From a phage, in the sequence record PZ242158.1: a stretch of DNA of 64,000 bases, one strand, 5' to 3'. A program made the translations under genes and the position numbers. A model generated the notes under the pieces. It was not told the origin of the DNA. It ran no database searches and worked only from the letters and a program-made list of their open reading frames with translations. Below are positions 1 to 64,000 of this stretch, piece by piece (position 1 is the first letter of the stretch; every line of letters starts with the position of its first letter).

Positions 1-753
1 TACAAAGAACACTACCACAAAGGTGTTGTGTGGAGTCTATTTGACGGGTCTGGTGGTGCAGTTATTGACTGGGCGAAAGCTGGGTACCTGTGCCTGTGCT
101 TTAATGCAGAAGGTGCTGACCACGGCAGTTATGCAGAGGTGATAACCGATCATCCTAACATTCACTATGTGGATTATTGGATTGACCCATGGTTCCCTCA
201 GGAAACTTTTTGCATGTATCCAGCTCCAGACTTTATTCTTGCATTTCCTCCGTGCACGCATTTAGCGGTATCAGGTGCTGCACATTTTAAGAAAAAGCTG
301 GCTAAGGATCCTTTGATCCAAATTAATGCTGTAAAGGATGCTCGGGTTGCGGAAGAGTTGGGAGAGATTTACGATTGCCCGTGGCATGTAGAGAATCCTG
401 TAGGGGTTATGTCCACACTGTGGCGAAAACCTGATTACCGTTTTCATCCTTCGGATTATGGTGGGTATTTACCGGAGGATGATGTAAACCCCTGGTTTCC
501 TGAATTTATAGCTCCACGTGATGCCTATCCAAAAATAACTTGCGGCTGGATAGGCAATGGATTTATAATCCCGGCCACAAAACCTGTCCCGCAAATAGTT
601 GACGCGGTTAGCGGGTATTCCATGCAACACGCCAAGCTGGGTGGAAAGAGTGCAAGAACGAAGATGATCCGAAGCCTCACGCCACGTGGCTGGGCAAAAG
701 CCGTATTCTTAGCAAACGAGCCTGTAGTAAGGAGCAGAATTAATGGGAAGTAA
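1..753 (+). CDS. DNA (cytosine-5)-methyltransferase-like protein, 5'-truncated at window edge
   Basis: Frame open to position 1; motifs in C5-MTase order and spacing: SLFDGSGG (I), FPPC (IV, Gln replaced by Thr), VENPVG (VI). Short for a full C5-MTase. Confidence 0.45.
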   Translation, partial: YKEHYHKGVVWSLFDGSGGAVIDWAKAGYLCLCFNAEGADHGSYAEVITDHPNIHYVDYWIDPWFPQETFCMYPAPDFILAFPPCTHLAVSGAAHFKKKLAKDPLIQINAVKDARVAEELGEIYDCPWHVENPVGVMSTLWRKPDYRFHPSDYGGYLPEDDVNPWFPEFIAPRDAYPKITCGWIGNGFIIPATKPVPQIVDAVSGYSMQHAKLGGKSARTKMIRSLTPRGWAKAVFLANEPVVRSRINGK

Positions 754-2821
754 ATTTATGGCATCTGCATACAACCGTTTCGGTGAGCCAAACCCGAAAG
801 CAACTAAGTATAAAAGTGGGGGGAGTGTGAAACGAGACTATCGTGATGAAAAAGAGGTTGAAACTGTAGAGACTGTTTTAGAAAATACTAAAATCGTCCC
901 TGTCCCACAACAAAATATCGGTCTGATGGCTGCACAATATTTTGGTGTGCGATCAGCATTATCCCAAGAAGATGGTGTGACAGTCACTGCAACATATTTC
1001 CCATATTACGACCGCTACGGAAATCTGTCCGGTTTCAAAAAGCGTGACTGGACGATTCCTAAAGAGCAAAGAGGCCATTTCTCCGTTGTTGGCATAGTAA
1101 AGGCTAACTCTCAGATGTTTGGTCAAAAGCTGTGTGCATCTTCCAACAACCGTAAGCAGATTAACGTTTGTGAGGGAGAAGGTGATGTTATTGCAGCATG
1201 GCAGGCTGCATATCAGATACAAGTAAAAGGGATTCTCACCAACGCTAAAGCCCCGGCAAAGGTGAAACAGTGGGCTAAAGAGGTCCAGGACGGGATCGAT
1301 GCAGTTATCAACGGTGGCGATCTGGCAGGAAAACCATGCCTGCCTTTTGTTGGAATTAACTGTGGATGTGCAAACGCAGTAGATACTTTTGCAAACAATG
1401 AGAAGTTTATCCGTAGCTATGGAACAGTTGTGCTGGCAATGGATAACGATGCAGCTAACGAGGTAGAGAAGCAAAAACACGTCATTAAAGGTGTTGAGGC
1501 CACGCACAATATCGCAGCATTTTTGATGGCTGATAACGTTTACCACGTAGAATACCCTGGTGAAGTAAATGACCCTGACGGGGTAAAAGATATCCGTGAC
1601 ATGCTGAAGGCTAAAAAGCTGGAAGATATTGTCAACATGTTCCGGCACCCTGTTAAATATGTGCCTGATGCTGTGTCGGATTTAGAAGACTTCTCTATCG
1701 AGTCTTTGCGGAAAAAGACTTCCAACGGGGTAGATATCAGCGCAGAGTTCCCAAAACTGCAAAAAATGCTAAAAGGCTTGCACAAAGGGACACTCGTAAT
1801 GCTTACAGGGCCATCAGGGGGCGGTAAAACAACTGTAGCTAAAAAACTGGAACATTGTATTGCAAGATACCTAATGGACCCGACATGCCCGAAGGCTGAT
1901 GACTATGAAGAGGATGATCGTCTATGTATGATCCATCTTGAGGAGGACCCAGAGGAAGCAATTAACTCCTTGTATGCAAACCAGTTAGGGTTTGATGTTA
2001 AAGAGTTTGTTGAAGATCCTAGCCAGTTTTTAACTGATCAAGAACACGCAGAGATTCACCAATCATGGGCAAAAGCTGGAAAAATCAAAGTGTTCAAACA
2101 TTTCGGATCTATTCCGGTGGACGAGTTGATTACCAAGCTTAAGCAAATGGTTTGCCTGTACCATTGCCGTTATATTGTGCTGGATCACCTGTCCATGGTA
2201 ATTTCAGGGCTTAATGTTAAGGATGAGCGAAAAGAACTGGACATGGCTATGACTCAGCTGGCTGCGTTTTGTAAGCAGTTTAACGTGTTTATCTTGGTGA
2301 TCGCTCACCTCAAACGTACAGAGATTGTGCCTCCTAAGGACAAGGATGGTAACCCGTTACCTTTCTGGTATCCTGTGCGAAAAGAGAATTTGCGAGGATC
2401 GGCGGGGCTTGAACAGTTGAGTTGGGTAGTCATAGGTGTCGAGGCCGAAGAAATGGTGGATCGTTCTCGTGGACGTGTCCGTCTGGTAGGTCTTAAAAAC
2501 CGTCCAGCAAAAACTCTAGGTATTGCTGACACTTTGGTTATGGACCCGCACACAGGTAAGTTCCATGATGCCAGTAATTGGTACTGGGACAAAGAAATGC
2601 AAATGTTTACAGACGGAGAAGGTGGGGAGGTTGTTTGGAGACCTCAGGCTATGTTTGAGGATCAGGAGCATGCAGTTGTAGAAACACCTATGGGCAAGGT
2701 TGTGGCTGATAAGGTTGTAACTCCTACTGTTAAGCCTGTTGACACGCAGGAAGACCTCCAGTACGATGATCCATCCTCTGACCCGGTCCCTGGTTTTGAG
2801 GATGATGAAACGCCTTTTTAA
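743..2821 (+). CDS. DNA primase-helicase (T7 gp4-like, TOPRIM plus DnaB-family helicase)
   Basis: AGGAG RBS; TOPRIM-like CEGEGD and MDNDAAN motifs; Walker A GPSGGGKTT and Walker B IVLDHLS; acidic C-terminal tail ending DDETPF. Confidence 0.85.
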   Translation: MGSKFMASAYNRFGEPNPKATKYKSGGSVKRDYRDEKEVETVETVLENTKIVPVPQQNIGLMAAQYFGVRSALSQEDGVTVTATYFPYYDRYGNLSGFKKRDWTIPKEQRGHFSVVGIVKANSQMFGQKLCASSNNRKQINVCEGEGDVIAAWQAAYQIQVKGILTNAKAPAKVKQWAKEVQDGIDAVINGGDLAGKPCLPFVGINCGCANAVDTFANNEKFIRSYGTVVLAMDNDAANEVEKQKHVIKGVEATHNIAAFLMADNVYHVEYPGEVNDPDGVKDIRDMLKAKKLEDIVNMFRHPVKYVPDAVSDLEDFSIESLRKKTSNGVDISAEFPKLQKMLKGLHKGTLVMLTGPSGGGKTTVAKKLEHCIARYLMDPTCPKADDYEEDDRLCMIHLEEDPEEAINSLYANQLGFDVKEFVEDPSQFLTDQEHAEIHQSWAKAGKIKVFKHFGSIPVDELITKLKQMVCLYHCRYIVLDHLSMVISGLNVKDERKELDMAMTQLAAFCKQFNVFILVIAHLKRTEIVPPKDKDGNPLPFWYPVRKENLRGSAGLEQLSWVVIGVEAEEMVDRSRGRVRLVGLKNRPAKTLGIADTLVMDPHTGKFHDASNWYWDKEMQMFTDGEGGEVVWRPQAMFEDQEHAVVETPMGKVVADKVVTPTVKPVDTQEDLQYDDPSSDPVPGFEDDETPF

Positions 2822-2879
2822 TGTTTAACAAAGAGTGGGAGGGGTAGTACAACCGCCTCCCCTTTAAGGAGAACTGTAT

Positions 2880-5303
2880 ATGAGCATGTGGTCGTTCGAT
2901 TTTGAGTCATCCGGTTTGCTGGAAGACCCAGATCTTTATTATCACTGCGGCCTGTTTAAAGAGCTGAATAAGAACCGTTTTATGCTGTTCCTTCCTCTGA
3001 ATGACCGCACACACTACTCCGAGGAGGATATAGAGAAGGCCAAGAACTTTATTCTGGCAAAGAAAACTCTTTATAAGGATTTTGAAGTTCGCATAGCAGA
3101 TTTTTCGGAGTTGGAAGGTTGGCTTACAGGAAATTCCGACTGGTCACCAACAGCTTTGAACTGCCATAACTGCTACAGTTATGACTTTATGCTGATGGAG
3201 AGATTATCCGGTATTCATTTTGATATGTTCCGTGATCCTAAATGCATGGGGACTATCAACGACCACCAGGTTAACCTGTTTGATACGTTGGCTATGAGCC
3301 GAATCTTGTGGCCTGATCGCCCTTTACCAAAAGGTTGTCCGGACGCTGTATTCAACCCGGTTACTAAGAAAATGCAACCTGTTGGTCCTCACGGCCTTAT
3401 GGCATGGGGCTACGCCCTTGGTAACCAGAAAGTTCAAATTGATGACTGGCGCGATCTTCCGCTGTGGAAATATGTGGATCGTGTGTTCGAGGACGTTATC
3501 ATCCAGGAGTTGCTCTGGAAAGAGTTGGTAGCGGAATCAAAAGGTGTATTCTACGGCAAATCTGACATGCAGAACTTTATGTATGACCCTGCCAAAGAGA
3601 AGCCTAAAGGATTCAAGAAGATTACCTGGAAGAATGCATTACGCCGAGGCATGCTGCAGCATTTCCTGATGGAGCTGCAGGCTCGACAGGGTGTGTATTT
3701 CGACATAGATGGGGCTATTGCTTTACGTGACCGCTGCGATGCGTGGATGAAAGAGATCGCTGATCGTGTTGAACCACAACTTCCTTTAAAAGAGTTATCA
3801 ATGTCTCAGCGGCCTAAGTTCCCTGAAAAGCCGTTTAACCAGGATGGGACAATCTCCAATAATGGTTGGAAATGGTTAAAAGACAAGCTTGGCTACCCTG
3901 TGGACATGAGTGCTTTAGAATTCAAAGCTCCTCCTAAGCGAGCATTTACCTCCACAGGAGATGTCAGTAAGATGGGGATAAAATGGTGTGAAGAGATGGG
4001 CTGTAAAGACCCTGACAAGATGGCGGATTTCTTGAGGGGCTATATCAAGGGCACCTCCACACCACAACCTTTACCTAAAGAGCTAATGGATCAGGCAATA
4101 AGTGATCTACAGCAGAAGCGAATGCCTGACTGCAAGATACCTATGAAAATCAGTAATCAGGACGATATTAAGCGATACCTGATCAGTGCTGGTTGGCTTC
4201 CGACAATGTGGAGAACTAAGGATGTAACTAAAGACAGCAAGAAGAAAGCTCTACCTGATGCAGATGTTGATGCACGAGTGTATGCATATATGGACGAGCT
4301 TTTAGAGTCAGAGTATTGTGACCTAATTATCAACTTCTGGAACAAAACTGATGCTAAGTTCCAGACAACCGTGCACAAGTTCCGAAGCTTTCCTAACTCC
4401 GAAAGGATTAAAAAGGAAGTATTCGGGAAAATACGTAGAAAAGCTAGGGCACTTATTACTTCTCCGCAACTGAAAGATACGTTTGGACACCTATGCCCGA
4501 ATCTTGAAAAATTGAACGGAGAGATGGCTAAAGATATCGTCTTGTGGTTATCATTGCGAAACCGCAGATCGGTCCTTGATCCAATCAAGGAGGATAAGGT
4601 TGATACTGGTCTTCTTAATCACCCACGTTTGAAGATTGACCATAAGCTTCCTGCTAAAAGTTCTGGATTAACAAACACTTCCCGACAGAAACACAGTATT
4701 TGTGCAAACATGCCTAAACCATCTCCTAAAGTGGTTATGGGTAAAGAGATGCGTAGTCTGTGGGGTGTTCCTCCAGGATACTTTGAGATCGGTATTGACG
4801 GGTCCAACTTAGAGCAGCTTATCGGGGCTTGGGGTGCCTTTGAGTTCGACAACGGCCTGTATTACGATGTTGTAAGTAACGGGGACGCACACCAAAACAA
4901 TGCTGAGGCATATACAAAAGTAGCAGGTAGAGAGGTGTCTCGTAACGACGGTAAACCTATCACGTATGGGGTTATGTATGGGGCACAAAAAGATAAAGTT
5001 GCAGATATGCTGGACATCTCTCCAGAGTTGGGACAAAGGGTAATCGATGCACTCTGGGATGCCAACCCTGGTCTTAAGGGGCGTAAAGAAGATCTGGAGA
5101 AATTCTGGGAAGCAACGGGTAAGAAGTTTATCTACTCTTTTGATGGTCATGCTATCTGGACCCGATCTAAACACTCTTTACTTAATGCATACCAACAAAA
5201 TGGCGGCGCATCGTTGTGTGACTTAGTTGGGATACTCATGCACCATCAAATGGTGAAGCGTGGGTGGTACGATGAAGGTGTTCGTCGTATTATCTATTAC
5301 CAT
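2880..5303 (+). CDS. DNA polymerase, family A, exon 1
   Basis: AAGGAG RBS; exo motifs FDFESSG and HNCYSYD; motif B KPITYGVMYG; ORF stops one codon after the His where motif C (HDE) is expected. Confidence 0.8.
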
Positions 5304-6145
5304 AAATAACATTGTGGCTTCGTGCAGTGATGCACGTCGAAAACCTCTTTAATTGACGGGAAGGCTAAGTTGACTTTTACACCTAAACATGGTAAAAGCT
5401 CAATATGCTAATCCGCAGCGAAGACTAAAGGGGTGTAGTTAAAATGGCTAGATCAGTTGATTATCACGGATATACCGTGTTTGATGATGGAACAATACCT
5501 TTATCGAAACGTGATCATACAACAATGTTTTGTTTTGATAATGGTCGAGGTTACCTTTGCGTAACCATGTTCATCGAGGGGAAGCAGTGCACAAAAGGTG
5601 TCCACCACTTGGTTGCTGAATGCTTTGTATCAAACCCTGATCCTGAAAGGCTCACATGGGTGAACCATAAGGACGGAAACAAATACAACAATGCATACTG
5701 GAACCTTGAATGGACCACCCCTGGTGGAAATATCAAACACGCTTATGATAATGACCTCAGAGTAAGGCCAGTCGGTGAGTATAATGCCAACGCTGTACTG
5801 ACCGAGGATGAGGTAACGGAGATTTGCGAACTGTTACAGAGTGGTCTACGACAATGCGAGATTAGGGATCTTGGGTATCCTTATGAGACGGTCAGAGCCA
5901 TAAAGCAAAGAAGACAGTGGAAACATATCTCTAAAAACTACACCTGGTAGTAACGTTCAGAGACTATCGAAAGCATAGCGCCAACATAAATTGGTGCGAA
6001 GAAGCGAGTAGAGTAGGCCAGCAAGTGCGGTCGAAATGGGAGGTGCCTTGGTAACAAGGTAGTGAGATAGTCCGATCCATACAGGAAACTGTATGGCTGT
6101 GCACGTAATGGTGCGGGGTAGCTTAACGACCTACCTGAACTATTG
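5304..6145 (+). mobile_element. Group I intron in DNA polymerase gene, carrying an HNH homing endonuclease ORF
   Basis: 5' exon ends in U, intron ends in G; P-like AATTGACGGGAAGG (~5350), Q-like AATCCGCAGC (~5410), R-like GTTCAGAGACTA (~5955), S-like GAGATAGTCC (~6064); boundaries approximate. Confidence 0.7.
5444..5950 (+). CDS. HNH homing endonuclease (intron-encoded)
   Basis: HNH signature VNHKDGNKYNNAYWNLEW; C-terminal helix-turn-helix-like module; lies between Q and R elements of the intron. Confidence 0.8.
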   Translation: MARSVDYHGYTVFDDGTIPLSKRDHTTMFCFDNGRGYLCVTMFIEGKQCTKGVHHLVAECFVSNPDPERLTWVNHKDGNKYNNAYWNLEWTTPGGNIKHAYDNDLRVRPVGEYNANAVLTEDEVTEICELLQSGLRQCEIRDLGYPYETVRAIKQRRQWKHISKNYTW

Positions 6146-6499
6146 GATGAGTACCAACTTCAGGTCCCTGACACACCTAAGTATAAGACTGTGTACACCT
6201 TCGACACAATTGAAGAATTGGAAGCATTTAAGGCAGAGCAGGAGGCCAAACTTCATGTGTTCGACGGTCATAAGTACAAAAAGGCACGCAAGGATGAAAA
6301 CGGAAACGAAGTGGTTGACAGAGACGGAAACACGGTGTACGATCCTATCCTGAACGATGACGGAAAGCTTGAACTTATCTGGAGCCCTGTGGGTGAAATG
6401 GTGGTGCATTGCTTCTGGCAAGCTTCTAAAATGATGGGAGTCCCGTTCCAGATCACAGGTGAATACTTGTGTGGTCGTAACTGGGGTGATTGTCACTAA
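6146..6499 (+). CDS. DNA polymerase, family A, exon 2
   Basis: Begins DEYQLQV, completing motif C as YYH|DEY; ends GRNWGDCH, the canonical Pol A C-terminus; no RBS of its own; ORF-track start is a TTG at 6143. Confidence 0.7.
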   Translation, partial: DEYQLQVPDTPKYKTVYTFDTIEELEAFKAEQEAKLHVFDGHKYKKARKDENGNEVVDRDGNTVYDPILNDDGKLELIWSPVGEMVVHCFWQASKMMGVPFQITGEYLCGRNWGDCH

Positions 6500-6548
6500 T
6501 GTAAACTATCAACACATGGAAGTGTTGTTGAGCAAAGAGGAGACTTTT

Positions 6549-6866
6549 ATGGTAGTAGAACCAACAAAAACATTTACATCCATGACTATCCCTGTTATTA
6601 TGCAGGTGGAGTGTGTTCAGGTATCTCAAGTGTGGCCAGGCACTAAAATCCCAACAGGGCCTGATTTCTTTCAGGTTGGGAAAGTGTACAATGTCTGGAA
6701 AGCACCAGATTGTCACCCTTTCATTAAAGAGAAGGCACCAAATTGCTACCCTTTCATCAAAGATGACCGTGGAATGCTGTGGTATCTTGGAAATGACTTG
6801 ACACTGCACCTTGGGAATGCTATTATTGCAGTATTCAGACTTAACAAGAAGGAGACTGATCAATGA
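6549..6866 (+). CDS. hypothetical protein
   Basis: ORF-track ORF trimmed to Met with AAGAGGAG RBS; no recognisable domain. Confidence 0.5.
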   Translation: MVVEPTKTFTSMTIPVIMQVECVQVSQVWPGTKIPTGPDFFQVGKVYNVWKAPDCHPFIKEKAPNCYPFIKDDRGMLWYLGNDLTLHLGNAIIAVFRLNKKETDQ

Positions 6867-7090
6867 CGACTTTGGTTAAAGCTACCTTTGTAGAAGAAAA
6901 GATGACAGACCTGTCATTCTTTAAAGAAGGAAAGACCTACGAGGTTTATTACGATAAAGCTCGTGCAAACAAAATGATTAAAGACGAGGAAGGGGTTGCC
7001 TGGTATATCTCTCACCTGGCAAACGGTGAGTATCATATCTACGGAACCACTTTGCTTGCCAAGTTTGTAGTTGTTGAAGAGGACCTATGA
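6863..7090 (+). CDS. hypothetical protein
   Basis: ORF with start overlapping upstream stop (coupled); no recognisable domain. Confidence 0.5.
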   Translation: MTTLVKATFVEEKMTDLSFFKEGKTYEVYYDKARANKMIKDEEGVAWYISHLANGEYHIYGTTLLAKFVVVEEDL

Positions 7091-7281
7091 AAGTAAAGTA
7101 TCTGGCTGAGGGTATGAGTAGGTATTTCACCCTTGGTGAAGAATATTGGCCCTTTACAAGCAACGGCGATGTCTACGTGAAAGATAATTTCGGCACGCCG
7201 TGGTTTCTGCACCCTAATGGGCTGGGATACTCCATTTACTGCGGTGCAGTGAACAACACAACACTTGCAGAGTTTGTATAG
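7087..7281 (+). CDS. hypothetical protein
   Basis: Coupled ORF in same-strand array; no domain. Confidence 0.45.
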   Translation: MKVKYLAEGMSRYFTLGEEYWPFTSNGDVYVKDNFGTPWFLHPNGLGYSIYCGAVNNTTLAEFV

Positions 7282-7291
7282 AGGAGGTAGA

Positions 7292-7663
7292 ATGTTAGTA
7301 AAAGGTACCCACACAGTCAAACAACGTATTGAAGTTGAGATTGATGACTGCGAGCTGAAGCATATTTTACGGTCATGCTCCAACGTTTTGCTCCTTAGCA
7401 TTCTTCAGGAGCGAGCAGAGAACGAGTTCTTAAATGCACTGGCAGGCCGTCCTGGTGACTTCTGTGTGCGTAAGCGTGGTGACAACAAGTCATGGCTGTG
7501 GGAAATCGATGCCGACTGGGATTACCACAAAAATGAGGGTATAGATGAGCCTATTCGTGAATTGACAGACAAAGAGGTTCAGACGTACAATGAAGTTTGT
7601 CATTGGGCAACACGCCAACAAATCTACCTCGACCCTGTGTGGCTGATTGAAAATAGCCATTGA
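7292..7663 (+). CDS. hypothetical protein
   Basis: Start set at Met after GAGGAGG RBS (track ORF begins 7265); no domain. Confidence 0.5.
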   Translation: MLVKGTHTVKQRIEVEIDDCELKHILRSCSNVLLLSILQERAENEFLNALAGRPGDFCVRKRGDNKSWLWEIDADWDYHKNEGIDEPIRELTDKEVQTYNEVCHWATRQQIYLDPVWLIENSH

Positions 7664-7739
7664 CAAGAAGTAAGATTAGATATAAGATGCTTCACACAAA
7701 CAGAGCGTTGATTTTTAAATAACTAAGGAGACTGCCAAG

Positions 7740-7994
7740 ATGAAAATTACTTTGAAGCCAGAATGCGTTGCAAATGACCGAGCTTTTAAAGATTGCACAG
7801 TCGGTGCAATTTATGAAGCAGAGTTTTGTGAGAACCCTCTGGTAAAAGCCCTTCTGGAAGAAGGGGCCCCTTTATCACAAGAAGAGATTGATGAGCTGGA
7901 AAACTCAGCACAGTGCCTTACCTTTAAAGATGACGAAGGAGACTCTGTCTGGTGCACTGTTAATGAAGTAGTTTTTGTAAAACCTGAACATTAA
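7740..7994 (+). CDS. hypothetical protein (paralog pair with 8058..8330)
   Basis: AAGGAG RBS; shares KP-x-F-DCT and KDD-GD-C-T motifs with the next ORF. Confidence 0.55.
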   Translation: MKITLKPECVANDRAFKDCTVGAIYEAEFCENPLVKALLEEGAPLSQEEIDELENSAQCLTFKDDEGDSVWCTVNEVVFVKPEH

Positions 7995-7997
7995 TAC

Positions 7998-8026
7998 TTG
8001 ACAACAGTGATGGGGCCTAATATAAT
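7998..8026 (+). promoter_or_regulatory. sigma70-like promoter
   Basis: TTGACA, 17-bp spacer, TATAAT; upstream of the 8058 start. Confidence 0.5.
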
Positions 8027-8057
8027 GGCCCTATCAAAACGAAAGGGGACCACAGCA

Positions 8058-8330
8058 ATGACCAAACAATATCAACGAATTAAAGCCAAGGTTAAGCCAG
8101 ACTATCTGGAAAAGGACTCTGCTTTTCGGGACTGCACAGCTGACAAAGTTTACACAGGGGCCGTCCTGCTGAACGATGAATTTGAAGTATATGTTCTGGG
8201 TAAAGAGGCCACTATTAAGGACGACCAAGGAGATTATGTTTGCTGCACCACACGTGAGCTAGAAATCTTAGAATACTTCGGTGAAATCTTCACCTCTCTT
8301 GATGATTACTTAGACGACGAGGAAGCGTGA
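8058..8330 (+). CDS. hypothetical protein (paralog of 7740..7994)
   Basis: Start moved to internal Met after AAAGGGGA RBS and downstream of the promoter; paralogous motifs. Confidence 0.5.
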   Translation: MTKQYQRIKAKVKPDYLEKDSAFRDCTADKVYTGAVLLNDEFEVYVLGKEATIKDDQGDYVCCTTRELEILEYFGEIFTSLDDYLDDEEA

Positions 8331-8719
8331 TGAAAAATATTTGGGATATTGATATCTTTGAAGCCTCTAAGCTTGACGGTGCTGATGGAGTGATTATGGT
8401 GTCTGATGGCAAGGCAACACTAACTTCAGGAGATATCATCTATGCCTTGGACGAGCTGGCGCTTCTGAAATCTACCGGTAACACTTTAGAGGAGCGTCTT
8501 CAAGGCTTCGCCTTCAAAGAAGGCACAAATACAGCCATGATGTGCACCACACGGACAGTTCAGGTGGGTAACGGTGTCTATATGATCATTGCTGTGTGTC
8601 CTAAATTCAGCAACGTCAACAAAGATGATGCTGACGCTGTCAACGATGTGGTTGTTCTCTTCGTGGGTGACGCTATGGCAGACCTGATGAATGCAGGAGA
8701 AGCGGCAAATGAAGACTGA
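8327..8719 (+). CDS. hypothetical protein
   Basis: Coupled ORF; no domain. Confidence 0.5.
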   Translation: MMKNIWDIDIFEASKLDGADGVIMVSDGKATLTSGDIIYALDELALLKSTGNTLEERLQGFAFKEGTNTAMMCTTRTVQVGNGVYMIIAVCPKFSNVNKDDADAVNDVVVLFVGDAMADLMNAGEAANED

Positions 8720-9011
8720 AAACATTACCCCAGCAGGGTTCTTAAAAGTATACCGTGAACTGCTATATACTACAGAGGACAGTGTTCTAGAGTATCCAGA
8801 ATATCTTTTGCTGTATAAGTATCTACAGGAAGCTGGTGAAAATCTGCCAGTTAGTGCAGAAGGCGGTCCGAACTGGGTATACAGCGCATGGAGAAAGGTT
8901 GGCATTCTCCCAGATCCAGGTAAAGATATGGTAGTTTGGCAGCTTATCAACAACATCGGGATTCCAATCTTTGATGAAGCTGTTAAAATCTATTTTGAAC
9001 TTGACGATTAA
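8709..9011 (+). CDS. hypothetical protein
   Basis: Start set at second Met after AGGAGA RBS; no domain. Confidence 0.45.
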   Translation: MKTENITPAGFLKVYRELLYTTEDSVLEYPEYLLLYKYLQEAGENLPVSAEGGPNWVYSAWRKVGILPDPGKDMVVWQLINNIGIPIFDEAVKIYFELDD

Positions 9012-9028
9012 TATCAGGAGACCTTAAG

Positions 9029-9274
9029 ATGACTGAAGTAGTTGCTCGCGCAGGACAGAAAGTACGTTGTGTTGAAGTAGGTTTTGGTGGCAAAGGGTGT
9101 CAAAACTTGACTCAAGGTAAGGAATACGCTGTTATTTCTGGTGGTGGCGACGAAAGTATTGTGTTCGAGGGCCACATCCTGGATGCTGAAAACTTTGAAA
9201 TCTTTGACGACGATGGGGATCCGATCACCTGCCTGCTGGACGGGAATTGGGGAACTTTTGAAGTGATTGGCTAA
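9029..9274 (+). CDS. hypothetical protein
   Basis: GGAGA RBS; no domain. Confidence 0.5.
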   Translation: MTEVVARAGQKVRCVEVGFGGKGCQNLTQGKEYAVISGGGDESIVFEGHILDAENFEIFDDDGDPITCLLDGNWGTFEVIG

Positions 9275-9357
9275 CAAATATCTATTGTAATTTACAGAAG
9301 GGGATGCTAAAATAGTGTCTCCTTCTATGTTGTTCAAATAAAATCGGAGATTCCATA

Positions 9358-9723
9358 ATGGAACAAATGAACGATCAAGCGTCGGTTGCGATGAACGAGC
9401 AAGAACAACCTCAAGAATTTTTCTTAGGGTTAAGTAAAGATCAAGTGTCTCTTCTGCTAGTGCTTTCTTCTTTCATGGGAAGACTTCAGGAGCTTACACA
9501 ACAGCCAGAGGCTGAACAATTATTTCAGGCTCTGCGCGAAGAAGAAAAATATCGTCGTTTGGACTATGCCTTAGGTTGGGTAGCTCAACAACGAGATATG
9601 CTGATGGCTCTCTCTGGGACCACAAGTTTTGCAATGGGCCTGTTGGCTCAAGTTCAGGACAAATTAATTCAGGCAGGGTTTGCACACACGGCGAACACTA
9701 ACGAAGAACAAGGAGACAAATAA
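9358..9723 (+). CDS. hypothetical protein
   Basis: GGAGA RBS; no domain. Confidence 0.5.
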   Translation: MEQMNDQASVAMNEQEQPQEFFLGLSKDQVSLLLVLSSFMGRLQELTQQPEAEQLFQALREEEKYRRLDYALGWVAQQRDMLMALSGTTSFAMGLLAQVQDKLIQAGFAHTANTNEEQGDK

Positions 9724-10994
9724 TGAGCGTTATTCAACAATTCGCTAACCCGATGAATCCGCGTGAAACTGTTTTACTGGCTCACGGCATGATTAAACGT
9801 GTCAGCATCAAACCTATCAAAGGTGCTGATCCTACAACAGGTATTAAAACCACTGTGTGGCAAGGTAAGAAAATTGAATCCAGCCACACCATCTCTTTAC
9901 TGATTTCTGAACTGGATTCCTCTGATAACCTGCTTCAAGGTGGTGAAGAAGTTTGGATCAGTATGGGTGATAAGCTGCTTAAACCTGGTCATCAAGACTC
10001 TGTCTCTGTTAAAATTGATGACAAGTGGGAAACCGTAACGCCGGGATGGATCGTAAATATCCCTTTGAAGGCAAACGAGCATAACGGTAAGACCTATTAC
10101 AAAGGCTCACTGGCTAAGATGGTCAAACTGGGTGCAGGAGAGGCTCCAGCAGCGACTCAGCAGCAAAAACAGCAACAAGGTGCACAATCACAAGGTCAGA
10201 AGCAGAAACCCCAGCAGAATGCCAATCAGGACGTTTTACGCATCTATGGGGATGTGACTCAGATTGTTGGCAACGTGGTTACTGTAAATGACCACAAGAT
10301 TGGCGAAGGTGCTATGGTTGTAACTGATGAGCAGCTTAAAGACCTGGTGGTAGGTGGTCGTGTTGCAGCCATTGTTGACAAAGACACCGGAAACATTATC
10401 AGTGGTTTCAAAGCCTATCCACCTAAGGCAGAGAACGGCACTCAAGGCTCTGGTGGCAAGCGTAAATCCTCTTACGACCCTATTGGTGTAGAGACGGGGC
10501 ATAGCATCAATGCTTTGCAGATCATCCTGGATCGCGGGTTTAAGGTGGATGACCCACTAAGCGTGGCTAAAACACTGCACGTAGTCACCATTGAGCTTAA
10601 GAAAGAGTATGCTCAAGCCACCAACCGAACTGAAGATGAAGTAGGTGCCAGTGTCGGTAATGCGGTGTTGAACGCTTGTCGCCGTATTGACAAGAAAACG
10701 AAAGTTGATGATTTTGCAGCGGCAATTACTGCAGAAGCAAAAGATGTCTTGACTAATCTGGCTGAGCCGTTGTACGATTGGATCAAGAACGGTGCTGAGT
10801 CCACTGACCATCAAGAACCTCAAGCTGCCAAACAGGAAGCCGCTCCACAGCAAAACACTGTAGACGCTCCTCCTGTAAATGATGAGGAAGATGACCCGAT
10901 GGGTCAGAATCCGGCGCAGTATGACTTCTGTGATGACATACCTTTCGCTCCGGTAGGTTTGCAATATGGCAAAAGTAGAATCCACGCATTGTAA
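9723..10994 (+). CDS. putative single-stranded DNA-binding protein
   Basis: Gln/Gly-rich linker ([20 protein letters not shown]) and acidic C-terminal region containing DFCDDIPF, resembling the SSB C-terminal tail; located in the replication block. Confidence 0.45.
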
Positions 10995-11589
10995 GAGGTG
11001 CATCAAGTGCGGAGAGGTGAAAGACCTCTCCGAGTTCTACAAACACCCAAAGATGTCTGACGGTCATCTTAATAAGTGCAAAGAGTGTTGCAAGAAGGCC
11101 AGCAGGGAGGCTGACCAATTTTCCCACGACTCTTCAGAAAAAGGTGTAATACGCGTGCTGTACAAGGCTCAAAAGTGCAACAGCAAGCAAAGAGGTCACC
11201 CGCCTCCGACTTACACCAAAAAAGAGTTTAAGGAGTGGCTATACCTAAACGGTTACAAAGAGTTGTATGATCAGTGGGTAGCCAGCGGATACGACAAAAG
11301 GAAAAAGCCTTCTTGTGACAGGATAGATGATTTCAAAGGGTACTCTTTTGATAATATCCGTTTAACGACTTGGGGAGAAAATAAAGACAAGCAGACAGAG
11401 GATATTCTGTTGCATAGAAGCACCAGCGGTAGACGGTGTAAAAATGTAAGGAGGCTGGACATGAATGGCAACGTTCTTAAAGAATGGGTATCCCACAATT
11501 CTTGTAGAAGAGAAACCGGAATATGTGTTGATTACTACATTCATGAAAAAATTCCAGCCCCAGATGGATACCTCTATGAATACTTTTAG
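10966..11589 (+). CDS. putative HNH-like homing endonuclease with N-terminal zinc-binding motif
   Basis: CKRCIKCG...CKECC zinc-finger-like N-terminus; DRIDD...DNIRL...GEN resembles HNH_3 core with the first His replaced. Confidence 0.4.
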
Positions 11590-11604
11590 CACCTAACTAA
11601 CATA

Positions 11605-11633
11605 GCCCTGCCCGAAAGGGTGGGGCATTTTTG
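11605..11633 (+). terminator. rho-independent terminator
   Basis: GC stem GCCCTGCCC/GGGTGGGGC with GAAA loop followed by ATTTTT. Confidence 0.55.
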
Positions 11634-11651
11634 TATAAGGAGATCTGAAAA

Positions 11652-12068
11652 ATGACATTAGAAGATATCATTGTTAAACCTGAGAACTATGACCAATACA
11701 ACCTGTCAACTCAATCTGTAGACTTTGGATGCGCCACGGTCAGTGCGTGGCTGGTTAACGGAAAAGAGCTGGATAAATGCTTAGAAGCTCACATGTCTAT
11801 TAACAAGTTTCTGGATGAAAATACTCACTGGCTTGAGGGTGCAGGCGTATATGCTTCATGGTTGGAGAGTATGGGATTCGACTACCAATCTGAAGAGGGG
11901 TGGTGGAGCTATTTAGCTATCTGCCCAGAGACGCTGCAATGCTTCATGAAATATTCTGAAGATTTAGAGTATCGCGCTGTGGTTGACAGTGCTATTGCCC
12001 GTTATAGCCGTAAACCTTTTTCCCACGACATTAAAACTGTGGAAGAATTTGTTGAAGTTTTCTGTTGA
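11652..12068 (+). CDS. hypothetical protein
   Basis: AAGGAG RBS; no domain. Confidence 0.55.
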   Translation: MTLEDIIVKPENYDQYNLSTQSVDFGCATVSAWLVNGKELDKCLEAHMSINKFLDENTHWLEGAGVYASWLESMGFDYQSEEGWWSYLAICPETLQCFMKYSEDLEYRAVVDSAIARYSRKPFSHDIKTVEEFVEVFC

Positions 12069-12164
12069 CACAGGTTGAAAGGTGTGCAATTATAACTTCA
12101 TAGAACGGGAGGACGTGATGAACGAAGAAAACTGGGATGTATAACTAACAGGAGGCCACTGCCC

Positions 12165-12362
12165 ATGATTTATAGAATCCGTGTAAGAGAAGATGCACCA
12201 GGTTGTTACTTTGACTGGCGTGGGTGGTGGTTTCTCCACCCGATGGATGGACTCACAGATAGAATGCTGGATGCTGCCCTTTATACAGATACCGATATAG
12301 AATATAATCTCTATCTGAAGGATGGTATAGATAACGGTCTATTTGAAGCAATTCCTGTGTAA
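12165..12362 (+). CDS. hypothetical protein
   Basis: AGGAGG RBS; no domain. Confidence 0.5.
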   Translation: MIYRIRVREDAPGCYFDWRGWWFLHPMDGLTDRMLDAALYTDTDIEYNLYLKDGIDNGLFEAIPV

Positions 12363-12430
12363 GAAACTGTGATAGCCATGTTTTATGATCTTCCTGTAGC
12401 ACCACCACCTGTTGAACCCGGAGAACTAAG

Positions 12431-12856
12431 ATGATCTATGAAATGCCAAAACTGATTCGTGATGATGCCCAAAACGCTCACACCATTATTATGGGCAAAC
12501 GTATGGATATTATTTGTCATAAAGATTTCTGGGAAGGAAGTTACTTCACAGAGTATTTTGGTAAACTGGACAATGGTCTGCTGATCCAGTTCTACACCGA
12601 TGCGGAAAACAACATTCACTGGGAGTTCGAAACTGAAGATATCCATAAACTTTTCACCTTCCTCGGTATTAAGGTTGAGGCCAAGTTTGAAGAAGGTGAG
12701 TGCGACGATTGTGGATTCTATGAGGTAACAGATTTCTACCTTCCAAGTGGTAAAAATCTCTACTACGAAAGCCACTTCGGCAACTCAAATATGCCACAGG
12801 GTTGGGATGAGTTTTTGGAAATTGCAGAAGAGGAGCTGGAATACCGTGATTATTGA
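12431..12856 (+). CDS. hypothetical protein
   Basis: GGAGA RBS; no domain. Confidence 0.55.
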   Translation: MIYEMPKLIRDDAQNAHTIIMGKRMDIICHKDFWEGSYFTEYFGKLDNGLLIQFYTDAENNIHWEFETEDIHKLFTFLGIKVEAKFEEGECDDCGFYEVTDFYLPSGKNLYYESHFGNSNMPQGWDEFLEIAEEELEYRDY

Positions 12857-13304
12857 TACTGTAAAGGGAGATCTAATCTCCATTTTCAAGAAAGGGTCAG
12901 GCCACATGATCCACGGTTGTAACTGCTTTCACACAATGGGTGCAGGTATAGCGAAAGATATTGCCCGTGAGTTCCCTCAAGCACTGGCAGCCGACAAAGA
13001 GACTGCTTATGGTAATCTAGACAAGCTGGGTATGTTTTCTTGTTGGGAGCATTTTGCCAAGGCCAGGGTCGTATATGGAATCAACCTGTATACCCAGTTC
13101 TACCCAGGGCCCAATGCTGAATACTTCTCAATCATGAAAGGTTTTGAGCGAGTCAACGAGGTATTCAAAGGTATGTCATTGCCGTTCTACATTCCTAAAA
13201 TCGGATGCGGTATTGGAGGTCTAAAGTGGAAACATGTAGAAGATGTAATTAATCTTGCAACCACAGATATTGATGTGGTTGTAGTAGAGTACAAAAAGTG
13301 TTGA
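12846..13304 (+). CDS. macrodomain protein (TARG1/DarG-like ADP-ribose hydrolase fold)
   Basis: KGDLISI...HGCNCFHTMGAGIAKDIA matches the TARG1-type HCxS/N...MGAGIA motif; start taken as GTG after GGAG (track ORF begins 12747). Confidence 0.6.
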   Translation: MIIDTVKGDLISIFKKGSGHMIHGCNCFHTMGAGIAKDIAREFPQALAADKETAYGNLDKLGMFSCWEHFAKARVVYGINLYTQFYPGPNAEYFSIMKGFERVNEVFKGMSLPFYIPKIGCGIGGLKWKHVEDVINLATTDIDVVVVEYKKC

Positions 13305-13329
13305 CGACCATCTTCTGAGGTGATATAGT
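13301..13329 (+). promoter_or_regulatory. sigma70-like promoter
   Basis: TTGACG, 17 bp, TATAGT. Confidence 0.4.
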
Positions 13330-13555
13330 TTCCACAACAACTAAGAGAGGAGAGCACTGTGGAGACTAAAATCTTAATTCTTGCTGTGGTAGATACAACC
13401 GAAGGAGCTATATTCGAATCTGCAGGAGGGTATTTCTACCTACCATACGGAAAAAGAACTTCCGAGCCAAGTAAAGATTCAATCCTCAAAGTGTTCCCGT
13501 GTGCTTTCTGGCTGGAGATTTTGGTATAAGATTGCAGATGATTTGGGAGAGAATT

Positions 13556-13750
13556 ATGAGAAACAAGAAAGAACTTTACTCTGGTGAGTGGATCAACGAT
13601 CAACAGGTGGGAGAGGTAACCTGCTTCCGATGTTTTACCAGGTACAATCTTAAAACTGCACCAAAAAGTGTTCCAAAGACTGATGGTTATTATATAAAAG
13701 AACCTCATTGCCCAAAATGTAAATGCCGATTGTACTGGAGCAATCTGTAA
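13556..13750 (+). CDS. small zinc-ribbon protein
   Basis: Internal Met after GGGAGAG RBS; CFRC...CPKCKC motif. Confidence 0.5.
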   Translation: MRNKKELYSGEWINDQQVGEVTCFRCFTRYNLKTAPKSVPKTDGYYIKEPHCPKCKCRLYWSNL

Positions 13751-13754
13751 GAGG

Positions 13755-13782
13755 TTGACATCTGAAAACTGCAGTGTATAAT
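13755..13782 (+). promoter_or_regulatory. sigma70-like promoter
   Basis: TTGACA, 16 bp, TATAAT. Confidence 0.5.
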
Positions 13783-13813
13783 ATACGCATAAACTAACAG
13801 AGAGCGATGTATT

Positions 13814-14005
13814 ATGGTAATTTTTAACCGAGATGGTATCATAGTTAGACAGCACCCGTTCCTTGAATACTATCAAATTGAGCAATGGTGCTACGGGGAT
13901 TGCAGTCACTCCTATGGGCAAAGTTGGGGATACCGTACAGTTTTTGAATCCACAGACCTTGACAAAGTAAGACAGAAAGTTTTAGAACTTATTAACAACA
14001 AGTGA
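13814..14005 (+). CDS. hypothetical protein
   Basis: Short ORF downstream of promoter; no domain. Confidence 0.4.
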   Translation: MVIFNRDGIIVRQHPFLEYYQIEQWCYGDCSHSYGQSWGYRTVFESTDLDKVRQKVLELINNK

Positions 14006-14012
14006 GTATGAT

Positions 14013-14348
14013 ATGGTAACATTGGAAAGACGTAAAGCTATCGCCGCCACACTGGCAGACATCTTTTGGGATTGCAATTTAAAAGATACCCGATATTGTG
14101 GCGCATCTGTAGATGCATTATTCCCACGGCCCACTATTGTTGCAATGGGAAACCTGTCAAACGTGGTGTATGGAGCATGGGACAAAGAAGGTGGATTTTA
14201 TATCTGGCAACCTGACTACGGGACCTGGAAAGAGGTAAGGGGTGCGGATGACTTTGGGCCTGCAGTTGCCAAAACGATGGATGGCTGGCAAATTTATGTT
14301 GGAAATGACATGAAGCTGAAAGGCGAGATTGTTTACTGGTTACCTTAA
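14013..14348 (+). CDS. hypothetical protein
   Basis: ORF in early array; no domain. Confidence 0.5.
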   Translation: MVTLERRKAIAATLADIFWDCNLKDTRYCGASVDALFPRPTIVAMGNLSNVVYGAWDKEGGFYIWQPDYGTWKEVRGADDFGPAVAKTMDGWQIYVGNDMKLKGEIVYWLP

Positions 14349-14368
14349 GAAAGTGCAGGAGATAAAGT

Positions 14369-14614
14369 ATGAACAAAGGGTGGACATTTGTAGACGGCGT
14401 TGAAAACATGCCTCTAGGAAAGTATATTGTAGCCATGGCAGATGAGAATGGTAAGGTAGATTTCGGAGCTTGCGAGATTGTTCTTGCAGGATCTGGTGAC
14501 CATGTGCACAAAACTGGGATAATTAACGGTCATTTCTACTTTGATTACAACCCTGTTGTGGCGTATATGGCTATGCCAGAATTCGAGTTCCCAAAGGAGG
14601 GTGCGGATGTTTAA
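14369..14614 (+). CDS. hypothetical protein
   Basis: AGGAGA RBS; no domain. Confidence 0.5.
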   Translation: MNKGWTFVDGVENMPLGKYIVAMADENGKVDFGACEIVLAGSGDHVHKTGIINGHFYFDYNPVVAYMAMPEFEFPKEGADV

Positions 14615-14804
14615 GCTTAAATCTGCATGGAACATCGCTGTGGGAGACGAGATCCGCATCCCAGGCGGAAAGACAATCATGAAGATATCTCGTATCGAGT
14701 ACGAAGGTGATCGTGTATTCCACATCTTTGCAGAAGATGGTCGAGAAATTTATATACAGGCAGGTTCTCACATTTATATCCGTAAGAAAGGGGACGACAA
14801 ATGA
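14607..14804 (+). CDS. hypothetical protein
   Basis: Internal Met after AAGGAGGG RBS (track ORF begins 14541). Confidence 0.45.
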   Translation: MFKLKSAWNIAVGDEIRIPGGKTIMKISRIEYEGDRVFHIFAEDGREIYIQAGSHIYIRKKGDDK

Positions 14805-15130
14805 CAGAGATCATCATTTCAACTGCAGGGTATGTGTTCCTGACAATCATTGCACTGACTATTTTGGTTACAGTGTATGGGTTTGTTATCCTTCCTATCC
14901 TTGAGACATTTAGTTTGTGTCGGTGTTGGAGAAAAGCTTACGGGCCACAACCGTGGAAGGACTGGCCTCACCTGGTGCGCTTAGCGTTCTCTTATGCTTA
15001 CGATCACTCTAGCAGTGCATGCATAACCGGATACCACGCCCACAATTGGAGCTGGGAAGGGTTGAGGAAGTGGAATGTTACAAAGACTATACCTCTCCGC
15101 ATGTATAAACCTAAAAACAAAGATAGCTGA
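14801..15130 (+). CDS. membrane protein
   Basis: N-terminal hydrophobic span ISTAGYVFLTIIALTILVTVYGFVILPIL; coupled start. Confidence 0.5.
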   Translation: MTEIIISTAGYVFLTIIALTILVTVYGFVILPILETFSLCRCWRKAYGPQPWKDWPHLVRLAFSYAYDHSSSACITGYHAHNWSWEGLRKWNVTKTIPLRMYKPKNKDS

Positions 15131-15730
15131 TACTTGAAAATTTCTGGCATATCAAGTATAAGGGGGATTTCTAAAATGGATTTCCTCCTTTTTGATATTT
15201 CACCAGGCCAGATATTTTAAAATTCTTAGAAAATCAGAAAACGGATAGAAAACTAAAATGGATTTTTCAGGGTAGACACGATGAGCTGAGCCACTCATCC
15301 TATCGTTTGCGTCATATTCCGGGCTACCATTCCAGATTTTCCGCGTATGCTCACACCCTTCTACCAGAACTTTCCCACTCGCCCTTGGCCTTTTATGGCA
15401 ATAATCCAGCCACTATCTTGAAGTTGCGGTACAGCTCTCCAAGTACTCGATCTGTTTTTCGTTTCAAAGATTGAATTTTCTGAAAATTTTTCTCGATAAA
15501 TTTCTCAGTACTCGATCTGTTTTTCGTTTTCTGAATCGGATTTTCTGGAAATCGTTCCAGCTCTCGACCTGAAATTTTTGGGGACGAAATCGATTTTTCG
15601 TTTTCAGAAATGGATTTTTAAAATTTCTATATGGGAATATTTTATGGGATACTGTTTTATAGGAAATTGTTACGGAGGGTAATTAGCATGCTAATTAAAT
15701 TTATTAAATGCGAGGAGTTCTCATTTAGAA

Positions 15731-15807
15731 TTTTGAATGATAATCATTCTCGTTTGCAGAATAACGGGCAGGCCCGGTGATTGTCTCCCGGCCCCTGTTG
15801 CCCCGGC
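15731..15807 (+). repeat. conserved non-coding element, copy A (AATGATAAT...CCGGTGATTGTCTCCC)
   Basis: Shares extended similarity with copy B at 15861..15945 and an inverted copy at 24901..24948. Confidence 0.5.
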
Positions 15808-15860
15808 TTGTTATTATAGTATCACACAGGACAAAGAAAGCAAGGATTTTTTGCATAAAT

Positions 15861-15945
15861 TTTTAAATGATAATGATAACCGTTCTCATTTTATGCAGCG
15901 CCCATCCCCGGTGGTTGTCTCCCCCGTCACCGGTGCCTGCCGTCC
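15861..15945 (+). repeat. conserved non-coding element, copy B
   Basis: AATGATAATGATAAC...CCGGTGGTTGTCTCCCCCGTCACCGGTGCCTGCCGT; followed by ACCTGGCGGGGCC boxes near 15966 and 16032. Confidence 0.5.
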
Positions 15946-16406
15946 TTTCGATAGGCATATTGTGCCACCTGGCGGGGCCGCTGTCAACACTTCTTCAAAA
16001 ATTTTTTCTAACATAATGCACCAACCGCTGCAACCTGGCGGGGCCAGCCTGGCAGGACCTGACTGACCAGGTAGGAGAGAGTGAAAACTTGCAAACCTGG
16101 TAGGCCTATGCTACAGGGCAGGTAACAATTGAAGAGGAGGTACAAAAATGAAAAGTAATATAATCCCCTGGAAAATGTAGCGATCAACGCCGCTGAAGTT
16201 ATCACCCTGGTTGAAAAGGCTATGGCGGGAGCGTTGGAACATAAAGAAGAGTACGAAAAATGATGGTTAACCTGGCAGGGGCGGCGGCTGGAGAATTCTT
16301 CCCAAAAAATAATTCTAACTAATGGTTGACAGCTCGGAGAGTTCTGTTATTCTTATCCTCGCAAGGTGAACAACACCACACTAATTAACAGAGAGGATAA
16401 AAAATC

Positions 16407-16604
16407 ATGAACGCCTACGGAATTAAAGTACGTCGCAACACTCACCAGGCCGTCACCGATCAAATGGTTTGCCAGGTGGACGTAACCATCAACAACGGGC
16501 AAGGCCTTTATAAATTCCGTCGCGGTCAGAGCTATACCCGGCAACAGCTTAATCGTTGCGCCCTGACAAAAGGCCAGATCAACCACTGGTTTAATAAAAA
16601 ATAA
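16407..16604 (+). CDS. hypothetical protein
   Basis: AGAGGA RBS; no domain. Confidence 0.55.
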   Translation: MNAYGIKVRRNTHQAVTDQMVCQVDVTINNGQGLYKFRRGQSYTRQQLNRCALTKGQINHWFNKK

Positions 16605-16607
16605 GTA

Positions 16608-16636
16608 TTGACATATAGTCTGACACCAAATACACT
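16608..16636 (+). promoter_or_regulatory. sigma70-like promoter
   Basis: TTGACA, 17 bp, TACACT. Confidence 0.45.
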
Positions 16637-16668
16637 AAAAGCACAAAAGACACTAAGAGGATAAAATC

Positions 16669-17067
16669 ATGAAAACCACTACCTTTAATTTTGATAATGC
16701 GGACTTTTCTTTTTCTGATGTCAAGAACTGCCGCCGTGATCGTGGATTTTACAAGGCTTATAATCTGGTGGGCCTGGACGATGACAATAATTTGCACGAA
16801 GTAGCTGAGATCCGGTATTATGCCGCCGCCAGTGGTAACACTCACTACTGCGTGTTTTGGATTCACGACAACAAGAACAATAAGTACGGTTATACTGGCG
16901 GCAAGGCGAGCGGTCACGGTTACGATAAAGCTAACGCAGCACTTGAGAGCGCATTAAATGCTATGGGGATCACTGCCGACGGCTGGATCTACGAAGAAGA
17001 GTTTTTGTCGGCACTTGCTGACCACCTGGGCTATAAAAAGCACATTGTGACATGCGCCCACGAATAA
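16669..17067 (+). CDS. hypothetical protein
   Basis: AAGAGGA RBS; no domain. Confidence 0.6.
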   Translation: MKTTTFNFDNADFSFSDVKNCRRDRGFYKAYNLVGLDDDNNLHEVAEIRYYAAASGNTHYCVFWIHDNKNNKYGYTGGKASGHGYDKANAALESALNAMGITADGWIYEEEFLSALADHLGYKKHIVTCAHE

Positions 17068-17073
17068 AAATCA

Positions 17074-17101
17074 TTGACACGCTGCAAAATTTAAGTAAAC
17101 T
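17074..17101 (+). promoter_or_regulatory. sigma70-like promoter followed by 5'-UTR hairpin
   Basis: TTGACA, 16 bp, TAAACT; then GGCGGGAATGTTTCCCGCC stem-loop before the RBS. Confidence 0.5.
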
Positions 17102-17149
17102 AGACACAAAAGGCGGGAATGTTTCCCGCCAACACAAAGGAAAAAGATC

Positions 17150-17554
17150 ATGAATAAGAACGTACGCCGCATCATGAATGAACTGGCAAACGATGAAAAA
17201 ATTATTGACATGCATTTGATCAACATTTGCCGCCGTTGTGTAACATATAACAACCGCGCCGCAAAAGCGCGTGAGATGAACGCAAAAGGCACCTTAAAGC
17301 CATTCCAGGTGGTGGTAAAGGCCATTAAAGATGTAACTAATACGGCAAACCAGGTACAGGGGAGCACCAACGAGAGTACCAATATTGATCCGGCTTACAT
17401 CATGAAACGGATCCGGACCTGCAAGAACAAAGAGCAAGTGTATAATGTCATAGACTGGTTGGATTCTATGGGCGATGTGGTGTACAATAGATTCTCTGCA
17501 GCTATTGAGATCCAGCTTGACAGGTTAGACGGTAAAGTACTTAAAACTTACTAA
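17150..17554 (+). CDS. hypothetical protein
   Basis: AAAGGAAAAA RBS; no domain. Confidence 0.6.
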   Translation: MNKNVRRIMNELANDEKIIDMHLINICRRCVTYNNRAAKAREMNAKGTLKPFQVVVKAIKDVTNTANQVQGSTNESTNIDPAYIMKRIRTCKNKEQVYNVIDWLDSMGDVVYNRFSAAIEIQLDRLDGKVLKTY

Positions 17555-17555
17555 A

Positions 17556-17600
17556 TTTATTTTTAGATGGCCTTGACTCCAGGGCCATCAATAAAGTAAA
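17556..17600 (+). repeat. 44-bp conserved intergenic element, copy 1
   Basis: TTATTTTTAGATGGCCTTGACTCCAGGGCCATCAATAAAGTAAA right after a stop codon; 7-bp inverted repeat GATGGCC/GGCCATC. Confidence 0.6.
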
Positions 17601-17634
17601 TTAATCTCAGCTAAGCGAAAAAGGGGGCTTTAAG

Positions 17635-17754
17635 ATGAGCACTACACGCCAATACACAAAGGTAACTATTATCGCCTGCGTTGTCGGTTACATCCTGGCG
17701 CAAATGTTAATGAGCAGCGCTAACAGTTTTGCAAAATTTTTCTTAAATTTTTAA
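17635..17754 (+). CDS. small hydrophobic peptide (39 aa)
   Basis: AAGGGGG RBS; MSTTRQYTKVTIIACVVGYILAQMLM...; below the ORF-track size cutoff. Confidence 0.4.
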   Translation: MSTTRQYTKVTIIACVVGYILAQMLMSSANSFAKFFLNF

Positions 17755-17782
17755 TTGACAAGCTAACTTAGATTGATATACT
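17755..17782 (+). promoter_or_regulatory. sigma70-like promoter followed by 5'-UTR hairpin
   Basis: TTGACA, 16 bp, TATACT; then CGGGAAAACTTCCC stem-loop. Confidence 0.55.
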
Positions 17783-17833
17783 TAAACACGTAAACGGGAA
17801 AACTTCCCAGAGCACACAAAAGGAGAAAACACC

Positions 17834-18175
17834 ATGACTACTATGACCGCCGCAGAAAAAGCTATTCAGATCGCCGCACTGAAAAAACAGATCGCAGACC
17901 TTGAGAACAAGATCGATAACTTTGAAATCGACGAGGACAAGTACGACGAAAACTATGATGAATGGTTAGACGAGATCTACGGCGAAATTATGATCGGAAA
18001 CATTTCTTTTCTTCCGTCGCGTATCCTCAAGGAGCTAGATCCTATCGCTTACCGCTGCGGATTTAGCGACTACATCGACAGCCTGGATATTGAGGACGAT
18101 GAAGAATACCAGGAATTACAGACAGAGTTAGAAGAAGCAAAAGAAGAGCTTGCAGAACTGGAAGAAAACGAGTAA
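17834..18175 (+). CDS. acidic coiled-coil protein
   Basis: AAGGAGAAAA RBS; Asp/Glu-rich C-terminus. Confidence 0.6.
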   Translation: MTTMTAAEKAIQIAALKKQIADLENKIDNFEIDEDKYDENYDEWLDEIYGEIMIGNISFLPSRILKELDPIAYRCGFSDYIDSLDIEDDEEYQELQTELEEAKEELAELEENE

Positions 18176-18177
18176 GA

Positions 18178-18221
18178 TTATTTTTAGATGGCCTTGACTC
18201 CAGGGCCATCAATAAAGTAAA
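18178..18221 (+). repeat. 44-bp conserved intergenic element, copy 2
   Basis: Identical to copy 1, again directly after a stop codon. Confidence 0.6.
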
Positions 18222-18264
18222 CTTTATACTGTTAACACTGAACTAATGCATAGGAGTTAAAACC

Positions 18265-18510
18265 ATGGCAGCACTAATCACCAAATATTATGCCCCTACC
18301 AACACCAAAAGCGCCCGTATCATGGTAAAAGGCTTCGGACGTAAAAAGGTGTACACCTGGGATTATGCCTTAGACACGGAAGACAACTACACCAACGCGA
18401 TGACCGATTTTATTAATGATCTGAACACGCGGATCTTGACAAATTATAAAATTACCGATATTGCCTATATAGGGGAAGGCGGGATCTGTTTTGTCGGTAT
18501 CGTCAAATAA
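18265..18510 (+). CDS. hypothetical protein
   Basis: TAGGAG RBS; no domain. Confidence 0.6.
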   Translation: MAALITKYYAPTNTKSARIMVKGFGRKKVYTWDYALDTEDNYTNAMTDFINDLNTRILTNYKITDIAYIGEGGICFVGIVK

Positions 18511-18585
18511 GCTGTTTTTTCGGTGGTCCTGGTAGCAGGGCCATCTATAAAGATAGTTTATCAATACAATGAAAGGAGAAAGTAC

Positions 18586-18939
18586 ATGATCAGCGGGGCA
18601 AGTTTTATTATTGGCGCTATTGCTACGGCTTTAATTGTAAACAAGATCCAATCTAAAAACGAAAAAGATAGCAACGCCCTTACAGAATACCCGTTTTGGG
18701 TATTCAACGACAATGAAGACTATATTATCAAGTACAAGAATGAGAAGGGCGACCAGGTAACACCGCGACCGATCCCGGCTTACAAGATGCAAGAAACACT
18801 ATACCGCCTAAAGGCTGGAGGCGCAAAAATCGTAGACTTTTGGGGATACGATCACACAGATCAGGAAGTTATAAAGCGCCGTATCCGGGCTATTCAGGCC
18901 AATATTGAAGTTAGCAAGGGGGGAATATATGAAGATTAA
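18586..18939 (+). CDS. membrane-anchored protein
   Basis: Internal Met after AAGGAGAAAG RBS; N-terminal hydrophobic helix. Confidence 0.55.
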   Translation: MISGASFIIGAIATALIVNKIQSKNEKDSNALTEYPFWVFNDNEDYIIKYKNEKGDQVTPRPIPAYKMQETLYRLKAGGAKIVDFWGYDHTDQEVIKRRIRAIQANIEVSKGGIYED

Positions 18940-19126
18940 TTTTGAGAAGATTGTAAAGCGATCTCATGCTTCCGAAGAGCTGCCGGAACGCCGCCAGCGC
19001 AACAATAAACTGAATAAGCCAAAAAGATTTGGGAAGATCTGGCGAAATCATTATGATCGCAAATTACCGGGCCTGCTTTTGGAACGTGAACGACAGGCGG
19101 AACGATACCGCCACAAAGGCAAATAA
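18929..19126 (+). CDS. small basic protein
   Basis: Internal Met; Arg/Lys-rich. Confidence 0.45.
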   Translation: MKINFEKIVKRSHASEELPERRQRNNKLNKPKRFGKIWRNHYDRKLPGLLLERERQAERYRHKGK

Positions 19127-19134
19127 CAACCAAC

Positions 19135-19163
19135 GCCCCGCCATTGTGCGGGGCTTTTTATTT
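19135..19163 (+). terminator. rho-independent terminator
   Basis: GCCCCGC-CATTGT-GCGGGGC stem-loop followed by TTTTTATTT. Confidence 0.7.
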
Positions 19164-19307
19164 CTATCCTACGAATAGCGCCCCCGGTTGGCCCTGTAAG
19201 CGCCAAAAAGGCCCCACCTATGCAATCGCCCCCCTTTAACCTGAAAACATCGCTTAGGGCCGTTTTATGGCGTTAAAAATATCATTGACAGTGATTTTAT
19301 TTAAAGC

Positions 19308-19335
19308 TTGACATCTTAAACAGGTTAGCTATACT
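19308..19335 (+). promoter_or_regulatory. sigma70-like promoter
   Basis: TTGACA, 16 bp, TATACT. Confidence 0.55.
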
Positions 19336-19367
19336 AACCACATCAAAGAGAGAAAGGAGTAAACGCC

Positions 19368-19628
19368 ATGCGTAAATTAAAAAATTTTGATAAAGTTGAT
19401 GTTGTCCTGAATAATTTTTACTACTGCAACAACAAGGCCATTTGGTGGCGTGATAGTTCCACCGATAAAGTTAAAGCTCGCTTTCTCCAAGGGCACTGGC
19501 AAGGCCGTCCAGTGATTAAAATACTGGGGCAACTGGTAGCGTTTAAAAATTGCCGCCGTGTTGATGACGTTGAAGAGATCTTGAACATTTTACGCCACAA
19601 TAATTTAAAAAATAGTGTTGACAAGTAA
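19368..19628 (+). CDS. hypothetical protein
   Basis: AAAGGAG RBS; no domain. Confidence 0.55.
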   Translation: MRKLKNFDKVDVVLNNFYYCNNKAIWWRDSSTDKVKARFLQGHWQGRPVIKILGQLVAFKNCRRVDDVEEILNILRHNNLKNSVDK

Positions 19629-19645
19629 ATCTCGATAAGTATACT
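19618..19645 (+). promoter_or_regulatory. sigma70-like promoter followed by 5'-UTR hairpin
   Basis: TTGACA, 16 bp, TATACT; then GGCGGGAAAACTTCCCGCC stem-loop. Confidence 0.55.
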
Positions 19646-19702
19646 TAAACACACAGGCGGGAAAACTTCCCGCCACTAACAAAGAAAATAGGAGAAAATA
19701 TC

Positions 19703-20326
19703 ATGACCACCGTTAACATTACCACAGGTTACAATTTATCTTTCGACGTGCTGACCGACGAACAAAAAGAAAAAGCTATTGAAATGGTCCGCGAAAGAGA
19801 AGAACACAGCGGGGATAATTTTTTTGCAGAAAGTGTAATTGAACACTATAAAGAATATGTCTTTCCAGAGTACGGCCTTGAAGATACCGAAGTACGTTGG
19901 TCCGGCTTTTGGTGTCAAGGCGATGGCGCGTCAATCAGTGCTGAAAACGTGGATTTAGAAAAATTCTTGCGTAAAGTAAAGGCCCTGACCAAGTTCCGAT
20001 CAATTCGTCACTTGTTCGGCACAATGCACGATGGCGAGTTATCAGCCAGTGTTGAACGTATCCCGTTTAGCCATTATCATCACGAAAACACAATAGGAGG
20101 GTGCATCGATACTAATTGGCTAGACCTGACCACCAAGCAAGAGGACAAAGTTGAAGAGCTGGAAGAGCTGATCACCGAGACGGTACGGGAGCTATCCCGC
20201 AAGGTTTACGTAGACCTGGAGGAGGCCTATCTTGAACAGTTTACTACCGAAAACCTGATCGGCCTTATTGAAGCCAATGATTGGCGGTTTGATGTGGATG
20301 AATATGGGGAGATGAGTTTTTCATAA
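19703..20326 (+). CDS. hypothetical protein
   Basis: TAGGAGAAAA RBS; 207 aa; no confident domain. Confidence 0.6.
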   Translation: MTTVNITTGYNLSFDVLTDEQKEKAIEMVREREEHSGDNFFAESVIEHYKEYVFPEYGLEDTEVRWSGFWCQGDGASISAENVDLEKFLRKVKALTKFRSIRHLFGTMHDGELSASVERIPFSHYHHENTIGGCIDTNWLDLTTKQEDKVEELEELITETVRELSRKVYVDLEEAYLEQFTTENLIGLIEANDWRFDVDEYGEMSFS

Positions 20327-20416
20327 ATAAAGTGTTGCAATAATCTAAAAACCTGCTATATTAAAAACTCAAGGGGCGAGATGACTTGCCCCCCACAAAA
20401 CAAAGAGGAAAACATC

Positions 20417-20797
20417 ATGAAAAACACTACTAAAGCTATTGACACCGTTATGTTTAACCTGGTTACATTCCGTGAAGATATGAAAGATCTTCCACGTGAA
20501 ACAGTGTGCGACCATATCGAAAACTATCGCAAACTAATCAAAGAGTTGCCTTTAAAACGTGACCAGTACGCGGCTAACGCTATGCTTAACGCCATGATCA
20601 AAAAGATGATCCAGTGTGATTTAACTCTGGCCTATGATTATGCAGGCGGTCGTTTTGCAGTATACAATCAGCCCGTGCCCGGTATGAGCACCACCGAAGA
20701 ATTGCACGCGTTAAATCTGAAACAAGATGTATGGGATAACATGCCCCGCGTGGTGGTGTGGGCAGAAAGCGGAAAGATTTACGGCGATAATTTTTAA
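20417..20797 (+). CDS. hypothetical protein
   Basis: Internal Met after AAGAGGAAAACATC (track ORF begins 20381). Confidence 0.55.
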   Translation: MKNTTKAIDTVMFNLVTFREDMKDLPRETVCDHIENYRKLIKELPLKRDQYAANAMLNAMIKKMIQCDLTLAYDYAGGRFAVYNQPVPGMSTTEELHALNLKQDVWDNMPRVVVWAESGKIYGDNF

Positions 20798-20861
20798 TCA
20801 GGTAACAGGCGGCATATTTGCCGCCTTATTGTTAAACAGAACTGCAAAAGAGGTACATAGA

Positions 20862-21233
20862 ATGGAATTTATTATTTTGGCTGTAGTAGTTGCCTTGTTC
20901 AACGCCTGGATCGCTGGCAAGATGGGTAGATCCGCTTTTTTATGGTTTATTATATCTATTTTCCTGGGGGTGGTTGCAACTATTGTACTTGTTATCCTTG
21001 CAATTGTTGACAAGGGGAATAATAGAAAGGGTAAAGTATTTTCAGACCTGTACGACGCTCAAACATTTGTCAACGCCTACTACAGCGATCTTCCAGTCTC
21101 CCTACGTTGCAGCCTTGCACAACAGGTTTTCGATGAAGCTAAAACCAGAGATCACGCCCATGAGATTTGTTTAACTGAGGCGGATCGCCTATTTGAGAGG
21201 AATAGAAAATATGTGGACCAGCCGTTTAAATAA
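20862..21233 (+). CDS. membrane protein
   Basis: Internal Met after AAGAGG; two hydrophobic helices. Confidence 0.5.
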   Translation: MEFIILAVVVALFNAWIAGKMGRSAFLWFIISIFLGVVATIVLVILAIVDKGNNRKGKVFSDLYDAQTFVNAYYSDLPVSLRCSLAQQVFDEAKTRDHAHEICLTEADRLFERNRKYVDQPFK

Positions 21234-21432
21234 TGCCACGTTAATTAACCCCTTTAGTGAAGATTTGAAGCCAGCCGCCTGGCGGGATGGATTCAATAAC
21301 GAAAGCTTTATTTTCAGGCCTGATCTTAAGGAATTTTATAACAATGGATCGAACAACGACAGAGATAATTTTTCTTGTAATGTGCGTGGTGATAATACTC
21401 CTGGGAGCCATTGCAAACCACGTCACTGCTAA
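21211..21432 (+). CDS. hypothetical protein
   Basis: Met after AGAGGAATAGAAAAT; overlaps the upstream gene end; uncertain. Confidence 0.3.
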   Translation: MWTSRLNNATLINPFSEDLKPAAWRDGFNNESFIFRPDLKEFYNNGSNNDRDNFSCNVRGDNTPGSHCKPRHC

Positions 21433-21452
21433 CAGGAGGAAAGGGGGAGACG

Positions 21453-21572
21453 ATGACACCCAAGGATAAGCCCCGCACCGATAAGGCGCGCCGTGTTATG
21501 GTATGGCTTGAGATCATCGCCCTTGAAATATTGTTAGGCGTAGGGATGTATTTTATCGCTGTAAGTAATTGA
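21453..21572 (+). CDS. small hydrophobic peptide (39 aa)
   Basis: AAAGGGGGAGA RBS; MTPKDKPRTDKARRVMVWLEIIALEILLGVGMYFIAVSN; followed by terminator. Confidence 0.4.
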   Translation: MTPKDKPRTDKARRVMVWLEIIALEILLGVGMYFIAVSN

Positions 21573-21575
21573 TAA

Positions 21576-21615
21576 CGGCCCCGATCCCTGGGGCCTAACT
21601 TTTCAAATTTTTTTT
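21576..21615 (+). terminator. rho-independent terminator
   Basis: GGCCCC-GATCCCT-GGGGCC stem-loop followed by T-rich tract. Confidence 0.55.
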
Positions 21616-21713
21616 CTCCCTGAGTGTTGCAATCCGATCCAGAATATGGATAATAACAATCAACGGGGAGACACTCCCCACCGCATAGACAAAGTTCCAA
21701 AAGGAGAAACAAA

Positions 21714-21914
21714 ATGAGCAACAATATCCGCGTTATTAACTTCAAAAAAGAAGAAAAAATTGCCGTGCTGATTGACGGTCAAGAAATCTTTAAAGGTGAT
21801 TATGAAGATCATCAAACGGCGATTAGTATCACTCGCGTGATTGGTTACCATAATTTTTACCCTCAAGGCGCTGAGGCAGCAGTAAAACTAATTAAAGAGA
21901 TTGTAGGCCTGTAA
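21714..21914 (+). CDS. hypothetical protein
   Basis: AAAAGGAGAAACAAA RBS. Confidence 0.55.
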   Translation: MSNNIRVINFKKEEKIAVLIDGQEIFKGDYEDHQTAISITRVIGYHNFYPQGAEAAVKLIKEIVGL

Positions 21915-21916
21915 AA

Positions 21917-21961
21917 TTTATTTTTAGATGGCCTTGACTCCAGGGCCATCAATAAAGTAAA
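21917..21961 (+). repeat. 44-bp conserved intergenic element, copy 3
   Basis: Identical to copies at 17556 and 18178; directly after a stop codon. Confidence 0.6.
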
Positions 21962-22005
21962 TTTAAACCCTGTTAAAATAATCAGTGCAAAAAGGAGTAA
22001 TGATC

Positions 22006-22305
22006 ATGTTTATCCAGGCTAATAATCTTTATTTCTTTGATGGTCAGATCGTAGACGGCGTGGAGGTGGAAATCACCGGGTGCCCTGGCGGTCAGGTTAT
22101 GACTTTTCGGAATAATGCCTTTGATGATTCTCATATCGTTATGAGAATGGAAGTTAGTAAGCTGGATGACAAGAAAACACTCATTGATTATTCCGTGAAA
22201 GATCATCCAGACTACCACATGATCTATGGTGATTTGTGCATTGTTGACCGTGACAAGGTGGGCGGCATTGTGATCGCTATTGTGAACGATGTTTTCTCAA
22301 ACTAA
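22006..22305 (+). CDS. hypothetical protein
   Basis: Internal Met after AAAAGGAG RBS (track ORF begins 21985). Confidence 0.55.
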   Translation: MFIQANNLYFFDGQIVDGVEVEITGCPGGQVMTFRNNAFDDSHIVMRMEVSKLDDKKTLIDYSVKDHPDYHMIYGDLCIVDRDKVGGIVIAIVNDVFSN

Positions 22306-22322
22306 TTTCAGCAGGTGATTTT

Positions 22323-22673
22323 ATGAAAGTAAAACTATATTACCTTAATGAGCTTAACCCCCTTGCCCAGGTCCGCGCCCTGGCTAATACCTTGATTTGT
22401 GAGAAATCTGTATATTGTGTTGAGCTTAACTCCATGCGTGAACGTCTCAAAGGTGGTTACTTTGACATCCATGCTGCAATCAACGGCCTGAATATGGAAT
22501 TTATCCGCTTACGTAACAGCCGCCAGAATCTGGCAAGAATGGAACAAGATCCGGCCCACCTTCGTAAGCTGGTTATTGAAAATCATCTAATGTTTAATGC
22601 CGATGGTGATTATTACCATTTTCACCGTAAACGCTGGTACCGTAGCGGCAATATAGGAAAGAATGCAAAATAA
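22323..22673 (+). CDS. hypothetical protein
   Basis: ORF followed by terminator; no domain. Confidence 0.55.
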   Translation: MKVKLYYLNELNPLAQVRALANTLICEKSVYCVELNSMRERLKGGYFDIHAAINGLNMEFIRLRNSRQNLARMEQDPAHLRKLVIENHLMFNADGDYYHFHRKRWYRSGNIGKNAK

Positions 22674-22708
22674 GGCCCCTGGCAGGGCCTGCAGCGATAT
22701 AATCACAT

Positions 22709-22742
22709 AAAGGCTATGCGGTTGCATAGCCTTTATTATTTT
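22709..22742 (+). terminator. rho-independent terminator
   Basis: AGGCTATGC-GGTT-GCATAGCCT stem-loop followed by TTATTATTTT. Confidence 0.7.
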
Positions 22743-22879
22743 GGCGTTACAGCGGCCCCCAAGGCGCTTAAAAAATTTTTAAAGAAGTACTTGCATCAAG
22801 TCCTACAATATGGATAATAAAGGGTGTCGGGGGGCGGTGAGGCCTCCAATCATTAACCGGATAGATAGGAGTTAAAACC

Positions 22880-23164
22880 ATGGCTATTGTTACCGTTGGC
22901 GATGTAGTAGAAATGGAAGCCAAATACTTAAAAGCTGGTATGCATATCATACGGAATGATCAAGAATTGTTATTAACCATGGTTGAATATAATCCCGGTC
23001 AGGATTATCCAAGCATTGACTACTTTTTCCAGTATGTTGATGAAGAATTAAAAGAGGATGAGGCTTATCAGGGTGAATTTTGTAATTTCTTTTGCCCTGA
23101 TGAGGTTGTAAAAGTTATCTATCAACCTGGCGTACCTTTCCCGCTGCACGCTATCAACAAATAA
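22880..23164 (+). CDS. hypothetical protein
   Basis: TAGGAG RBS; followed by ACCTGGCGGGGCC box and GGGGCC-GAAAA-GGCCCC hairpin. Confidence 0.55.
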   Translation: MAIVTVGDVVEMEAKYLKAGMHIIRNDQELLLTMVEYNPGQDYPSIDYFFQYVDEELKEDEAYQGEFCNFFCPDEVVKVIYQPGVPFPLHAINK

Positions 23165-23219
23165 ACCTGGCGGGGCCGAAAAGGCCCCCAATTATGAAAA
23201 TAAAGAGAGGCAAATCATC

Positions 23220-23453
23220 ATGATGGAACAAATTAAACGCGCCGAGGCTATTAATGGCAACGTGATCTATTTTGTCAGCAAAAACGAAAAAGGCGTACCC
23301 TATGCGGCGGTAATAGTACAGCCTGACGGCGATTATTGGTGTACTGTGTACGGCGCTTATTCTTTTGGGCGTCCAGTGCATGATAAAATTTTGAAAGTAG
23401 CGAACCCTACCGGGAAAAATATCACAGCAGAAAAATTTTTTGAAAATAGTTGA
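23220..23453 (+). CDS. hypothetical protein
   Basis: AGAGAGG RBS. Confidence 0.55.
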   Translation: MMEQIKRAEAINGNVIYFVSKNEKGVPYAAVIVQPDGDYWCTVYGAYSFGRPVHDKILKVANPTGKNITAEKFFENS

Positions 23454-23476
23454 CATGACCATATAAGACTGTAGTA
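23449..23476 (+). promoter_or_regulatory. sigma70-like promoter
   Basis: TTGACA, 16 bp, TAGTAT; then GGGGC-AA-GCCCC hairpin. Confidence 0.5.
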
Positions 23477-23524
23477 TATAAATCAAAGGGGCAAGCCCCA
23501 CCAACCACAAAGAGGATAAAAATC

Positions 23525-23704
23525 ATGGCTATTATTGCAAAGACTGAGATCGTAGGCTTGGATTCTATTCTCCTCGCATATGAGGAAGCTATAGAAATGT
23601 ATGTGGTTTCCTATGGTGAGTATATCCGTGAATATAAATCTATTGATCTGGCTTTTGAATGTTATATTCGCCAGGTTAATAAAGCGTACGATGATTATCG
23701 TTAA
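23525..23704 (+). CDS. small protein (59 aa)
   Basis: AAAGAGGATAAAAATC RBS; below track cutoff. Confidence 0.45.
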   Translation: MAIIAKTEIVGLDSILLAYEEAIEMYVVSYGEYIREYKSIDLAFECYIRQVNKAYDDYR

Positions 23705-23794
23705 AATAGTTTGAAAACAAACAACCATCTTACAAAGCATAATACATAAGGCGGTGGAATGGTCCGCCACCTGGAACAAGAAGAGGAAAACAAA

Positions 23795-23899
23795 ATGAAA
23801 CAGAAATTAATTGATGCGGTGATCCTGGTTATTGCCCTGGGTATTGGCCTGATTGCAACCATGGCTAATGTGATCTTGTCTTCCAACGGTATCGGGTGA
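23795..23899 (+). CDS. small hydrophobic peptide (34 aa)
   Basis: AAGAGGAAAACAAA RBS; MKQKLIDAVILVIALGIGLIATMANVILSS. Confidence 0.4.
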   Translation: MKQKLIDAVILVIALGIGLIATMANVILSSNGIG

Positions 23900-23908
23900 G
23901 GTTGGCAA

Positions 23909-24124
23909 ATGATCACTAACAAAACAGGCAAAACGGAATTTTTACGCAACTTACAGATCGGCAAGCCTGAGATCTGGTATTGCACTAAAACACCACGTGA
24001 CGAAATGAAAGACTTCACCGCCACGCTGCAACGGGTAAAGATATCCATCACGCAGAAAAAGGCCTTGATAGTGGTGGAAGGTGAGATCCCTCAAACCGTT
24101 GTTATAGTTGAGCGTACAGCATAG
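23909..24124 (+). CDS. hypothetical protein
   Basis: ORF directly after upstream small gene. Confidence 0.5.
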   Translation: MITNKTGKTEFLRNLQIGKPEIWYCTKTPRDEMKDFTATLQRVKISITQKKALIVVEGEIPQTVVIVERTA

Positions 24125-24215
24125 TTTAATTTATACCGATACCCGAAAATTAACCAACAAAGCATAAACAGGCGGTTACCGCCGCCTTAAACGTAGCAGA
24201 AAGAGGATAGACACA

Positions 24216-24500
24216 ATGAAAAAGATGATCGCAGTGGTTGCCCTGGTTGTTGGACTTAATGCGCCTGTAATGGCTAAAGAGCTGGCAAAAGAGGTTGATC
24301 TAACGGATATCCATGCCGTCAATCAAATCGGGGTTACTTATCGCTTATGCCTTGCCGCTAAAACTTTTAATGACGGCACAACAGAGTACTACGGATTCGA
24401 GGGTATCCGGTGCGGTGAGCTTGCTCGCGACCTTAAGGAAGATCCAGACCTGGAAGATCTGCCCATCACCGTAAACGGTAAAGCTTACGTAAACCGTTAA
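24216..24500 (+). CDS. secreted or periplasmic protein
   Basis: AAAGAGGATAGACACA RBS; signal-peptide-like MKKMIAVVALVVGLNAPVMA. Confidence 0.55.
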   Translation: MKKMIAVVALVVGLNAPVMAKELAKEVDLTDIHAVNQIGVTYRLCLAAKTFNDGTTEYYGFEGIRCGELARDLKEDPDLEDLPITVNGKAYVNR

Positions 24501-24502
24501 CC

Positions 24503-24637
24503 ATGAGAAAGATAATCATCACCTTGGGGATTGTGGCGGGATCGCTGGCGCTCTTTCTCCTTATGGTTAGGTATGTGCTGATCGGTATTGTCCTGGTAGT
24601 CAGTGATCTATTGGAAACGGTTGGCACCTTGTTTTAA
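24503..24637 (+). CDS. small hydrophobic peptide (44 aa)
   Basis: Start 2 nt after upstream stop; hydrophobic throughout. Confidence 0.4.
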   Translation: MRKIIITLGIVAGSLALFLLMVRYVLIGIVLVVSDLLETVGTLF

Positions 24638-24649
24638 AGAGCGGTAAAA

Positions 24650-24841
24650 ATGAATATCGAACAAGTTAGAAAGGTATTGGCGGTACTGCGTTATCATAAT
24701 CATAGAAAGGTCATAGACGATCCTGATTATGTCGATTCAAGCCTGGAAGGGGATACACTACAAGCCATAAGTAATATGCAAGAATTGCTAAAGCGCATGA
24801 CAGAGAAAAACCGACCGGACTACATAGGCGAAAAAATATAA
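24650..24841 (+). CDS. hypothetical protein
   Basis: ORF followed by terminator. Confidence 0.5.
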   Translation: MNIEQVRKVLAVLRYHNHRKVIDDPDYVDSSLEGDTLQAISNMQELLKRMTEKNRPDYIGEKI

Positions 24842-24857
24842 TCCTTATAAACTACAA

Positions 24858-24887
24858 AACAGGGCTTGCAATGGTCCTGTTTTTTTG
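24858..24887 (+). terminator. rho-independent terminator
   Basis: AACAGG...CCTGTT stem followed by TTTTTTT. Confidence 0.55.
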
Positions 24888-24900
24888 TTATACTTGTTTC

Positions 24901-24948
24901 ACGGCAGGCACCTGGCGACGGGGGGAGACAATCACCGGGTGTGCCTGC
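24901..24948 (-). repeat. inverted copy of the CCGGTGATTGTCTCCC element
   Basis: Reverse complement closely matches copy B core at ~15905-15945. Confidence 0.5.
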
Positions 24949-24970
24949 TATATAAAAACTATAAAAACCG

Positions 24971-24999
24971 TTGACATCTGCCAGGTGCTGGGGTAGCAT
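24971..24999 (+). promoter_or_regulatory. sigma70-like promoter
   Basis: TTGACA, 17 bp, TAGCAT. Confidence 0.5.
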
Positions 25000-25054
25000 T
25001 TATCTCGAAGGGGGCAAAAGCGCCCACACAACAACCGGAAGAGAGGAAAACGCC

Positions 25055-25327
25055 ATGTTAAGCTGGATTAACCAAGAAGTTGAATCACGTTTTAATGCTA
25101 TTTGGGATCTCATCGAAAAAGAAGACGGCACATCAAGCCCCTACCTCAACAATTTGGAATTCCATTTTGTGGAAGCGATGAACGCAGAACATGATCACGA
25201 AGGTGGCGCGGATGAGTTCGCTAAAGGTTATGGCTTTAACAATGCCAACGAAATGATCGAGGCGGTAGTACTCCAGGCTGAGGAAGATTATCAATTAAAA
25301 ACGCTTGAATTCTGCCGCCGCAAGTAA
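25055..25327 (+). CDS. hypothetical protein
   Basis: Internal Met after AGAGAGGAAAACGCC (track ORF begins 24971). Confidence 0.5.
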   Translation: MLSWINQEVESRFNAIWDLIEKEDGTSSPYLNNLEFHFVEAMNAEHDHEGGADEFAKGYGFNNANEMIEAVVLQAEEDYQLKTLEFCRRK

Positions 25328-25389
25328 TAAGATAATGACACGGGCCAAAAGGCCCACTAAACAAAAACCACATAAAGAGGAAAAACATC

Positions 25390-25653
25390 ATGAAACGCCT
25401 TGATCAGCTCAAATTAGTTCAATATATGGCTTATCGTGTTCTTGAAGTCCAGAAAGGTAGCAAAAAAGAGGTTTGCGAGAAAGCTTATAAGATCTTCACT
25501 CGCAAAAAAGATGACTGGATGCTACGCCAGACCAAAAAGGCTGACATCTTGGGGTACCTGGAAGAAGAGATCCGACTTGAAGAGCAAGAAGAGATCCGCC
25601 GTAGTGAGGCAGATTATCAGGCAGCTTGGGAAAACTGGATGAGCAACAAATAA
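25390..25653 (+). CDS. hypothetical protein
   Basis: AAAGAGGAAAAACATC RBS. Confidence 0.55.
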   Translation: MKRLDQLKLVQYMAYRVLEVQKGSKKEVCEKAYKIFTRKKDDWMLRQTKKADILGYLEEEIRLEEQEEIRRSEADYQAAWENWMSNK

Positions 25654-25718
25654 TACAACAAGGTGCACGGTCAGGGGCTTAAAGCCCCTTGATCACATAA
25701 AAATTATGCTATCCCTGG

Positions 25719-25747
25719 TTGACAGGGATCGGCAGTTTTGCTATATT
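25719..25747 (+). promoter_or_regulatory. sigma70-like promoter
   Basis: TTGACA, 17 bp, TATATT. Confidence 0.55.
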
Positions 25748-25796
25748 CTTTTTTGAAGGGAAGTTGTAAGAAAATTAACTAAGAGGTAAAAACACC

Positions 25797-26216
25797 ATGA
25801 ACATTAAATCTAATAATCCGGCATATAGCTTTGATAACGCTTTTTGTCACGGTCCGGCGGCGAAAGGATTCGAAATCGATGGTAAACTAATTATTGTCAA
25901 TGTTGACGGGGAAGAGGTTGCAGTATATCCGGTGGCAGACGTAAAAAGCCGTTTACAATGCCGCATGGATGTTACCGCCTATCAGCTTGATCCGGTCCGC
26001 ATAGTTGCCCTGGTCCTGGAAGAAGAAATTAAAGCCATGCACCATAGCAACAGGTTTATTGGTGACGCTCAGGATAATATGAAGGTGTGCCGCCATAAAG
26101 TTAATGAAGTGCTTAAAGAGTACGGCTATAAAGATCTTATGATCAAACGTGATGAAAAATTCCGGTACCGTAACGACCTGGCAAATCGGATTTTTGAAAT
26201 ATACGAATCATTATAA
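25797..26216 (+). CDS. hypothetical protein
   Basis: AAGAGGTAAAAACACC RBS; last + strand gene before the non-coding switch. Confidence 0.55.
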   Translation: MNIKSNNPAYSFDNAFCHGPAAKGFEIDGKLIIVNVDGEEVAVYPVADVKSRLQCRMDVTAYQLDPVRIVALVLEEEIKAMHHSNRFIGDAQDNMKVCRHKVNEVLKEYGYKDLMIKRDEKFRYRNDLANRIFEIYESL

Positions 26217-26234
26217 TTTTTTAACTGAATTATC

Positions 26235-26259
26235 AAGGGGCTTAGGTCCCTTTCTTTTT
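26235..26259 (+). terminator. putative rho-independent terminator
   Basis: AAGGG...CCCTT stem followed by TCTTTTTG. Confidence 0.45.
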
Positions 26260-26859
26260 GTCTGCTCTTCCTCCCTACCATAAACGGCCCTACCTGGCAA
26301 GTGGAATAATTGACGAGCCATCAATCCCACACACTGTACAAATATACATGTAAAATAACTATTGCATAACCTTTCATTGTGTGGTAGCGGTGCTATTTTT
26401 ACCCGTTTTCCTTCCAAAATTGCACGTAATGCAGCTATTGCACAAAATTTAACCTGATGCGCATCTTCAATATCTTGTCAACAACTAAAAATCTTTATAA
26501 GTCATACACTTACACAAACCAAAAAGCGTGTTCTACGTGAAAAATCGAGTATAACTATAGCCGACAGATCTCAGAATTTACGTACGCTCACCATTCTATA
26601 GCCTGCTAAGTATTTATTCCGACCATAGAATAACAGAATAGTCAATACCTGCATAAAATAATTATTCGTTTAAATTGCATAACATAAATCAGCTCAGGTG
26701 TCAACATTTTTCGTAAACAGTCTGAAATTGTCACGGCAAGTTATCATAATCAGAGAAATCTTTAGTCGTCTAATGTTTACTGTACGTTACTATACTAACT
26801 GGAATCATTAGATGACTAATAGAAAGATAAGAAATAATTAACAATACAATTATTTTATC

Positions 26860-27045
26860 TGTAACAATAAGGCAACTATGCAAACGAATGGCATGGCGCG
26901 ACGGAGTCGCGACATAATATAAAAGCAGTAACCATCACCCCCGTGATAGTTTGTCTGCAATCTATTAATCAGATCATAGTTGCCTTGTATTTAGTTAATC
27001 ATGACATAACAAGCAAGGCAACTATAGATCTTCTAATAGTTGCCC
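26860..27045. repeat. iteron-like cluster (AGGCAACTAT / ATAGTTGCC in both orientations)
   Basis: At least four copies within ~180 bp plus duplicated ATGCAAACGAATGGCATGGC and palindrome CGCGACGGAGTCGCG in an AT-rich ORF-poor region. Confidence 0.5.
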
Positions 27046-27284
27046 TGCTTTTATATTATGTCATATATTATTAACTTGTTAATTGTTAGTCAGTCAAATC
27101 AACAGCGTTATCATTTCAGTCTTTATTGTTGTTGATCGTTATTGTTATCATGCAAACGAATGGCATGGCTTATCATCTCTGTATAAACAGTTTATGCGTG
27201 AACAGTGAGGCATGCAATAGTAACAATTGTTATTGTGTCATCATGTCAAGGGTAAAGTGTCATAGTATGTCAGACATGTTTTTC

Positions 27285-28277
27285 CCCTCTTTGTCAAGTG
27301 CTGCATGAAAAAATTTACAAGCTGGTATGGTAGCATTTTTGCGGCCTTGTTTACATTCAGGAGTGTATGTATAATCCTTGTTGTGTGGGCGTTTATACGT
27401 CTGGACGGTCAGAAGTCTGCAGGTTAATATCTAATCTATTGGCTGCTAACTATATCCCACACAAATGATAAGAAATATAATTGTTATATGCGTAAACTGT
27501 AACTCATGTTATCAATCCCTGTATGTATCGCCAGTGGTGCGCATAATGGGTATTATGTTAAATTGCCCGTAATGATAACAGTTCTCACAATGATAGGTAT
27601 TCTCATTCATCCACACAAAATAGGTTGCAAATGTTGTGCCACTGTGTGAACGGCCTGGCCTATTAATTTCTCTCACTGCCTCGATATTTGAGAATTGTTA
27701 TAAGAATGAGAAGTATCCATGTTTATATTACATCTACTTGGTTCAGAACCAAAATGCGCGAAAGCGTTTCACGATAACTAGCGACCACGGTCTGTTCCCT
27801 GGCGGCCATACGGCTTCTACTGAACGCAGCAGAGGGCGATAATCCCCTCTTTGTCAAGTGCTGCATGAAAAAATTTACAAGCTGGTATGGTAGCATTTTT
27901 GCGGCCTTGTTTACATTCAGGAGTGTATGTATAATCCTTGTTGTGTGGGCGTTTATACGTCTGGACGGTCAGAAGTCTGCAGGTTAATATCTAATCTATT
28001 GGCTGCTAACTATATCCCACACAAATGATAAGAAATATAATTGTTATATGCGTAAACTGTAACTCATGTTATCAATCCCTGTATGTATCGCCAGTGGTGC
28101 GCATAATGGGTATTATGTTAAATTGCCCGTAATGATAACAGTTCTCACAATGATAGGTATTCTCATTCATCCACACAAAATAGGTTGCAAATGTTGTGCC
28201 ACTGTGTGAACGGCCTGGCCTATTAATTTCTCTCACTGCCTCGATATTTGAGAATTGTTATAAGAATGAGAAGTATT
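27285..28277. repeat. tandem direct repeat: two near-identical ~430-bp copies (about 27285-27717 and 27845-28277) separated by ~128 bp
   Basis: Long stretches read identically at a ~560-bp offset; each copy contains promoter-like TTGTTT-17-TATAAT. Confidence 0.7.
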
Positions 28278-28410
28278 CCCATTCCGTCCGCCTGGCAGCG
28301 CTCCTGTAGGTCCTGCAAGGACTCTAGCTTTCAGCTAGACCCTTCGGGCCTCCCTACAGGTCAGGTCAAAATCGTGGTAGAATTGGGCCTATTCAGATAT
28401 TTCTGGCTGA

Positions 28411-28952
28411 CTCTTCAGGTCTGTGTGGGAAAAGCCAACCTCTCCGGCGGGGCAGGGGGAGGTCAATTAAAAAATTTACGTGGTGTATGAAGCGCTCTTC
28501 AGGTAAGGCAGGTATTATGGGATGAAACCCTCTTCAGGCAATGATATTTGTGGGTGTGATATTTGCTGGAAAGCCAGATATGACGGGACTCCCGGCGGGG
28601 CAGGGGTAGTACAGACAGGGAAAATATGAGAATGTAGTTGGGGAAATTGATCAGACAGGTAGAGTATGGAATATGTTACAAGTATGTTAAATATGGAGGT
28701 TGAATATCTGTAGGATTTGTGTGTAAAATCAAAGACTTAAGGGGTGTTGTGATATTTTCTATAAATAATTCAAGTTTAATAGGTGATATTTGTCTCTATC
28801 CGCTTTGTGTGGTAAACAGATTCAGATGAGATTGGTTTACAAGTGTATACATAATATACAAATTAAAGATACAAGAAACCCCCCATCCCCCTTCGGCTAC
28901 CATTCACCTTTTCCTCTGACTGGTACTTAAACACTTATTCAGACTCTTCAGG
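28411..28952. repeat. cluster of CTCTTCAGG boxes (4 copies; a 5th near 29594) and duplicated CCGGCGGGGCAGGGG
   Basis: 9-mer recurs at ~28411, 28495, 28530, 28944 within non-coding DNA; also long inverted repeat CCTGTAGG...CCTACAGG at ~28300-28360. Confidence 0.5.
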
Positions 28953-29304
28953 TTATCACCCATATATCATATGGCAGTGACTGGTGTCCTCCGGCCCCTC
29001 TTTCGTCACCCGTCCGCTTCGCCATGCTAATGCCATAGCCAATGGTTCGGTTGTTCACCCTGTTCACTCAGGTGTATCTCCATACCCCTTCAAACCGAAG
29101 AGAACAGAAAACCCGAATTACTCGGTAAAAGAAAAGAGAAGAACTTAATTTTATCAGGATAGGCAAGAATGTCAAGGCATGACTGCTCACTAAACAAGCA
29201 AACAGTCATGTGTGGGAGGTAAGTGATTGTGGTGGTGGGAAATTTAGTTGAAAGATGTGTTATAGGTGCGCTTCCAGCACTTTAGCCGGGCAGCTAATTG
29301 TGTG

Positions 29305-29520
29305 TCAGTCCAGTGGTTCATCACCTACTTCACTGAAATCAATGTTCATGGTCTCCTCCCAACCATCAATCTCAGCACCAGAGTAGAGATCTTTAGGACT
29401 TACTCCCAAAGCATCAGCAACAGAGTCCATATTTAACACCTCTGGCAGGTATGATTCATCGAATTCAAGGTAAATCAGGCCACGAGTGTTGTCAGCTCCA
29501 CCAAATATTTCTATCTTCAT
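29305..29520 (-). CDS. small acidic protein
   Basis: First gene of the minus-strand array; Asp/Glu-rich; no domain. Confidence 0.5.
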   Translation of the reverse strand: MKIEIFGGADNTRGLIYLEFDESYLPEVLNMDSVADALGVSPKDLYSGAEIDGWEETMNIDFSEVGDEPLD

Positions 29521-29641
29521 GAAATCTCCTCTGGAAATGAGAGTGTGAACAGGGTTTTATACGTTCCGATGCACAGGAATTATGCACGTTTGCCTCTTCA
29601 GGCCATGCTTTAGCATGAGGAACCTGTGTGGGCTCGGTGCT

Positions 29642-29854
29642 TCATAGTCTACCACCCCTGAACTCTTCGTGCTCAGGCATAATAGAGAACCAGATATCTA
29701 CGATGTCTTCCCACGTTAGGTCATCAGCCTCAGGATCTACCTGGAGCGAAGATGGAGAATCTTCAGAATCTAAGTTTTCCTCTTTCACTGGCTCAGCCAA
29801 GGGACATATAGTCACTCCTTTGGATGTCTCTTCAGATGCATGTGTGTTTATCAT
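29642..29854 (-). CDS. small acidic protein
   Basis: Start overlaps upstream stop (ATGA). Confidence 0.5.
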   Translation of the reverse strand: MINTHASEETSKGVTICPLAEPVKEENLDSEDSPSSLQVDPEADDLTWEDIVDIWFSIMPEHEEFRGGRL

Positions 29855-29940
29855 GTTCCACCCGTGAGTATTCCGGCAACAGCCGCTATGGACGTAATGA
29901 TCATCAGGATCACCACTAAAACTTCGGACAATGTTCTCAT
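29851..29940 (-). CDS. small hydrophobic peptide (29 aa)
   Basis: GGAG RBS; MRTLSEVLVVILMIITSIAAVAGILTGGT; stop overlaps next start. Confidence 0.4.
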   Translation of the reverse strand: MRTLSEVLVVILMIITSIAAVAGILTGGT

Positions 29941-30161
29941 TGTGTACTCCATATTCTACAAACTATGTGTGGATACTATCACTGGATCGGTAATGTGTCA
30001 ACAGAAACGCCGCGAGGGTTTGGTTAAAATCCGAGCGTATGGTGATTTGGGTCAAAACGGACGTGCGTTCTCGCTACGCTCGAAATATGGAGTTGTTTGT
30101 AGGGAGCTCTTAAACGCTCTGTAATGAGATTAACTGCCCAAGGTATGCAATCGTGCACCAG

Positions 30162-30189
30162 ATAAAGAAAAGGACGCCACAGAGCGTCC
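30162..30189 (-). terminator. rho-independent terminator
   Basis: GGACGC-TCTGTG-GCGTCC hairpin followed by TTTTCTTT on the minus strand. Confidence 0.6.
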
Positions 30190-30214
30190 TAGGTGTCTTA
30201 AATTTGATATTTTG

Positions 30215-30526
30215 CTATACCCACGAGGGCTTATCAAGGTTGGAGTAGCTGAAAGGTGTCAAAAGGTGACTGTCAAAATCTCTCAAACTATCCAAATCTT
30301 TTTCCTCGTCCTGACACCATCTGTGCCTACATTTGTTGTTGTAGTGCATGGAATGCATAGCGTTCTGCAACTTAACAGGCACAAGTGATTCAGGAGTAGA
30401 TAGTATTGTTGGGTATGCCAGAACCACCTCAAACAGTGGAAACACATCGAAACTAAAGTCTACCTCTGCAGAGGTTGATGGCATGTAGGAGTATTTAGCC
30501 GCCTTTGTAGACATAATCCACCTCAC
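30215..30526 (-). CDS. hypothetical protein
   Basis: ORF in minus array; no domain. Confidence 0.5.
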   Translation of the reverse strand: MRWIMSTKAAKYSYMPSTSAEVDFSFDVFPLFEVVLAYPTILSTPESLVPVKLQNAMHSMHYNNKCRHRWCQDEEKDLDSLRDFDSHLLTPFSYSNLDKPSWV

Positions 30527-30855
30527 ACAGGTTTGATAATACCTTCACCGAATAGCTCTTCGTATCTAATCTTGTCCGGATCCCACTCCTGGAGAATTTC
30601 GAAGACAATATCCAACCCAGGAACAATCACTTCTCCAGTGTCAAGCTTAGCAAGAACAAAACCGGAAGGTTGAATGGTTTCCCAGTTACGGCGATCAGAA
30701 TAAAATACTTCGAAAATATCACCAACCTCAATCCGTTTCTGTTGCTCAAGATGCTCAAGGTTCTCTTTCATACGGATGCAGCGTATTTTTCGTGCAGGCC
30801 ATAGACCACCTGCATCACGTTCATTCAATTCTTTTACAGTGATCGGTATACCCAT
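30523..30855 (-). CDS. hypothetical protein
   Basis: AAGGAG RBS; coupled to downstream gene. Confidence 0.5.
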   Translation of the reverse strand: MGIPITVKELNERDAGGLWPARKIRCIRMKENLEHLEQQKRIEVGDIFEVFYSDRRNWETIQPSGFVLAKLDTGEVIVPGLDIVFEILQEWDPDKIRYEELFGEGIIKPV

Positions 30856-30877
30856 CTCAAATCTCCTTCATAGATAG

Positions 30878-30900
30878 TAAAAGAGGGGCCCAAGCCCCTC
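30878..30900 (-). terminator. rho-independent terminator
   Basis: GAGGGGC-TTGG-GCCCCTC hairpin followed by TTTT on the minus strand. Confidence 0.6.
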
Positions 30901-30909
30901 TCTTTGTCA

Positions 30910-31215
30910 TTATTCTACAGAGCGTTTGAACAGAATGTCTGCCTCGGACATGTGCTCAACCTCTTCTTCGATTTTAGCTCGACGTTTTTCAGCCTCATAG
31001 CGAATATCGAACTCGGTAGCCACCAGAGATTTGATGAATTTAGGAGAATACAGGTGATCCTGCTTCTCAACGAGAATGATATCCTTAATGGCATCTTTCA
31101 GATCTTTAATCTGAAGTTGGAGTTCCACCAGTTCTTCGATTGTCTTGCGAAGGCGATCACGCTCTGCAGTGTCAGAAGGAAGAGAGGTGAACAGTTCAAC
31201 TTTAGATTTAGCCAT
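30910..31215 (-). CDS. coiled-coil protein
   Basis: Charged heptad-like sequence; no domain. Confidence 0.5.
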   Translation of the reverse strand: MAKSKVELFTSLPSDTAERDRLRKTIEELVELQLQIKDLKDAIKDIILVEKQDHLYSPKFIKSLVATEFDIRYEAEKRRAKIEEEVEHMSEADILFKRSVE

Positions 31216-31243
31216 AGTAAGAGTCTCCTTATGTTGTTTTAAA

Positions 31244-31495
31244 TTAACGTTCTACAAAAATATCGTTCAGTTCAATAACCAGGAATTTCTGGTCTTCACT
31301 GTCGTCTCGTGCCAGCACCTCACAGACGTATCGGTCATCTCCATCATCATCGCAGTCAAATACAAGACTGAGGACTTTATCATGGTAAACCTTCGCCACT
31401 ACCGCCTCGTAAGTATTGCCGATTGTGAATCCAAGATAATCTCCGATGCATTTGACAACAACATGGTCTCCAGCATTTAAGTCAATCTTCGTCAT
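31244..31495 (-). CDS. small acidic protein
   Basis: Internal Met after AAGGAG RBS (track ORF extends to 31561). Confidence 0.5.
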   Translation of the reverse strand: MTKIDLNAGDHVVVKCIGDYLGFTIGNTYEAVVAKVYHDKVLSLVFDCDDDGDDRYVCEVLARDDSEDQKFLVIELNDIFVER

Positions 31496-31650
31496 TACTG
31501 CGCTCCTTGGGTAATAATACTGTATGTAAAACTTTAACCAGAGATGTGAATAACGCCCCAAAACACACCGATAGCGCTAAAACAGACAAGGCCATCATTA
31601 AAGCTTCAGTAAAATCAGTCACCCCTCACCTCTTGTTAGTCACTATACTG

Positions 31651-31914
31651 TCATTTATCCTTGCCGTCAAGAACTTTTTTAAATCTTTCAGGGATATCGC
31701 CTGTTCTTAGATAGCTCATGACCTCACAAGGTTCCCACTTAAATTTCTTACAAAGCAGGGCGGCTGAGATTGTTTCATTGCGAAAAGAAAGGATATTAAT
31801 ATCCCATTCTGAGAACCCCAACTTCCGAAGGGTAGCTACAGAAATCCTCACCGCAACCCAGCAGCAAAAACATGCAACAAACGCCACTGCTATAACCCAC
31901 ATCAGGATGTTCAT
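31651..31914 (-). CDS. membrane protein
   Basis: N-terminal hydrophobic helix MNILMWVIAVAFVACFCCWVAV. Confidence 0.5.
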   Translation of the reverse strand: MNILMWVIAVAFVACFCCWVAVRISVATLRKLGFSEWDINILSFRNETISAALLCKKFKWEPCEVMSYLRTGDIPERFKKVLDGKDK

Positions 31915-31923
31915 ACAAGCACC

Positions 31924-32007
31924 TCACTGAAATACAAGACACAGTGTTAAGGTTACTGACCAGCAAATAATTAACAGTGCCGTTGCAACCTTGGCAAGAT
32001 TTATCAT
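31924..32007 (-). CDS. small hydrophobic peptide (27 aa)
   Basis: ATG overlaps upstream stop; MINLAKVATALLIICWSVTLTLCLVFQ. Confidence 0.35.
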   Translation of the reverse strand: MINLAKVATALLIICWSVTLTLCLVFQ

Positions 32008-32291
32008 AGTGCCTCTAAGATTTCATATCCTTCGGGTCGGAATACAAGCCACTCCGTGGCTCCGTTTGGTCGATACGCTTTATACAGAACAACCTGATCT
32101 CGGCACATGCACATAGCTACATAGTTTTCATCCACACCTGCAGCCTGCATTGCAGCTTCTTCTCCGGCAACTGCTTTGCTTACAACCTCCTTGGTAGGCA
32201 GGTGTGCGATCAGCTCGTCACCATCATTAATTCCAAAATGGCTGAGTTCTCCATTGGTATCTTTAATCTTAATCTTAACCAGATCTTTCAT
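32004..32291 (-). CDS. small acidic protein
   Basis: Coupled ORF; no domain. Confidence 0.5.
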   Translation of the reverse strand: MKDLVKIKIKDTNGELSHFGINDGDELIAHLPTKEVVSKAVAGEEAAMQAAGVDENYVAMCMCRDQVVLYKAYRPNGATEWLVFRPEGYEILEAL

Positions 32292-32620
32292 TAGTCTTCC
32301 TCCAGGTTCAAAGGCCCTAAGATTTCATATGCCAGATTAGAAGTTACCAGAGGGTCTTCTGCATCTTTAGTATTGTACCACCCGTGAATAACCAGAGTCC
32401 CACTTTGTTTCATGTCCAACTGGAGCTCTTCTGCCGTTTCCTCATCCAGCTCCAAGATTTCCATGAGGTATTTGATGTTAGGAAGGTATGCAGCTGTTAC
32501 AGTTCCCTCCACCAAACCTTCGGGCCAACCTACATCCGGATGACAAGTAGGAACCAAGTTGGTCAACTTAATGGTGTACGCTTTTTCTGCACGAGCCTTC
32601 AGTAACGGGTCAATCTTCAT
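32291..32620 (-). CDS. small acidic protein
   Basis: Coupled ORF; MKI N-terminus shared with neighbours. Confidence 0.5.
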   Translation of the reverse strand: MKIDPLLKARAEKAYTIKLTNLVPTCHPDVGWPEGLVEGTVTAAYLPNIKYLMEILELDEETAEELQLDMKQSGTLVIHGWYNTKDAEDPLVTSNLAYEILGPLNLEED

Positions 32621-32970
32621 TATTCGTCCTCCTCTTCGGTGCCTGCTTCCAGTAATAAGTTAAGAATATCTTCTGCACAAGGCTCATAGAACTCTTGGCC
32701 TTCATTATCGATGATTTTGTAGTCATCTCCACGAATAATTAGTGGATCACTCTCAAAATTATCGAGACCTTTAACAACGACAACACGATCGATTGCCATC
32801 ATTGTAAGAACTTTATCGACATCTTCCTCTGCTACACCATACTGCAGCAGAATGTCTTTAGTAGGAGGAACAGCATCCACCACAACACCGTTACCAAAAC
32901 CTTCCGGAAGTTTAGCTAAAATATCTTCCGGAACCACATTAACATCAAAACCAGTAATTTCTACTTTCAT
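32620..32970 (-). CDS. small acidic protein
   Basis: Coupled ORF; C-terminal EEEDE tail. Confidence 0.5.
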   Translation of the reverse strand: MKVEITGFDVNVVPEDILAKLPEGFGNGVVVDAVPPTKDILLQYGVAEEDVDKVLTMMAIDRVVVVKGLDNFESDPLIIRGDDYKIIDNEGQEFYEPCAEDILNLLLEAGTEEEDE

Positions 32971-33231
32971 TTACAGCACCTCTTCGTCAACTACTTCATA
33001 AAAATGGCCTGGGATTGCAATAGCGTTCTCACCTTCACCTACAAACACAGTTCCGTCAAGAATCAACATCATAAGAATTTCTGTAATATCCTCTTCCGGA
33101 ACGTTGCCAAAACCTTTAATCAGCTCGTAGGTTGGAATATTTACCTCTAAGATGTCACCATCTTTAGAACGGAAATCAACACCGTCCTGAATCTCTGCCG
33201 TTTCAAGGTTTTTCAATTTAATCTTCATCAA
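32971..33231 (-). CDS. small acidic protein
   Basis: Coupled ORF; MKIKL N-terminus. Confidence 0.5.
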   Translation of the reverse strand: MMKIKLKNLETAEIQDGVDFRSKDGDILEVNIPTYELIKGFGNVPEEDITEILMMLILDGTVFVGEGENAIAIPGHFYEVVDEEVL

Positions 33232-33307
33232 TCGGTCTCCTGTCTTGTTAAGATGAAGGTATTATTTCACACAGGGTTGGCGTTGTCAACACCTGTGTGC
33301 AAGAAAA

Positions 33308-33703
33308 TTACTGAAACAGTGCGGATAAATTACCTTCTGGTGGGAACTTATCTGCCAAAAACGGTGTTAGCACAGTAGCCTTCTGAAGATCTGGGGTCCA
33401 CTCGTTGTTCAGAACATCCCAGTAGTACGCAATGTTGCTGTGTGGGTGCCGCATTACGAACTTTTTCCCTTCGTAGTCATCTGAAACCTCTACAGAAGAA
33501 ATAACAACAGAATCTTCAAGGGTTTCTTCATAGAAAGATCCGCCTTCAAATTTCCAACGAGATGCAAGAGCCCCTGCCTTGAACGCTGCAGATAACGGAC
33601 TGTCGGCAAGAACATACATTTCTTGCACTCTGTCGCTGCGATCTTTGCTTCTTACGTTGTATACAGTATCTGAGCTATACTCAACACGGTATAGGCTTAC
33701 CAT
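33308..33703 (-). CDS. hypothetical protein, paralog family 2 (with 35510..35908)
   Basis: Shares F-V-HP-S...YW...WTP block with 35510..35908. Confidence 0.5.
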   Translation of the reverse strand: MVSLYRVEYSSDTVYNVRSKDRSDRVQEMYVLADSPLSAAFKAGALASRWKFEGGSFYEETLEDSVVISSVEVSDDYEGKKFVMRHPHSNIAYYWDVLNNEWTPDLQKATVLTPFLADKFPPEGNLSALFQ

Positions 33704-34035
33704 TACCGCACCTCCTCAATAACTTCCACATCTGAACCTACCACAAATGCAAAAGGACAGGTTTCATGAAAGACATCCGGATCGCCGCCAAGCTTGCTAA
33801 CAATCTCTCCACCACTAATAAACACAAGCTCACCGATATTCATCAGATTGCTGAAATAGTACCCATAATGATTAAAGAATGCAGCAGGGTCAGGTAGACT
33901 AGTAGCCTCAAGCACTACATCAGTTGAGGTTACTTTCTTATCATAACCTCTCGCCTTTTGAGATGCAAGATCTGCAGAATCCTCAGGCGACCGGAGATGC
34001 ACAGGAATTGTTTCACCAATAAAGCGTACTTTCAT
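33703..34035 (-). CDS. small acidic protein
   Basis: Internal Met MKVRFIG chosen (track ORF extends to 34062). Confidence 0.45.
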   Translation of the reverse strand: MKVRFIGETIPVHLRSPEDSADLASQKARGYDKKVTSTDVVLEATSLPDPAAFFNHYGYYFSNLMNIGELVFISGGEIVSKLGGDPDVFHETCPFAFVVGSDVEVIEEVR

Positions 34036-34039
34036 ATTA

Positions 34040-34303
34040 TCACCCAACAACCATAGCTTCAAAAGGGGTCATGAACGAATAAACGGCATCATCATCTGCT
34101 TCAGGGAATGCTCCCAAAGACTTCATGTCTGAGCCCTTGACAAATACAAGGTTTTGATCAAAAGCTTCTTGAGGATCAATCCGATACATATTTCGTAGAA
34201 TATCGCCTACCTCCTCATCAAGAGGTGAGTATGCTGTGCACGTTTTTCCGATCAAGCTTTGAGAATCAGGGTATCCACCTGAAGTTTTAAAATAAACAAT
34301 CAT
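34040..34303 (-). CDS. small acidic protein
   Basis: Contains VKGSDMKSLGAFPE, related to family 1 motif. Confidence 0.5.
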   Translation of the reverse strand: MIVYFKTSGGYPDSQSLIGKTCTAYSPLDEEVGDILRNMYRIDPQEAFDQNLVFVKGSDMKSLGAFPEADDDAVYSFMTPFEAMVVG

Positions 34304-34394
34304 ATAGTATCACCTCTGGTAAGAGATTGGGATTCCTTTCCCACAAATAATTACAAACCTTCCTTATCGAGGAAGTATGCTAATCCAAGCAGGA

Positions 34395-34664
34395 TTATTC
34401 CTCTACAATCTCATACACATCCGGAGTTACAATCAACTCTTCTCCGTTACCCGGTGCAACAAACACCACCATGCCTTCAGGTGTGTGCTTTTTAGCCATC
34501 TCGATAACATCTTCTCGCAGAGCTGGCTCCATCAGATCAAAACCTTCACCCAGGGCATCACGAACCACCTTCATATAGTCAACTGGTTGTGCTTCGACAA
34601 TCATACCTTCAACCAGTCCACAGTTTTTGTCTGCCAGCTCAGTTTTGAATAATTTAATTTTCAT
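34395..34664 (-). CDS. small acidic protein
   Basis: MKIKLF N-terminus; ends EIVEE. Confidence 0.5.
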   Translation of the reverse strand: MKIKLFKTELADKNCGLVEGMIVEAQPVDYMKVVRDALGEGFDLMEPALREDVIEMAKKHTPEGMVVFVAPGNGEELIVTPDVYEIVEE

Positions 34665-34690
34665 TTAGAGGTCTCCTCAATTATTTGATA

Positions 34691-34792
34691 TTAATAGCCG
34701 TAACCTAACACATTAACTACAACTGCGATTGCAAACATAATTTCAAAGCATGCAATCTCTACATTTGGGACTAATTTCTTGATCACACCCAT
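34691..34792 (-). CDS. small hydrophobic peptide (33 aa)
   Basis: GAGGTG RBS just downstream of HPF stop; MGVIKKLVPNVEIACFEIMFAIAVVVNVLGYGY. Confidence 0.35.
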   Translation of the reverse strand: MGVIKKLVPNVEIACFEIMFAIAVVVNVLGYGY

Positions 34793-34801
34793 TGTAGCAC
34801 C

Positions 34802-35119
34802 TCATTCTCTAAAGTCAATCTTTACTTTGCCTTTCCCCTTACCTTTCTTTCCACCGCATTTAGCCAGTTGACGTGCTGCAACATCTACCATACGGTCAGT
34901 TGCCTCGTAAGCATCACTGCCTTTAGCTTTGGCAATAACTTCTTTTCCAGAATTGTCAAAAATGAACGCCATAACTTCCTGGTGATCATTTTCAACTTTT
35001 ACACTCACACGTGCATAGTTGGCAGAGGGATGCAAACGCTCCAGCTTAGACATTTTGTGGGAAATGAAAGACACCATACCTTCAGTGATTTCTACGTTGC
35101 CAGTGATTTCAATTTGCAT
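34802..35119 (-). CDS. hpf: ribosome hibernation promoting factor homolog (HPF/RaiA family)
   Basis: MQIEITGNVEITE...KLERL...VSVKVE...GKEVIAKAKGSDAYEATDRMVDVAARQLAK aligns along its length with E. coli HPF/RaiA; Lys/Gly-rich C-terminal extension. Confidence 0.8.
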   Translation of the reverse strand: MQIEITGNVEITEGMVSFISHKMSKLERLHPSANYARVSVKVENDHQEVMAFIFDNSGKEVIAKAKGSDAYEATDRMVDVAARQLAKCGGKKGKGKGKVKIDFRE

Positions 35120-35130
35120 AACGTGTTCCT

Positions 35131-35157
35131 TTTAAAGAAGAGGGAACCAAACCCTCT
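35131..35157 (-). terminator. putative terminator or intergenic hairpin
   Basis: AGAGGG-TTTGGTT-CCCTCT hairpin upstream of the HPF RBS. Confidence 0.4.
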
Positions 35158-35201
35158 TTGAAAACAATGATACTAAATCTGAAGCGTTGTGTCAACAGTT
35201 T

Positions 35202-35492
35202 TTACAGATTGTTGTCGATAGTTTTTAAAATATCCACAGCAAGATCTGCCATTTTTCGAACATACTCTGCAAACTCAACAGGATCCTTGATCAAAGAATT
35301 CACAGGGTCGTACCCTAGAGCGTTCAAAATGGCTGCAGCATCTACAACCTTCTCATCATTTGCGAAGATCTCTCCGTCAAACTTGTAGGTCCATTTTGAG
35401 TCAACCTTAGCAGAGCAGGGTTTGTCCATGCTTGTTACACCATCGTCTTTAAACTCTCCTGCGTTATCAATATTTAGAATTAAATCCATCAT
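35202..35492 (-). CDS. small acidic protein
   Basis: Coupled ORF; no domain. Confidence 0.5.
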   Translation of the reverse strand: MMDLILNIDNAGEFKDDGVTSMDKPCSAKVDSKWTYKFDGEIFANDEKVVDAAAILNALGYDPVNSLIKDPVEFAEYVRKMADLAVDILKTIDNNL

Positions 35493-35509
35493 GGTGACAC
35501 CTCACTGTT

Positions 35510-35908
35510 TCAGTTTAGCTTTTCTTCAACAACCCCATAACTTGGGGCAGAGTCAAGAGCTTTCTGGTTTAAAAGTGGCGTAGCAGAATCTGCAAACGGT
35601 GTCCAAGTTTTTGTTCTGGCATTCCAGTAATGCTTCACTCTGGAATCTGGATGCACTATAACAAAAACTTTTTCACTTGTCAACACATTAATTTCTTCTA
35701 CACCCTTGCTGATAATTTCTCCGTCATAGCCCCCAGTCTGGTATCCTTCGTACCAGGTTCTTGCATAGGCATAGCCAGCCTGCCAGCATGCAGCCTCCTC
35801 CGAGGTGGAGACTACGTAGAAGTCTTTCTCAAATTCTGGAATACGCCCTTGCTTTACGCTCCAAGCCCCGCGAATTTTCATTGTAACTTTAAACAGTTTA
35901 TTTTTCAC
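35510..35908 (-). CDS. hypothetical protein, paralog family 2 (with 33308..33703)
   Basis: Shares FVIVHPDSRVKHYWNARTKTWTP block with 33308..33703. Confidence 0.5.
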   Translation of the reverse strand: MKNKLFKVTMKIRGAWSVKQGRIPEFEKDFYVVSTSEEAACWQAGYAYARTWYEGYQTGGYDGEIISKGVEEINVLTSEKVFVIVHPDSRVKHYWNARTKTWTPFADSATPLLNQKALDSAPSYGVVEEKLN

Positions 35909-35920
35909 AACGGTTACCCA

Positions 35921-36175
35921 TCACAGCTCTACAATATCTGCATCTGACCCTACCCCAAAGGCATAGTAGGACTCTTCCCCGAAATAATATTCAGGTGCAC
36001 CAGCGGTGATCAGGTCTGATCCCAAGATAAACACCACGTTGTGGCCTACATAACTGTGATGTTGCCGCACAGGATCATCCCACGGCAACCCTTCAAAGTA
36101 TACCGCAGGAACGACCTTTCCATTCAGGAAGGATTGTCCCAAGTAGACGTTAGAATCAAGAATTTTAACCTTCAT
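35921..36175 (-). CDS. small acidic protein, paralog family 1
   Basis: MKVKILDSNVYLGQ...GSDLITAGAPE matches family motif MKVKxLD...KGxDLxAAGA. Confidence 0.5.
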   Translation of the reverse strand: MKVKILDSNVYLGQSFLNGKVVPAVYFEGLPWDDPVRQHHSYVGHNVVFILGSDLITAGAPEYYFGEESYYAFGVGSDADIVEL

Positions 36176-36392
36176 GATCGTCCTCCACTACCTCTACATC
36201 CTCACCTAGGGCAAAGTTATAGGTCCACTGACTGTCAAAGCATTCCTGAGATGCACCAGCGGCAATAAGATCTGCTCCTTTTATTTTTAAAAGGTCAGGG
36301 TAATCTTCGTTAGGGACAGCAGTAAACACTTTTCCTACTAAAGGCTCCTGACCAATATAGAAGCTTGAATCTAAAACTTTAACTTTCATCAA
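36165..36392 (-). CDS. small acidic protein, paralog family 1
   Basis: MMKVKVLDSSFYIGQ...KGADLIAAGASQE. Confidence 0.5.
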   Translation of the reverse strand: MMKVKVLDSSFYIGQEPLVGKVFTAVPNEDYPDLLKIKGADLIAAGASQECFDSQWTYNFALGEDVEVVEDDHEG

Positions 36393-36676
36393 CGGTCTCC
36401 ATCAGGTGGTTGTGGGACGTAAACACTGTTACGAATATCGTCAGCAGTGTAGTAATAAGTGGTTCCAACCCTGTCTCGGGCTGCAATGTACTCTGCTATA
36501 CCAATAAGTGCCATTGATTTGGTGGCGTATCTTCCCAACTCGTTAGCTCCCCAGTAGAATTTAGACCAGTAGGGAATAAGACCGAACAAATATACCTTTT
36601 GACGAACTTCCCAGTAAGTGCCTTTTCCGACAAGTTTAAACTCTACTTCACTACTGTTAATCTTTTTCATTATCAA
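36389..36676 (-). CDS. hypothetical protein
   Basis: Coupled ORF. Confidence 0.5.
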   Translation of the reverse strand: MIMKKINSSEVEFKLVGKGTYWEVRQKVYLFGLIPYWSKFYWGANELGRYATKSMALIGIAEYIAARDRVGTTYYYTADDIRNSVYVPQPPDGDR

Positions 36677-36969
36677 TCTCCCTCTACCGTGGTCGGATTG
36701 TCAGTAAGAAATTGAGCATTGGCTGGAGGCACGCCTGACATTTTCCACACAACCATAAGTTTGTAACCAGGCACTCTATTAAGTGCAGATCGAGTAGAGT
36801 TTGTGCACGTATACTTTCGCTTTCCAAACCCGTTCTCCATCATAATCCAGTACCCAGTATCTTTGTCACCAGGTATCGGTAGACCACCTTCATCAACCCA
36901 CTGAATGGACCACGGCACGATGGCTACAGCTTTATATTTAAACTTTTTAAACCACTCAAAAAGTTTCAT
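36673..36969 (-). CDS. hypothetical protein
   Basis: Coupled ORF. Confidence 0.5.
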   Translation of the reverse strand: MKLFEWFKKFKYKAVAIVPWSIQWVDEGGLPIPGDKDTGYWIMMENGFGKRKYTCTNSTRSALNRVPGYKLMVVWKMSGVPPANAQFLTDNPTTVEGD

Positions 36970-37154
36970 AATTCAGCCTCGCTTGGCAACTCTTCTACCT
37001 TAACATGCCGAAAAGTGTTACCGTAATGGTTGATCCATGACATCAGCTCGCTTTCTTGCTCTTCCTCTGGGATGAACTCTCGAATGCTGACAAGTTTTAA
37101 GAAAACCCAATCACAATCTGCACCCATTCTACCAGACAGGCAATAGTGCTTCAT
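36966..37154 (-). CDS. hypothetical protein
   Basis: Coupled ORF. Confidence 0.45.
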   Translation of the reverse strand: MKHYCLSGRMGADCDWVFLKLVSIREFIPEEEQESELMSWINHYGNTFRHVKVEELPSEAEL

Positions 37155-37172
37155 AAAACCCTCCTGCCTGGT

Positions 37173-37367
37173 TTAGAATATTGCTTCTTCCATTGCGCCT
37201 GAGAGCAACAAAGAGGTGATCTGGCTAACATTCATCTCAGACTCTACTTCCTCCCCTTTGAAAGGTTCGCGGCAGAATAGGACTGTTTCAGGACTTTTAC
37301 TTCGAACAATATAATACAAATCATTCAATGTGTTGTAGTAATAAGTGTTAAAACGTAAGTTTTTCAT
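37173..37367 (-). CDS. hypothetical protein
   Basis: Short ORF in array. Confidence 0.45.
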   Translation of the reverse strand: MKNLRFNTYYYNTLNDLYYIVRSKSPETVLFCREPFKGEEVESEMNVSQITSLLLSGAMEEAIF

Positions 37368-37651
37368 TTTCTAGTCCCCTTCTTAGATTTTTGTGTAGAA
37401 ACGCTTTCTGCAATACGAGACAGACGTTCTTCTGAAGCCTTACCTACTCCAGGTTTTTTGAGTGGATTATCTTTATGACCACAATCCAACTGGATATTGG
37501 ATACCTCTCCAACTTTGTAAGTCAATTCTAGCAAAAGGTTGTCGTCCTTGTCAAATGTTTTTACGATAAATTTTTTATCGTTCTCCTGAACTTCATATCT
37601 GGTACCTGCAGTATACAGCATGGTGCCATCAGCATAGGATATCCAGATCAT
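37364..37651 (-). CDS. hypothetical protein
   Basis: Coupled ORF. Confidence 0.5.
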   Translation of the reverse strand: MIWISYADGTMLYTAGTRYEVQENDKKFIVKTFDKDDNLLLELTYKVGEVSNIQLDCGHKDNPLKKPGVGKASEERLSRIAESVSTQKSKKGTRK

Positions 37652-37995
37652 TGAGCCTCCTTTTGCTGCAACAGCATTAACTCTTTGTTAGAGATCTTTA
37701 CTGCTGTTTTTATTGTTCCATCTTCACGAAACCACGACCAGAACTCTACAGTGTCACCACTATCAAGTAAAGCATGCCCATGGTAAAAATCTTTGTCCTT
37801 AGACAGTTTCTCATCTATATCTGCATCAACACATTCGTGATCCATAGCATTTTGCCTGAACGCATCGGTTATGCCAATGCACGCCTTGCTCTCAAGACTG
37901 GTATATCCGATATCTTTTAATTCAGTTTCCCAAGTCCAGTACCCTATAAAAGCTAAAACAGCTACCCACAGTAATAACGTTTTAATCTTTGGCAT
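37648..37995 (-). CDS. secreted or membrane-anchored protein
   Basis: Signal-anchor-like MPKIKTLLLWVAVLAFIGYWTW. Confidence 0.5.
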   Translation of the reverse strand: MPKIKTLLLWVAVLAFIGYWTWETELKDIGYTSLESKACIGITDAFRQNAMDHECVDADIDEKLSKDKDFYHGHALLDSGDTVEFWSWFREDGTIKTAVKISNKELMLLQQKEAQ

Positions 37996-38057
37996 TCTCT
38001 CTACCTCTTTCTTAGTTTATTTCACTATGGCACATCCTTTGTGCCATATCTCAACTA

Positions 38058-38528
38058 CTACTTAAATAGTAGTTCAAAATAGTGCAAAATTAACAGAAGT
38101 TGAACTACACCTAGTGCAACGGCGAGTATGTTAATCTTAGAATCGAAAAACTTCTTAACTTTTACTCTAAAAGGTTCCTTAATGTCCTTTACGATCCTAT
38201 CTATAGATGACCTCATATCTCTGATTACCATCCTGAACATTAAAGACGGATGCTCCCCCATCTCTGTAACGGAATCGAAAACATACTCTCTTCGGTCATA
38301 AGGGCCGCCAGCTCTGCGTATTAACCTCTCCACAGAGACCTCGAACGTCACACCTGTAACGTAATCATCTATAACAAGTCGTGACGGGTCTTTACCTTTA
38401 CTATCAAGAGGTATCAAAGTTATCTTTCCAGATTTTGTTAAAATTTCCCCTTTTTCAAGCAAGGTGTACCAATGCTCTCTGCCAAGACTGTTGAGGCACG
38501 TTTTTACATATTTAACAAACATCGTCAC
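38058..38528 (-). CDS. membrane-anchored protein
   Basis: C-terminal hydrophobic helix LAVALGVVQLLLILHYF. Confidence 0.5.
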   Translation of the reverse strand: MTMFVKYVKTCLNSLGREHWYTLLEKGEILTKSGKITLIPLDSKGKDPSRLVIDDYVTGVTFEVSVERLIRRAGGPYDRREYVFDSVTEMGEHPSLMFRMVIRDMRSSIDRIVKDIKEPFRVKVKKFFDSKINILAVALGVVQLLLILHYFELLFK

Positions 38529-38728
38529 CCCTCACCGCACGTCTGATATAACCACTCTATAAAATCTTGATACCATTCGCCCTCTGAGCGCTCCGTAGGC
38601 CAATAATCTTCACCCTCTCGTGCATTAAAATCTGAGTATTCAACTTTCCACTCCTTTACCAGCTCGTGGAGAAGGTTTTCAGCCTGCTCTAAAGATTTAT
38701 TTTTTACCATTGCTGTCTCCTTTTTCAA
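38525..38728 (-). CDS. hypothetical protein
   Basis: TTG start in track; internal ATG with AAGGAG RBS also possible. Confidence 0.45.
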   Translation of the reverse strand: MKKETAMVKNKSLEQAENLLHELVKEWKVEYSDFNAREGEDYWPTERSEGEWYQDFIEWLYQTCGEG

Positions 38729-38929
38729 GATAGTTATACATCAGAACTGCACCACCTAAGATGGCTACCAGTAACAATATCCCAGATAGCATCTCAATAA
38801 ACATGGCTTGAAACACTGGAAGGTCTCCCTAAATTAACGCACCATTTTAAATACATGCTCTTTTCCCATAAAGGTGCCTGGCTAAGATCTGCGTAGAACG
38901 CAATCTCTTTAAGAACAGTATAGATAGTT

Positions 38930-39157
38930 TTAGGTGCGGTCTCCATCCCTACTCTCCTTCCTGATATTCTTGTAGTAATCAACTAGGCACATTATTACGA
39001 TGAAGATAACAACAGGCCAAAAAGGTGCAGCAGTGATGATGGTGATAAAATCATCAAACTTCACCCTTCGTCTGGACACGATGCATACACCTGTCAAGAA
39101 TACCGCTGTTATAACGGACATTACCAGGTAACCTATTAGCACAACATTTATACTCAT
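38930..39157 (-). CDS. membrane protein
   Basis: Two hydrophobic helices. Confidence 0.45.
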   Translation of the reverse strand: MSINVVLIGYLVMSVITAVFLTGVCIVSRRRVKFDDFITIITAAPFWPVVIFIVIMCLVDYYKNIRKESRDGDRT

Positions 39158-39187
39158 TGGTCCTCCCTTTGTAGGTTAAATTGTATA

Positions 39188-39721
39188 CTACAAATGGTCG
39201 CTGAGGGTGTCAAGAAAATTATCCCGTTCTTTCTCAGAGTTTTCATGTGTGTAGCTGAAAAACATATCGAGAATAACCTTATTGATATATTCCAGCTCCT
39301 CTGTGTTCAGATGCTTAGCAGGATCTACAATGACATCCCAAATATCATACAGACCACACTCATGATACCCATAACGCCACTCAATTGTCAAGCTGAGCGG
39401 CAAATCTTTACCTTCACAAACAACCTTCCATCTACATATGTTGGTATCTGGTCGTACCTGTGCACGGTACACCTGCACAAAATCCAATTTGAATTTGAGG
39501 TACTCGTCATACAATTTAAGCACAAAGCTCTCGATTTGTGGAGACACTTTTGCAGCAAACTGTGCGTATTTGTACTTGCACTGAATGATCTTTCTGCGTT
39601 TTGCAGTTAAATTTTTTGCCGCCAGTTGTTCTTCAGTGTATCTCCACCTACGATCAACAAACGCAACAGGGTCTTTGTCCCCATAGAGGTCTTCCCAGTT
39701 AATCAGAAGCATACCTGTCAC
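39188..39721 (-). CDS. hypothetical protein
   Basis: 177-aa ORF; no domain. Confidence 0.55.
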   Translation of the reverse strand: MTGMLLINWEDLYGDKDPVAFVDRRWRYTEEQLAAKNLTAKRRKIIQCKYKYAQFAAKVSPQIESFVLKLYDEYLKFKLDFVQVYRAQVRPDTNICRWKVVCEGKDLPLSLTIEWRYGYHECGLYDIWDVIVDPAKHLNTEELEYINKVILDMFFSYTHENSEKERDNFLDTLSDHL

Positions 39722-39951
39722 TCCTCCACAACTTCAAGGCCTTTACCGCCTCGCTCTGGCAGATTACTTAAAGATAGGTAATACATATAATCAGGAGAGA
39801 TCCTGCCAGACTCTGCACCTGCAGCTAGTAAATCCTTCCCTTTAACCAGGACAACATTCTCGTTTGCAGATAGCCGTTTTGCTTCCACAATTTTACCAAC
39901 ACAGTCAACCAAGGAAGGGTACCCTAAATCTGTAAGAAATTTAACTTTCAT
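39718..39951 (-). CDS. small acidic protein, paralog family 1
   Basis: MKVKFLTDLGYP...VKGKDLLAAGAESG. Confidence 0.5.
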   Translation of the reverse strand: MKVKFLTDLGYPSLVDCVGKIVEAKRLSANENVVLVKGKDLLAAGAESGRISPDYMYYLSLSNLPERGGKGLEVVEE

Positions 39952-39988
39952 GCTACCTCCTACCTACCGTCCCTGGTAAGATAAATTA

Positions 39989-40387
39989 TTACTGAACAGA
40001 GCGCGGTGCTGGGAAGGATAACTCTTCTAAAGAGAAGATTTCATTTCCTACCACCCAAGTTGCTGGGTCATCTGGATCAACAGGTTGGATAATCATTACC
40101 TCATCCGCCTCGCACACACGTTTCCCACCCATAGTAGCGTCAGCCACTAACATACGCGGCTCTTCAGAAATGCACAGGTAGCCACCTCGGCCCACTGTTC
40201 CTTCCACGGGATCCTGCCCTTTGACCACAATGAATACCTTCTCTCCTGTGGAGATATTACTTTTCACACTAACAGTTTGACCAACTTTAGATGTACCGAT
40301 CTTGGTGGCTTCAAACATTAAATCCCGAATTACTGTTGCATAGTTGCCGGACACTTTCTTACCTTCTTTAGTAATCTCAATCTTCAT
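39989..40387 (-). CDS. hypothetical protein
   Basis: MKIEITKEG N-terminus; no domain. Confidence 0.5.
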   Translation of the reverse strand: MKIEITKEGKKVSGNYATVIRDLMFEATKIGTSKVGQTVSVKSNISTGEKVFIVVKGQDPVEGTVGRGGYLCISEEPRMLVADATMGGKRVCEADEVMIIQPVDPDDPATWVVGNEIFSLEELSFPAPRSVQ

Positions 40388-40659
40388 AATCTAGGCTCCT
40401 TAAATGAATCTATGTAATCAATTAAATCCCAAGCATCGCGATGGGCTGTCAGAGGGTATACTTCTCCGAGAGGGATCATAGCAATAAGTCTATCAAAAAC
40501 CCAGTCTGGACGCAACATTTTATGGTGATATTCCCACTCACCTTCCACAGATTTTTTCTGAGTGATCAGGATCTCTGTGTAGTGTTTCGCCTGTCTTGAG
40601 TAGATTGAAAATGACTTGTACATAAATGACCCCCTCTTGTTGAAAACAACAATACACAA
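40384..40659 (-). CDS. hypothetical protein
   Basis: Coupled ORF. Confidence 0.5.
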   Translation of the reverse strand: MCIVVFNKRGSFMYKSFSIYSRQAKHYTEILITQKKSVEGEWEYHHKMLRPDWVFDRLIAMIPLGEVYPLTAHRDAWDLIDYIDSFKEPRL

Positions 40660-40974
40660 CTACCAGGTTACTGTCAAGTAGGCAACCGTATTATTTTTCT
40701 CTGGGGAGATGCCAACAACATCTACCTGCAGACCTCCTGCCCTTAAATCTCCAACAATGTGCGGGAAGTAATCTGAGAGATGCGAGGGCAGATTTATCGA
40801 AAATCCGCACCCCAGAAAGCCTGCTAACGCTTTATTTTGTATCTCCCCTACAATCGCATCATAAATGGAGTTAAGCTCGTCAGGGAGCGTTACAGGGCGT
40901 TTTAGCGCTAGCTGGTGTAATTTGTCCTTAGCACTCATTTTCATTTCAGGTCTACCTCTGGGGGTGCCAACCAC
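40660..40974 (-). CDS. hypothetical protein
   Basis: ORF in array. Confidence 0.5.
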   Translation of the reverse strand: MVGTPRGRPEMKMSAKDKLHQLALKRPVTLPDELNSIYDAIVGEIQNKALAGFLGCGFSINLPSHLSDYFPHIVGDLRAGGLQVDVVGISPEKNNTVAYLTVTW

Positions 40975-41474
40975 ATAAACGGCGGCAAGTCTAAACGGTT
41001 TTTCTTATCCCACACAAAATATGCATATGCTTGCCCGTCAGTTCTGCCGTTTGATTGAAATGATGGACGCTTAGATATTGTGATCACAGTAGTAGGTGCA
41101 TTATCAAGCCACCATTCAAATCTGGCTTTGCTTTCCAGAAAATTAAGACGCAAAAGCATAATAACTACGTCAGCATCTTTCAACGCCTTGTCTACAAACT
41201 CACGAGCCAGGCTGTATGGTGGGTTGGTGATAATACAGTCAACATGGTTGTATTCTGTATTCAGATAGTCAACACCTTCTTGTATTTCTCCCCATGCAGA
41301 TCCTAACGGCATACGGGAGTAGAACACACCTGAGGCACTATTCCTGCAAGGCTCTAAGTAGGTCCAGTCTTCTGGGAACGGAATAAGGTCATACAGCCCT
41401 TCTGCACACCACTCCGGTGTCACATACTCATCGTAGGCGTTACGTTGTTCATCAGGTTTTCTAGCACAAGTCAT
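40941..41474 (-). CDS. putative N6-adenine methyltransferase (short, gamma-class-like)
   Basis: YVTPEW (motif X-like), LEPCRNSASGVF (motif I-like), CIITNPPYS (motif IV NPPY); only 177 aa. Confidence 0.55.
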   Translation of the reverse strand: MTCARKPDEQRNAYDEYVTPEWCAEGLYDLIPFPEDWTYLEPCRNSASGVFYSRMPLGSAWGEIQEGVDYLNTEYNHVDCIITNPPYSLAREFVDKALKDADVVIMLLRLNFLESKARFEWWLDNAPTTVITISKRPSFQSNGRTDGQAYAYFVWDKKNRLDLPPFMWLAPPEVDLK

Positions 41475-41490
41475 GCAAATCTCCAGATCA

Positions 41491-41513
41491 TAAAAGCCCT
41501 CCGAAGAGGGCTT
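41491..41513 (-). terminator. intergenic hairpin, putative terminator
   Basis: AAGCCCTC-TTCG-GAGGGCTT hairpin downstream of the ClpP-like stop. Confidence 0.45.
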
Positions 41514-41525
41514 TAGAATTAATGT

Positions 41526-42575
41526 TTAAGCTTCTTCGACAATTCCTGCACCCAGGATTTTTTCATTGAGCTCTTTTGCTGTTTTAATAATATTGTCCAC
41601 AAGACGCTTGCGAGTCTTATCTTTCACCTTAACCTCTTCACCGCCGTTCAGAGTAGTCTTCAATTGAGACAGAATATCCTGAAGTTCAACGACAGAGAAT
41701 CTCTGCAGATCTTCTGAAGTAATCTCACCCAGGGCAATTCGGACGGTCTCGCCACTTTCCATCTGCAGATTCAGGAACACAGTGTGAACATCACCTTTCG
41801 AACCACCCGCTTTTGCAGATTCAACAGCATGAACTAACTCATCTAAAGATGTGCACTGATGAATCTCCGGAAGACCTGCTTCACCTAACACGCCTTCTTC
41901 ATCACCTTTTGCCAGAAGCTTTTTCGGTTTTTGTCCGTTCTGGATGCGTTGTATGTTGCCTTCATCCAGAATAATAGCTCCAGTGCGTGCTGCCAACTCT
42001 TCTCCGTCCAACCACACTTCGCCACCAGCTGTGATGGATGCGATCTCATCTTCTGTCAGCACCCCACCGTAGTATTTTTCGATCAGGTGTTCAAAACGTT
42101 TTTTCCAGTAGCTGACCTGAGTATTCATGTTAACACCGTTACCATAAGTGCCACCTTGATAGTAGTGGAACATAAATTCTGTGTCCGGAGCCACAGTGCG
42201 TTCTTTGCAACCAAGCCATAAGATTGTTCCAGCAGAGCAGCACATCCCTTCAGCATGTGCAACAACGCTTGCCTGAGACTCGCGGAATGCCTGCAGATAG
42301 GCCATTGCAATGTGCACGCAACCACCAGGGCTATTGATGATCACACGTATGCTTTCTTCCGGCTGAGCCATACGGATCGTCTGCAGACGAGACATATGAT
42401 CCTGCAGGTCCTCCAAATCGTCGATATAAAGAACGTGGTCAACAACAGGTGTTGGGTAGCTGTATGTTTCCATGATACCGCCCGGCATACCAAACATTTT
42501 ATTACTCATAGGTTCGAAACCGTTCTGTTTTTCTTTCATGCCGTGTACCATGGTGCTGCGAGGTGTTAAATTCAT
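41526..42575 (-). CDS. ClpP-like serine peptidase (S14 family) with C-terminal extension
   Basis: IINSPGGCVHIAMAYLQAF...VAHAEGMCCSAGTILWL...FMFHYYQG matches the ClpP fold with Ser and His positions; ~130-aa charged C-terminal extension. Confidence 0.7.
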   Translation of the reverse strand: MNLTPRSTMVHGMKEKQNGFEPMSNKMFGMPGGIMETYSYPTPVVDHVLYIDDLEDLQDHMSRLQTIRMAQPEESIRVIINSPGGCVHIAMAYLQAFRESQASVVAHAEGMCCSAGTILWLGCKERTVAPDTEFMFHYYQGGTYGNGVNMNTQVSYWKKRFEHLIEKYYGGVLTEDEIASITAGGEVWLDGEELAARTGAIILDEGNIQRIQNGQKPKKLLAKGDEEGVLGEAGLPEIHQCTSLDELVHAVESAKAGGSKGDVHTVFLNLQMESGETVRIALGEITSEDLQRFSVVELQDILSQLKTTLNGGEEVKVKDKTRKRLVDNIIKTAKELNEKILGAGIVEEA

Positions 42576-42635
42576 GAGAAATCCTTAATATTGGAAGTTG
42601 AAAGCTATTTATTTAAACCTGATTCACATTTACCT

Positions 42636-42947
42636 TTATTTAGCAATCACTATGGAGTACTTACGATTGTCAGAAGCATCACAACTCAGTGATTGCCAAT
42701 CTACCACATACCACGTATCATTGTCAACAATTACTTTATCGCCTGTTCTGTAGCAAGTGCTGCTTTCAATAATTCGAGACTCGATAAAGAATCTGTGTCG
42801 GCGCTCACGTAGCAACGCTAAGTTGATTATATTACCACCGCTGTCCTTGGTCCACACATTCTTGGATCCTTTATTTGCCAAAATTGTCTCACCGTTATAG
42901 ACAAATAGGCAGTATATTTTATTCAGTTTCTCTTGTATTGTAGCCAT
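42636..42947 (-). CDS. hypothetical protein
   Basis: Internal Met after AGAAGGA RBS (track ORF extends to 43070 and would overlap phoH). Confidence 0.5.
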   Translation of the reverse strand: MATIQEKLNKIYCLFVYNGETILANKGSKNVWTKDSGGNIINLALLRERRHRFFIESRIIESSTCYRTGDKVIVDNDTWYVVDWQSLSCDASDNRKYSIVIAK

Positions 42948-42975
42948 ACTGTCCTTCTCTTTGTTTTGTCCGATA

Positions 42976-43004
42976 ATAATATCTAAAGCTTGCCTATTTG
43001 TCAA
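42976..43004 (-). promoter_or_regulatory. sigma70-like promoter (minus strand)
   Basis: On the minus strand: TTGACA, 17 bp, TATTAT. Confidence 0.5.
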
Positions 43005-43048
43005 CAACTGTTTTAGATATTTAAGGGTGGAATAACCACCCTTCTGTA

Positions 43049-43837
43049 TTACTCGGAAACAGGGGTCCAAATATGATTTGCACGATCCTCAATAAGATTG
43101 AGTGCGATTTGACGACCCAACCCGGAACGAACGACATCGTCTGGACTATCAAAGCTGATCATTCCAACCTCAGGATCTGGATGACGAGTAAAGAAATCTG
43201 TCACCCATGCAAGGCCAGATTTACCAGGGATGTCACGTTGGCTATTATCACCCATAATTACAAGGGTGGCTTGATCAGAGATCCTTGTGATAATTGACAA
43301 CATTTCTTCAGGGTTAGTTTGCTGTGCCTCGTCAATCAGGACAAAGCATCGCTCATCGAAACTACGACCACGAATGCTTTCAACTTCACAAATCTCGATA
43401 CGACTGTTCTGACCGTCTCCCAGCATTGCGGCAAAAGCACCTTTGCCAACACGACGACAAATCGTGTCCATCATGCTTCGAAGATAGGGCCACAGTTTCT
43501 GCATTGCATTTCCGGGTTTAAATCCTGAAGTCTTTCCTGTCTGGACGTAAGGACGTGCAACAATGATCTTATCAATCTCGTTCTTACGCAGAAGATCACC
43601 TGCATATGCAGATGCCATAAATGTCTTACCGGATCCAAACACGCCGTTTACAATAATAATCTTACGTGACCCTAGATAATCAAGATACTTTTGCTGCTTC
43701 TTATTCATTGGTCGGAGAGCTGGAGCGGTGTGCTCTCTTTCGTCAGCAAATTTCTCAGCAGCCTTACGCAGGCGATCAGATTTGCGAGCCTCTCTAGCTT
43801 CATCACGCATGCGTTTTGTTTCTTTAGCTCGACCCAT
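43049..43837 (-). CDS. phoH: PhoH-like ATPase
   Basis: Walker A GVFGSGKTF and PhoH-family similarity through the core. Confidence 0.85.
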   Translation of the reverse strand: MGRAKETKRMRDEAREARKSDRLRKAAEKFADEREHTAPALRPMNKKQQKYLDYLGSRKIIIVNGVFGSGKTFMASAYAGDLLRKNEIDKIIVARPYVQTGKTSGFKPGNAMQKLWPYLRSMMDTICRRVGKGAFAAMLGDGQNSRIEICEVESIRGRSFDERCFVLIDEAQQTNPEEMLSIITRISDQATLVIMGDNSQRDIPGKSGLAWVTDFFTRHPDPEVGMISFDSPDDVVRSGLGRQIALNLIEDRANHIWTPVSE

Positions 43838-43875
43838 GTTGGGACTCCTTTCAGATTGAGATGTGCCAAGTACTT

Positions 43876-44226
43876 TTACTGCAACAGTTTTTCAATAGCC
43901 GCTTCCATGCTGCTTGCAACAGCCTGAACTCGGATATTCATCTCTTCTTGGTGGATCAGCTCCTTAAGCTCTTTAATGGTAAATTCTTTAGAGAAACCTT
44001 CCACCATAATCTTGTGCAAGGCTTCTTGCGTGTCTACTTGCAAGAACTTTTCCAGTTTGTTGGCAGAGGCTTCTAAATCAGCCCGAATACGAGGGTCATC
44101 TGTGCGATTCAGCATTAGGCGTAAGCCATCAAGATTAGTAGAAATAGCATCTGCATGTTGAGTAACTAACCGTGGCAAAATGAGGTCTACAAACTTATTA
44201 GCCAAATCGATACGTTCTTGTGTCAC
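43876..44226 (-). CDS. hypothetical protein
   Basis: GTG start overlapping upstream stop (GTGA). Confidence 0.5.
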   Translation of the reverse strand: MTQERIDLANKFVDLILPRLVTQHADAISTNLDGLRLMLNRTDDPRIRADLEASANKLEKFLQVDTQEALHKIMVEGFSKEFTIKELKELIHQEEMNIRVQAVASSMEAAIEKLLQ

Positions 44227-44336
44227 TGTTGCACCCCCTCTTCATCTTCATGATGTTTCTTTTCACGCTTGTGTTTTTTCTTAAGCTCAAGCGCAATCTC
44301 TTTCTTGTACGCCTTCTTCAAGGCTTTTTTAGCCAT
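44223..44336 (-). CDS. small basic protein (37 aa)
   Basis: GGAGGTG RBS; MAKKALKKAYKKEIALELKKKHKREKKHHEDEEGVQQ. Confidence 0.45.
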   Translation of the reverse strand: MAKKALKKAYKKEIALELKKKHKREKKHHEDEEGVQQ

Positions 44337-44367
44337 TTGGCACCTCCTCTGCTTTCATTTTACGATA

Positions 44368-44397
44368 ATTATACCTATCTAAACAAAGCTTTGTCAA
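44368..44397 (-). promoter_or_regulatory. sigma70-like promoter (minus strand)
   Basis: On the minus strand: TTGACA, 18 bp, TATAAT. Confidence 0.5.
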
Positions 44398-44400
44398 CAA

Positions 44401-44874
44401 CTAGTCTACCTGAACCCAACCGCCTGATACTTTTTTAAACATTCTTTGGTTATCACTGCCTCGGAACGGTTTCTTGGTTGGTAAATCTTTTACATACTTA
44501 CCGTCAATGATGATATCAGCCAGTTTAAGAACATCACTAGAGATATGGTCAAATGTGAACCCAGTATATACAAGAATAGTTTTCTTGTCACCAAATTTTT
44601 CCTTAATTTTCTCCATCAGGCTAATAATACCTGGCTCATTATAGTATGCTAAGGGTTCTCCACCCAGCAGAGAGATACCGCACACAGACGGGTTATCCAG
44701 ATCTGACAAGATTTTTTGCAAATCTTCTTCAGTGAACTCCCTCCCCTTATCTTTTGACCAAAATGCCTGATTAAAGCAACCAGGGCAAGCGTGTGGGCAC
44801 CCAGATACCCACAAGGCAGTTCTAATACCTGGCCCTTCTGTGTAAGATACTTCTGTGTATCCGACAATGTTCAT
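44401..44874 (-). CDS. nrdG: anaerobic ribonucleotide reductase activating protein (radical SAM)
   Basis: GCPHACPGC radical-SAM cysteine cluster near the N-terminus; size and position next to nrdD. Confidence 0.85.
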   Translation of the reverse strand: MNIVGYTEVSYTEGPGIRTALWVSGCPHACPGCFNQAFWSKDKGREFTEEDLQKILSDLDNPSVCGISLLGGEPLAYYNEPGIISLMEKIKEKFGDKKTILVYTGFTFDHISSDVLKLADIIIDGKYVKDLPTKKPFRGSDNQRMFKKVSGGWVQVD

Positions 44875-44987
44875 AGATACTCCGTATCACATTCAGGGCA
44901 ATGCCAAATAAAATCGTCCAGTGCCTTGCACCAACGAAGATTGCAACGACAACCACACTTGCAAATTTTATAAATGCCTGATGACAT
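44871..44987 (-). CDS. small Cys-rich zinc-ribbon-like protein (38 aa)
   Basis: AAGGAGGTG RBS; 8 Cys (CKCGCRC...CPEC); stop overlaps nrdG start (ATGA). Confidence 0.45.
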   Translation of the reverse strand: MSSGIYKICKCGCRCNLRWCKALDDFIWHCPECDTEYL

Positions 44988-45035
44988 GCTGCACCTCCTT
45001 TAGTTTATAACATGTTTAAAGGTTGATATATGGCT

Positions 45036-46028
45036 CTACAGGTTATTACCTGTCCTATGTTTACAACAAATCTCTCTATGCGCTGATTCTACCATACTGA
45101 ACACTTCAGGTCTGTAGTTAAAGAATTCGGTACTACCATCAAATTTTACAGGGAAGTTTATTTTATATTTACTGAAGGCTTTGTGCATAGATTTTTCTAC
45201 AGCCAGCATGTTTTCAGTTGATCCTTCCAACGTTTTCACTATGTGAAGATCGCGGATACCAGCTCCAGATCTTTGTGCACTTTTAAGTATCTGGTCTCTT
45301 CGCTTACTTTCATTATGACTGACCCCTATTTTCATAAATGTAGGTACTTCTGGATCATCAACCATAATGTAGAGTTTTCCGTTATCGTGTGATAAAAATC
45401 CTGTTTTAGCGCATCTAGGGCAAGCATGTCCCTGCTTAAGACTGCTTGGTACGGTTAACCATGTGTGGCTACAACCTTTACAGCAGCACAGGACTTTCTT
45501 ATCCCACCCAATAATTTCTTCCAATATCTCAACATAAGGATTTCTACTTCTTATGGACTCAACCCACTTTTCGTGTGGTGATGTTTTACTTTGTGAGATT
45601 CTTGACCCCTTGCAAACTGGACAACCTCTTTTCAAATTTATATGGTTATCAGGTGTCTGTGTAAAGTGATTTCCACAAGTGTTGCAGATTATTTCTACCC
45701 TGTCTTTGCAAGTCTTGTAGTATACGAGAGAGTAGTCATATTTATCTCCATGGATTTCTTTGGCCCTTTCTACAAATTTAAGACCTTTATTACACTTTGC
45801 AGCACGAGAAAGTTTTGCACAAAAAGGACAACCACGACCTTGCAAGTGTTTACAAGGTGCTTGCATAAAATCCCCATGGATTTGGCAGGTAATGCAAACC
45901 TTCGCATAGCAATCCACGTACACTGTTTTCGTGTAATCGTATTTATAACCGTGAATGATTTTCGCCTTCTCTATAAACTCTTCTGTTGATAATTTAGCCA
46001 TTTCTTGTTTCCTAACTTCCCTAAACAT
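45036..46028 (-). CDS. homing-endonuclease-like protein (repeated zinc-binding modules plus T5orf172/GIY-YIG-like C-terminal domain)
   Basis: Three repeats of HG-KYDYS...C..C...G.F...P..H...GCP.C; C-terminal GKLYIM...KIGVS block. Confidence 0.5.
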   Translation of the reverse strand: MFREVRKQEMAKLSTEEFIEKAKIIHGYKYDYTKTVYVDCYAKVCITCQIHGDFMQAPCKHLQGRGCPFCAKLSRAAKCNKGLKFVERAKEIHGDKYDYSLVYYKTCKDRVEIICNTCGNHFTQTPDNHINLKRGCPVCKGSRISQSKTSPHEKWVESIRSRNPYVEILEEIIGWDKKVLCCCKGCSHTWLTVPSSLKQGHACPRCAKTGFLSHDNGKLYIMVDDPEVPTFMKIGVSHNESKRRDQILKSAQRSGAGIRDLHIVKTLEGSTENMLAVEKSMHKAFSKYKINFPVKFDGSTEFFNYRPEVFSMVESAHREICCKHRTGNNL

Positions 46029-46065
46029 CTGTATAGTGCCACATCCTTGTGGCTTTTGTCAAGTA

Positions 46066-47328
46066 TCAGCAACCACAACTTCCGTAGTGCTTAACTCGCT
46101 CGATAACTTCCGCTTGCTTACCTTTATTGTAAGGACGGGAGTTAGGACTGGAAAGATATCCAGACACTCTTCGGATCACTGAGATATATTGTTCATCGTG
46201 GCATCCGCACGCAGGGCAGCAGAACCCTTTAGCTGTTGCACTGAACTCACCAGAGAAACCACACTTGAGACATTTATCCACAGGTTGGTTAATACCAAAA
46301 TACATAATATGTTTATACCCGAAGTCAACAAGAGCCTCTAAAGCATCCAGGTTGTTTTTCAGGTTAGGTGTCTCTACGTATCCAATGTTGCCACCAGAGG
46401 AGATCATAGCAAAACCTTCCTCATACTCCCACTTATCAAAAGGAGAGCTATTTATCCACACTGGCTGATGGAAACTGTTGGTGAGATATTCATGCTCGTG
46501 CTTCAACACTTCCGGGTATTCACGATCCAGACAGGTTGCAGCTTTATAGCATAGACTCTCAGAAGGAGTGCCGTACAAGCTAAATGCTAGTCTACTTTCC
46601 TTCTTGTATCGCTCACAAGCATCTCTCATGTGCTGAAGGATTCCAAGAGCTAAAGCCTTGTCACCCTCTCTGCCCAAAATCTGACAGGTTTCATACACAC
46701 CAATATACCCAATACTGATGGAAGCGTACCCGTCATAGAAGAGTTTATCAATACTCTCTTCAGGATCCAGGCGAGCAAGAGCGCCTTCACACCACATGAT
46801 GGGGTTCTGCCCTGCCTTTGTTCCTTTTAGACGGTTAACCCTTACAAGGTGAGCCTCATATGCAAGATCCAAGTATTCGTCAAGAACTGCAAAGAAATCA
46901 ACACCTTCCGTCTTAGCTTTTGCCGCAATCATTGGCAGGTTAAGGCTAACAACGCCTAAGTTAAATCTGCCAAGGTATTTCTCCTCGCCTGTTTCCAAGT
47001 CATTGTATTTGCTAAGAAAACTCCTGCAACCCATGCTAGTTACTTTGCCATCTGTCGAGCCTGTCACTTTTCTATTTAGTGGTACAGATACGAAGTCAGG
47101 ATAGATACGTTCTGCACAGCATTCCAGAGCTAATCGTTTCAAATCATAGTTAGGATCCCCAGGGTTCATGTTGACACCCTCTTCCAGGAAGAACAGCACT
47201 TTAGGGAACACAGGTGTGATACGTTCTTCACCAAGACCCATTTTGTGGACTTTCAAGTAATTTTTGGTAATCATTCTACCAAAGACCGAAGTGTCCAAAC
47301 CTAAACTTAATGTGATAAAAGGGGTTTG
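46066..47328 (-). CDS. nrdD: anaerobic ribonucleoside-triphosphate reductase, exon 2
   Basis: Begins QTPFITLSLGL (aligns to E. coli NrdD QTPFVTFGFGL); C-terminal zinc site CLKCGF...CPACGC and glycyl-radical region RRVSGYLS. Confidence 0.8.
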   Translation of the reverse strand, partial: QTPFITLSLGLDTSVFGRMITKNYLKVHKMGLGEERITPVFPKVLFFLEEGVNMNPGDPNYDLKRLALECCAERIYPDFVSVPLNRKVTGSTDGKVTSMGCRSFLSKYNDLETGEEKYLGRFNLGVVSLNLPMIAAKAKTEGVDFFAVLDEYLDLAYEAHLVRVNRLKGTKAGQNPIMWCEGALARLDPEESIDKLFYDGYASISIGYIGVYETCQILGREGDKALALGILQHMRDACERYKKESRLAFSLYGTPSESLCYKAATCLDREYPEVLKHEHEYLTNSFHQPVWINSSPFDKWEYEEGFAMISSGGNIGYVETPNLKNNLDALEALVDFGYKHIMYFGINQPVDKCLKCGFSGEFSATAKGFCCPACGCHDEQYISVIRRVSGYLSSPNSRPYNKGKQAEVIERVKHYGSCGC

Positions 47329-47585
47329 CGGTCCCCACCCTTATGTTTCCACAAGGCCAGACTATCTCTTGCCTGAAATCACACCGTGTGATTCTTAATC
47401 AGACCCCTGCGTTTCGGAATCTTCCATAATCCCTACACCAAAAGGTTAGTCGTTACAACCGCCTCACTCCTTGTGAAGCTAGTCACGGGATTGGCATAGC
47501 TTTCGCCTTAGCGTTCCCCGTTAGCCAGCGATCAGCTGACCCCTCATACTGAGGTTAGCAGAGTTTTAAAACGGCCAGTTTGTTA
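47329..47585 (-). other. ORF-less group I intron in nrdD (~257 nt)
   Basis: Exon 1 ends ...VNG then in-frame TAA; 5' exon ends in U, intron ends in G; guide GCCGUU pairs with exon AACGGU; P/Q/R/S-like elements present; boundaries approximate. Confidence 0.65.
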
Positions 47586-48446
47586 ACCGTTTACCGAGGT
47601 TAGTGTGTTGATCTGATAAAGCAACGTCTGCATGCTGTCAAACACGTCTTTATCTGTCATTTGCATTGCAACAGTTTCAGCATCCGGCAACCAATGTTCC
47701 TGGCAAAATTTAAGGTTCTTCTCATAGGTTGCTTCAGCATACTGTGCCAGATAATGATCAATATGGCTCATAGTCTGACCACCATATTGAGCACTAGCTA
47801 CCGCGCTAGAGATTTGACTAAGGATTGTTGTTGCAACCCCTATTGACTTCGGCTTACTGACATGGGCGTTGCCAATGTTGAATCCGTTTTCCAACATATC
47901 TGGATAATTTACCAAACAACAGTTTGTTAACGGACTGATCAAGTAGTCAAGATCATGCACATGGATGAAGCCTTTATTGTGCTCTTCTGAAACACGGTCT
48001 GGCAGGATCTGTGTTGATGCAAGGTGTTTGCTAAGGATGCCTGCAAGCAGGTCACGATGAGTGTGTACATGATTAGTGGGCTTATTTGCGTTTTCTTTTG
48101 TAAATTCATCACAAGTTCGATCCAAGAAGCCACTAATATCTGCAAGCAGTTTTCCACCTGCCTCTCTGTTATTATCTCTTGTCTGTCTATACTGGATGTA
48201 TTCTCTGGCTGCACATTTTAAACCCATATCCATAAGAGCATCTTCAACAAGGATATGGATATTTTTTACAGAGATCGTGCACTGGTCGGTTGGTAGATTG
48301 TTAGCAACAACTTCATTAACCGCGCAGGCGATCCGGTAAGCTTCTTCTTCAGTATGTCCAGACTCAAGTAAGGCGGACTCTGCCGCCTTGATCACCTTAA
48401 TTCCGTTATAGAACTCTTCTCTACCGTCCCGTTTTACAACTTTCAC
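47586..48446 (-). CDS. nrdD: anaerobic ribonucleoside-triphosphate reductase, exon 1
   Basis: ATP-cone-like N-terminus MKVVKRDGREEFY; ends ...NTLTSVNG where E. coli NrdD continues ANGQTPF. Confidence 0.8.
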
Positions 48447-48721
48447 TTTTTCTCTCCAAAACCATTCTTAACAAAAGAGATGAAATCGTCGGCACCGCCT
48501 ATATGGACACTTTCAAGATTGCTTTCTAAGAAGATCTGCGGCAACGTTCTGGGGACAATTGGACTGCACTTCTCAATAAGCTCTTCTTTTGTGTAGCCCT
48601 CGCCAAGTGTCTTATATACAAAAGGCAGACCTTTGCTGATTGCAAATTCTTTTGCTCTGACACAATGTGGGCAGTTATCCTTACCGTAAATGATGATGAA
48701 AAAAGATTTTTCGCAGCTCAT
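48443..48721 (-). CDS. glutaredoxin
   Basis: CPHC active site, TLPQIF and GGADD glutaredoxin-fold motifs. Confidence 0.75.
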   Translation of the reverse strand: MSCEKSFFIIIYGKDNCPHCVRAKEFAISKGLPFVYKTLGEGYTKEELIEKCSPIVPRTLPQIFLESNLESVHIGGADDFISFVKNGFGEKK

Positions 48722-48724
48722 ATA

Positions 48725-49813
48725 TTAAAACTCCCAAATTTCTTCTTCAGCGTCGTTAACAGTTGTGTTGACGCGGTAGTCAGTGTTCGACATTTCTTGG
48801 TTCGCCGTCTGTTGTAATGAAGGTTTCATCCACACCTGCATAAACGGTAGCGGGTCCTTTGTTGGCGGCACAAAGTCTTTGTCGATGTCGTAGTAATCAT
48901 AAATCGGTGAGCAGTTATAGTCAACCCACTCTTTAAGCAACGGTGAGTTAAGACCTATAATCGCTCTTCCTTCGCTGAAAATATAGTCACTCCAACCGTA
49001 CTCTTTGGTTCGTACTTCATCAAGAATCTCTTTTAACTCCCCCTTTATCTCAAGGAAGCTTTTCTCCCATGCGGGATCATTAAGCAAGATATCAATGATG
49101 GCAAAATCACCTTTCGAATGTAGCATTTCGTCAAGCATGATTTTTTGAACAAGCTGCGCCACCTGAACAAAGATACCCTGTTCAGCTACTGCGAAAGTGC
49201 ATGCAAAACTTGCAATAAACTCAATACTTTCCAGAGCTAAAAGCGCAAAAAGCGCTCTAAGAATGCATTTCCGCACAATATCTTCTTCAACACTAGAAGG
49301 ATCCAGGCGGTATTTTGCACCAATAACCTCAAGCTCTTGCATGTATTTGACAATAACGCCGGATCTGCTCAGAACGTTTTGGTTTTCCTGAATCTCTTCT
49401 ATAATCTCACGGGCATTGGGGAGGCATTGTCTAACAATCTCTGAGTAAGTTAGTGCGTGAAGAACTTCAATCTCTGACTGTTTCATCAATAGAGTGAAAA
49501 GCTCACTATTAGTGATGAATGGTGAAAAGAGGCAGATGATAGATCTTGCCGCAACGCTATCAGCCTCCCATTGCCACATCAAGGTCTGCACCATCACGTC
49601 ATAAGTTGACTTTGAGCATGTTACAAAATCTGAAATAGATTGCGACAAATCCACTTCATCCTCTGCCCAATCTTGCTCTTTTTGTTTTTTGTATAGTTCA
49701 AACAGTTGTGGATATTTTTTGTTGATAGAGTCGTACATACCCATTTGCTGTCCCAGAAACAGCGGATAGTCACCAGTTTTATGAGCGGTGTTCTCAGCAT
49801 TAAATACAGCCAT
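48725..49813 (-). CDS. nrdB: ribonucleotide reductase small subunit
   Basis: Ferritin-like R2 sequence; start set at Met after AGAGGTAG RBS (track ORF extends to 49873). Confidence 0.85.
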   Translation of the reverse strand: MAVFNAENTAHKTGDYPLFLGQQMGMYDSINKKYPQLFELYKKQKEQDWAEDEVDLSQSISDFVTCSKSTYDVMVQTLMWQWEADSVAARSIICLFSPFITNSELFTLLMKQSEIEVLHALTYSEIVRQCLPNAREIIEEIQENQNVLSRSGVIVKYMQELEVIGAKYRLDPSSVEEDIVRKCILRALFALLALESIEFIASFACTFAVAEQGIFVQVAQLVQKIMLDEMLHSKGDFAIIDILLNDPAWEKSFLEIKGELKEILDEVRTKEYGWSDYIFSEGRAIIGLNSPLLKEWVDYNCSPIYDYYDIDKDFVPPTKDPLPFMQVWMKPSLQQTANQEMSNTDYRVNTTVNDAEEEIWEF

Positions 49814-49830
49814 TATTCTACCTCTAAAAT

Positions 49831-49844
49831 GGGGCCGAAGCCCC
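49831..49844 (-). other. intergenic GC hairpin with tetraloop between nrdA and nrdB
   Basis: GGGGC-TTCG-GCCCC on the minus strand. Confidence 0.4.
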
Positions 49845-49851
49845 TTTAAAA

Positions 49852-52167
49852 TTATAGTGCACAGCTTTCGCAATACGGATCTTCAACTGAACTATCTGCA
49901 ATCAAAGGATAGTTCTTTCTGGTTTCATCTTCAGCCTGTTTCTTGGCATGAAGTTCCTCTGCCAAGGAGTCACCAGCACCAACCCTAGAGTTTAAATAAT
50001 ACCATGTCTTCATCCCGAATTTAGTGGCACGGATAAGGTACCCTAACTGCTCCTTCATTGAAATTTTACCATCTTTCAACTTGGTGTAGTCTATGTATAA
50101 ATCCGCGCTGATTGCCTGACCTGTGAATTTTTGAATCACGGCATACATATCGATCATGTCGTTAGTATCAACGTCCCAAGCCGAGGTGTAATACTCTTTC
50201 AACTCATCATAGTCAGGAACGATAAACAGCACCTGCCCTTGTGGCGACTTTTTAAAGATAATGTGCTCACGGACAGGATAAACCCCGTTAGTGGTGTTTG
50301 TTGCCAGCGAAGAGCTTTCATTAGGCATATATGCTTCAAGAACGCTATTACGTAGCCCACCATTCTCAATGATTTCTTTACGTAACCCTTCCCAATCCTG
50401 TTTAAGAGAAGGATCTTTCACCACGCTATCGACCTCTTTGTTATAGGTGTCGATTGGTAACCAACCTTCTGGATATTTTGTTTTATGCATCCACTCGCAG
50501 ACACCACGCTCTTTTGCCAACCGTAAACTTGCCTTATGCAAGCTGTAGCTGTGAAGTTCTGCAAGATCGTGAACGAGCTGTTTACTTTCAGGAGACCCGT
50601 AAGTAACCTTGTGGCTGGCAATAAAATGTGCAACATTGGTAAGGCCAACCCCGATGGATCTGCGTTTTTTAACTGTGCTTTCCATATTTTCATACGGATA
50701 TGTCATGATTTCCATAACATTGTCAATCATAAGCACCGTATAGTATGCAACATCCTCATACTCCTCTGGAGTAACCCTCCCAGCTACAAGAGATGACAGG
50801 AAGCACAATGCAACCTCTCCATCATCAGCATCGTACTTGAAGATATTACGCATATCTGAATAGCCTTTTGTCGGGAGGGCTATTTCTGCACACAGGTTGC
50901 TTGAATAGATCACATCTTTAAAAGGTGTATGTCTATTCATCTCATCTGTCCAGTATACGTACAGCCTTCCCACCTCAGTGCGCTGCGTGATCAGTTCAAC
51001 AGCAAGATCTCTAGCTCGGATCCATGTTTTAGGAATACTGTCATCTTTAGCAATACGATCAACCTCTGCATCAAACTCCTCCATAGACATGGTGAAGATA
51101 CCCTCATGCAGTTGAGGCGCGTGCTTATAAGAAACAAGCATCCAATCTAAATTCTTAGCCACACGGTTGATAAACGACCTATTAATACCGATAGAGTAGT
51201 CCATGGTGTTGATTCTTTTTGAAGCAACAGTCATAGGGTTTCTCAAACGGATTAGCTCATCAATCTGCGGGTCCAGTGCAAGGAATGATACTGTTGCAGA
51301 ACCACCACGTGATTGTTGTCTGTTCTCCTTAACCCCAGCATCAATACCTCGATAATATGGAATCTTACCCATATGTTTAATAGTGTTACCACGAACACCA
51401 TCGCCTGCAGATCTTGAGGATAAGTAGTAGCCGATACCTGCTTGATTAACCGTCATTGTGTACGCAACTTCACGTGCCACACCAATAGATTTTGCTGTAT
51501 CGTCAGCTTTTATTACACAACAAGATGCATACCCTGTCTTACCTGTGCGCAGCCCGTTTAAGTACGGTGTCGGGGCATTGATCTTTAAGTCGGACAGATA
51601 AGTGTATAATTTTACAACATCGTTGATACGACGTTCTTTCGGCATATTCTTCATGACAGCCATTGCTATCCCCATAAACATCATCTGGGGAGATTCAAAC
51701 AAGGTGTCTTTAAGAGTATCCTTGATCCCATATTTGTCGCGAAACTGTTTAAGGACTGCATAGCCATAACCGAGATCTTTACTGTGGTCAATAACAGCGT
51801 CTAAAGTGTTTAGCTCGGTAAAGCTATAGCCCATATCCTCCCAATACCCTTTCTCAACCATGGTATTGTAAAATGATGGTAAGGAAGGGATCTTTGTAAA
51901 CCCTCCAAAAGCCTCTTTATAAATCTGACCAATAAGAACACGACCCGCCATACGGGAATGTGCTTCGTCTTTACGGCTAACACAGGAGTCTATGATAGCT
52001 TGGTTAACTTCTTTGGTTGTACATCCATCATACAGTCGTTTGTATGCATCCAGTGCAATGTGTGACCAATTGCCGTTACCGTCGTCACCGAAAATAGCTG
52101 CCTTATTTAAACGTTCTGGATCGAATGCCACTTCACATCCGTTGCTTTTAATTACCTTGGTGATCAA
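49852..52167 (-). CDS. nrdA: ribonucleotide reductase large subunit (class Ia)
   Basis: 771 aa with N-terminal ATP-cone; SSNLCAEIALPT active-site region; C-terminal Cys pair ...YCESCAL. Confidence 0.9.
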   Translation of the reverse strand: MITKVIKSNGCEVAFDPERLNKAAIFGDDGNGNWSHIALDAYKRLYDGCTTKEVNQAIIDSCVSRKDEAHSRMAGRVLIGQIYKEAFGGFTKIPSLPSFYNTMVEKGYWEDMGYSFTELNTLDAVIDHSKDLGYGYAVLKQFRDKYGIKDTLKDTLFESPQMMFMGIAMAVMKNMPKERRINDVVKLYTYLSDLKINAPTPYLNGLRTGKTGYASCCVIKADDTAKSIGVAREVAYTMTVNQAGIGYYLSSRSAGDGVRGNTIKHMGKIPYYRGIDAGVKENRQQSRGGSATVSFLALDPQIDELIRLRNPMTVASKRINTMDYSIGINRSFINRVAKNLDWMLVSYKHAPQLHEGIFTMSMEEFDAEVDRIAKDDSIPKTWIRARDLAVELITQRTEVGRLYVYWTDEMNRHTPFKDVIYSSNLCAEIALPTKGYSDMRNIFKYDADDGEVALCFLSSLVAGRVTPEEYEDVAYYTVLMIDNVMEIMTYPYENMESTVKKRRSIGVGLTNVAHFIASHKVTYGSPESKQLVHDLAELHSYSLHKASLRLAKERGVCEWMHKTKYPEGWLPIDTYNKEVDSVVKDPSLKQDWEGLRKEIIENGGLRNSVLEAYMPNESSSLATNTTNGVYPVREHIIFKKSPQGQVLFIVPDYDELKEYYTSAWDVDTNDMIDMYAVIQKFTGQAISADLYIDYTKLKDGKISMKEQLGYLIRATKFGMKTWYYLNSRVGAGDSLAEELHAKKQAEDETRKNYPLIADSSVEDPYCESCAL

Positions 52168-52472
52168 TTTGCTTCCTCCACTTCATTAACGTATTTATCA
52201 AGGCAGGTATCAGTATCTTGCTGGATAAAGGTATCCTCTTCTACAGAGATATTTATAATTTTACCTGTATACTCGTCATAATAAACATCATCATACATTT
52301 TAATATCGTTTGTCAGGCCGTTGAACCAAAGCCAACCAACATACTCTGCCCGACTTGCAAAACCAAGATCCTTCCACTTGGAGTTATGACTCATCTTCAC
52401 CACCTTAGCTTTCAATACCGAATAATTTTTCCAGGCGATGCAGATCTTCAAAATTGAAAGGTTCATCAACAA
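52164..52472 (-). CDS. hypothetical protein
   Basis: Coupled ORF. Confidence 0.45.
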   Translation of the reverse strand: MLMNLSILKICIAWKNYSVLKAKVVKMSHNSKWKDLGFASRAEYVGWLWFNGLTNDIKMYDDVYYDEYTGKIINISVEEDTFIQQDTDTCLDKYVNEVEEAN

Positions 52473-52905
52473 TATGAATATCTTCAGCCTTTTCAGATTG
52501 TTTTGTATACTTTCTTACATTAACACGATCCTCTACAGGGATATCATACGGAAGATCTTGAACAAGCATTGCCTCACCGGGTGCTTTATCTACATCTAAA
52601 ATATCTACACCGTTATACATTTGCGGGTATCTAAAGTCTGCACGCATGACACCAGCAAATACATCTGCCTTTCGATAATGTGTTGGCTTATTTTTGCATC
52701 GAACGTTTTTTCCACGAAGAACATCAATACTTTTTAAATCAAACCCTACGGCAAAGAGTGCAGCTCGGAGACCGTTTCGTGTGCGAACGTTAAACCCGGG
52801 AACGGTAGATAGGAAATCCAAAGTAACTGAAATAAATGTCTTTTTAGGAATCATAACATTACTCATATCTGTCTCCATTTCTGGCTCACCAACAAAGTGA
52901 GCCAT
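52405..52905 (-). CDS. hypothetical protein
   Basis: ORF-track coordinates; true start probably internal. Confidence 0.45.
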   Translation of the reverse strand: MAHFVGEPEMETDMSNVMIPKKTFISVTLDFLSTVPGFNVRTRNGLRAALFAVGFDLKSIDVLRGKNVRCKNKPTHYRKADVFAGVMRADFRYPQMYNGVDILDVDKAPGEAMLVQDLPYDIPVEDRVNVRKYTKQSEKAEDIHIVDEPFNFEDLHRLEKLFGIES

Positions 52906-52964
52906 TATTATAGATTATCTAATACTATTAGTCAACACAAAAGTTACCTATCGCTGTGATAGGA

Positions 52965-53948
52965 TTAACCTTTCACGAAGTGGTTATTAAGCAGTTGTCT
53001 GTGCTGAACCCACCCACAAAAGTTGGCAGACCAGAATTTACCATCACGGTCTTGATGGGTTACACCTTCCTGCCAAGTACTGATGTCTTGTGTGATTTCA
53101 CATGAAGACAGGTAGTAGTTTAAACGTTCCATTGCGTTATCGTGATCCATAGGTGTTGCCTGGTGCTCGTAAGGGCTTGCATGAATACGATCCCCACCAA
53201 TCAATTTTTTAGCCACACTATCTGCCTTTTCAAACGTGCTGTCAATATTTCGATAAGATACTTGTGCACAGCAACTAGCACTGATAGACAGAGCTTCTTT
53301 AGTATCGAGAATGCAGAGCTTTCCTTCTGTGTCACGTACAGCGTAGTTAAACTCTCCGTCCAAATAAACGTGCTCTACATATGGGGTGTGCCATTGACCC
53401 GGTTTAAGGATTTCAGGAGTGCTATTCTCAAGAGCCTCCCACATACAATTAGCTAACATCTGAATCGTAGGATCCGCATCGTGCCAGCAACGGAGGTGGA
53501 AAAAATTATTCCACTCGGTGCTTGTTACAACTGTTTTCATGCGCTGGAACGGCTCCACTAAGCGGTTACATACTTGCTTATGGTAACCAGCAAGGGCGAA
53601 CTTCTCTGCATGCCAAGCGGCGTTTTTTGCAGCTTCTTTCCAAAACTCTTCAGGAGTTAGCTCCATGTCAGTGTACTCTACACGGATCTTTTGATCGTGT
53701 TCCCCACCATCTTCCATTCCTCGCTTATTTACACCGAAGCGAACTGGCATTGCCGGATTCTCCACAATCTGTTGCAGCATCTTGCCGACAGGTACTGCAC
53801 GGGAAGACATGGCGTTTCGGCTGAACACTCGGTGCGTCATAAGCTCTGAGTGAATAATTCGAGGATACTCTAGTTCAAAAGTGGTGATACGCTTACCTTT
53901 CTCGGAAATGCTGTCAGCAATAATCTTTGCAGTGCACAGTTTTAGCAT
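52965..53948 (-). CDS. thyX: flavin-dependent thymidylate synthase
   Basis: ThyX signature THRVFSRNAMSSRAVP (RHR...S.R-type motif). Confidence 0.85.
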   Translation of the reverse strand: MLKLCTAKIIADSISEKGKRITTFELEYPRIIHSELMTHRVFSRNAMSSRAVPVGKMLQQIVENPAMPVRFGVNKRGMEDGGEHDQKIRVEYTDMELTPEEFWKEAAKNAAWHAEKFALAGYHKQVCNRLVEPFQRMKTVVTSTEWNNFFHLRCWHDADPTIQMLANCMWEALENSTPEILKPGQWHTPYVEHVYLDGEFNYAVRDTEGKLCILDTKEALSISASCCAQVSYRNIDSTFEKADSVAKKLIGGDRIHASPYEHQATPMDHDNAMERLNYYLSSCEITQDISTWQEGVTHQDRDGKFWSANFCGWVQHRQLLNNHFVKG

Positions 53949-54148
53949 TATTTAGCTCTCCTTGTTTTAATTTTGGAAATTTCGTCTGGGTTTATGTTGG
54001 CCTTAAATGCAAGGTATCTGTTGAACATGTCAGAGCACATATCTTGGGTGATCCTAGAGGCATACACTAGCTTACCTCCTAGATCATACACCTCTAGCCA
54101 GTCACCGTATCTGACTACAGGATCGCCACCTTTAGAACATCTGCCCAT
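53948..54148 (-). CDS. hypothetical protein
   Basis: Coupled ORF. Confidence 0.45.
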   Translation of the reverse strand: MGRCSKGGDPVVRYGDWLEVYDLGGKLVYASRITQDMCSDMFNRYLAFKANINPDEISKIKTRRAK

Positions 54149-54149
54149 T

Positions 54150-54743
54150 TCAAATACCTTCTAAAAATTTTCCTATTTTATACCAGCTATTAGCGGTATA
54201 GTCAACACTGACCTTTAACTCCTCGAATTGCTCATAAGGCGTATCTTTTAGGATTTTAATAACTTCAGGTCGTGAAGCGAATTGGTTCAGGTATTCATGC
54301 CTGTCGTCAATTATAACATCTACAGCCACATTCCCTTTGAAATGTGTGGCGTAGAAGCCGTGGCCCTGGGTGTGATCGTCCAGATCCATAAAATCACCGG
54401 TCCAACGCTTTAAGAACCTTGATTTAGATGCAAGGTGACCTTTCTTGCATACCGAGATAAATGCAAGCTTGTGACCACGAGCCACCAAATCTTTCATAAC
54501 CTCAATAGCCCCCTCTTCAGGCTTAAGGAAGTCGTAGAGGAACGGATCACTCCAGAAATCAAAAGGTCCTATGATGTTTTCTTTGGGGCGATCAGGCCAA
54601 TACTTTGACAGATCGTAATACATCAGCCCATTAGAAGGTTTAACGACTGTCTTACTGGCTGGACCATACAAACGCTCCAACCACTCCCACCATGCTGTTC
54701 CTGAATCTACCAGTGTCAAATCTACATCAATTCCGATTAACAT
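54150..54743 (-). CDS. HAD-superfamily phosphatase, putative 5'-deoxynucleotidase
   Basis: N-terminal DxDxT motif (IGIDVDLTLVD); nucleotide-metabolism context. Confidence 0.55.
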   Translation of the reverse strand: MLIGIDVDLTLVDSGTAWWEWLERLYGPASKTVVKPSNGLMYYDLSKYWPDRPKENIIGPFDFWSDPFLYDFLKPEEGAIEVMKDLVARGHKLAFISVCKKGHLASKSRFLKRWTGDFMDLDDHTQGHGFYATHFKGNVAVDVIIDDRHEYLNQFASRPEVIKILKDTPYEQFEELKVSVDYTANSWYKIGKFLEGI

Positions 54744-55354
54744 TCTTCTTGGGCCTCTTTAGCATCAATATACTTGCACACAATCTCCGATGCACATTCC
54801 CAAGGTGCACCTTCAGGATTTACAACATCGAACTCAATCCCTTTTATTCCGTTCTTTTCCAGACTTAGATAGGTTCTGGAATCATTTCCCCAGTCATATC
54901 CGACACGGTGAATACGGAACAACAACAGATCTCCACCTGTGCTGTATGCGTACTCACTAAGGCATGCCAGCTCCTCTTTGAATCCACCATCGGAGTAAAC
55001 AACAACCCCTTTACCTTTAGGGAAATCTTTCTTCAAGGATGTGACTGCGGCCTTACCGAAAGCATCTTCACCAAAGATAGGTTTAATCAGATTTTCACTA
55101 CAATGGATCATCCACTCTCGCGGAGAAACATGCTTACCGTCTATCATTAAGAAAGGGCAAGGCTCTTCTTTGTAGTGGCGGTCATAAAGTGCATTCCAGA
55201 GTTGAGGAGTTACACCAGCTGCCTTAATTGCCACGCTGAAGAGCATCTCCTTAACCTCACGATGGTGTGAGTTAGGAATAGCTTCCAACAAGAGATCTGC
55301 AATGTGATCCTTACCACTACTAGGTGGGGCGTTAAGAACAATAATATCCATCAA
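54737..55354 (-). CDS. putative deoxynucleoside monophosphate kinase
   Basis: P-loop-like NAPPSSGKDHIADLL resembling T4 gp1 SGVKRSGKDTTADFI; context. Confidence 0.45.
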   Translation of the reverse strand: MMDIIVLNAPPSSGKDHIADLLLEAIPNSHHREVKEMLFSVAIKAAGVTPQLWNALYDRHYKEEPCPFLMIDGKHVSPREWMIHCSENLIKPIFGEDAFGKAAVTSLKKDFPKGKGVVVYSDGGFKEELACLSEYAYSTGGDLLLFRIHRVGYDWGNDSRTYLSLEKNGIKGIEFDVVNPEGAPWECASEIVCKYIDAKEAQEEC

Positions 55355-55554
55355 AAACCTCCGTGGTATTCTTCAACTGCATCAATAATACTTTTACACT
55401 TATCTACCAGCTCGTTAGCCACTACAGCATCGTCTTCCCAAACAGCCTCTTCAATCTGATCAAGCAATGATCGCATCTTATCCATCATTTCTGGGATAAA
55501 GTTTTCTGAAAAGCTGTCTGGAACTGTTAACTTTAGTGTCATTGCGGTCTCCAA
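55351..55554 (-). CDS. hypothetical protein
   Basis: Coupled ORF. Confidence 0.45.
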   Translation of the reverse strand: METAMTLKLTVPDSFSENFIPEMMDKMRSLLDQIEEAVWEDDAVVANELVDKCKSIIDAVEEYHGGF

Positions 55555-55569
55555 TCATACTATGCGTTA

Positions 55570-56028
55570 TTAGAAGTTTGTTTTTACACGTCCCTTTTCA
55601 TCTACCTCATTGTTAGCTAAAAGCGTTACAAAGTCTGTGAAACGGACATGAAGAACTCTTTTCTTGTCAAGGTATCCTAAAGCCACCCCTGAAAAATTTA
55701 GCATCAAGGGGGCTAAAGAAGCTCTGGCACTGAAATGCTGTTGTTCTACTCTTCCTACACCCTTAGTGTAGGATGGGTTAAGATTGTAAGTTCTGAATCC
55801 CAGTTTTGTTGGAGCTTTAGAATTAAAAACAACTTTATAGCGTTTCTTACTCAACTTATGCTCCAGGATAAGAATTCCCTTATCACCCTTGATAAGTTGA
55901 AAATCTGTAAAGTGCTCTTTTAAGACGAAAGGTAGTGCCAGTCCCATAGCCTGGCCTCTTTGTACCGCTGTCTCACCAAAAGCTTTTGCATCAGTAAGTT
56001 CTTTGGTCAAGTCTATGCTTTTGATCAT
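55570..56028 (-). CDS. hypothetical protein
   Basis: ORF; no domain. Confidence 0.45.
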   Translation of the reverse strand: MIKSIDLTKELTDAKAFGETAVQRGQAMGLALPFVLKEHFTDFQLIKGDKGILILEHKLSKKRYKVVFNSKAPTKLGFRTYNLNPSYTKGVGRVEQQHFSARASLAPLMLNFSGVALGYLDKKRVLHVRFTDFVTLLANNEVDEKGRVKTNF

Positions 56029-56809
56029 ACCGGGTCTCCAAAATGTATTGTAGTTCTTTCTTGCCTATACTCTTCATTCCAGCAGTCTTACCTGCTTCTT
56101 CTTGAAAAGAAGAATAGCATTCAGCAAACACTCTGTCAACACCGTCAACTAAAGATTTTATGAAATATGTAGATTCTTCAGATTTTGGATCATCATCACC
56201 CAATACTTTTCCAGCGTTATACCCAACACGTCTTACACAGAAGTCGTAGTCATCCGGTGTGCTAAAAGAAAATAACTTATTCTCTCCAATATCTACAGGA
56301 TCCCTATTGCACGCCTTTTTCTCCCAAATTTGGAAAACACATGGCACGTCATAAGGTTTGCCATTAAGTAAAAACGAGTTCTTAGGGCACCTTTCGCTGT
56401 AGACAAGGTGCATAGACATGTCCAGTTTGTTTGAAAAAAATATTTTTTCAAATGTCCGTGGCAAGATGAAGGCTATAGCCCCGCCAAGCTCTAGCAATGA
56501 TGCACAATGGTTAAAGAATTTGCAAGCTAAAGATGAATTCTTACCAAACGGTGGGTTACCTATGAAGACATCTGCCTTGGGGTGCACCTCCAAGAAGTTT
56601 GCCTGAATGCACGGTGTTGGTCCTTCAAATTCAGGATCTGGTACTAAATCGTACGACAGTATCTCTGAAAATAGTTTTGAAAAAGAACCTCTTCCAGCAG
56701 AAGGCTCAACGTATGCACAATTCCCATACTTATCTTTTACTTTACCAACAAGATATTCTGCATACTCAGGGTTTGTGTAATATTTGTCGTTGGACTCTTT
56801 CTTACTCAA
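55991..56809 (-). CDS. N6-adenine DNA methyltransferase (gamma-class)
   Basis: YYTNPEYAEYL (motif X), YVEPSAGRGSF (motif I), FIGNPPFG (motif IV); TTG start after GGAGG. Confidence 0.7.
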   Translation of the reverse strand: MSKKESNDKYYTNPEYAEYLVGKVKDKYGNCAYVEPSAGRGSFSKLFSEILSYDLVPDPEFEGPTPCIQANFLEVHPKADVFIGNPPFGKNSSLACKFFNHCASLLELGGAIAFILPRTFEKIFFSNKLDMSMHLVYSERCPKNSFLLNGKPYDVPCVFQIWEKKACNRDPVDIGENKLFSFSTPDDYDFCVRRVGYNAGKVLGDDDPKSEESTYFIKSLVDGVDRVFAECYSSFQEEAGKTAGMKSIGKKELQYILETRYDQKHRLDQRTY

Positions 56810-56816
56810 AGTGCCT

Positions 56817-56846
56817 CCAAAAGGAAAAGGGAGGCTTGCGCCTCCC
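56817..56846 (-). terminator. rho-independent terminator
   Basis: GGGAGGC-GCAA-GCCTCCC hairpin followed by TTTTCCTTTT on the minus strand. Confidence 0.6.
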
Positions 56847-56854
56847 TATACTTG

Positions 56855-57838
56855 TTAGATTATCTGAATCAGGGTGTTTTTCATCTCTTCTCTGGTACGG
56901 ATGTTGTTACGATCACGAACAACAGATCCACAACCTTCACAGCGGTATGTTTTAAATGCACTCAGCTGAGTATATGCCAAAGCTTCTTCCTCGTGAAGGT
57001 GTTCTCCACCACAGCGTGGGCAACGAACCTTTGGCTCCTCGTCCTGGTAGTACAATGACATGTTTGGGTGCTGCTTAGCAAACGGGCGAGCCAGCAAATA
57101 CAGTCCTTCCAGAGACAGGATATCACCAACATTATACTCCCGCATCTGTTTAAATGCCTCAAGATCACCATGGACACACTTGATCCACATTTCAAATGTG
57201 TGATCAATCAGTTTCTGTCGGGCCAGTTGGAAGTATTTGCATGCATACTCCAAAGTGTTTGCATTCAAACGAAATGCCTTTTTGATCATTTTAAGGGTGT
57301 CAACATCTTTGTAGGGGCTTGTTGGAGGCAACCCGTGAAATGCAAATCGTTGGTTGGCCCACCCGCAGTCAAAACCTGAATTGTGGGCTACTGCGACATC
57401 GCATTTATCCAGATAATACCACAAATCCTGAATCAATTCGAGATCATTGTGAATATCCTCATCCCACATTTTGTAATCTGGAAGAGCGCAATCAACCACA
57501 CTAGGGCTGTCTAACCACTTACCTGCGAAAGTTAGCATATAGGGCATAACTTCAATACCACAGGTTTGAATGTTGGTCTTATAGTGCCCAAAGAACCAGC
57601 CGTTTGTTGGGGATGTCTCTGTATCATACACCCAAACTTTAGCACCTTTGTGCTCTTCAAGGAAGCGCTCCGTTGCCTCTCCTACAATCTCTGACATATT
57701 CTCTTGTGCACGTCTAAGCTGTAGTCGGATCCAGCTCTCACGTGACTCACGGCCTAAAAATTCACGAGCAATTTGTCTATTAGTGTATCCCTGTTGCTTT
57801 AGTGTTAAAATTTGCTCAAGAGTTAACTTTGTCATCAT
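56855..57838 (-). CDS. DEDDh 3'-5' exonuclease with N-terminal helix-turn-helix
   Basis: Exo I VYDTETS, Exo II AHNSGFDCGW, Exo III CVHGDLEAF; N-terminal LTLKQQGYTNRQIAREF HTH; C-terminal CPRCGG...CEGCG zinc ribbon. Confidence 0.7.
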   Translation of the reverse strand: MMTKLTLEQILTLKQQGYTNRQIAREFLGRESRESWIRLQLRRAQENMSEIVGEATERFLEEHKGAKVWVYDTETSPTNGWFFGHYKTNIQTCGIEVMPYMLTFAGKWLDSPSVVDCALPDYKMWDEDIHNDLELIQDLWYYLDKCDVAVAHNSGFDCGWANQRFAFHGLPPTSPYKDVDTLKMIKKAFRLNANTLEYACKYFQLARQKLIDHTFEMWIKCVHGDLEAFKQMREYNVGDILSLEGLYLLARPFAKQHPNMSLYYQDEEPKVRCPRCGGEHLHEEEALAYTQLSAFKTYRCEGCGSVVRDRNNIRTREEMKNTLIQII

Positions 57839-57850
57839 CGTTAAGATTCC

Positions 57851-58072
57851 TTAGTAAAACTGAAGAATGTCTTTTAAAGCGAAGTCACGATATTCGCCCT
57901 TGTCTACATCGAAGGCACGCATCAACCACTGCTCTTCTTTATGATACTCTGTAGAGCCAAACCATAAATTAGGCTCAGTAACGCAGCGATCTGCAACAAC
58001 ACCTTTCCAGTTACGGTATTTCATCCTGATCAGGACTGAGTCGCAAGGATTGAATACCTTTTTCATCCCCAT
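57851..58072 (-). CDS. hypothetical protein
   Basis: Short ORF. Confidence 0.4.
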   Translation of the reverse strand: MGMKKVFNPCDSVLIRMKYRNWKGVVADRCVTEPNLWFGSTEYHKEEQWLMRAFDVDKGEYRDFALKDILQFY

Positions 58073-58616
58073 AGAAATCTCTCTCCTCAGTTTTCTTTAT
58101 AAACTCTTGCATGTAGAACTCAATAGCCTCATGCTTGGTGCACTCCGGATCAATGACAAGATTGAGATCTGATTCTGCTCGTGCAATAATCGTAGCTTTA
58201 GAGCATCTCCTCAAGAACTTTGTCATATCATCTCTGTAGTTTTTGTGGAGCGGGAAGTCGCTGTAGTCTTTCTCCAAATAGTCAGCCATCCGGCGCAACG
58301 CCTCTGATAAACTGCAATCTGTATACTCGTTACAGTATTTCATCCAGTATTTAAGCACATACCCCTCAAAGGTATTAGTGCATTGAGACAAAACACCCCT
58401 GCAACGACCAGTCAGATGATCATGATCTAAACAAGGCTTACGAAGTGGCTCGCACAAGATCGGATCAAGACCATCCTGCTCCTCTGACAATTCTTTTCGA
58501 AAGTTGGCTATGTCCTTAGAATCTTTTAACCACCCGTTATGAACTGGGGCTTTGACAGCTTTCTTTCTTATTTTACGCTTTGCGATAATCCCTCCAGATG
58601 AGCCCTGCCTATCCAA
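58011..58616 (-). CDS. endonuclease VII-like Holliday junction resolvase
   Basis: C..C...DHDH...G.CRGVL..C motif as in T4 endonuclease VII; start uncertain. Confidence 0.75.
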   Translation of the reverse strand: MDRQGSSGGIIAKRKIRKKAVKAPVHNGWLKDSKDIANFRKELSEEQDGLDPILCEPLRKPCLDHDHLTGRCRGVLSQCTNTFEGYVLKYWMKYCNEYTDCSLSEALRRMADYLEKDYSDFPLHKNYRDDMTKFLRRCSKATIIARAESDLNLVIDPECTKHEAIEFYMQEFIKKTEERDFYGDEKGIQSLRLSPDQDEIP

Positions 58617-59197
58617 TAAGCATCTGCGAGATCGGCCTTACCTTGTACCAAATTGATCCCGTCTAGGAACCCAGGTTCAGATACTTCGCAGGCCTTAACC
58701 ATCAACTTTTTATCCATTGTAACAGGTTTCTTCACAGTATGCTCTTTACCTGTCTTTTTGTCAAGCTTTTTCTTCTCCTCAAAAGCAAGTTCTTCAGGAA
58801 GATGACTACGAGCAAACTTTTTGGCAGTTGTTGGTGTCACTGTGTGGACCTTAAACAGGCCGTCATTTTCACAATCAGCTAAGGCATCCCAAAGCATAAT
58901 TTCAAGACCGTAAAACAACCCAGCCAGTTCACGTGTGGCATCCCCGCGTGATCCAAAGGAAAGCCCTTCCATAACCACGGTGTCAACGTGATGCGTGTGG
59001 ATATAATATCTGACCTGTTTGCAGATCCAGTCAATACGCTCAGCAGCTGTTGCAAAAGAAACCGTCCCTGGTTTCTTCTCTTTTGCAGATGAGCTTTGAG
59101 TTCGTAACACAACCTTATGAACAGGCTTTCCATCGTCCCATACAACGCAAGCTGTGTGTGTCAACGACTGGTCTATGGATAATAGACGCTCTCTCAT
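58568..59197 (-). CDS. RuvC-like resolvase
   Basis: LLSIDQSLTHTACVV N-terminal RNase H-fold motif, VVMEGLSF, C-terminal ADLADAYWIGRAHL. Confidence 0.6.
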   Translation of the reverse strand: MRERLLSIDQSLTHTACVVWDDGKPVHKVVLRTQSSSAKEKKPGTVSFATAAERIDWICKQVRYYIHTHHVDTVVMEGLSFGSRGDATRELAGLFYGLEIMLWDALADCENDGLFKVHTVTPTTAKKFARSHLPEELAFEEKKKLDKKTGKEHTVKKPVTMDKKLMVKACEVSEPGFLDGINLVQGKADLADAYWIGRAHLEGLSQSVK

Positions 59198-59529
59198 GCT
59201 TCCTCATCCTCCTCTCCTTCATCAGGAGCATAAGCCTTATCTTTGAACAAGACGAGAGAGCAAAGCTTAACATCTGTTTCCACACTGGTGAACATGCATA
59301 ACCGCTCGCCCTCAATCAGCTCACAATCCTCTTTTAAAACAGCAGACCATACACGGTCATCTGCGTAATCATCCGTGTACAGGATGTATGAAATGGTGTC
59401 ATCTTCATACAACCGCCACATACCTGTGGCAACAATAAATGTATTTTTTGTTTTAATGGCCCCTGTTGTATGATCATCCTCAAAAACAGCTTCCATGATT
59501 GCATTATCTACAGAATTTTTAGTCATCAA
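59194..59529 (-). CDS. hypothetical protein
   Basis: Coupled ORF. Confidence 0.45.
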   Translation of the reverse strand: MMTKNSVDNAIMEAVFEDDHTTGAIKTKNTFIVATGMWRLYEDDTISYILYTDDYADDRVWSAVLKEDCELIEGERLCMFTSVETDVKLCSLVLFKDKAYAPDEGEEDEEA

Positions 59530-60665
59530 ATTGCTCCAACATTTCTAAGAACGTTAACAAGTTTTGTTTGATCATTGAATGTTCGCTTCATATACAAACA
59601 GTCAAAAATTATACTCATCCATTGACCTACGGAAATTCTACGATCAACACCATTGAAGTCAGTATACTTAACAACACCTTTCGGGAACCACTTCTTGTAC
59701 TGATCAATAATAGCCACCCACATCTCCTTTGGAGTGCTGCACTGAGACAGTAGGTAGAATGCTGAGGCATCCCCGAACTTACCCTTACCGATAAGTCCTT
59801 GATACGGCTTGATATTGTCAGCAGAGTCACCACACAGCATTTGGTATCCGAAGAACAGCATTCCGTAACCACCAACCTCTCCATTAGGCTTCATGAAGAT
59901 GTTCCCCATACCGTTATCGATCAGCATAGGGGTTTCCCTTACAAAATCTCCCTTATCGTTTCGCATGGGATCGAACACAAGCCCCGGTAGTGTTCTTTGG
60001 TCCTTATCAATAGAGATAATAAACTTGTTGAACTTACCTGTTTTTTGGTAGTGGTTCCAACCTTCAAATTGCTGAATAGCTAACCAGTCGTCAGCCTCGA
60101 TACCGTTGATCACTTGAGCATTATACTGCTTTTGGAGATACTGTCTTGCATCTCCAAGCAGCAGTGGTCGAAGAGTATTGTTACGGTTGGCCTTGTATCT
60201 TTCCGGCATTGGAAGATCTAGTCTGAAGTTACCTGTGCCTCCCAACACCCCGACACATCGCTCTTCCGGAATACCCAGATAGTTAAGAACTGCATTAGCT
60301 TTACACTTAATTGTGTGTAAGCAGTTCTCTACAGGATCAGGGGTTTGGATATCCAAGACATCGAAATCTTCGCGTGTCCACGGAATAAACTCCTTTCCAG
60401 CCTTTTTACATGCGGCTTCACGGTTGGTATTCTCAGCTTTTAACCAACCACCAACGGTGTTCTTCTGCCTCCCCCAGAACTCTGTTCGTGTTTTAAACAT
60501 CTTCTTGCGTCCGGAGGCTTTGTGTGTTACCTCAATTGTCCTTTTTTCACAACTTGCCGCAGCTTGATATGCAACCTGGTCGAAGTCATAATAAACTATA
60601 GCGTCAGGTTCGAGAAGATCAGCAAGACAATCTACAGATTCAATAAGTGGATATTCTCTACTCAA
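59526..60665 (-). CDS. 5'-3' exonuclease / flap endonuclease (T4 RNase H-like)
   Basis: GIEADDWLAIQQ and CGDSADNIKP FEN-family motifs; N-terminal YYDFDQVAY. Confidence 0.75.
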   Translation of the reverse strand: MSREYPLIESVDCLADLLEPDAIVYYDFDQVAYQAAASCEKRTIEVTHKASGRKKMFKTRTEFWGRQKNTVGGWLKAENTNREAACKKAGKEFIPWTREDFDVLDIQTPDPVENCLHTIKCKANAVLNYLGIPEERCVGVLGGTGNFRLDLPMPERYKANRNNTLRPLLLGDARQYLQKQYNAQVINGIEADDWLAIQQFEGWNHYQKTGKFNKFIISIDKDQRTLPGLVFDPMRNDKGDFVRETPMLIDNGMGNIFMKPNGEVGGYGMLFFGYQMLCGDSADNIKPYQGLIGKGKFGDASAFYLLSQCSTPKEMWVAIIDQYKKWFPKGVVKYTDFNGVDRRISVGQWMSIIFDCLYMKRTFNDQTKLVNVLRNVGAI

Positions 60666-60966
60666 AGTCCCTCCTGTTAGTTACTCTGCAAGATGGTTGG
60701 ATGCTGTAATGAAATGCATCATCACTTTCTGCAATAAGTGACTCAACATCCCAATACTTTTCAAAAAGGAACGGATTAGACCCCCAGTGGTGGGTTATTT
60801 TCATCAAGGAGTCTGGTATCAGATAGCCACAGATCTTAATTACATCGCCAGGTTGAATTGTGTTTTCATGAAGGTTGCTTGCCTTCTTCAGAATCATACC
60901 TTTGTGATTCTCATTTGCATACAACTGGACGATATCTTTATCTTCAACAATAAAAATTTTAAGCAT
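60658..60966 (-). CDS. hypothetical protein
   Basis: ORF; no domain. Confidence 0.45.
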   Translation of the reverse strand: MLKIFIVEDKDIVQLYANENHKGMILKKASNLHENTIQPGDVIKICGYLIPDSLMKITHHWGSNPFLFEKYWDVESLIAESDDAFHYSIQPSCRVTNRRDFE

Positions 60967-61025
60967 ACCTAGTTCTCCTAGTTAATAAATAGTTAACTGA
61001 TAATATCAGATCAGAGACTCATTTG

Positions 61026-61319
61026 TCAAGACTTTTTAGTCTTTCTTGGAGAGCTTTTTGTTGATCTTTTTCTTTTGTGGTAAATTCCAAGTGCAGCATT
61101 TTCTTGGGCACACGTTTTAACGGTTTTTAGATCAGAGCTTTCAGCTTTAGGTAGATTAAGCTCCCACCAACCCAACCAGTAAAGCTCTGATTCCGACAGC
61201 TGCTCAGATTCAGACTTCCGATACAAGGCTTGCATACCTCTGATGATATCGTCCAGAGGTGTATCGAATACAAAAGCTGTCTTATCAAATTTCTCTTTTG
61301 CAGGTTTCTTAGCCATCAA
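61026..61319 (-). CDS. hypothetical protein
   Basis: Basic C-terminus; no domain. Confidence 0.45.
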   Translation of the reverse strand: MMAKKPAKEKFDKTAFVFDTPLDDIIRGMQALYRKSESEQLSESELYWLGWWELNLPKAESSDLKTVKTCAQENAALGIYHKRKRSTKSSPRKTKKS

Positions 61320-61773
61320 GGTAACCCTCTATCCACGAAAAGTCAGTCTTCCATTCTGGAACTTTACTAAGCTCACGCCACTCTGCAAAGCAGTCTCGGT
61401 AATAGGCCTCTGCCATACCCTTGGTGATCTTATTCACCTTAGCCAACTGATTAACTGCCTGAGCATACTTTCCACGGATATTTGCTAACCCAGGATGCAC
61501 AGATGTGTGACAATCTGGGCACAACGCTATCAGTCCGACAAGCCGGATCACTCCCTCTTCGAAAGTGTAAAGTTCATGACACTCCACTGGATGTTTGCTG
61601 CCTTTACCTCCGCACACCTCACAAGTGTAGTTGGCTTCTCTGTAACACTTCTTACGGATCTTATCCCACTCACTCTTCTTCACAGCGTTTCGGAGGTTAT
61701 TATACCAAGCTGTTTCTGGGATCAGTTGCACAATAAGCCTGCGTTCAGACTTCATTAAACGTCCGTCTTCCAC
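61309..61773 (-). CDS. HNH-type zinc-binding endonuclease
   Basis: CEVCGG...HPVECHEL...CPDCH pattern. Confidence 0.55.
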   Translation of the reverse strand: MEDGRLMKSERRLIVQLIPETAWYNNLRNAVKKSEWDKIRKKCYREANYTCEVCGGKGSKHPVECHELYTFEEGVIRLVGLIALCPDCHTSVHPGLANIRGKYAQAVNQLAKVNKITKGMAEAYYRDCFAEWRELSKVPEWKTDFSWIEGYLDG

Positions 61774-61782
61774 GTATCCTCC

Positions 61783-61989
61783 TCATTCAAAGAAATGGGT
61801 GCGAGGGCAGGAACCTGCCTCACCTTGTTTCACAAGCTCGTAGAGCTCACCTTGGCTTGTCTCATAAAGGCAAATACGTTTACCATTGTCCCGATATACA
61901 TCGACAAGATACGCTGTTTCACCTGCAAACACGACACCACAGGACAGACATGCTGCCATGAACAAAATTGCCAACAGAAAATCTTTCAT
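61783..61989 (-). CDS. small secreted protein
   Basis: Signal-peptide-like MKDFLLAILFMAACLSCGVVFA. Confidence 0.45.
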   Translation of the reverse strand: MKDFLLAILFMAACLSCGVVFAGETAYLVDVYRDNGKRICLYETSQGELYELVKQGEAGSCPRTHFFE

Positions 61990-62052
61990 GGTTAAACCCT
62001 CCTAAACATTTTATGAGGTAACAATACCACGTCCGTGTGGTTATGTCAATGA

Positions 62053-62814
62053 TCAATCCTCAACACAAGGTCTTGGATAGCCTCTGGATAACTTCCACTC
62101 AGTTAGTGACATCCCTCCGTAGAGACAGTTTACTTCCCAAGACTTTCTTGCACAAACTGCCTCCCACCACGGATTTAGCCACTTCCTGTCGTTGAAGCAT
62201 CTTAAGTTTCTTCCTTTGTTATCTCGTGCCCTCCAACAGGTATCTTTCTTAGACCAATCAATACCTGGCAGGATATTATTCTTGTGCGGGTTTGGAACTA
62301 TCTTTAAAGCCTCTTCCGGGTTGGCTATTGACCATTCAACCCTAGACTTAGCCTCTTCGAAAGTGTCAAAATCTCCCAACCTAACATTTACCCTATTTAT
62401 CCTTCTACTTGCCCTCCACTTACCCTCTCTTTTCAGCCATACCACACCAGTCACTGTAGAGGTGTTATTGCTTTGCACATTTTCCAAGGCTCTCTTACAG
62501 TAGTTATCCCAAGGCTTCAACATTTGAAGGTTTTCTATCTTGTCTACAGGCACTCCGTTAGTAGAATTTTTCTTAGAGACGATATGATCGATATGCCAAG
62601 TATCTGTGACACATCCGTAAAACATGTCAAAAATTTCCCTATGTCTGCCACGTTTAACATTTGTCAGCTTATTGTACACTTGGAAATATCCAGTCTTTTT
62701 GTTGTAGTGTCCAGCCCTATTTCCATTCCTACTGTAGCCAGGTTTCCAAAAGATTAGATCACCATCCTTGTACCAATAAGGATAGTGATCATTAAAAAAG
62801 AAATGTATCTTCAT
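62053..62814 (-). CDS. HNH homing endonuclease with AP2-type DNA-binding domain
   Basis: WHIDHIVSKKNSTNG...NLQML HNH core; AP2-like GVVWLKREGKWRASRRINRVNVRLGDFDTFEEA. Confidence 0.75.
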   Translation of the reverse strand: MKIHFFFNDHYPYWYKDGDLIFWKPGYSRNGNRAGHYNKKTGYFQVYNKLTNVKRGRHREIFDMFYGCVTDTWHIDHIVSKKNSTNGVPVDKIENLQMLKPWDNYCKRALENVQSNNTSTVTGVVWLKREGKWRASRRINRVNVRLGDFDTFEEAKSRVEWSIANPEEALKIVPNPHKNNILPGIDWSKKDTCWRARDNKGRNLRCFNDRKWLNPWWEAVCARKSWEVNCLYGGMSLTEWKLSRGYPRPCVED

Positions 62815-62868
62815 ATCTCAACACACCTCTGGTGTAGAAAGGTAGGCGAGTGGCCTACCTTTTGATCA

Positions 62869-63366
62869 TTAATCCAGAACAACACCTCCAAACTCTACAA
62901 ATTTCTTAAGCAACTTGTCAATGGTTTTTGGATTTTGGTCGTACTGGTTGTATGGGAACGAAGCCCAAATATTTGAGGTCTTACGTATAGCAGATTTAAT
63001 ATGACCGTTATCTATGTCTTCAAGTGCTTTACGTTCCCTGATCAACTGGATTGCCCACTTATCCTGGCTATCTGGTCCAAAATCCGGCAACTTAAGCTGT
63101 TTTTTGTAGTGTTCCCAGTATTTGACAAGAAATTGATATTTACCGCAGGCTGTAGTTCTTTGCCCTTTTGAGTTAAACACTTTACCAGGGCGACCGTTTG
63201 CAAAAGGGTGCGTAGAAAAATCTGTAAAGATTTCAGGTTTTCCGTCCATCCCGTATGCTACAACATCGTATCCTCCACATTTGGTGGCAGGGTGGGTTGT
63301 TGTTCCCTCTGCCCAGCCAATAAGATCCAAGAAAGCTTTTCGTTGAACATTTTTATCAAGTTTCAT
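62869..63366 (-). CDS. endolysin (lambda R-like lytic transglycosylase)
   Basis: QRKAFLDLIGWAEGT...GYDV...FTD...HP...YQFL..YW..YKKQL aligns along its length with lambda R. Confidence 0.85.
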   Translation of the reverse strand: MKLDKNVQRKAFLDLIGWAEGTTTHPATKCGGYDVVAYGMDGKPEIFTDFSTHPFANGRPGKVFNSKGQRTTACGKYQFLVKYWEHYKKQLKLPDFGPDSQDKWAIQLIRERKALEDIDNGHIKSAIRKTSNIWASFPYNQYDQNPKTIDKLLKKFVEFGGVVLD

Positions 63367-63493
63367 TTTTCATACTCTCCAGTTTACTCATAACTAACCA
63401 GATCAACAACACTACACAGTGTGGTTGTTATGTAGGTACCAATTGAAAAACCATCATTCGATTGGCTACCGTTACCTACTAAACCTTCCTACA

Positions 63494-64000
63494 TCATTCC
63501 AGAACCTCCCAAGTGTCTGGGTCAACATTTCGGACGCAGATACCGACAGGGAATTGGTAGTTGTTGTCTTCTGTCCTTGATTGATATTTGAAGGTGACAA
63601 ACTTGCCGATCATTTCCTGCATCCTGTCATAGCTACGCTCCTCGTGCGTGCCTTTCATCTTCATTTTAACAATAACACCTTCCTTGTCAACACAGATAAG
63701 AACACCTTCATCATTCTTATCTTTCTCAACGTCAATAACTTTCACCTCTGCGTCGTTGAACTTTTTCCATTTCAATGCTTCAGATGTTCGCTGACCGTAC
63801 TCGTATTTACCGCAGAAATTACGCATGATAGTACCTTCATATCCTTCGGACATGAATATACCAACAGATTCTTCGCAATGATCAACTGTGTACGCAAGCT
63901 CTGCGTCAACAACCTTGATATGGTCAAGCATCAGAGTGGTAACGGTATCCTCTGCATCCATAAGATCCTTGCAGCGTCCAGACTCTGTTTCTGGATCCCA
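63494..64000 (-). CDS. ATP-dependent DNA ligase, C-terminal part (5' end beyond window)
   Basis: EGYEGTIMRNF...GQRTSEALKWKKF resembles ligase motifs IV-V; frame open to the window end. Confidence 0.65.
   Translation of the reverse strand, partial: WDPETESGRCKDLMDAEDTVTTLMLDHIKVVDAELAYTVDHCEESVGIFMSEGYEGTIMRNFCGKYEYGQRTSEALKWKKFNDAEVKVIDVEKDKNDEGVLICVDKEGVIVKMKMKGTHEERSYDRMQEMIGKFVTFKYQSRTEDNNYQFPVGICVRNVDPDTWEVLE

Follow-up and report, generated by a model that had tools for sequence, protein, structure and literature searches.

In exonucleases of the DEDDh (DnaQ) family, the Exo III motif has the spacing H-x4-D. DnaQ/Pol III epsilon, RNase T and ExoI/ExoX are of this type, whereas the phage protein described here has Y-x3-D at Exo III. 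In fold and motifs it most resembles the proofreading domains of PolB and T7 Pol, and its structural neighbors are exonucleases. Identity to the proofreading domains of archaeal PolB, Pol epsilon, E. coli Pol II and T7 gp5 is only 13-17%. Unlike the PolB and T7 gp5 domains, the phage protein stands alone: it has no polymerase domain and carries an additional helix-turn-helix (HTH) and a zinc ribbon.

Homologs of the phage protein at 23-30% identity carry the domains PF13482 (YprB/MrfB, COG3359) and PF10108 (COG3298). These are predicted PolB-exo-like 3'-5' exonucleases with the same fold class and DEDD carboxylates as the phage family. A phage-only PF13482 cluster, F.23, is tightly linked with PolB-exonuclease clusters (Majorek et al. 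2014, PMC3985635). The PF13482 protein MrfB/YprB of Bacillus subtilis, the only characterized one that our search brought up, degrades linear dsDNA as a Mg-dependent exonuclease; it was modeled on the Pol epsilon exo domain, and its authors assign a catalytic His (bioRxiv 10.1101/426304), in contrast to the invariant Tyr of the phage family. MrfB has C-terminal TPR repeats and the helicase MrfA as a partner, whereas the phage protein carries an HTH and a zinc ribbon and lacks a helicase gene next to its own.

Among phage proteins, the closest relatives are members of PHROG 403, named "DNA polymerase exonuclease subunit". JES2013 gp093, the 'DNA exonuclease' of phiKMV-like phages, ICP1 gp189 and the mycobacteriophage 'DnaQ-like' proteins show no substantive difference from our protein. 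Distant members do differ: JG068 gp24 (264 aa) is without the HTH, and others have different N-terminal modules in its place. Our literature search, which covered subscription journals thinly, found homology-based annotations only; biochemical or genetic data turned up for no phage member of the family. In the rV5-like phage EdH4, whose version of the protein is 99.1% identical, an editing study that used Cas13a counter-selection with success targeted genes other than the exonuclease (PMC9712115).

The window analyzed here is a stretch of 64,000 nucleotides (sequence record PZ242158.1) of a Vequintavirus (rV5-like coliphage). The DNA of the region is 98-99% identical to the records of JES2013, navn and LL12, among other Vequintavirus records, and also to several that were deposited under the name 'Campylobacter phage'. 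The ORF under study lies exactly where a preliminary description of this DNA had placed it. The gene and its flanks carry the following features.

56855-57838, minus strand: complete ORF of 327 aa with ATG start and TAA stop (56855-56857), encoding HTH, linker, DEDDy exonuclease and zinc ribbon
57848-57852, minus strand: Shine-Dalgarno-like AAGGA, 9 nt upstream of the ATG
57698-57826, minus strand: predicted three-helix HTH domain, residues 5-47 (helices 7-15, 20-27 and 31-47), from AF2 and the family profile
57647-57697, minus strand: flexible linker, residues 48-64, the only AF2 segment with pLDDT <50
57074-57646, minus strand: predicted DEDDy 3'-5' exonuclease core with RNase H-like fold, residues 65-255
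57611-57631, minus strand: Exo I, VYDTETS, residues 70-76 (D72, E74)
57359-57388, minus strand: Exo II, AHNSGFDCGW, residues 151-160 (N153, F156, D157)
57152-57178, minus strand: CVHGDLEAF, residues 221-229, a non-conserved helix segment with no catalytic motif
57107-57142, minus strand: true Exo III, REYNVGDILSLE (Y235-x3-D239, E244), the DEDDy signature
56915-57031, minus strand: predicted zinc ribbon, residues 270-308, CPRCG, 23 residues, CEGCG (conserved cysteines, AF2 strands)
56818-56847, minus strand: intrinsic-terminator-like hairpin, AGGGAGGC-GCAA-GCCTCCCT, then the T-rich run TTTCCTTTTG

The three motif-like strings that the preliminary description had quoted from the core sit at the expected residues, as do LTLKQQGYTNRQIAREF (11-27), CPRCGG (273-278) and CEGCG (300-304). 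Around the start codon the sequence reads ...TACTAAGGAATCTTAACG followed by ATGATG. The AAGGA overlaps the stop codon of an upstream 73-aa ORF. Past the exonuclease stop codon, the terminator-like hairpin begins after 8 nt and has 8 pairs, 6 of them G-C, and a 4-nt loop. Beyond it lie the RBS (GGAGG) and TTG start of an N6-adenine methyltransferase gene.

The protein matches PHROG 403 over nearly its whole length (protein 2-326 against profile 2-320/321, E 2.6e-110, 369 bits), and the match spans HTH, core and zinc ribbon. A tblastn search found at least 1,536 phage records with relatives, and the family comprises 4,874 representatives at 50% identity. By these sequence comparisons the ORF reads as a genuine gene and no chance ORF, because PHROG 403 is matched at full length and tblastn matches occur in 1,536 phage records. 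An annotated relative, JES2013 gp093 (YP_008530338), is 99.7% identical and is called 'putative DNA polymerase/exonuclease' in GenBank and 'DNA polymerase exonuclease subunit' in RefSeq. The 327-aa protein is an ordinary member of a very large phage family, and a near-identical copy of a protein that already has an annotation. The three-part fusion of HTH, exonuclease and ribbon first noted in this phage is confirmed, with a linker between HTH and core, but it is the standard architecture of that family and no peculiarity of one phage.

The gene neighborhood, in the order of the minus strand, is given below.

59526-60665, minus strand: 5'-3' FEN-like exonuclease, PHROG 107
between the FEN-like exonuclease and the RuvC-like resolvase, minus strand: 111-aa ORF
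58568-59197, minus strand: RuvC-like resolvase
58011-58616, minus strand: endonuclease VII
57851-58072, minus strand: 73-aa ORF, directly upstream of the exonuclease gene
55991-56809, minus strand: N6-adenine methyltransferase, TTG start
between the methyltransferase and the dNMP kinase, minus strand: 152-aa ORF
54737-55354, minus strand: dNMP kinase

In the genome of a close relative, ThyX and RNR genes follow farther along. The exonuclease gene thus sits in a conserved nuclease module, after which come nucleotide-metabolism genes. PHROG 403 members share the neighborhood of 5'-3' exonuclease, EndoVII and exonuclease gene. This order, with a small ORF before the last gene in some cases, recurs in phiKMV-like podoviruses, and JG068 is a published example of it (PMC3765740). 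ICP1 and a Pakpunavirus have the order 5'-3' exonuclease, the exonuclease and then ThyX/RNR, with other genes in between.

We used alignments of 9, 51 and 158 relatives, of rising diversity, the last drawn from the 4,874 representatives. Exo I and Exo II, both named in the preliminary description, are invariant or nearly so among the 158 representatives. D72 and E74 are present in 156 (the rest are gaps), N153 in 156, F156 in 151 and D157 in all. The third motif is a different matter. CVHGDLEAF had been taken as Exo III and the protein labeled DEDDh, yet the H223 column holds E, N, K, H or D, and D is found at position 225 in only 82 of the 158; in the 51-member alignment H223 is found in 2 sequences and D225 in 5. 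The conserved Exo III lies downstream at Y235-x3-D239. Both residues are found in 155 of the 158 representatives, the other three being gaps, and N236 is found in 118. The family HMM aligns Exo II with FHNGHKYD65 of T7 gp5 and Exo III, which reads Y235-N-V-G-D239 in our protein, with Y170-NVQ-D174. The T7 gp5 sequence used is identical to residues 1-192 of PDB 6n7w_H.

The DEDDh label is wrong because the conserved Exo III is Y235-x3-D239, and the protein is best described, at the level of sequence, as a DEDDy exonuclease of the PolB/T7-Pol type. A DnaQ/RNase T-type enzyme with H223 and D225 as its Exo III is extremely improbable. Such an assignment could draw on the H-x-D string at 223-225 and on RNase_T, which is the best Pfam match of the protein at a sub-threshold 23.0 bits (GA 24). 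The spacing H-x-D, however, is not the H-x4-D of DEDDh enzymes, and neither residue is conserved. The residue before Y235 is E234, in a column that is mostly D or E and has His in just 1 of 51 sequences. The invariant Y235-x3-D239 and its alignment with T7 Y170 and D174 led us to reject the DEDDh assignment at the sequence level.

Taken alone, the protein stays below every Pfam gathering score, and neither PF13482 (RNase_H_2) nor PF10108 (DNA_pol_B_exo2) was listed as a match even at E up to 10. Among its 51 aligned relatives, 44 match PF13482 and 33 match PF10108 at E up to 0.001, and 40 match PF00929. Membership in PF13482/PF10108 is therefore transitive through the family and not direct.

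The N-terminal region had been described as a sigma-70 region 4/LuxR-like HTH. An HTH is indeed present: AF2 places three helices there, with block-mean pLDDT of 77-88 over residues 1-40, and profile searches return HTH proteins. By itself the protein reaches the threshold of no HTH model, with HTH_38 at 14.4-17.8 bits against a GA of 27 and HTH_7 also below; the profile of the family gives significant matches. When this profile, built from 30 family N-termini picked by eye for their resemblance to our protein, was run against the PDB, the best match was the PAI subdomain of Sleeping Beauty transposase (2m8e, 1.4e-5), and RhlR (7r3g, 9.3e-5), NarL (1je8, 4.9e-4), DosR (5.6e-4) and Tn3 resolvase (5cy1, 3.5e-3) followed. 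Searched individually against Pfam, 18 of these 30 members matched HTH_38, 11 HTH_23, 7 HTH_SB, 5 HTH_7, 5 Sigma70_r4_2 and 4 GerE.

The HTH thus seems closest to transposase/resolvase types (HTH_38/HTH_23), with the LuxR type next. 'LuxR/sigma-70 region 4-like' is acceptable as a loose description, but the transposase/resolvase types are nearer. The 30 N-termini have the pattern G-x-S/T-x-R-x-I-A ... S-T-V in common, which transposase/resolvase-type and LuxR-type HTHs share with the family, and three helices are predicted. A turn insertion of 3 residues (FLGRESRES) distinguishes the HTH from classical ones and is found in rV5-clade proteins. The phage HTH sits on an exonuclease, whereas its known relatives sit on a recombinase or a regulator. 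In alignments A1 and A3, the latter being the N-terminal profile, neither the length nor the sequence of the linker that follows is constant.

We also considered a transposase-like protein, as the combination of HTH_38, an RNase H fold and a zinc ribbon could suggest. This was rejected: the catalytic residues are the DEDDy exonuclease set, the structural neighbors are exonucleases, and the gene is syntenic and not mobile. One JGI homolog bears the name 'transposase-like protein'.

N-terminal extensions of at least 25 aa are found in 139 of the 158 representatives, and 53 of these match the HTH profile of our protein. Most of the remaining extensions are unclassifiable. Those that Pfam recognizes are other DNA-binding modules, namely Myb (1.2e-8), HTH_7 (3.1e-7), NUMOD1 (1.2e-5), HTH_23 and zinc ribbons. 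Essentially no extension is present in 19 of the 158 (~12%), JG068 gp24 being an example. The N-terminal position seems to be a swappable slot for predicted DNA-binding modules on a constant core, since the modules vary across the 158 representatives.

A C-terminal zinc ribbon had also been proposed and is borne out by the conservation of its CxxC...CxxC cysteines in 143-153 of the 158 representatives (C273 153, C276 147, C300 149, C303 143). AF2 predicts beta strands at 281-289, 294-300 and 306-308, with moderate block-mean pLDDT (61-76) over residues 261-310. About a dozen zinc-ribbon models of Pfam and NCBIfam match, all sub-threshold; the Pfam ones have E 0.002-0.005, below GA. The predicted four-cysteine ribbon is a hallmark of the family and no peculiarity of one phage. 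One marine subclade has Ser/Thr in place of the second Cys in both knuckles.

The names given in PHROG, in RefSeq and for mycobacteriophages ('DnaQ-like DNA polymerase III subunit') imply a trans-acting proofreading subunit of the phage family-A polymerase. Bound to the polymerase, it would excise wrongly incorporated nucleotides from 3' ends, much as epsilon serves Pol III. The polymerase of this phage is located at some distance.

2880-5309, plus strand: DNA polymerase, T7-like family A

The polymerase has exonuclease motifs of its own, in agreement with the preliminary description. We aligned it directly to T7 gp5, as a profile of polymerase N-termini (A4) had too few and too divergent members. 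D7, E9, D102 and D205 align with T7 gp5 D5, E7, D65 and D174, so that all four exonuclease carboxylates are retained, and the alignment over the T7 exonuclease domain scores 113 against 24.6 +/- 8.2 for shuffles. T7 Y170 aligns with R201 of this polymerase. BLASTP of the exonuclease against the polymerase exo domain gave no match, and the family HMM misses the polymerase N-terminus; a recent paralogy of the two was rejected on these grounds.

The names are derived from homology, and we found no experiment in the literature that supports them. The exonuclease gene is ~51 kb from pol and on the opposite strand. It scores far below the cut-offs of the NCBIfam epsilon equivalogs (PRK05711, 26.3 bits against 196; TIGR01406, 22.5 against 222.7), it is DEDDy where epsilon is DEDDh, and an HTH and a zinc ribbon are foreign to epsilon. 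Two phages that carry a family member have no annotated DNA polymerase, mycobacteriophage Boomer in the 23.4-58 kb inspected and Flavobacterium phage mumin9-1 in its whole genome. The name 'DNA polymerase exonuclease subunit' is unsupported. Most likely the phage polymerase does not have the exonuclease as an obligatory subunit, because it retains its own exo carboxylates and some carrier phages are, in the parts inspected, without an annotated polymerase. We regard a proofreading subunit in trans as unlikely. The view that the nuclease is separate from the polymerase holds, as it is a stand-alone exonuclease-fold protein with HTH and zinc ribbon.

We think it probable that the protein is a stand-alone, metal-dependent DEDDy 3'-5' exonuclease, with HTH and zinc ribbon as accessories, that acts within the phage nuclease module. 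Its catalytic core is related to the proofreading domains that family-B and T7-type polymerases carry. D72, E74, D157 and D239 are predicted to hold two metal ions and Y235 to position the attacking water, and two-metal 3'-5' hydrolysis would then trim DNA 3' ends. The HTH, on a flexible tether of ~17 residues, could recruit the enzyme to duplex DNA or retain it there, a part that Myb, NUMOD1 or zinc-ribbon modules may take in other members. The zinc ribbon may help to hold the substrate strand. We infer activity and polarity, the kind of nucleic acid attacked (DNA or RNA, single- or double-stranded) and that the HTH binds DNA.

T7 gp3 and gp6 have dual roles, in the processing of recombination and replication intermediates and in DNA breakdown. 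By analogy with them, the exonuclease may work beside the 5'-3' exonuclease and the junction/nick endonucleases on nicked or cut DNA. Its substrates could be recombination and replication intermediates, and possibly host DNA, broken down to nucleotides. This biological role is suggested by synteny and analogy. Host DNA degradation and DNA-end processing, the two roles put forward in the preliminary description, are both plausible.

A protein dedicated to degradation of the host chromosome for nucleotide salvage, functionally like T4 DexA, overlaps with this explanation and does not exclude it. After endonucleolytic cuts, host DNA would be digested from its 3' ends to dNMPs, which would be fed into phage DNA synthesis via the neighboring dNMP kinase, ThyX and RNR. 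The gene does lie between nucleases and nucleotide-metabolism genes in the window, the close relative, ICP1 and a Pakpunavirus. The rV5 genome paper likewise groups exo- and endodeoxyribonucleases with nucleotide metabolism and does not discuss the exonuclease gene specifically (PMC3606486). Boomer, however, is temperate, with an integrase and a repressor, and wholesale destruction of host DNA is unlikely there; evidence of discrimination between host and phage DNA is also lacking. A role restricted to salvage has, in our estimate, a small chance of being right.

The variable N-terminal module could also be read as the specificity determinant of a sequence-targeted nuclease against competitor or defense nucleic acid, such as a satellite, a co-infecting phage or a plasmid. 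We consider this very unlikely. Across distant phage clades the gene keeps a stable syntenic place within the core replication/nuclease module, in contrast to sporadic accessory or anti-defense genes. The 19 representatives without a substantial N-terminal module, among them JG068 gp24, which is simply shorter, also speak against it. Moreover, an exonuclease can act only on an end that already exists, so targeting by sequence would not be enough.

The stand-alone exonuclease of the nuclease module remains our preferred reading, and a more specific form of targeting can be conceived for it. The family might be a modular, targeted 3'-5' exonuclease in which a swappable N-terminal DNA-binding module (HTH_38/23, Myb, NUMOD1 or IS1-like zinc ribbon) steers a constant DEDDy and zinc-ribbon engine toward specific sites or structures in DNA, such as replication origins, genome ends or the DNA of a competitor; we judge this to be unlikely. 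The earlier idea of a separate nuclease with a targeting domain is reasonable, but it holds for the whole family and not for one phage. If true, a modular targeted exonuclease would be a counterpart to the modular homing endonucleases and would have an unrecognized specific role in phage replication or in conflict between genetic elements.

For specialists, these findings are unsurprising and open no long-standing question; the mildly interesting angle is that the N-terminal DNA-binding module can be swapped, together with a family name that misleads. Their main value is a correction of annotation. A widespread phage family labeled 'DNA polymerase exonuclease subunit' or 'DnaQ-like Pol III subunit' would be better described as a predicted DEDDy, PolB/T7-exo-like, stand-alone nuclease whose zinc ribbon is conserved and whose N-terminal DNA-binding module varies.

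The family-A DNA polymerase gene (window 2880-6499, + strand) appears to be interrupted within motif C. The locus comprises the following features:

2880-5309, + strand, Pol ORF, 809 aa, last residues ...RRIIYYHK*
5294-6095, + strand, group I intron match (Rfam RF00028), full model covered
5444-5950, + strand, HNH-type homing-endonuclease-like ORF, 168 aa, within the intron match
6143-6499, + strand, downstream ORF, starts MDEYQLQV..., finishes ...GRNWGDCH

The end of the downstream ORF (...GRNWGDCH) is the canonical Pol A C-terminus. The RF00028 match scores 40.5 bits (E 1.2e-8), which is below the Rfam gathering threshold (GA) of 50. The polymerase of rV5 was described as 775 aa long (PMC3606486).

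The exonuclease domain of the window polymerase retains all four carboxylates, despite carrying Arg201 at the position of T7 gp5 Tyr170, the Exo III tyrosine (window 2880-3600, + strand, Pol residues ~198-205). A tyrosine, Y198, lies three residues upstream of Arg201.

The window also encodes an endonuclease VII:

58011-58616, - strand, endonuclease VII ORF, 201 aa, PHROG 423 and PHROG 29095

The only counterpart in the RefSeq annotation of the close relative JES2013 is a 92-aa "endonuclease" (gp091, 24013-24291), and a gap without annotation lies upstream of it. The JES2013 gene may be truncated or under-annotated.

About 20 "Campylobacter phage" records (for example, MG065646.1, MG065647.1, MG065644.1 and MG065690.1) are 98-99% identical to E. 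coli Vequintaviruses over 8 kb, which is at odds with their deposited host, Campylobacter jejuni. These unannotated records may reflect contamination or mislabelling.

The DEDDy exonuclease family has variable N-terminal modules. In a few members (P0187, P0195, P0224 and P0235), the N-terminal HTH is replaced by a CxxC...CxxC zinc ribbon that resembles the N-termini of IS1 InsA-type transposases, and further members bear Myb or NUMOD1 modules at this end.

The replication/nuclease module (window 54737-60665, - strand) is common to the rV5-like myovirus and phiKMV-like podoviruses, as seen in comparison with NC_047953.1 and JG068 (PMC3765740). In both groups a 5'-3' exonuclease gene is followed by endonuclease VII, then a small ORF and then the DEDDy exonuclease, and both have a Pol ORF of 809 aa. 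This common polymerase ORF length and nuclease gene order suggest that the module has been exchanged between phages of very different morphotypes.
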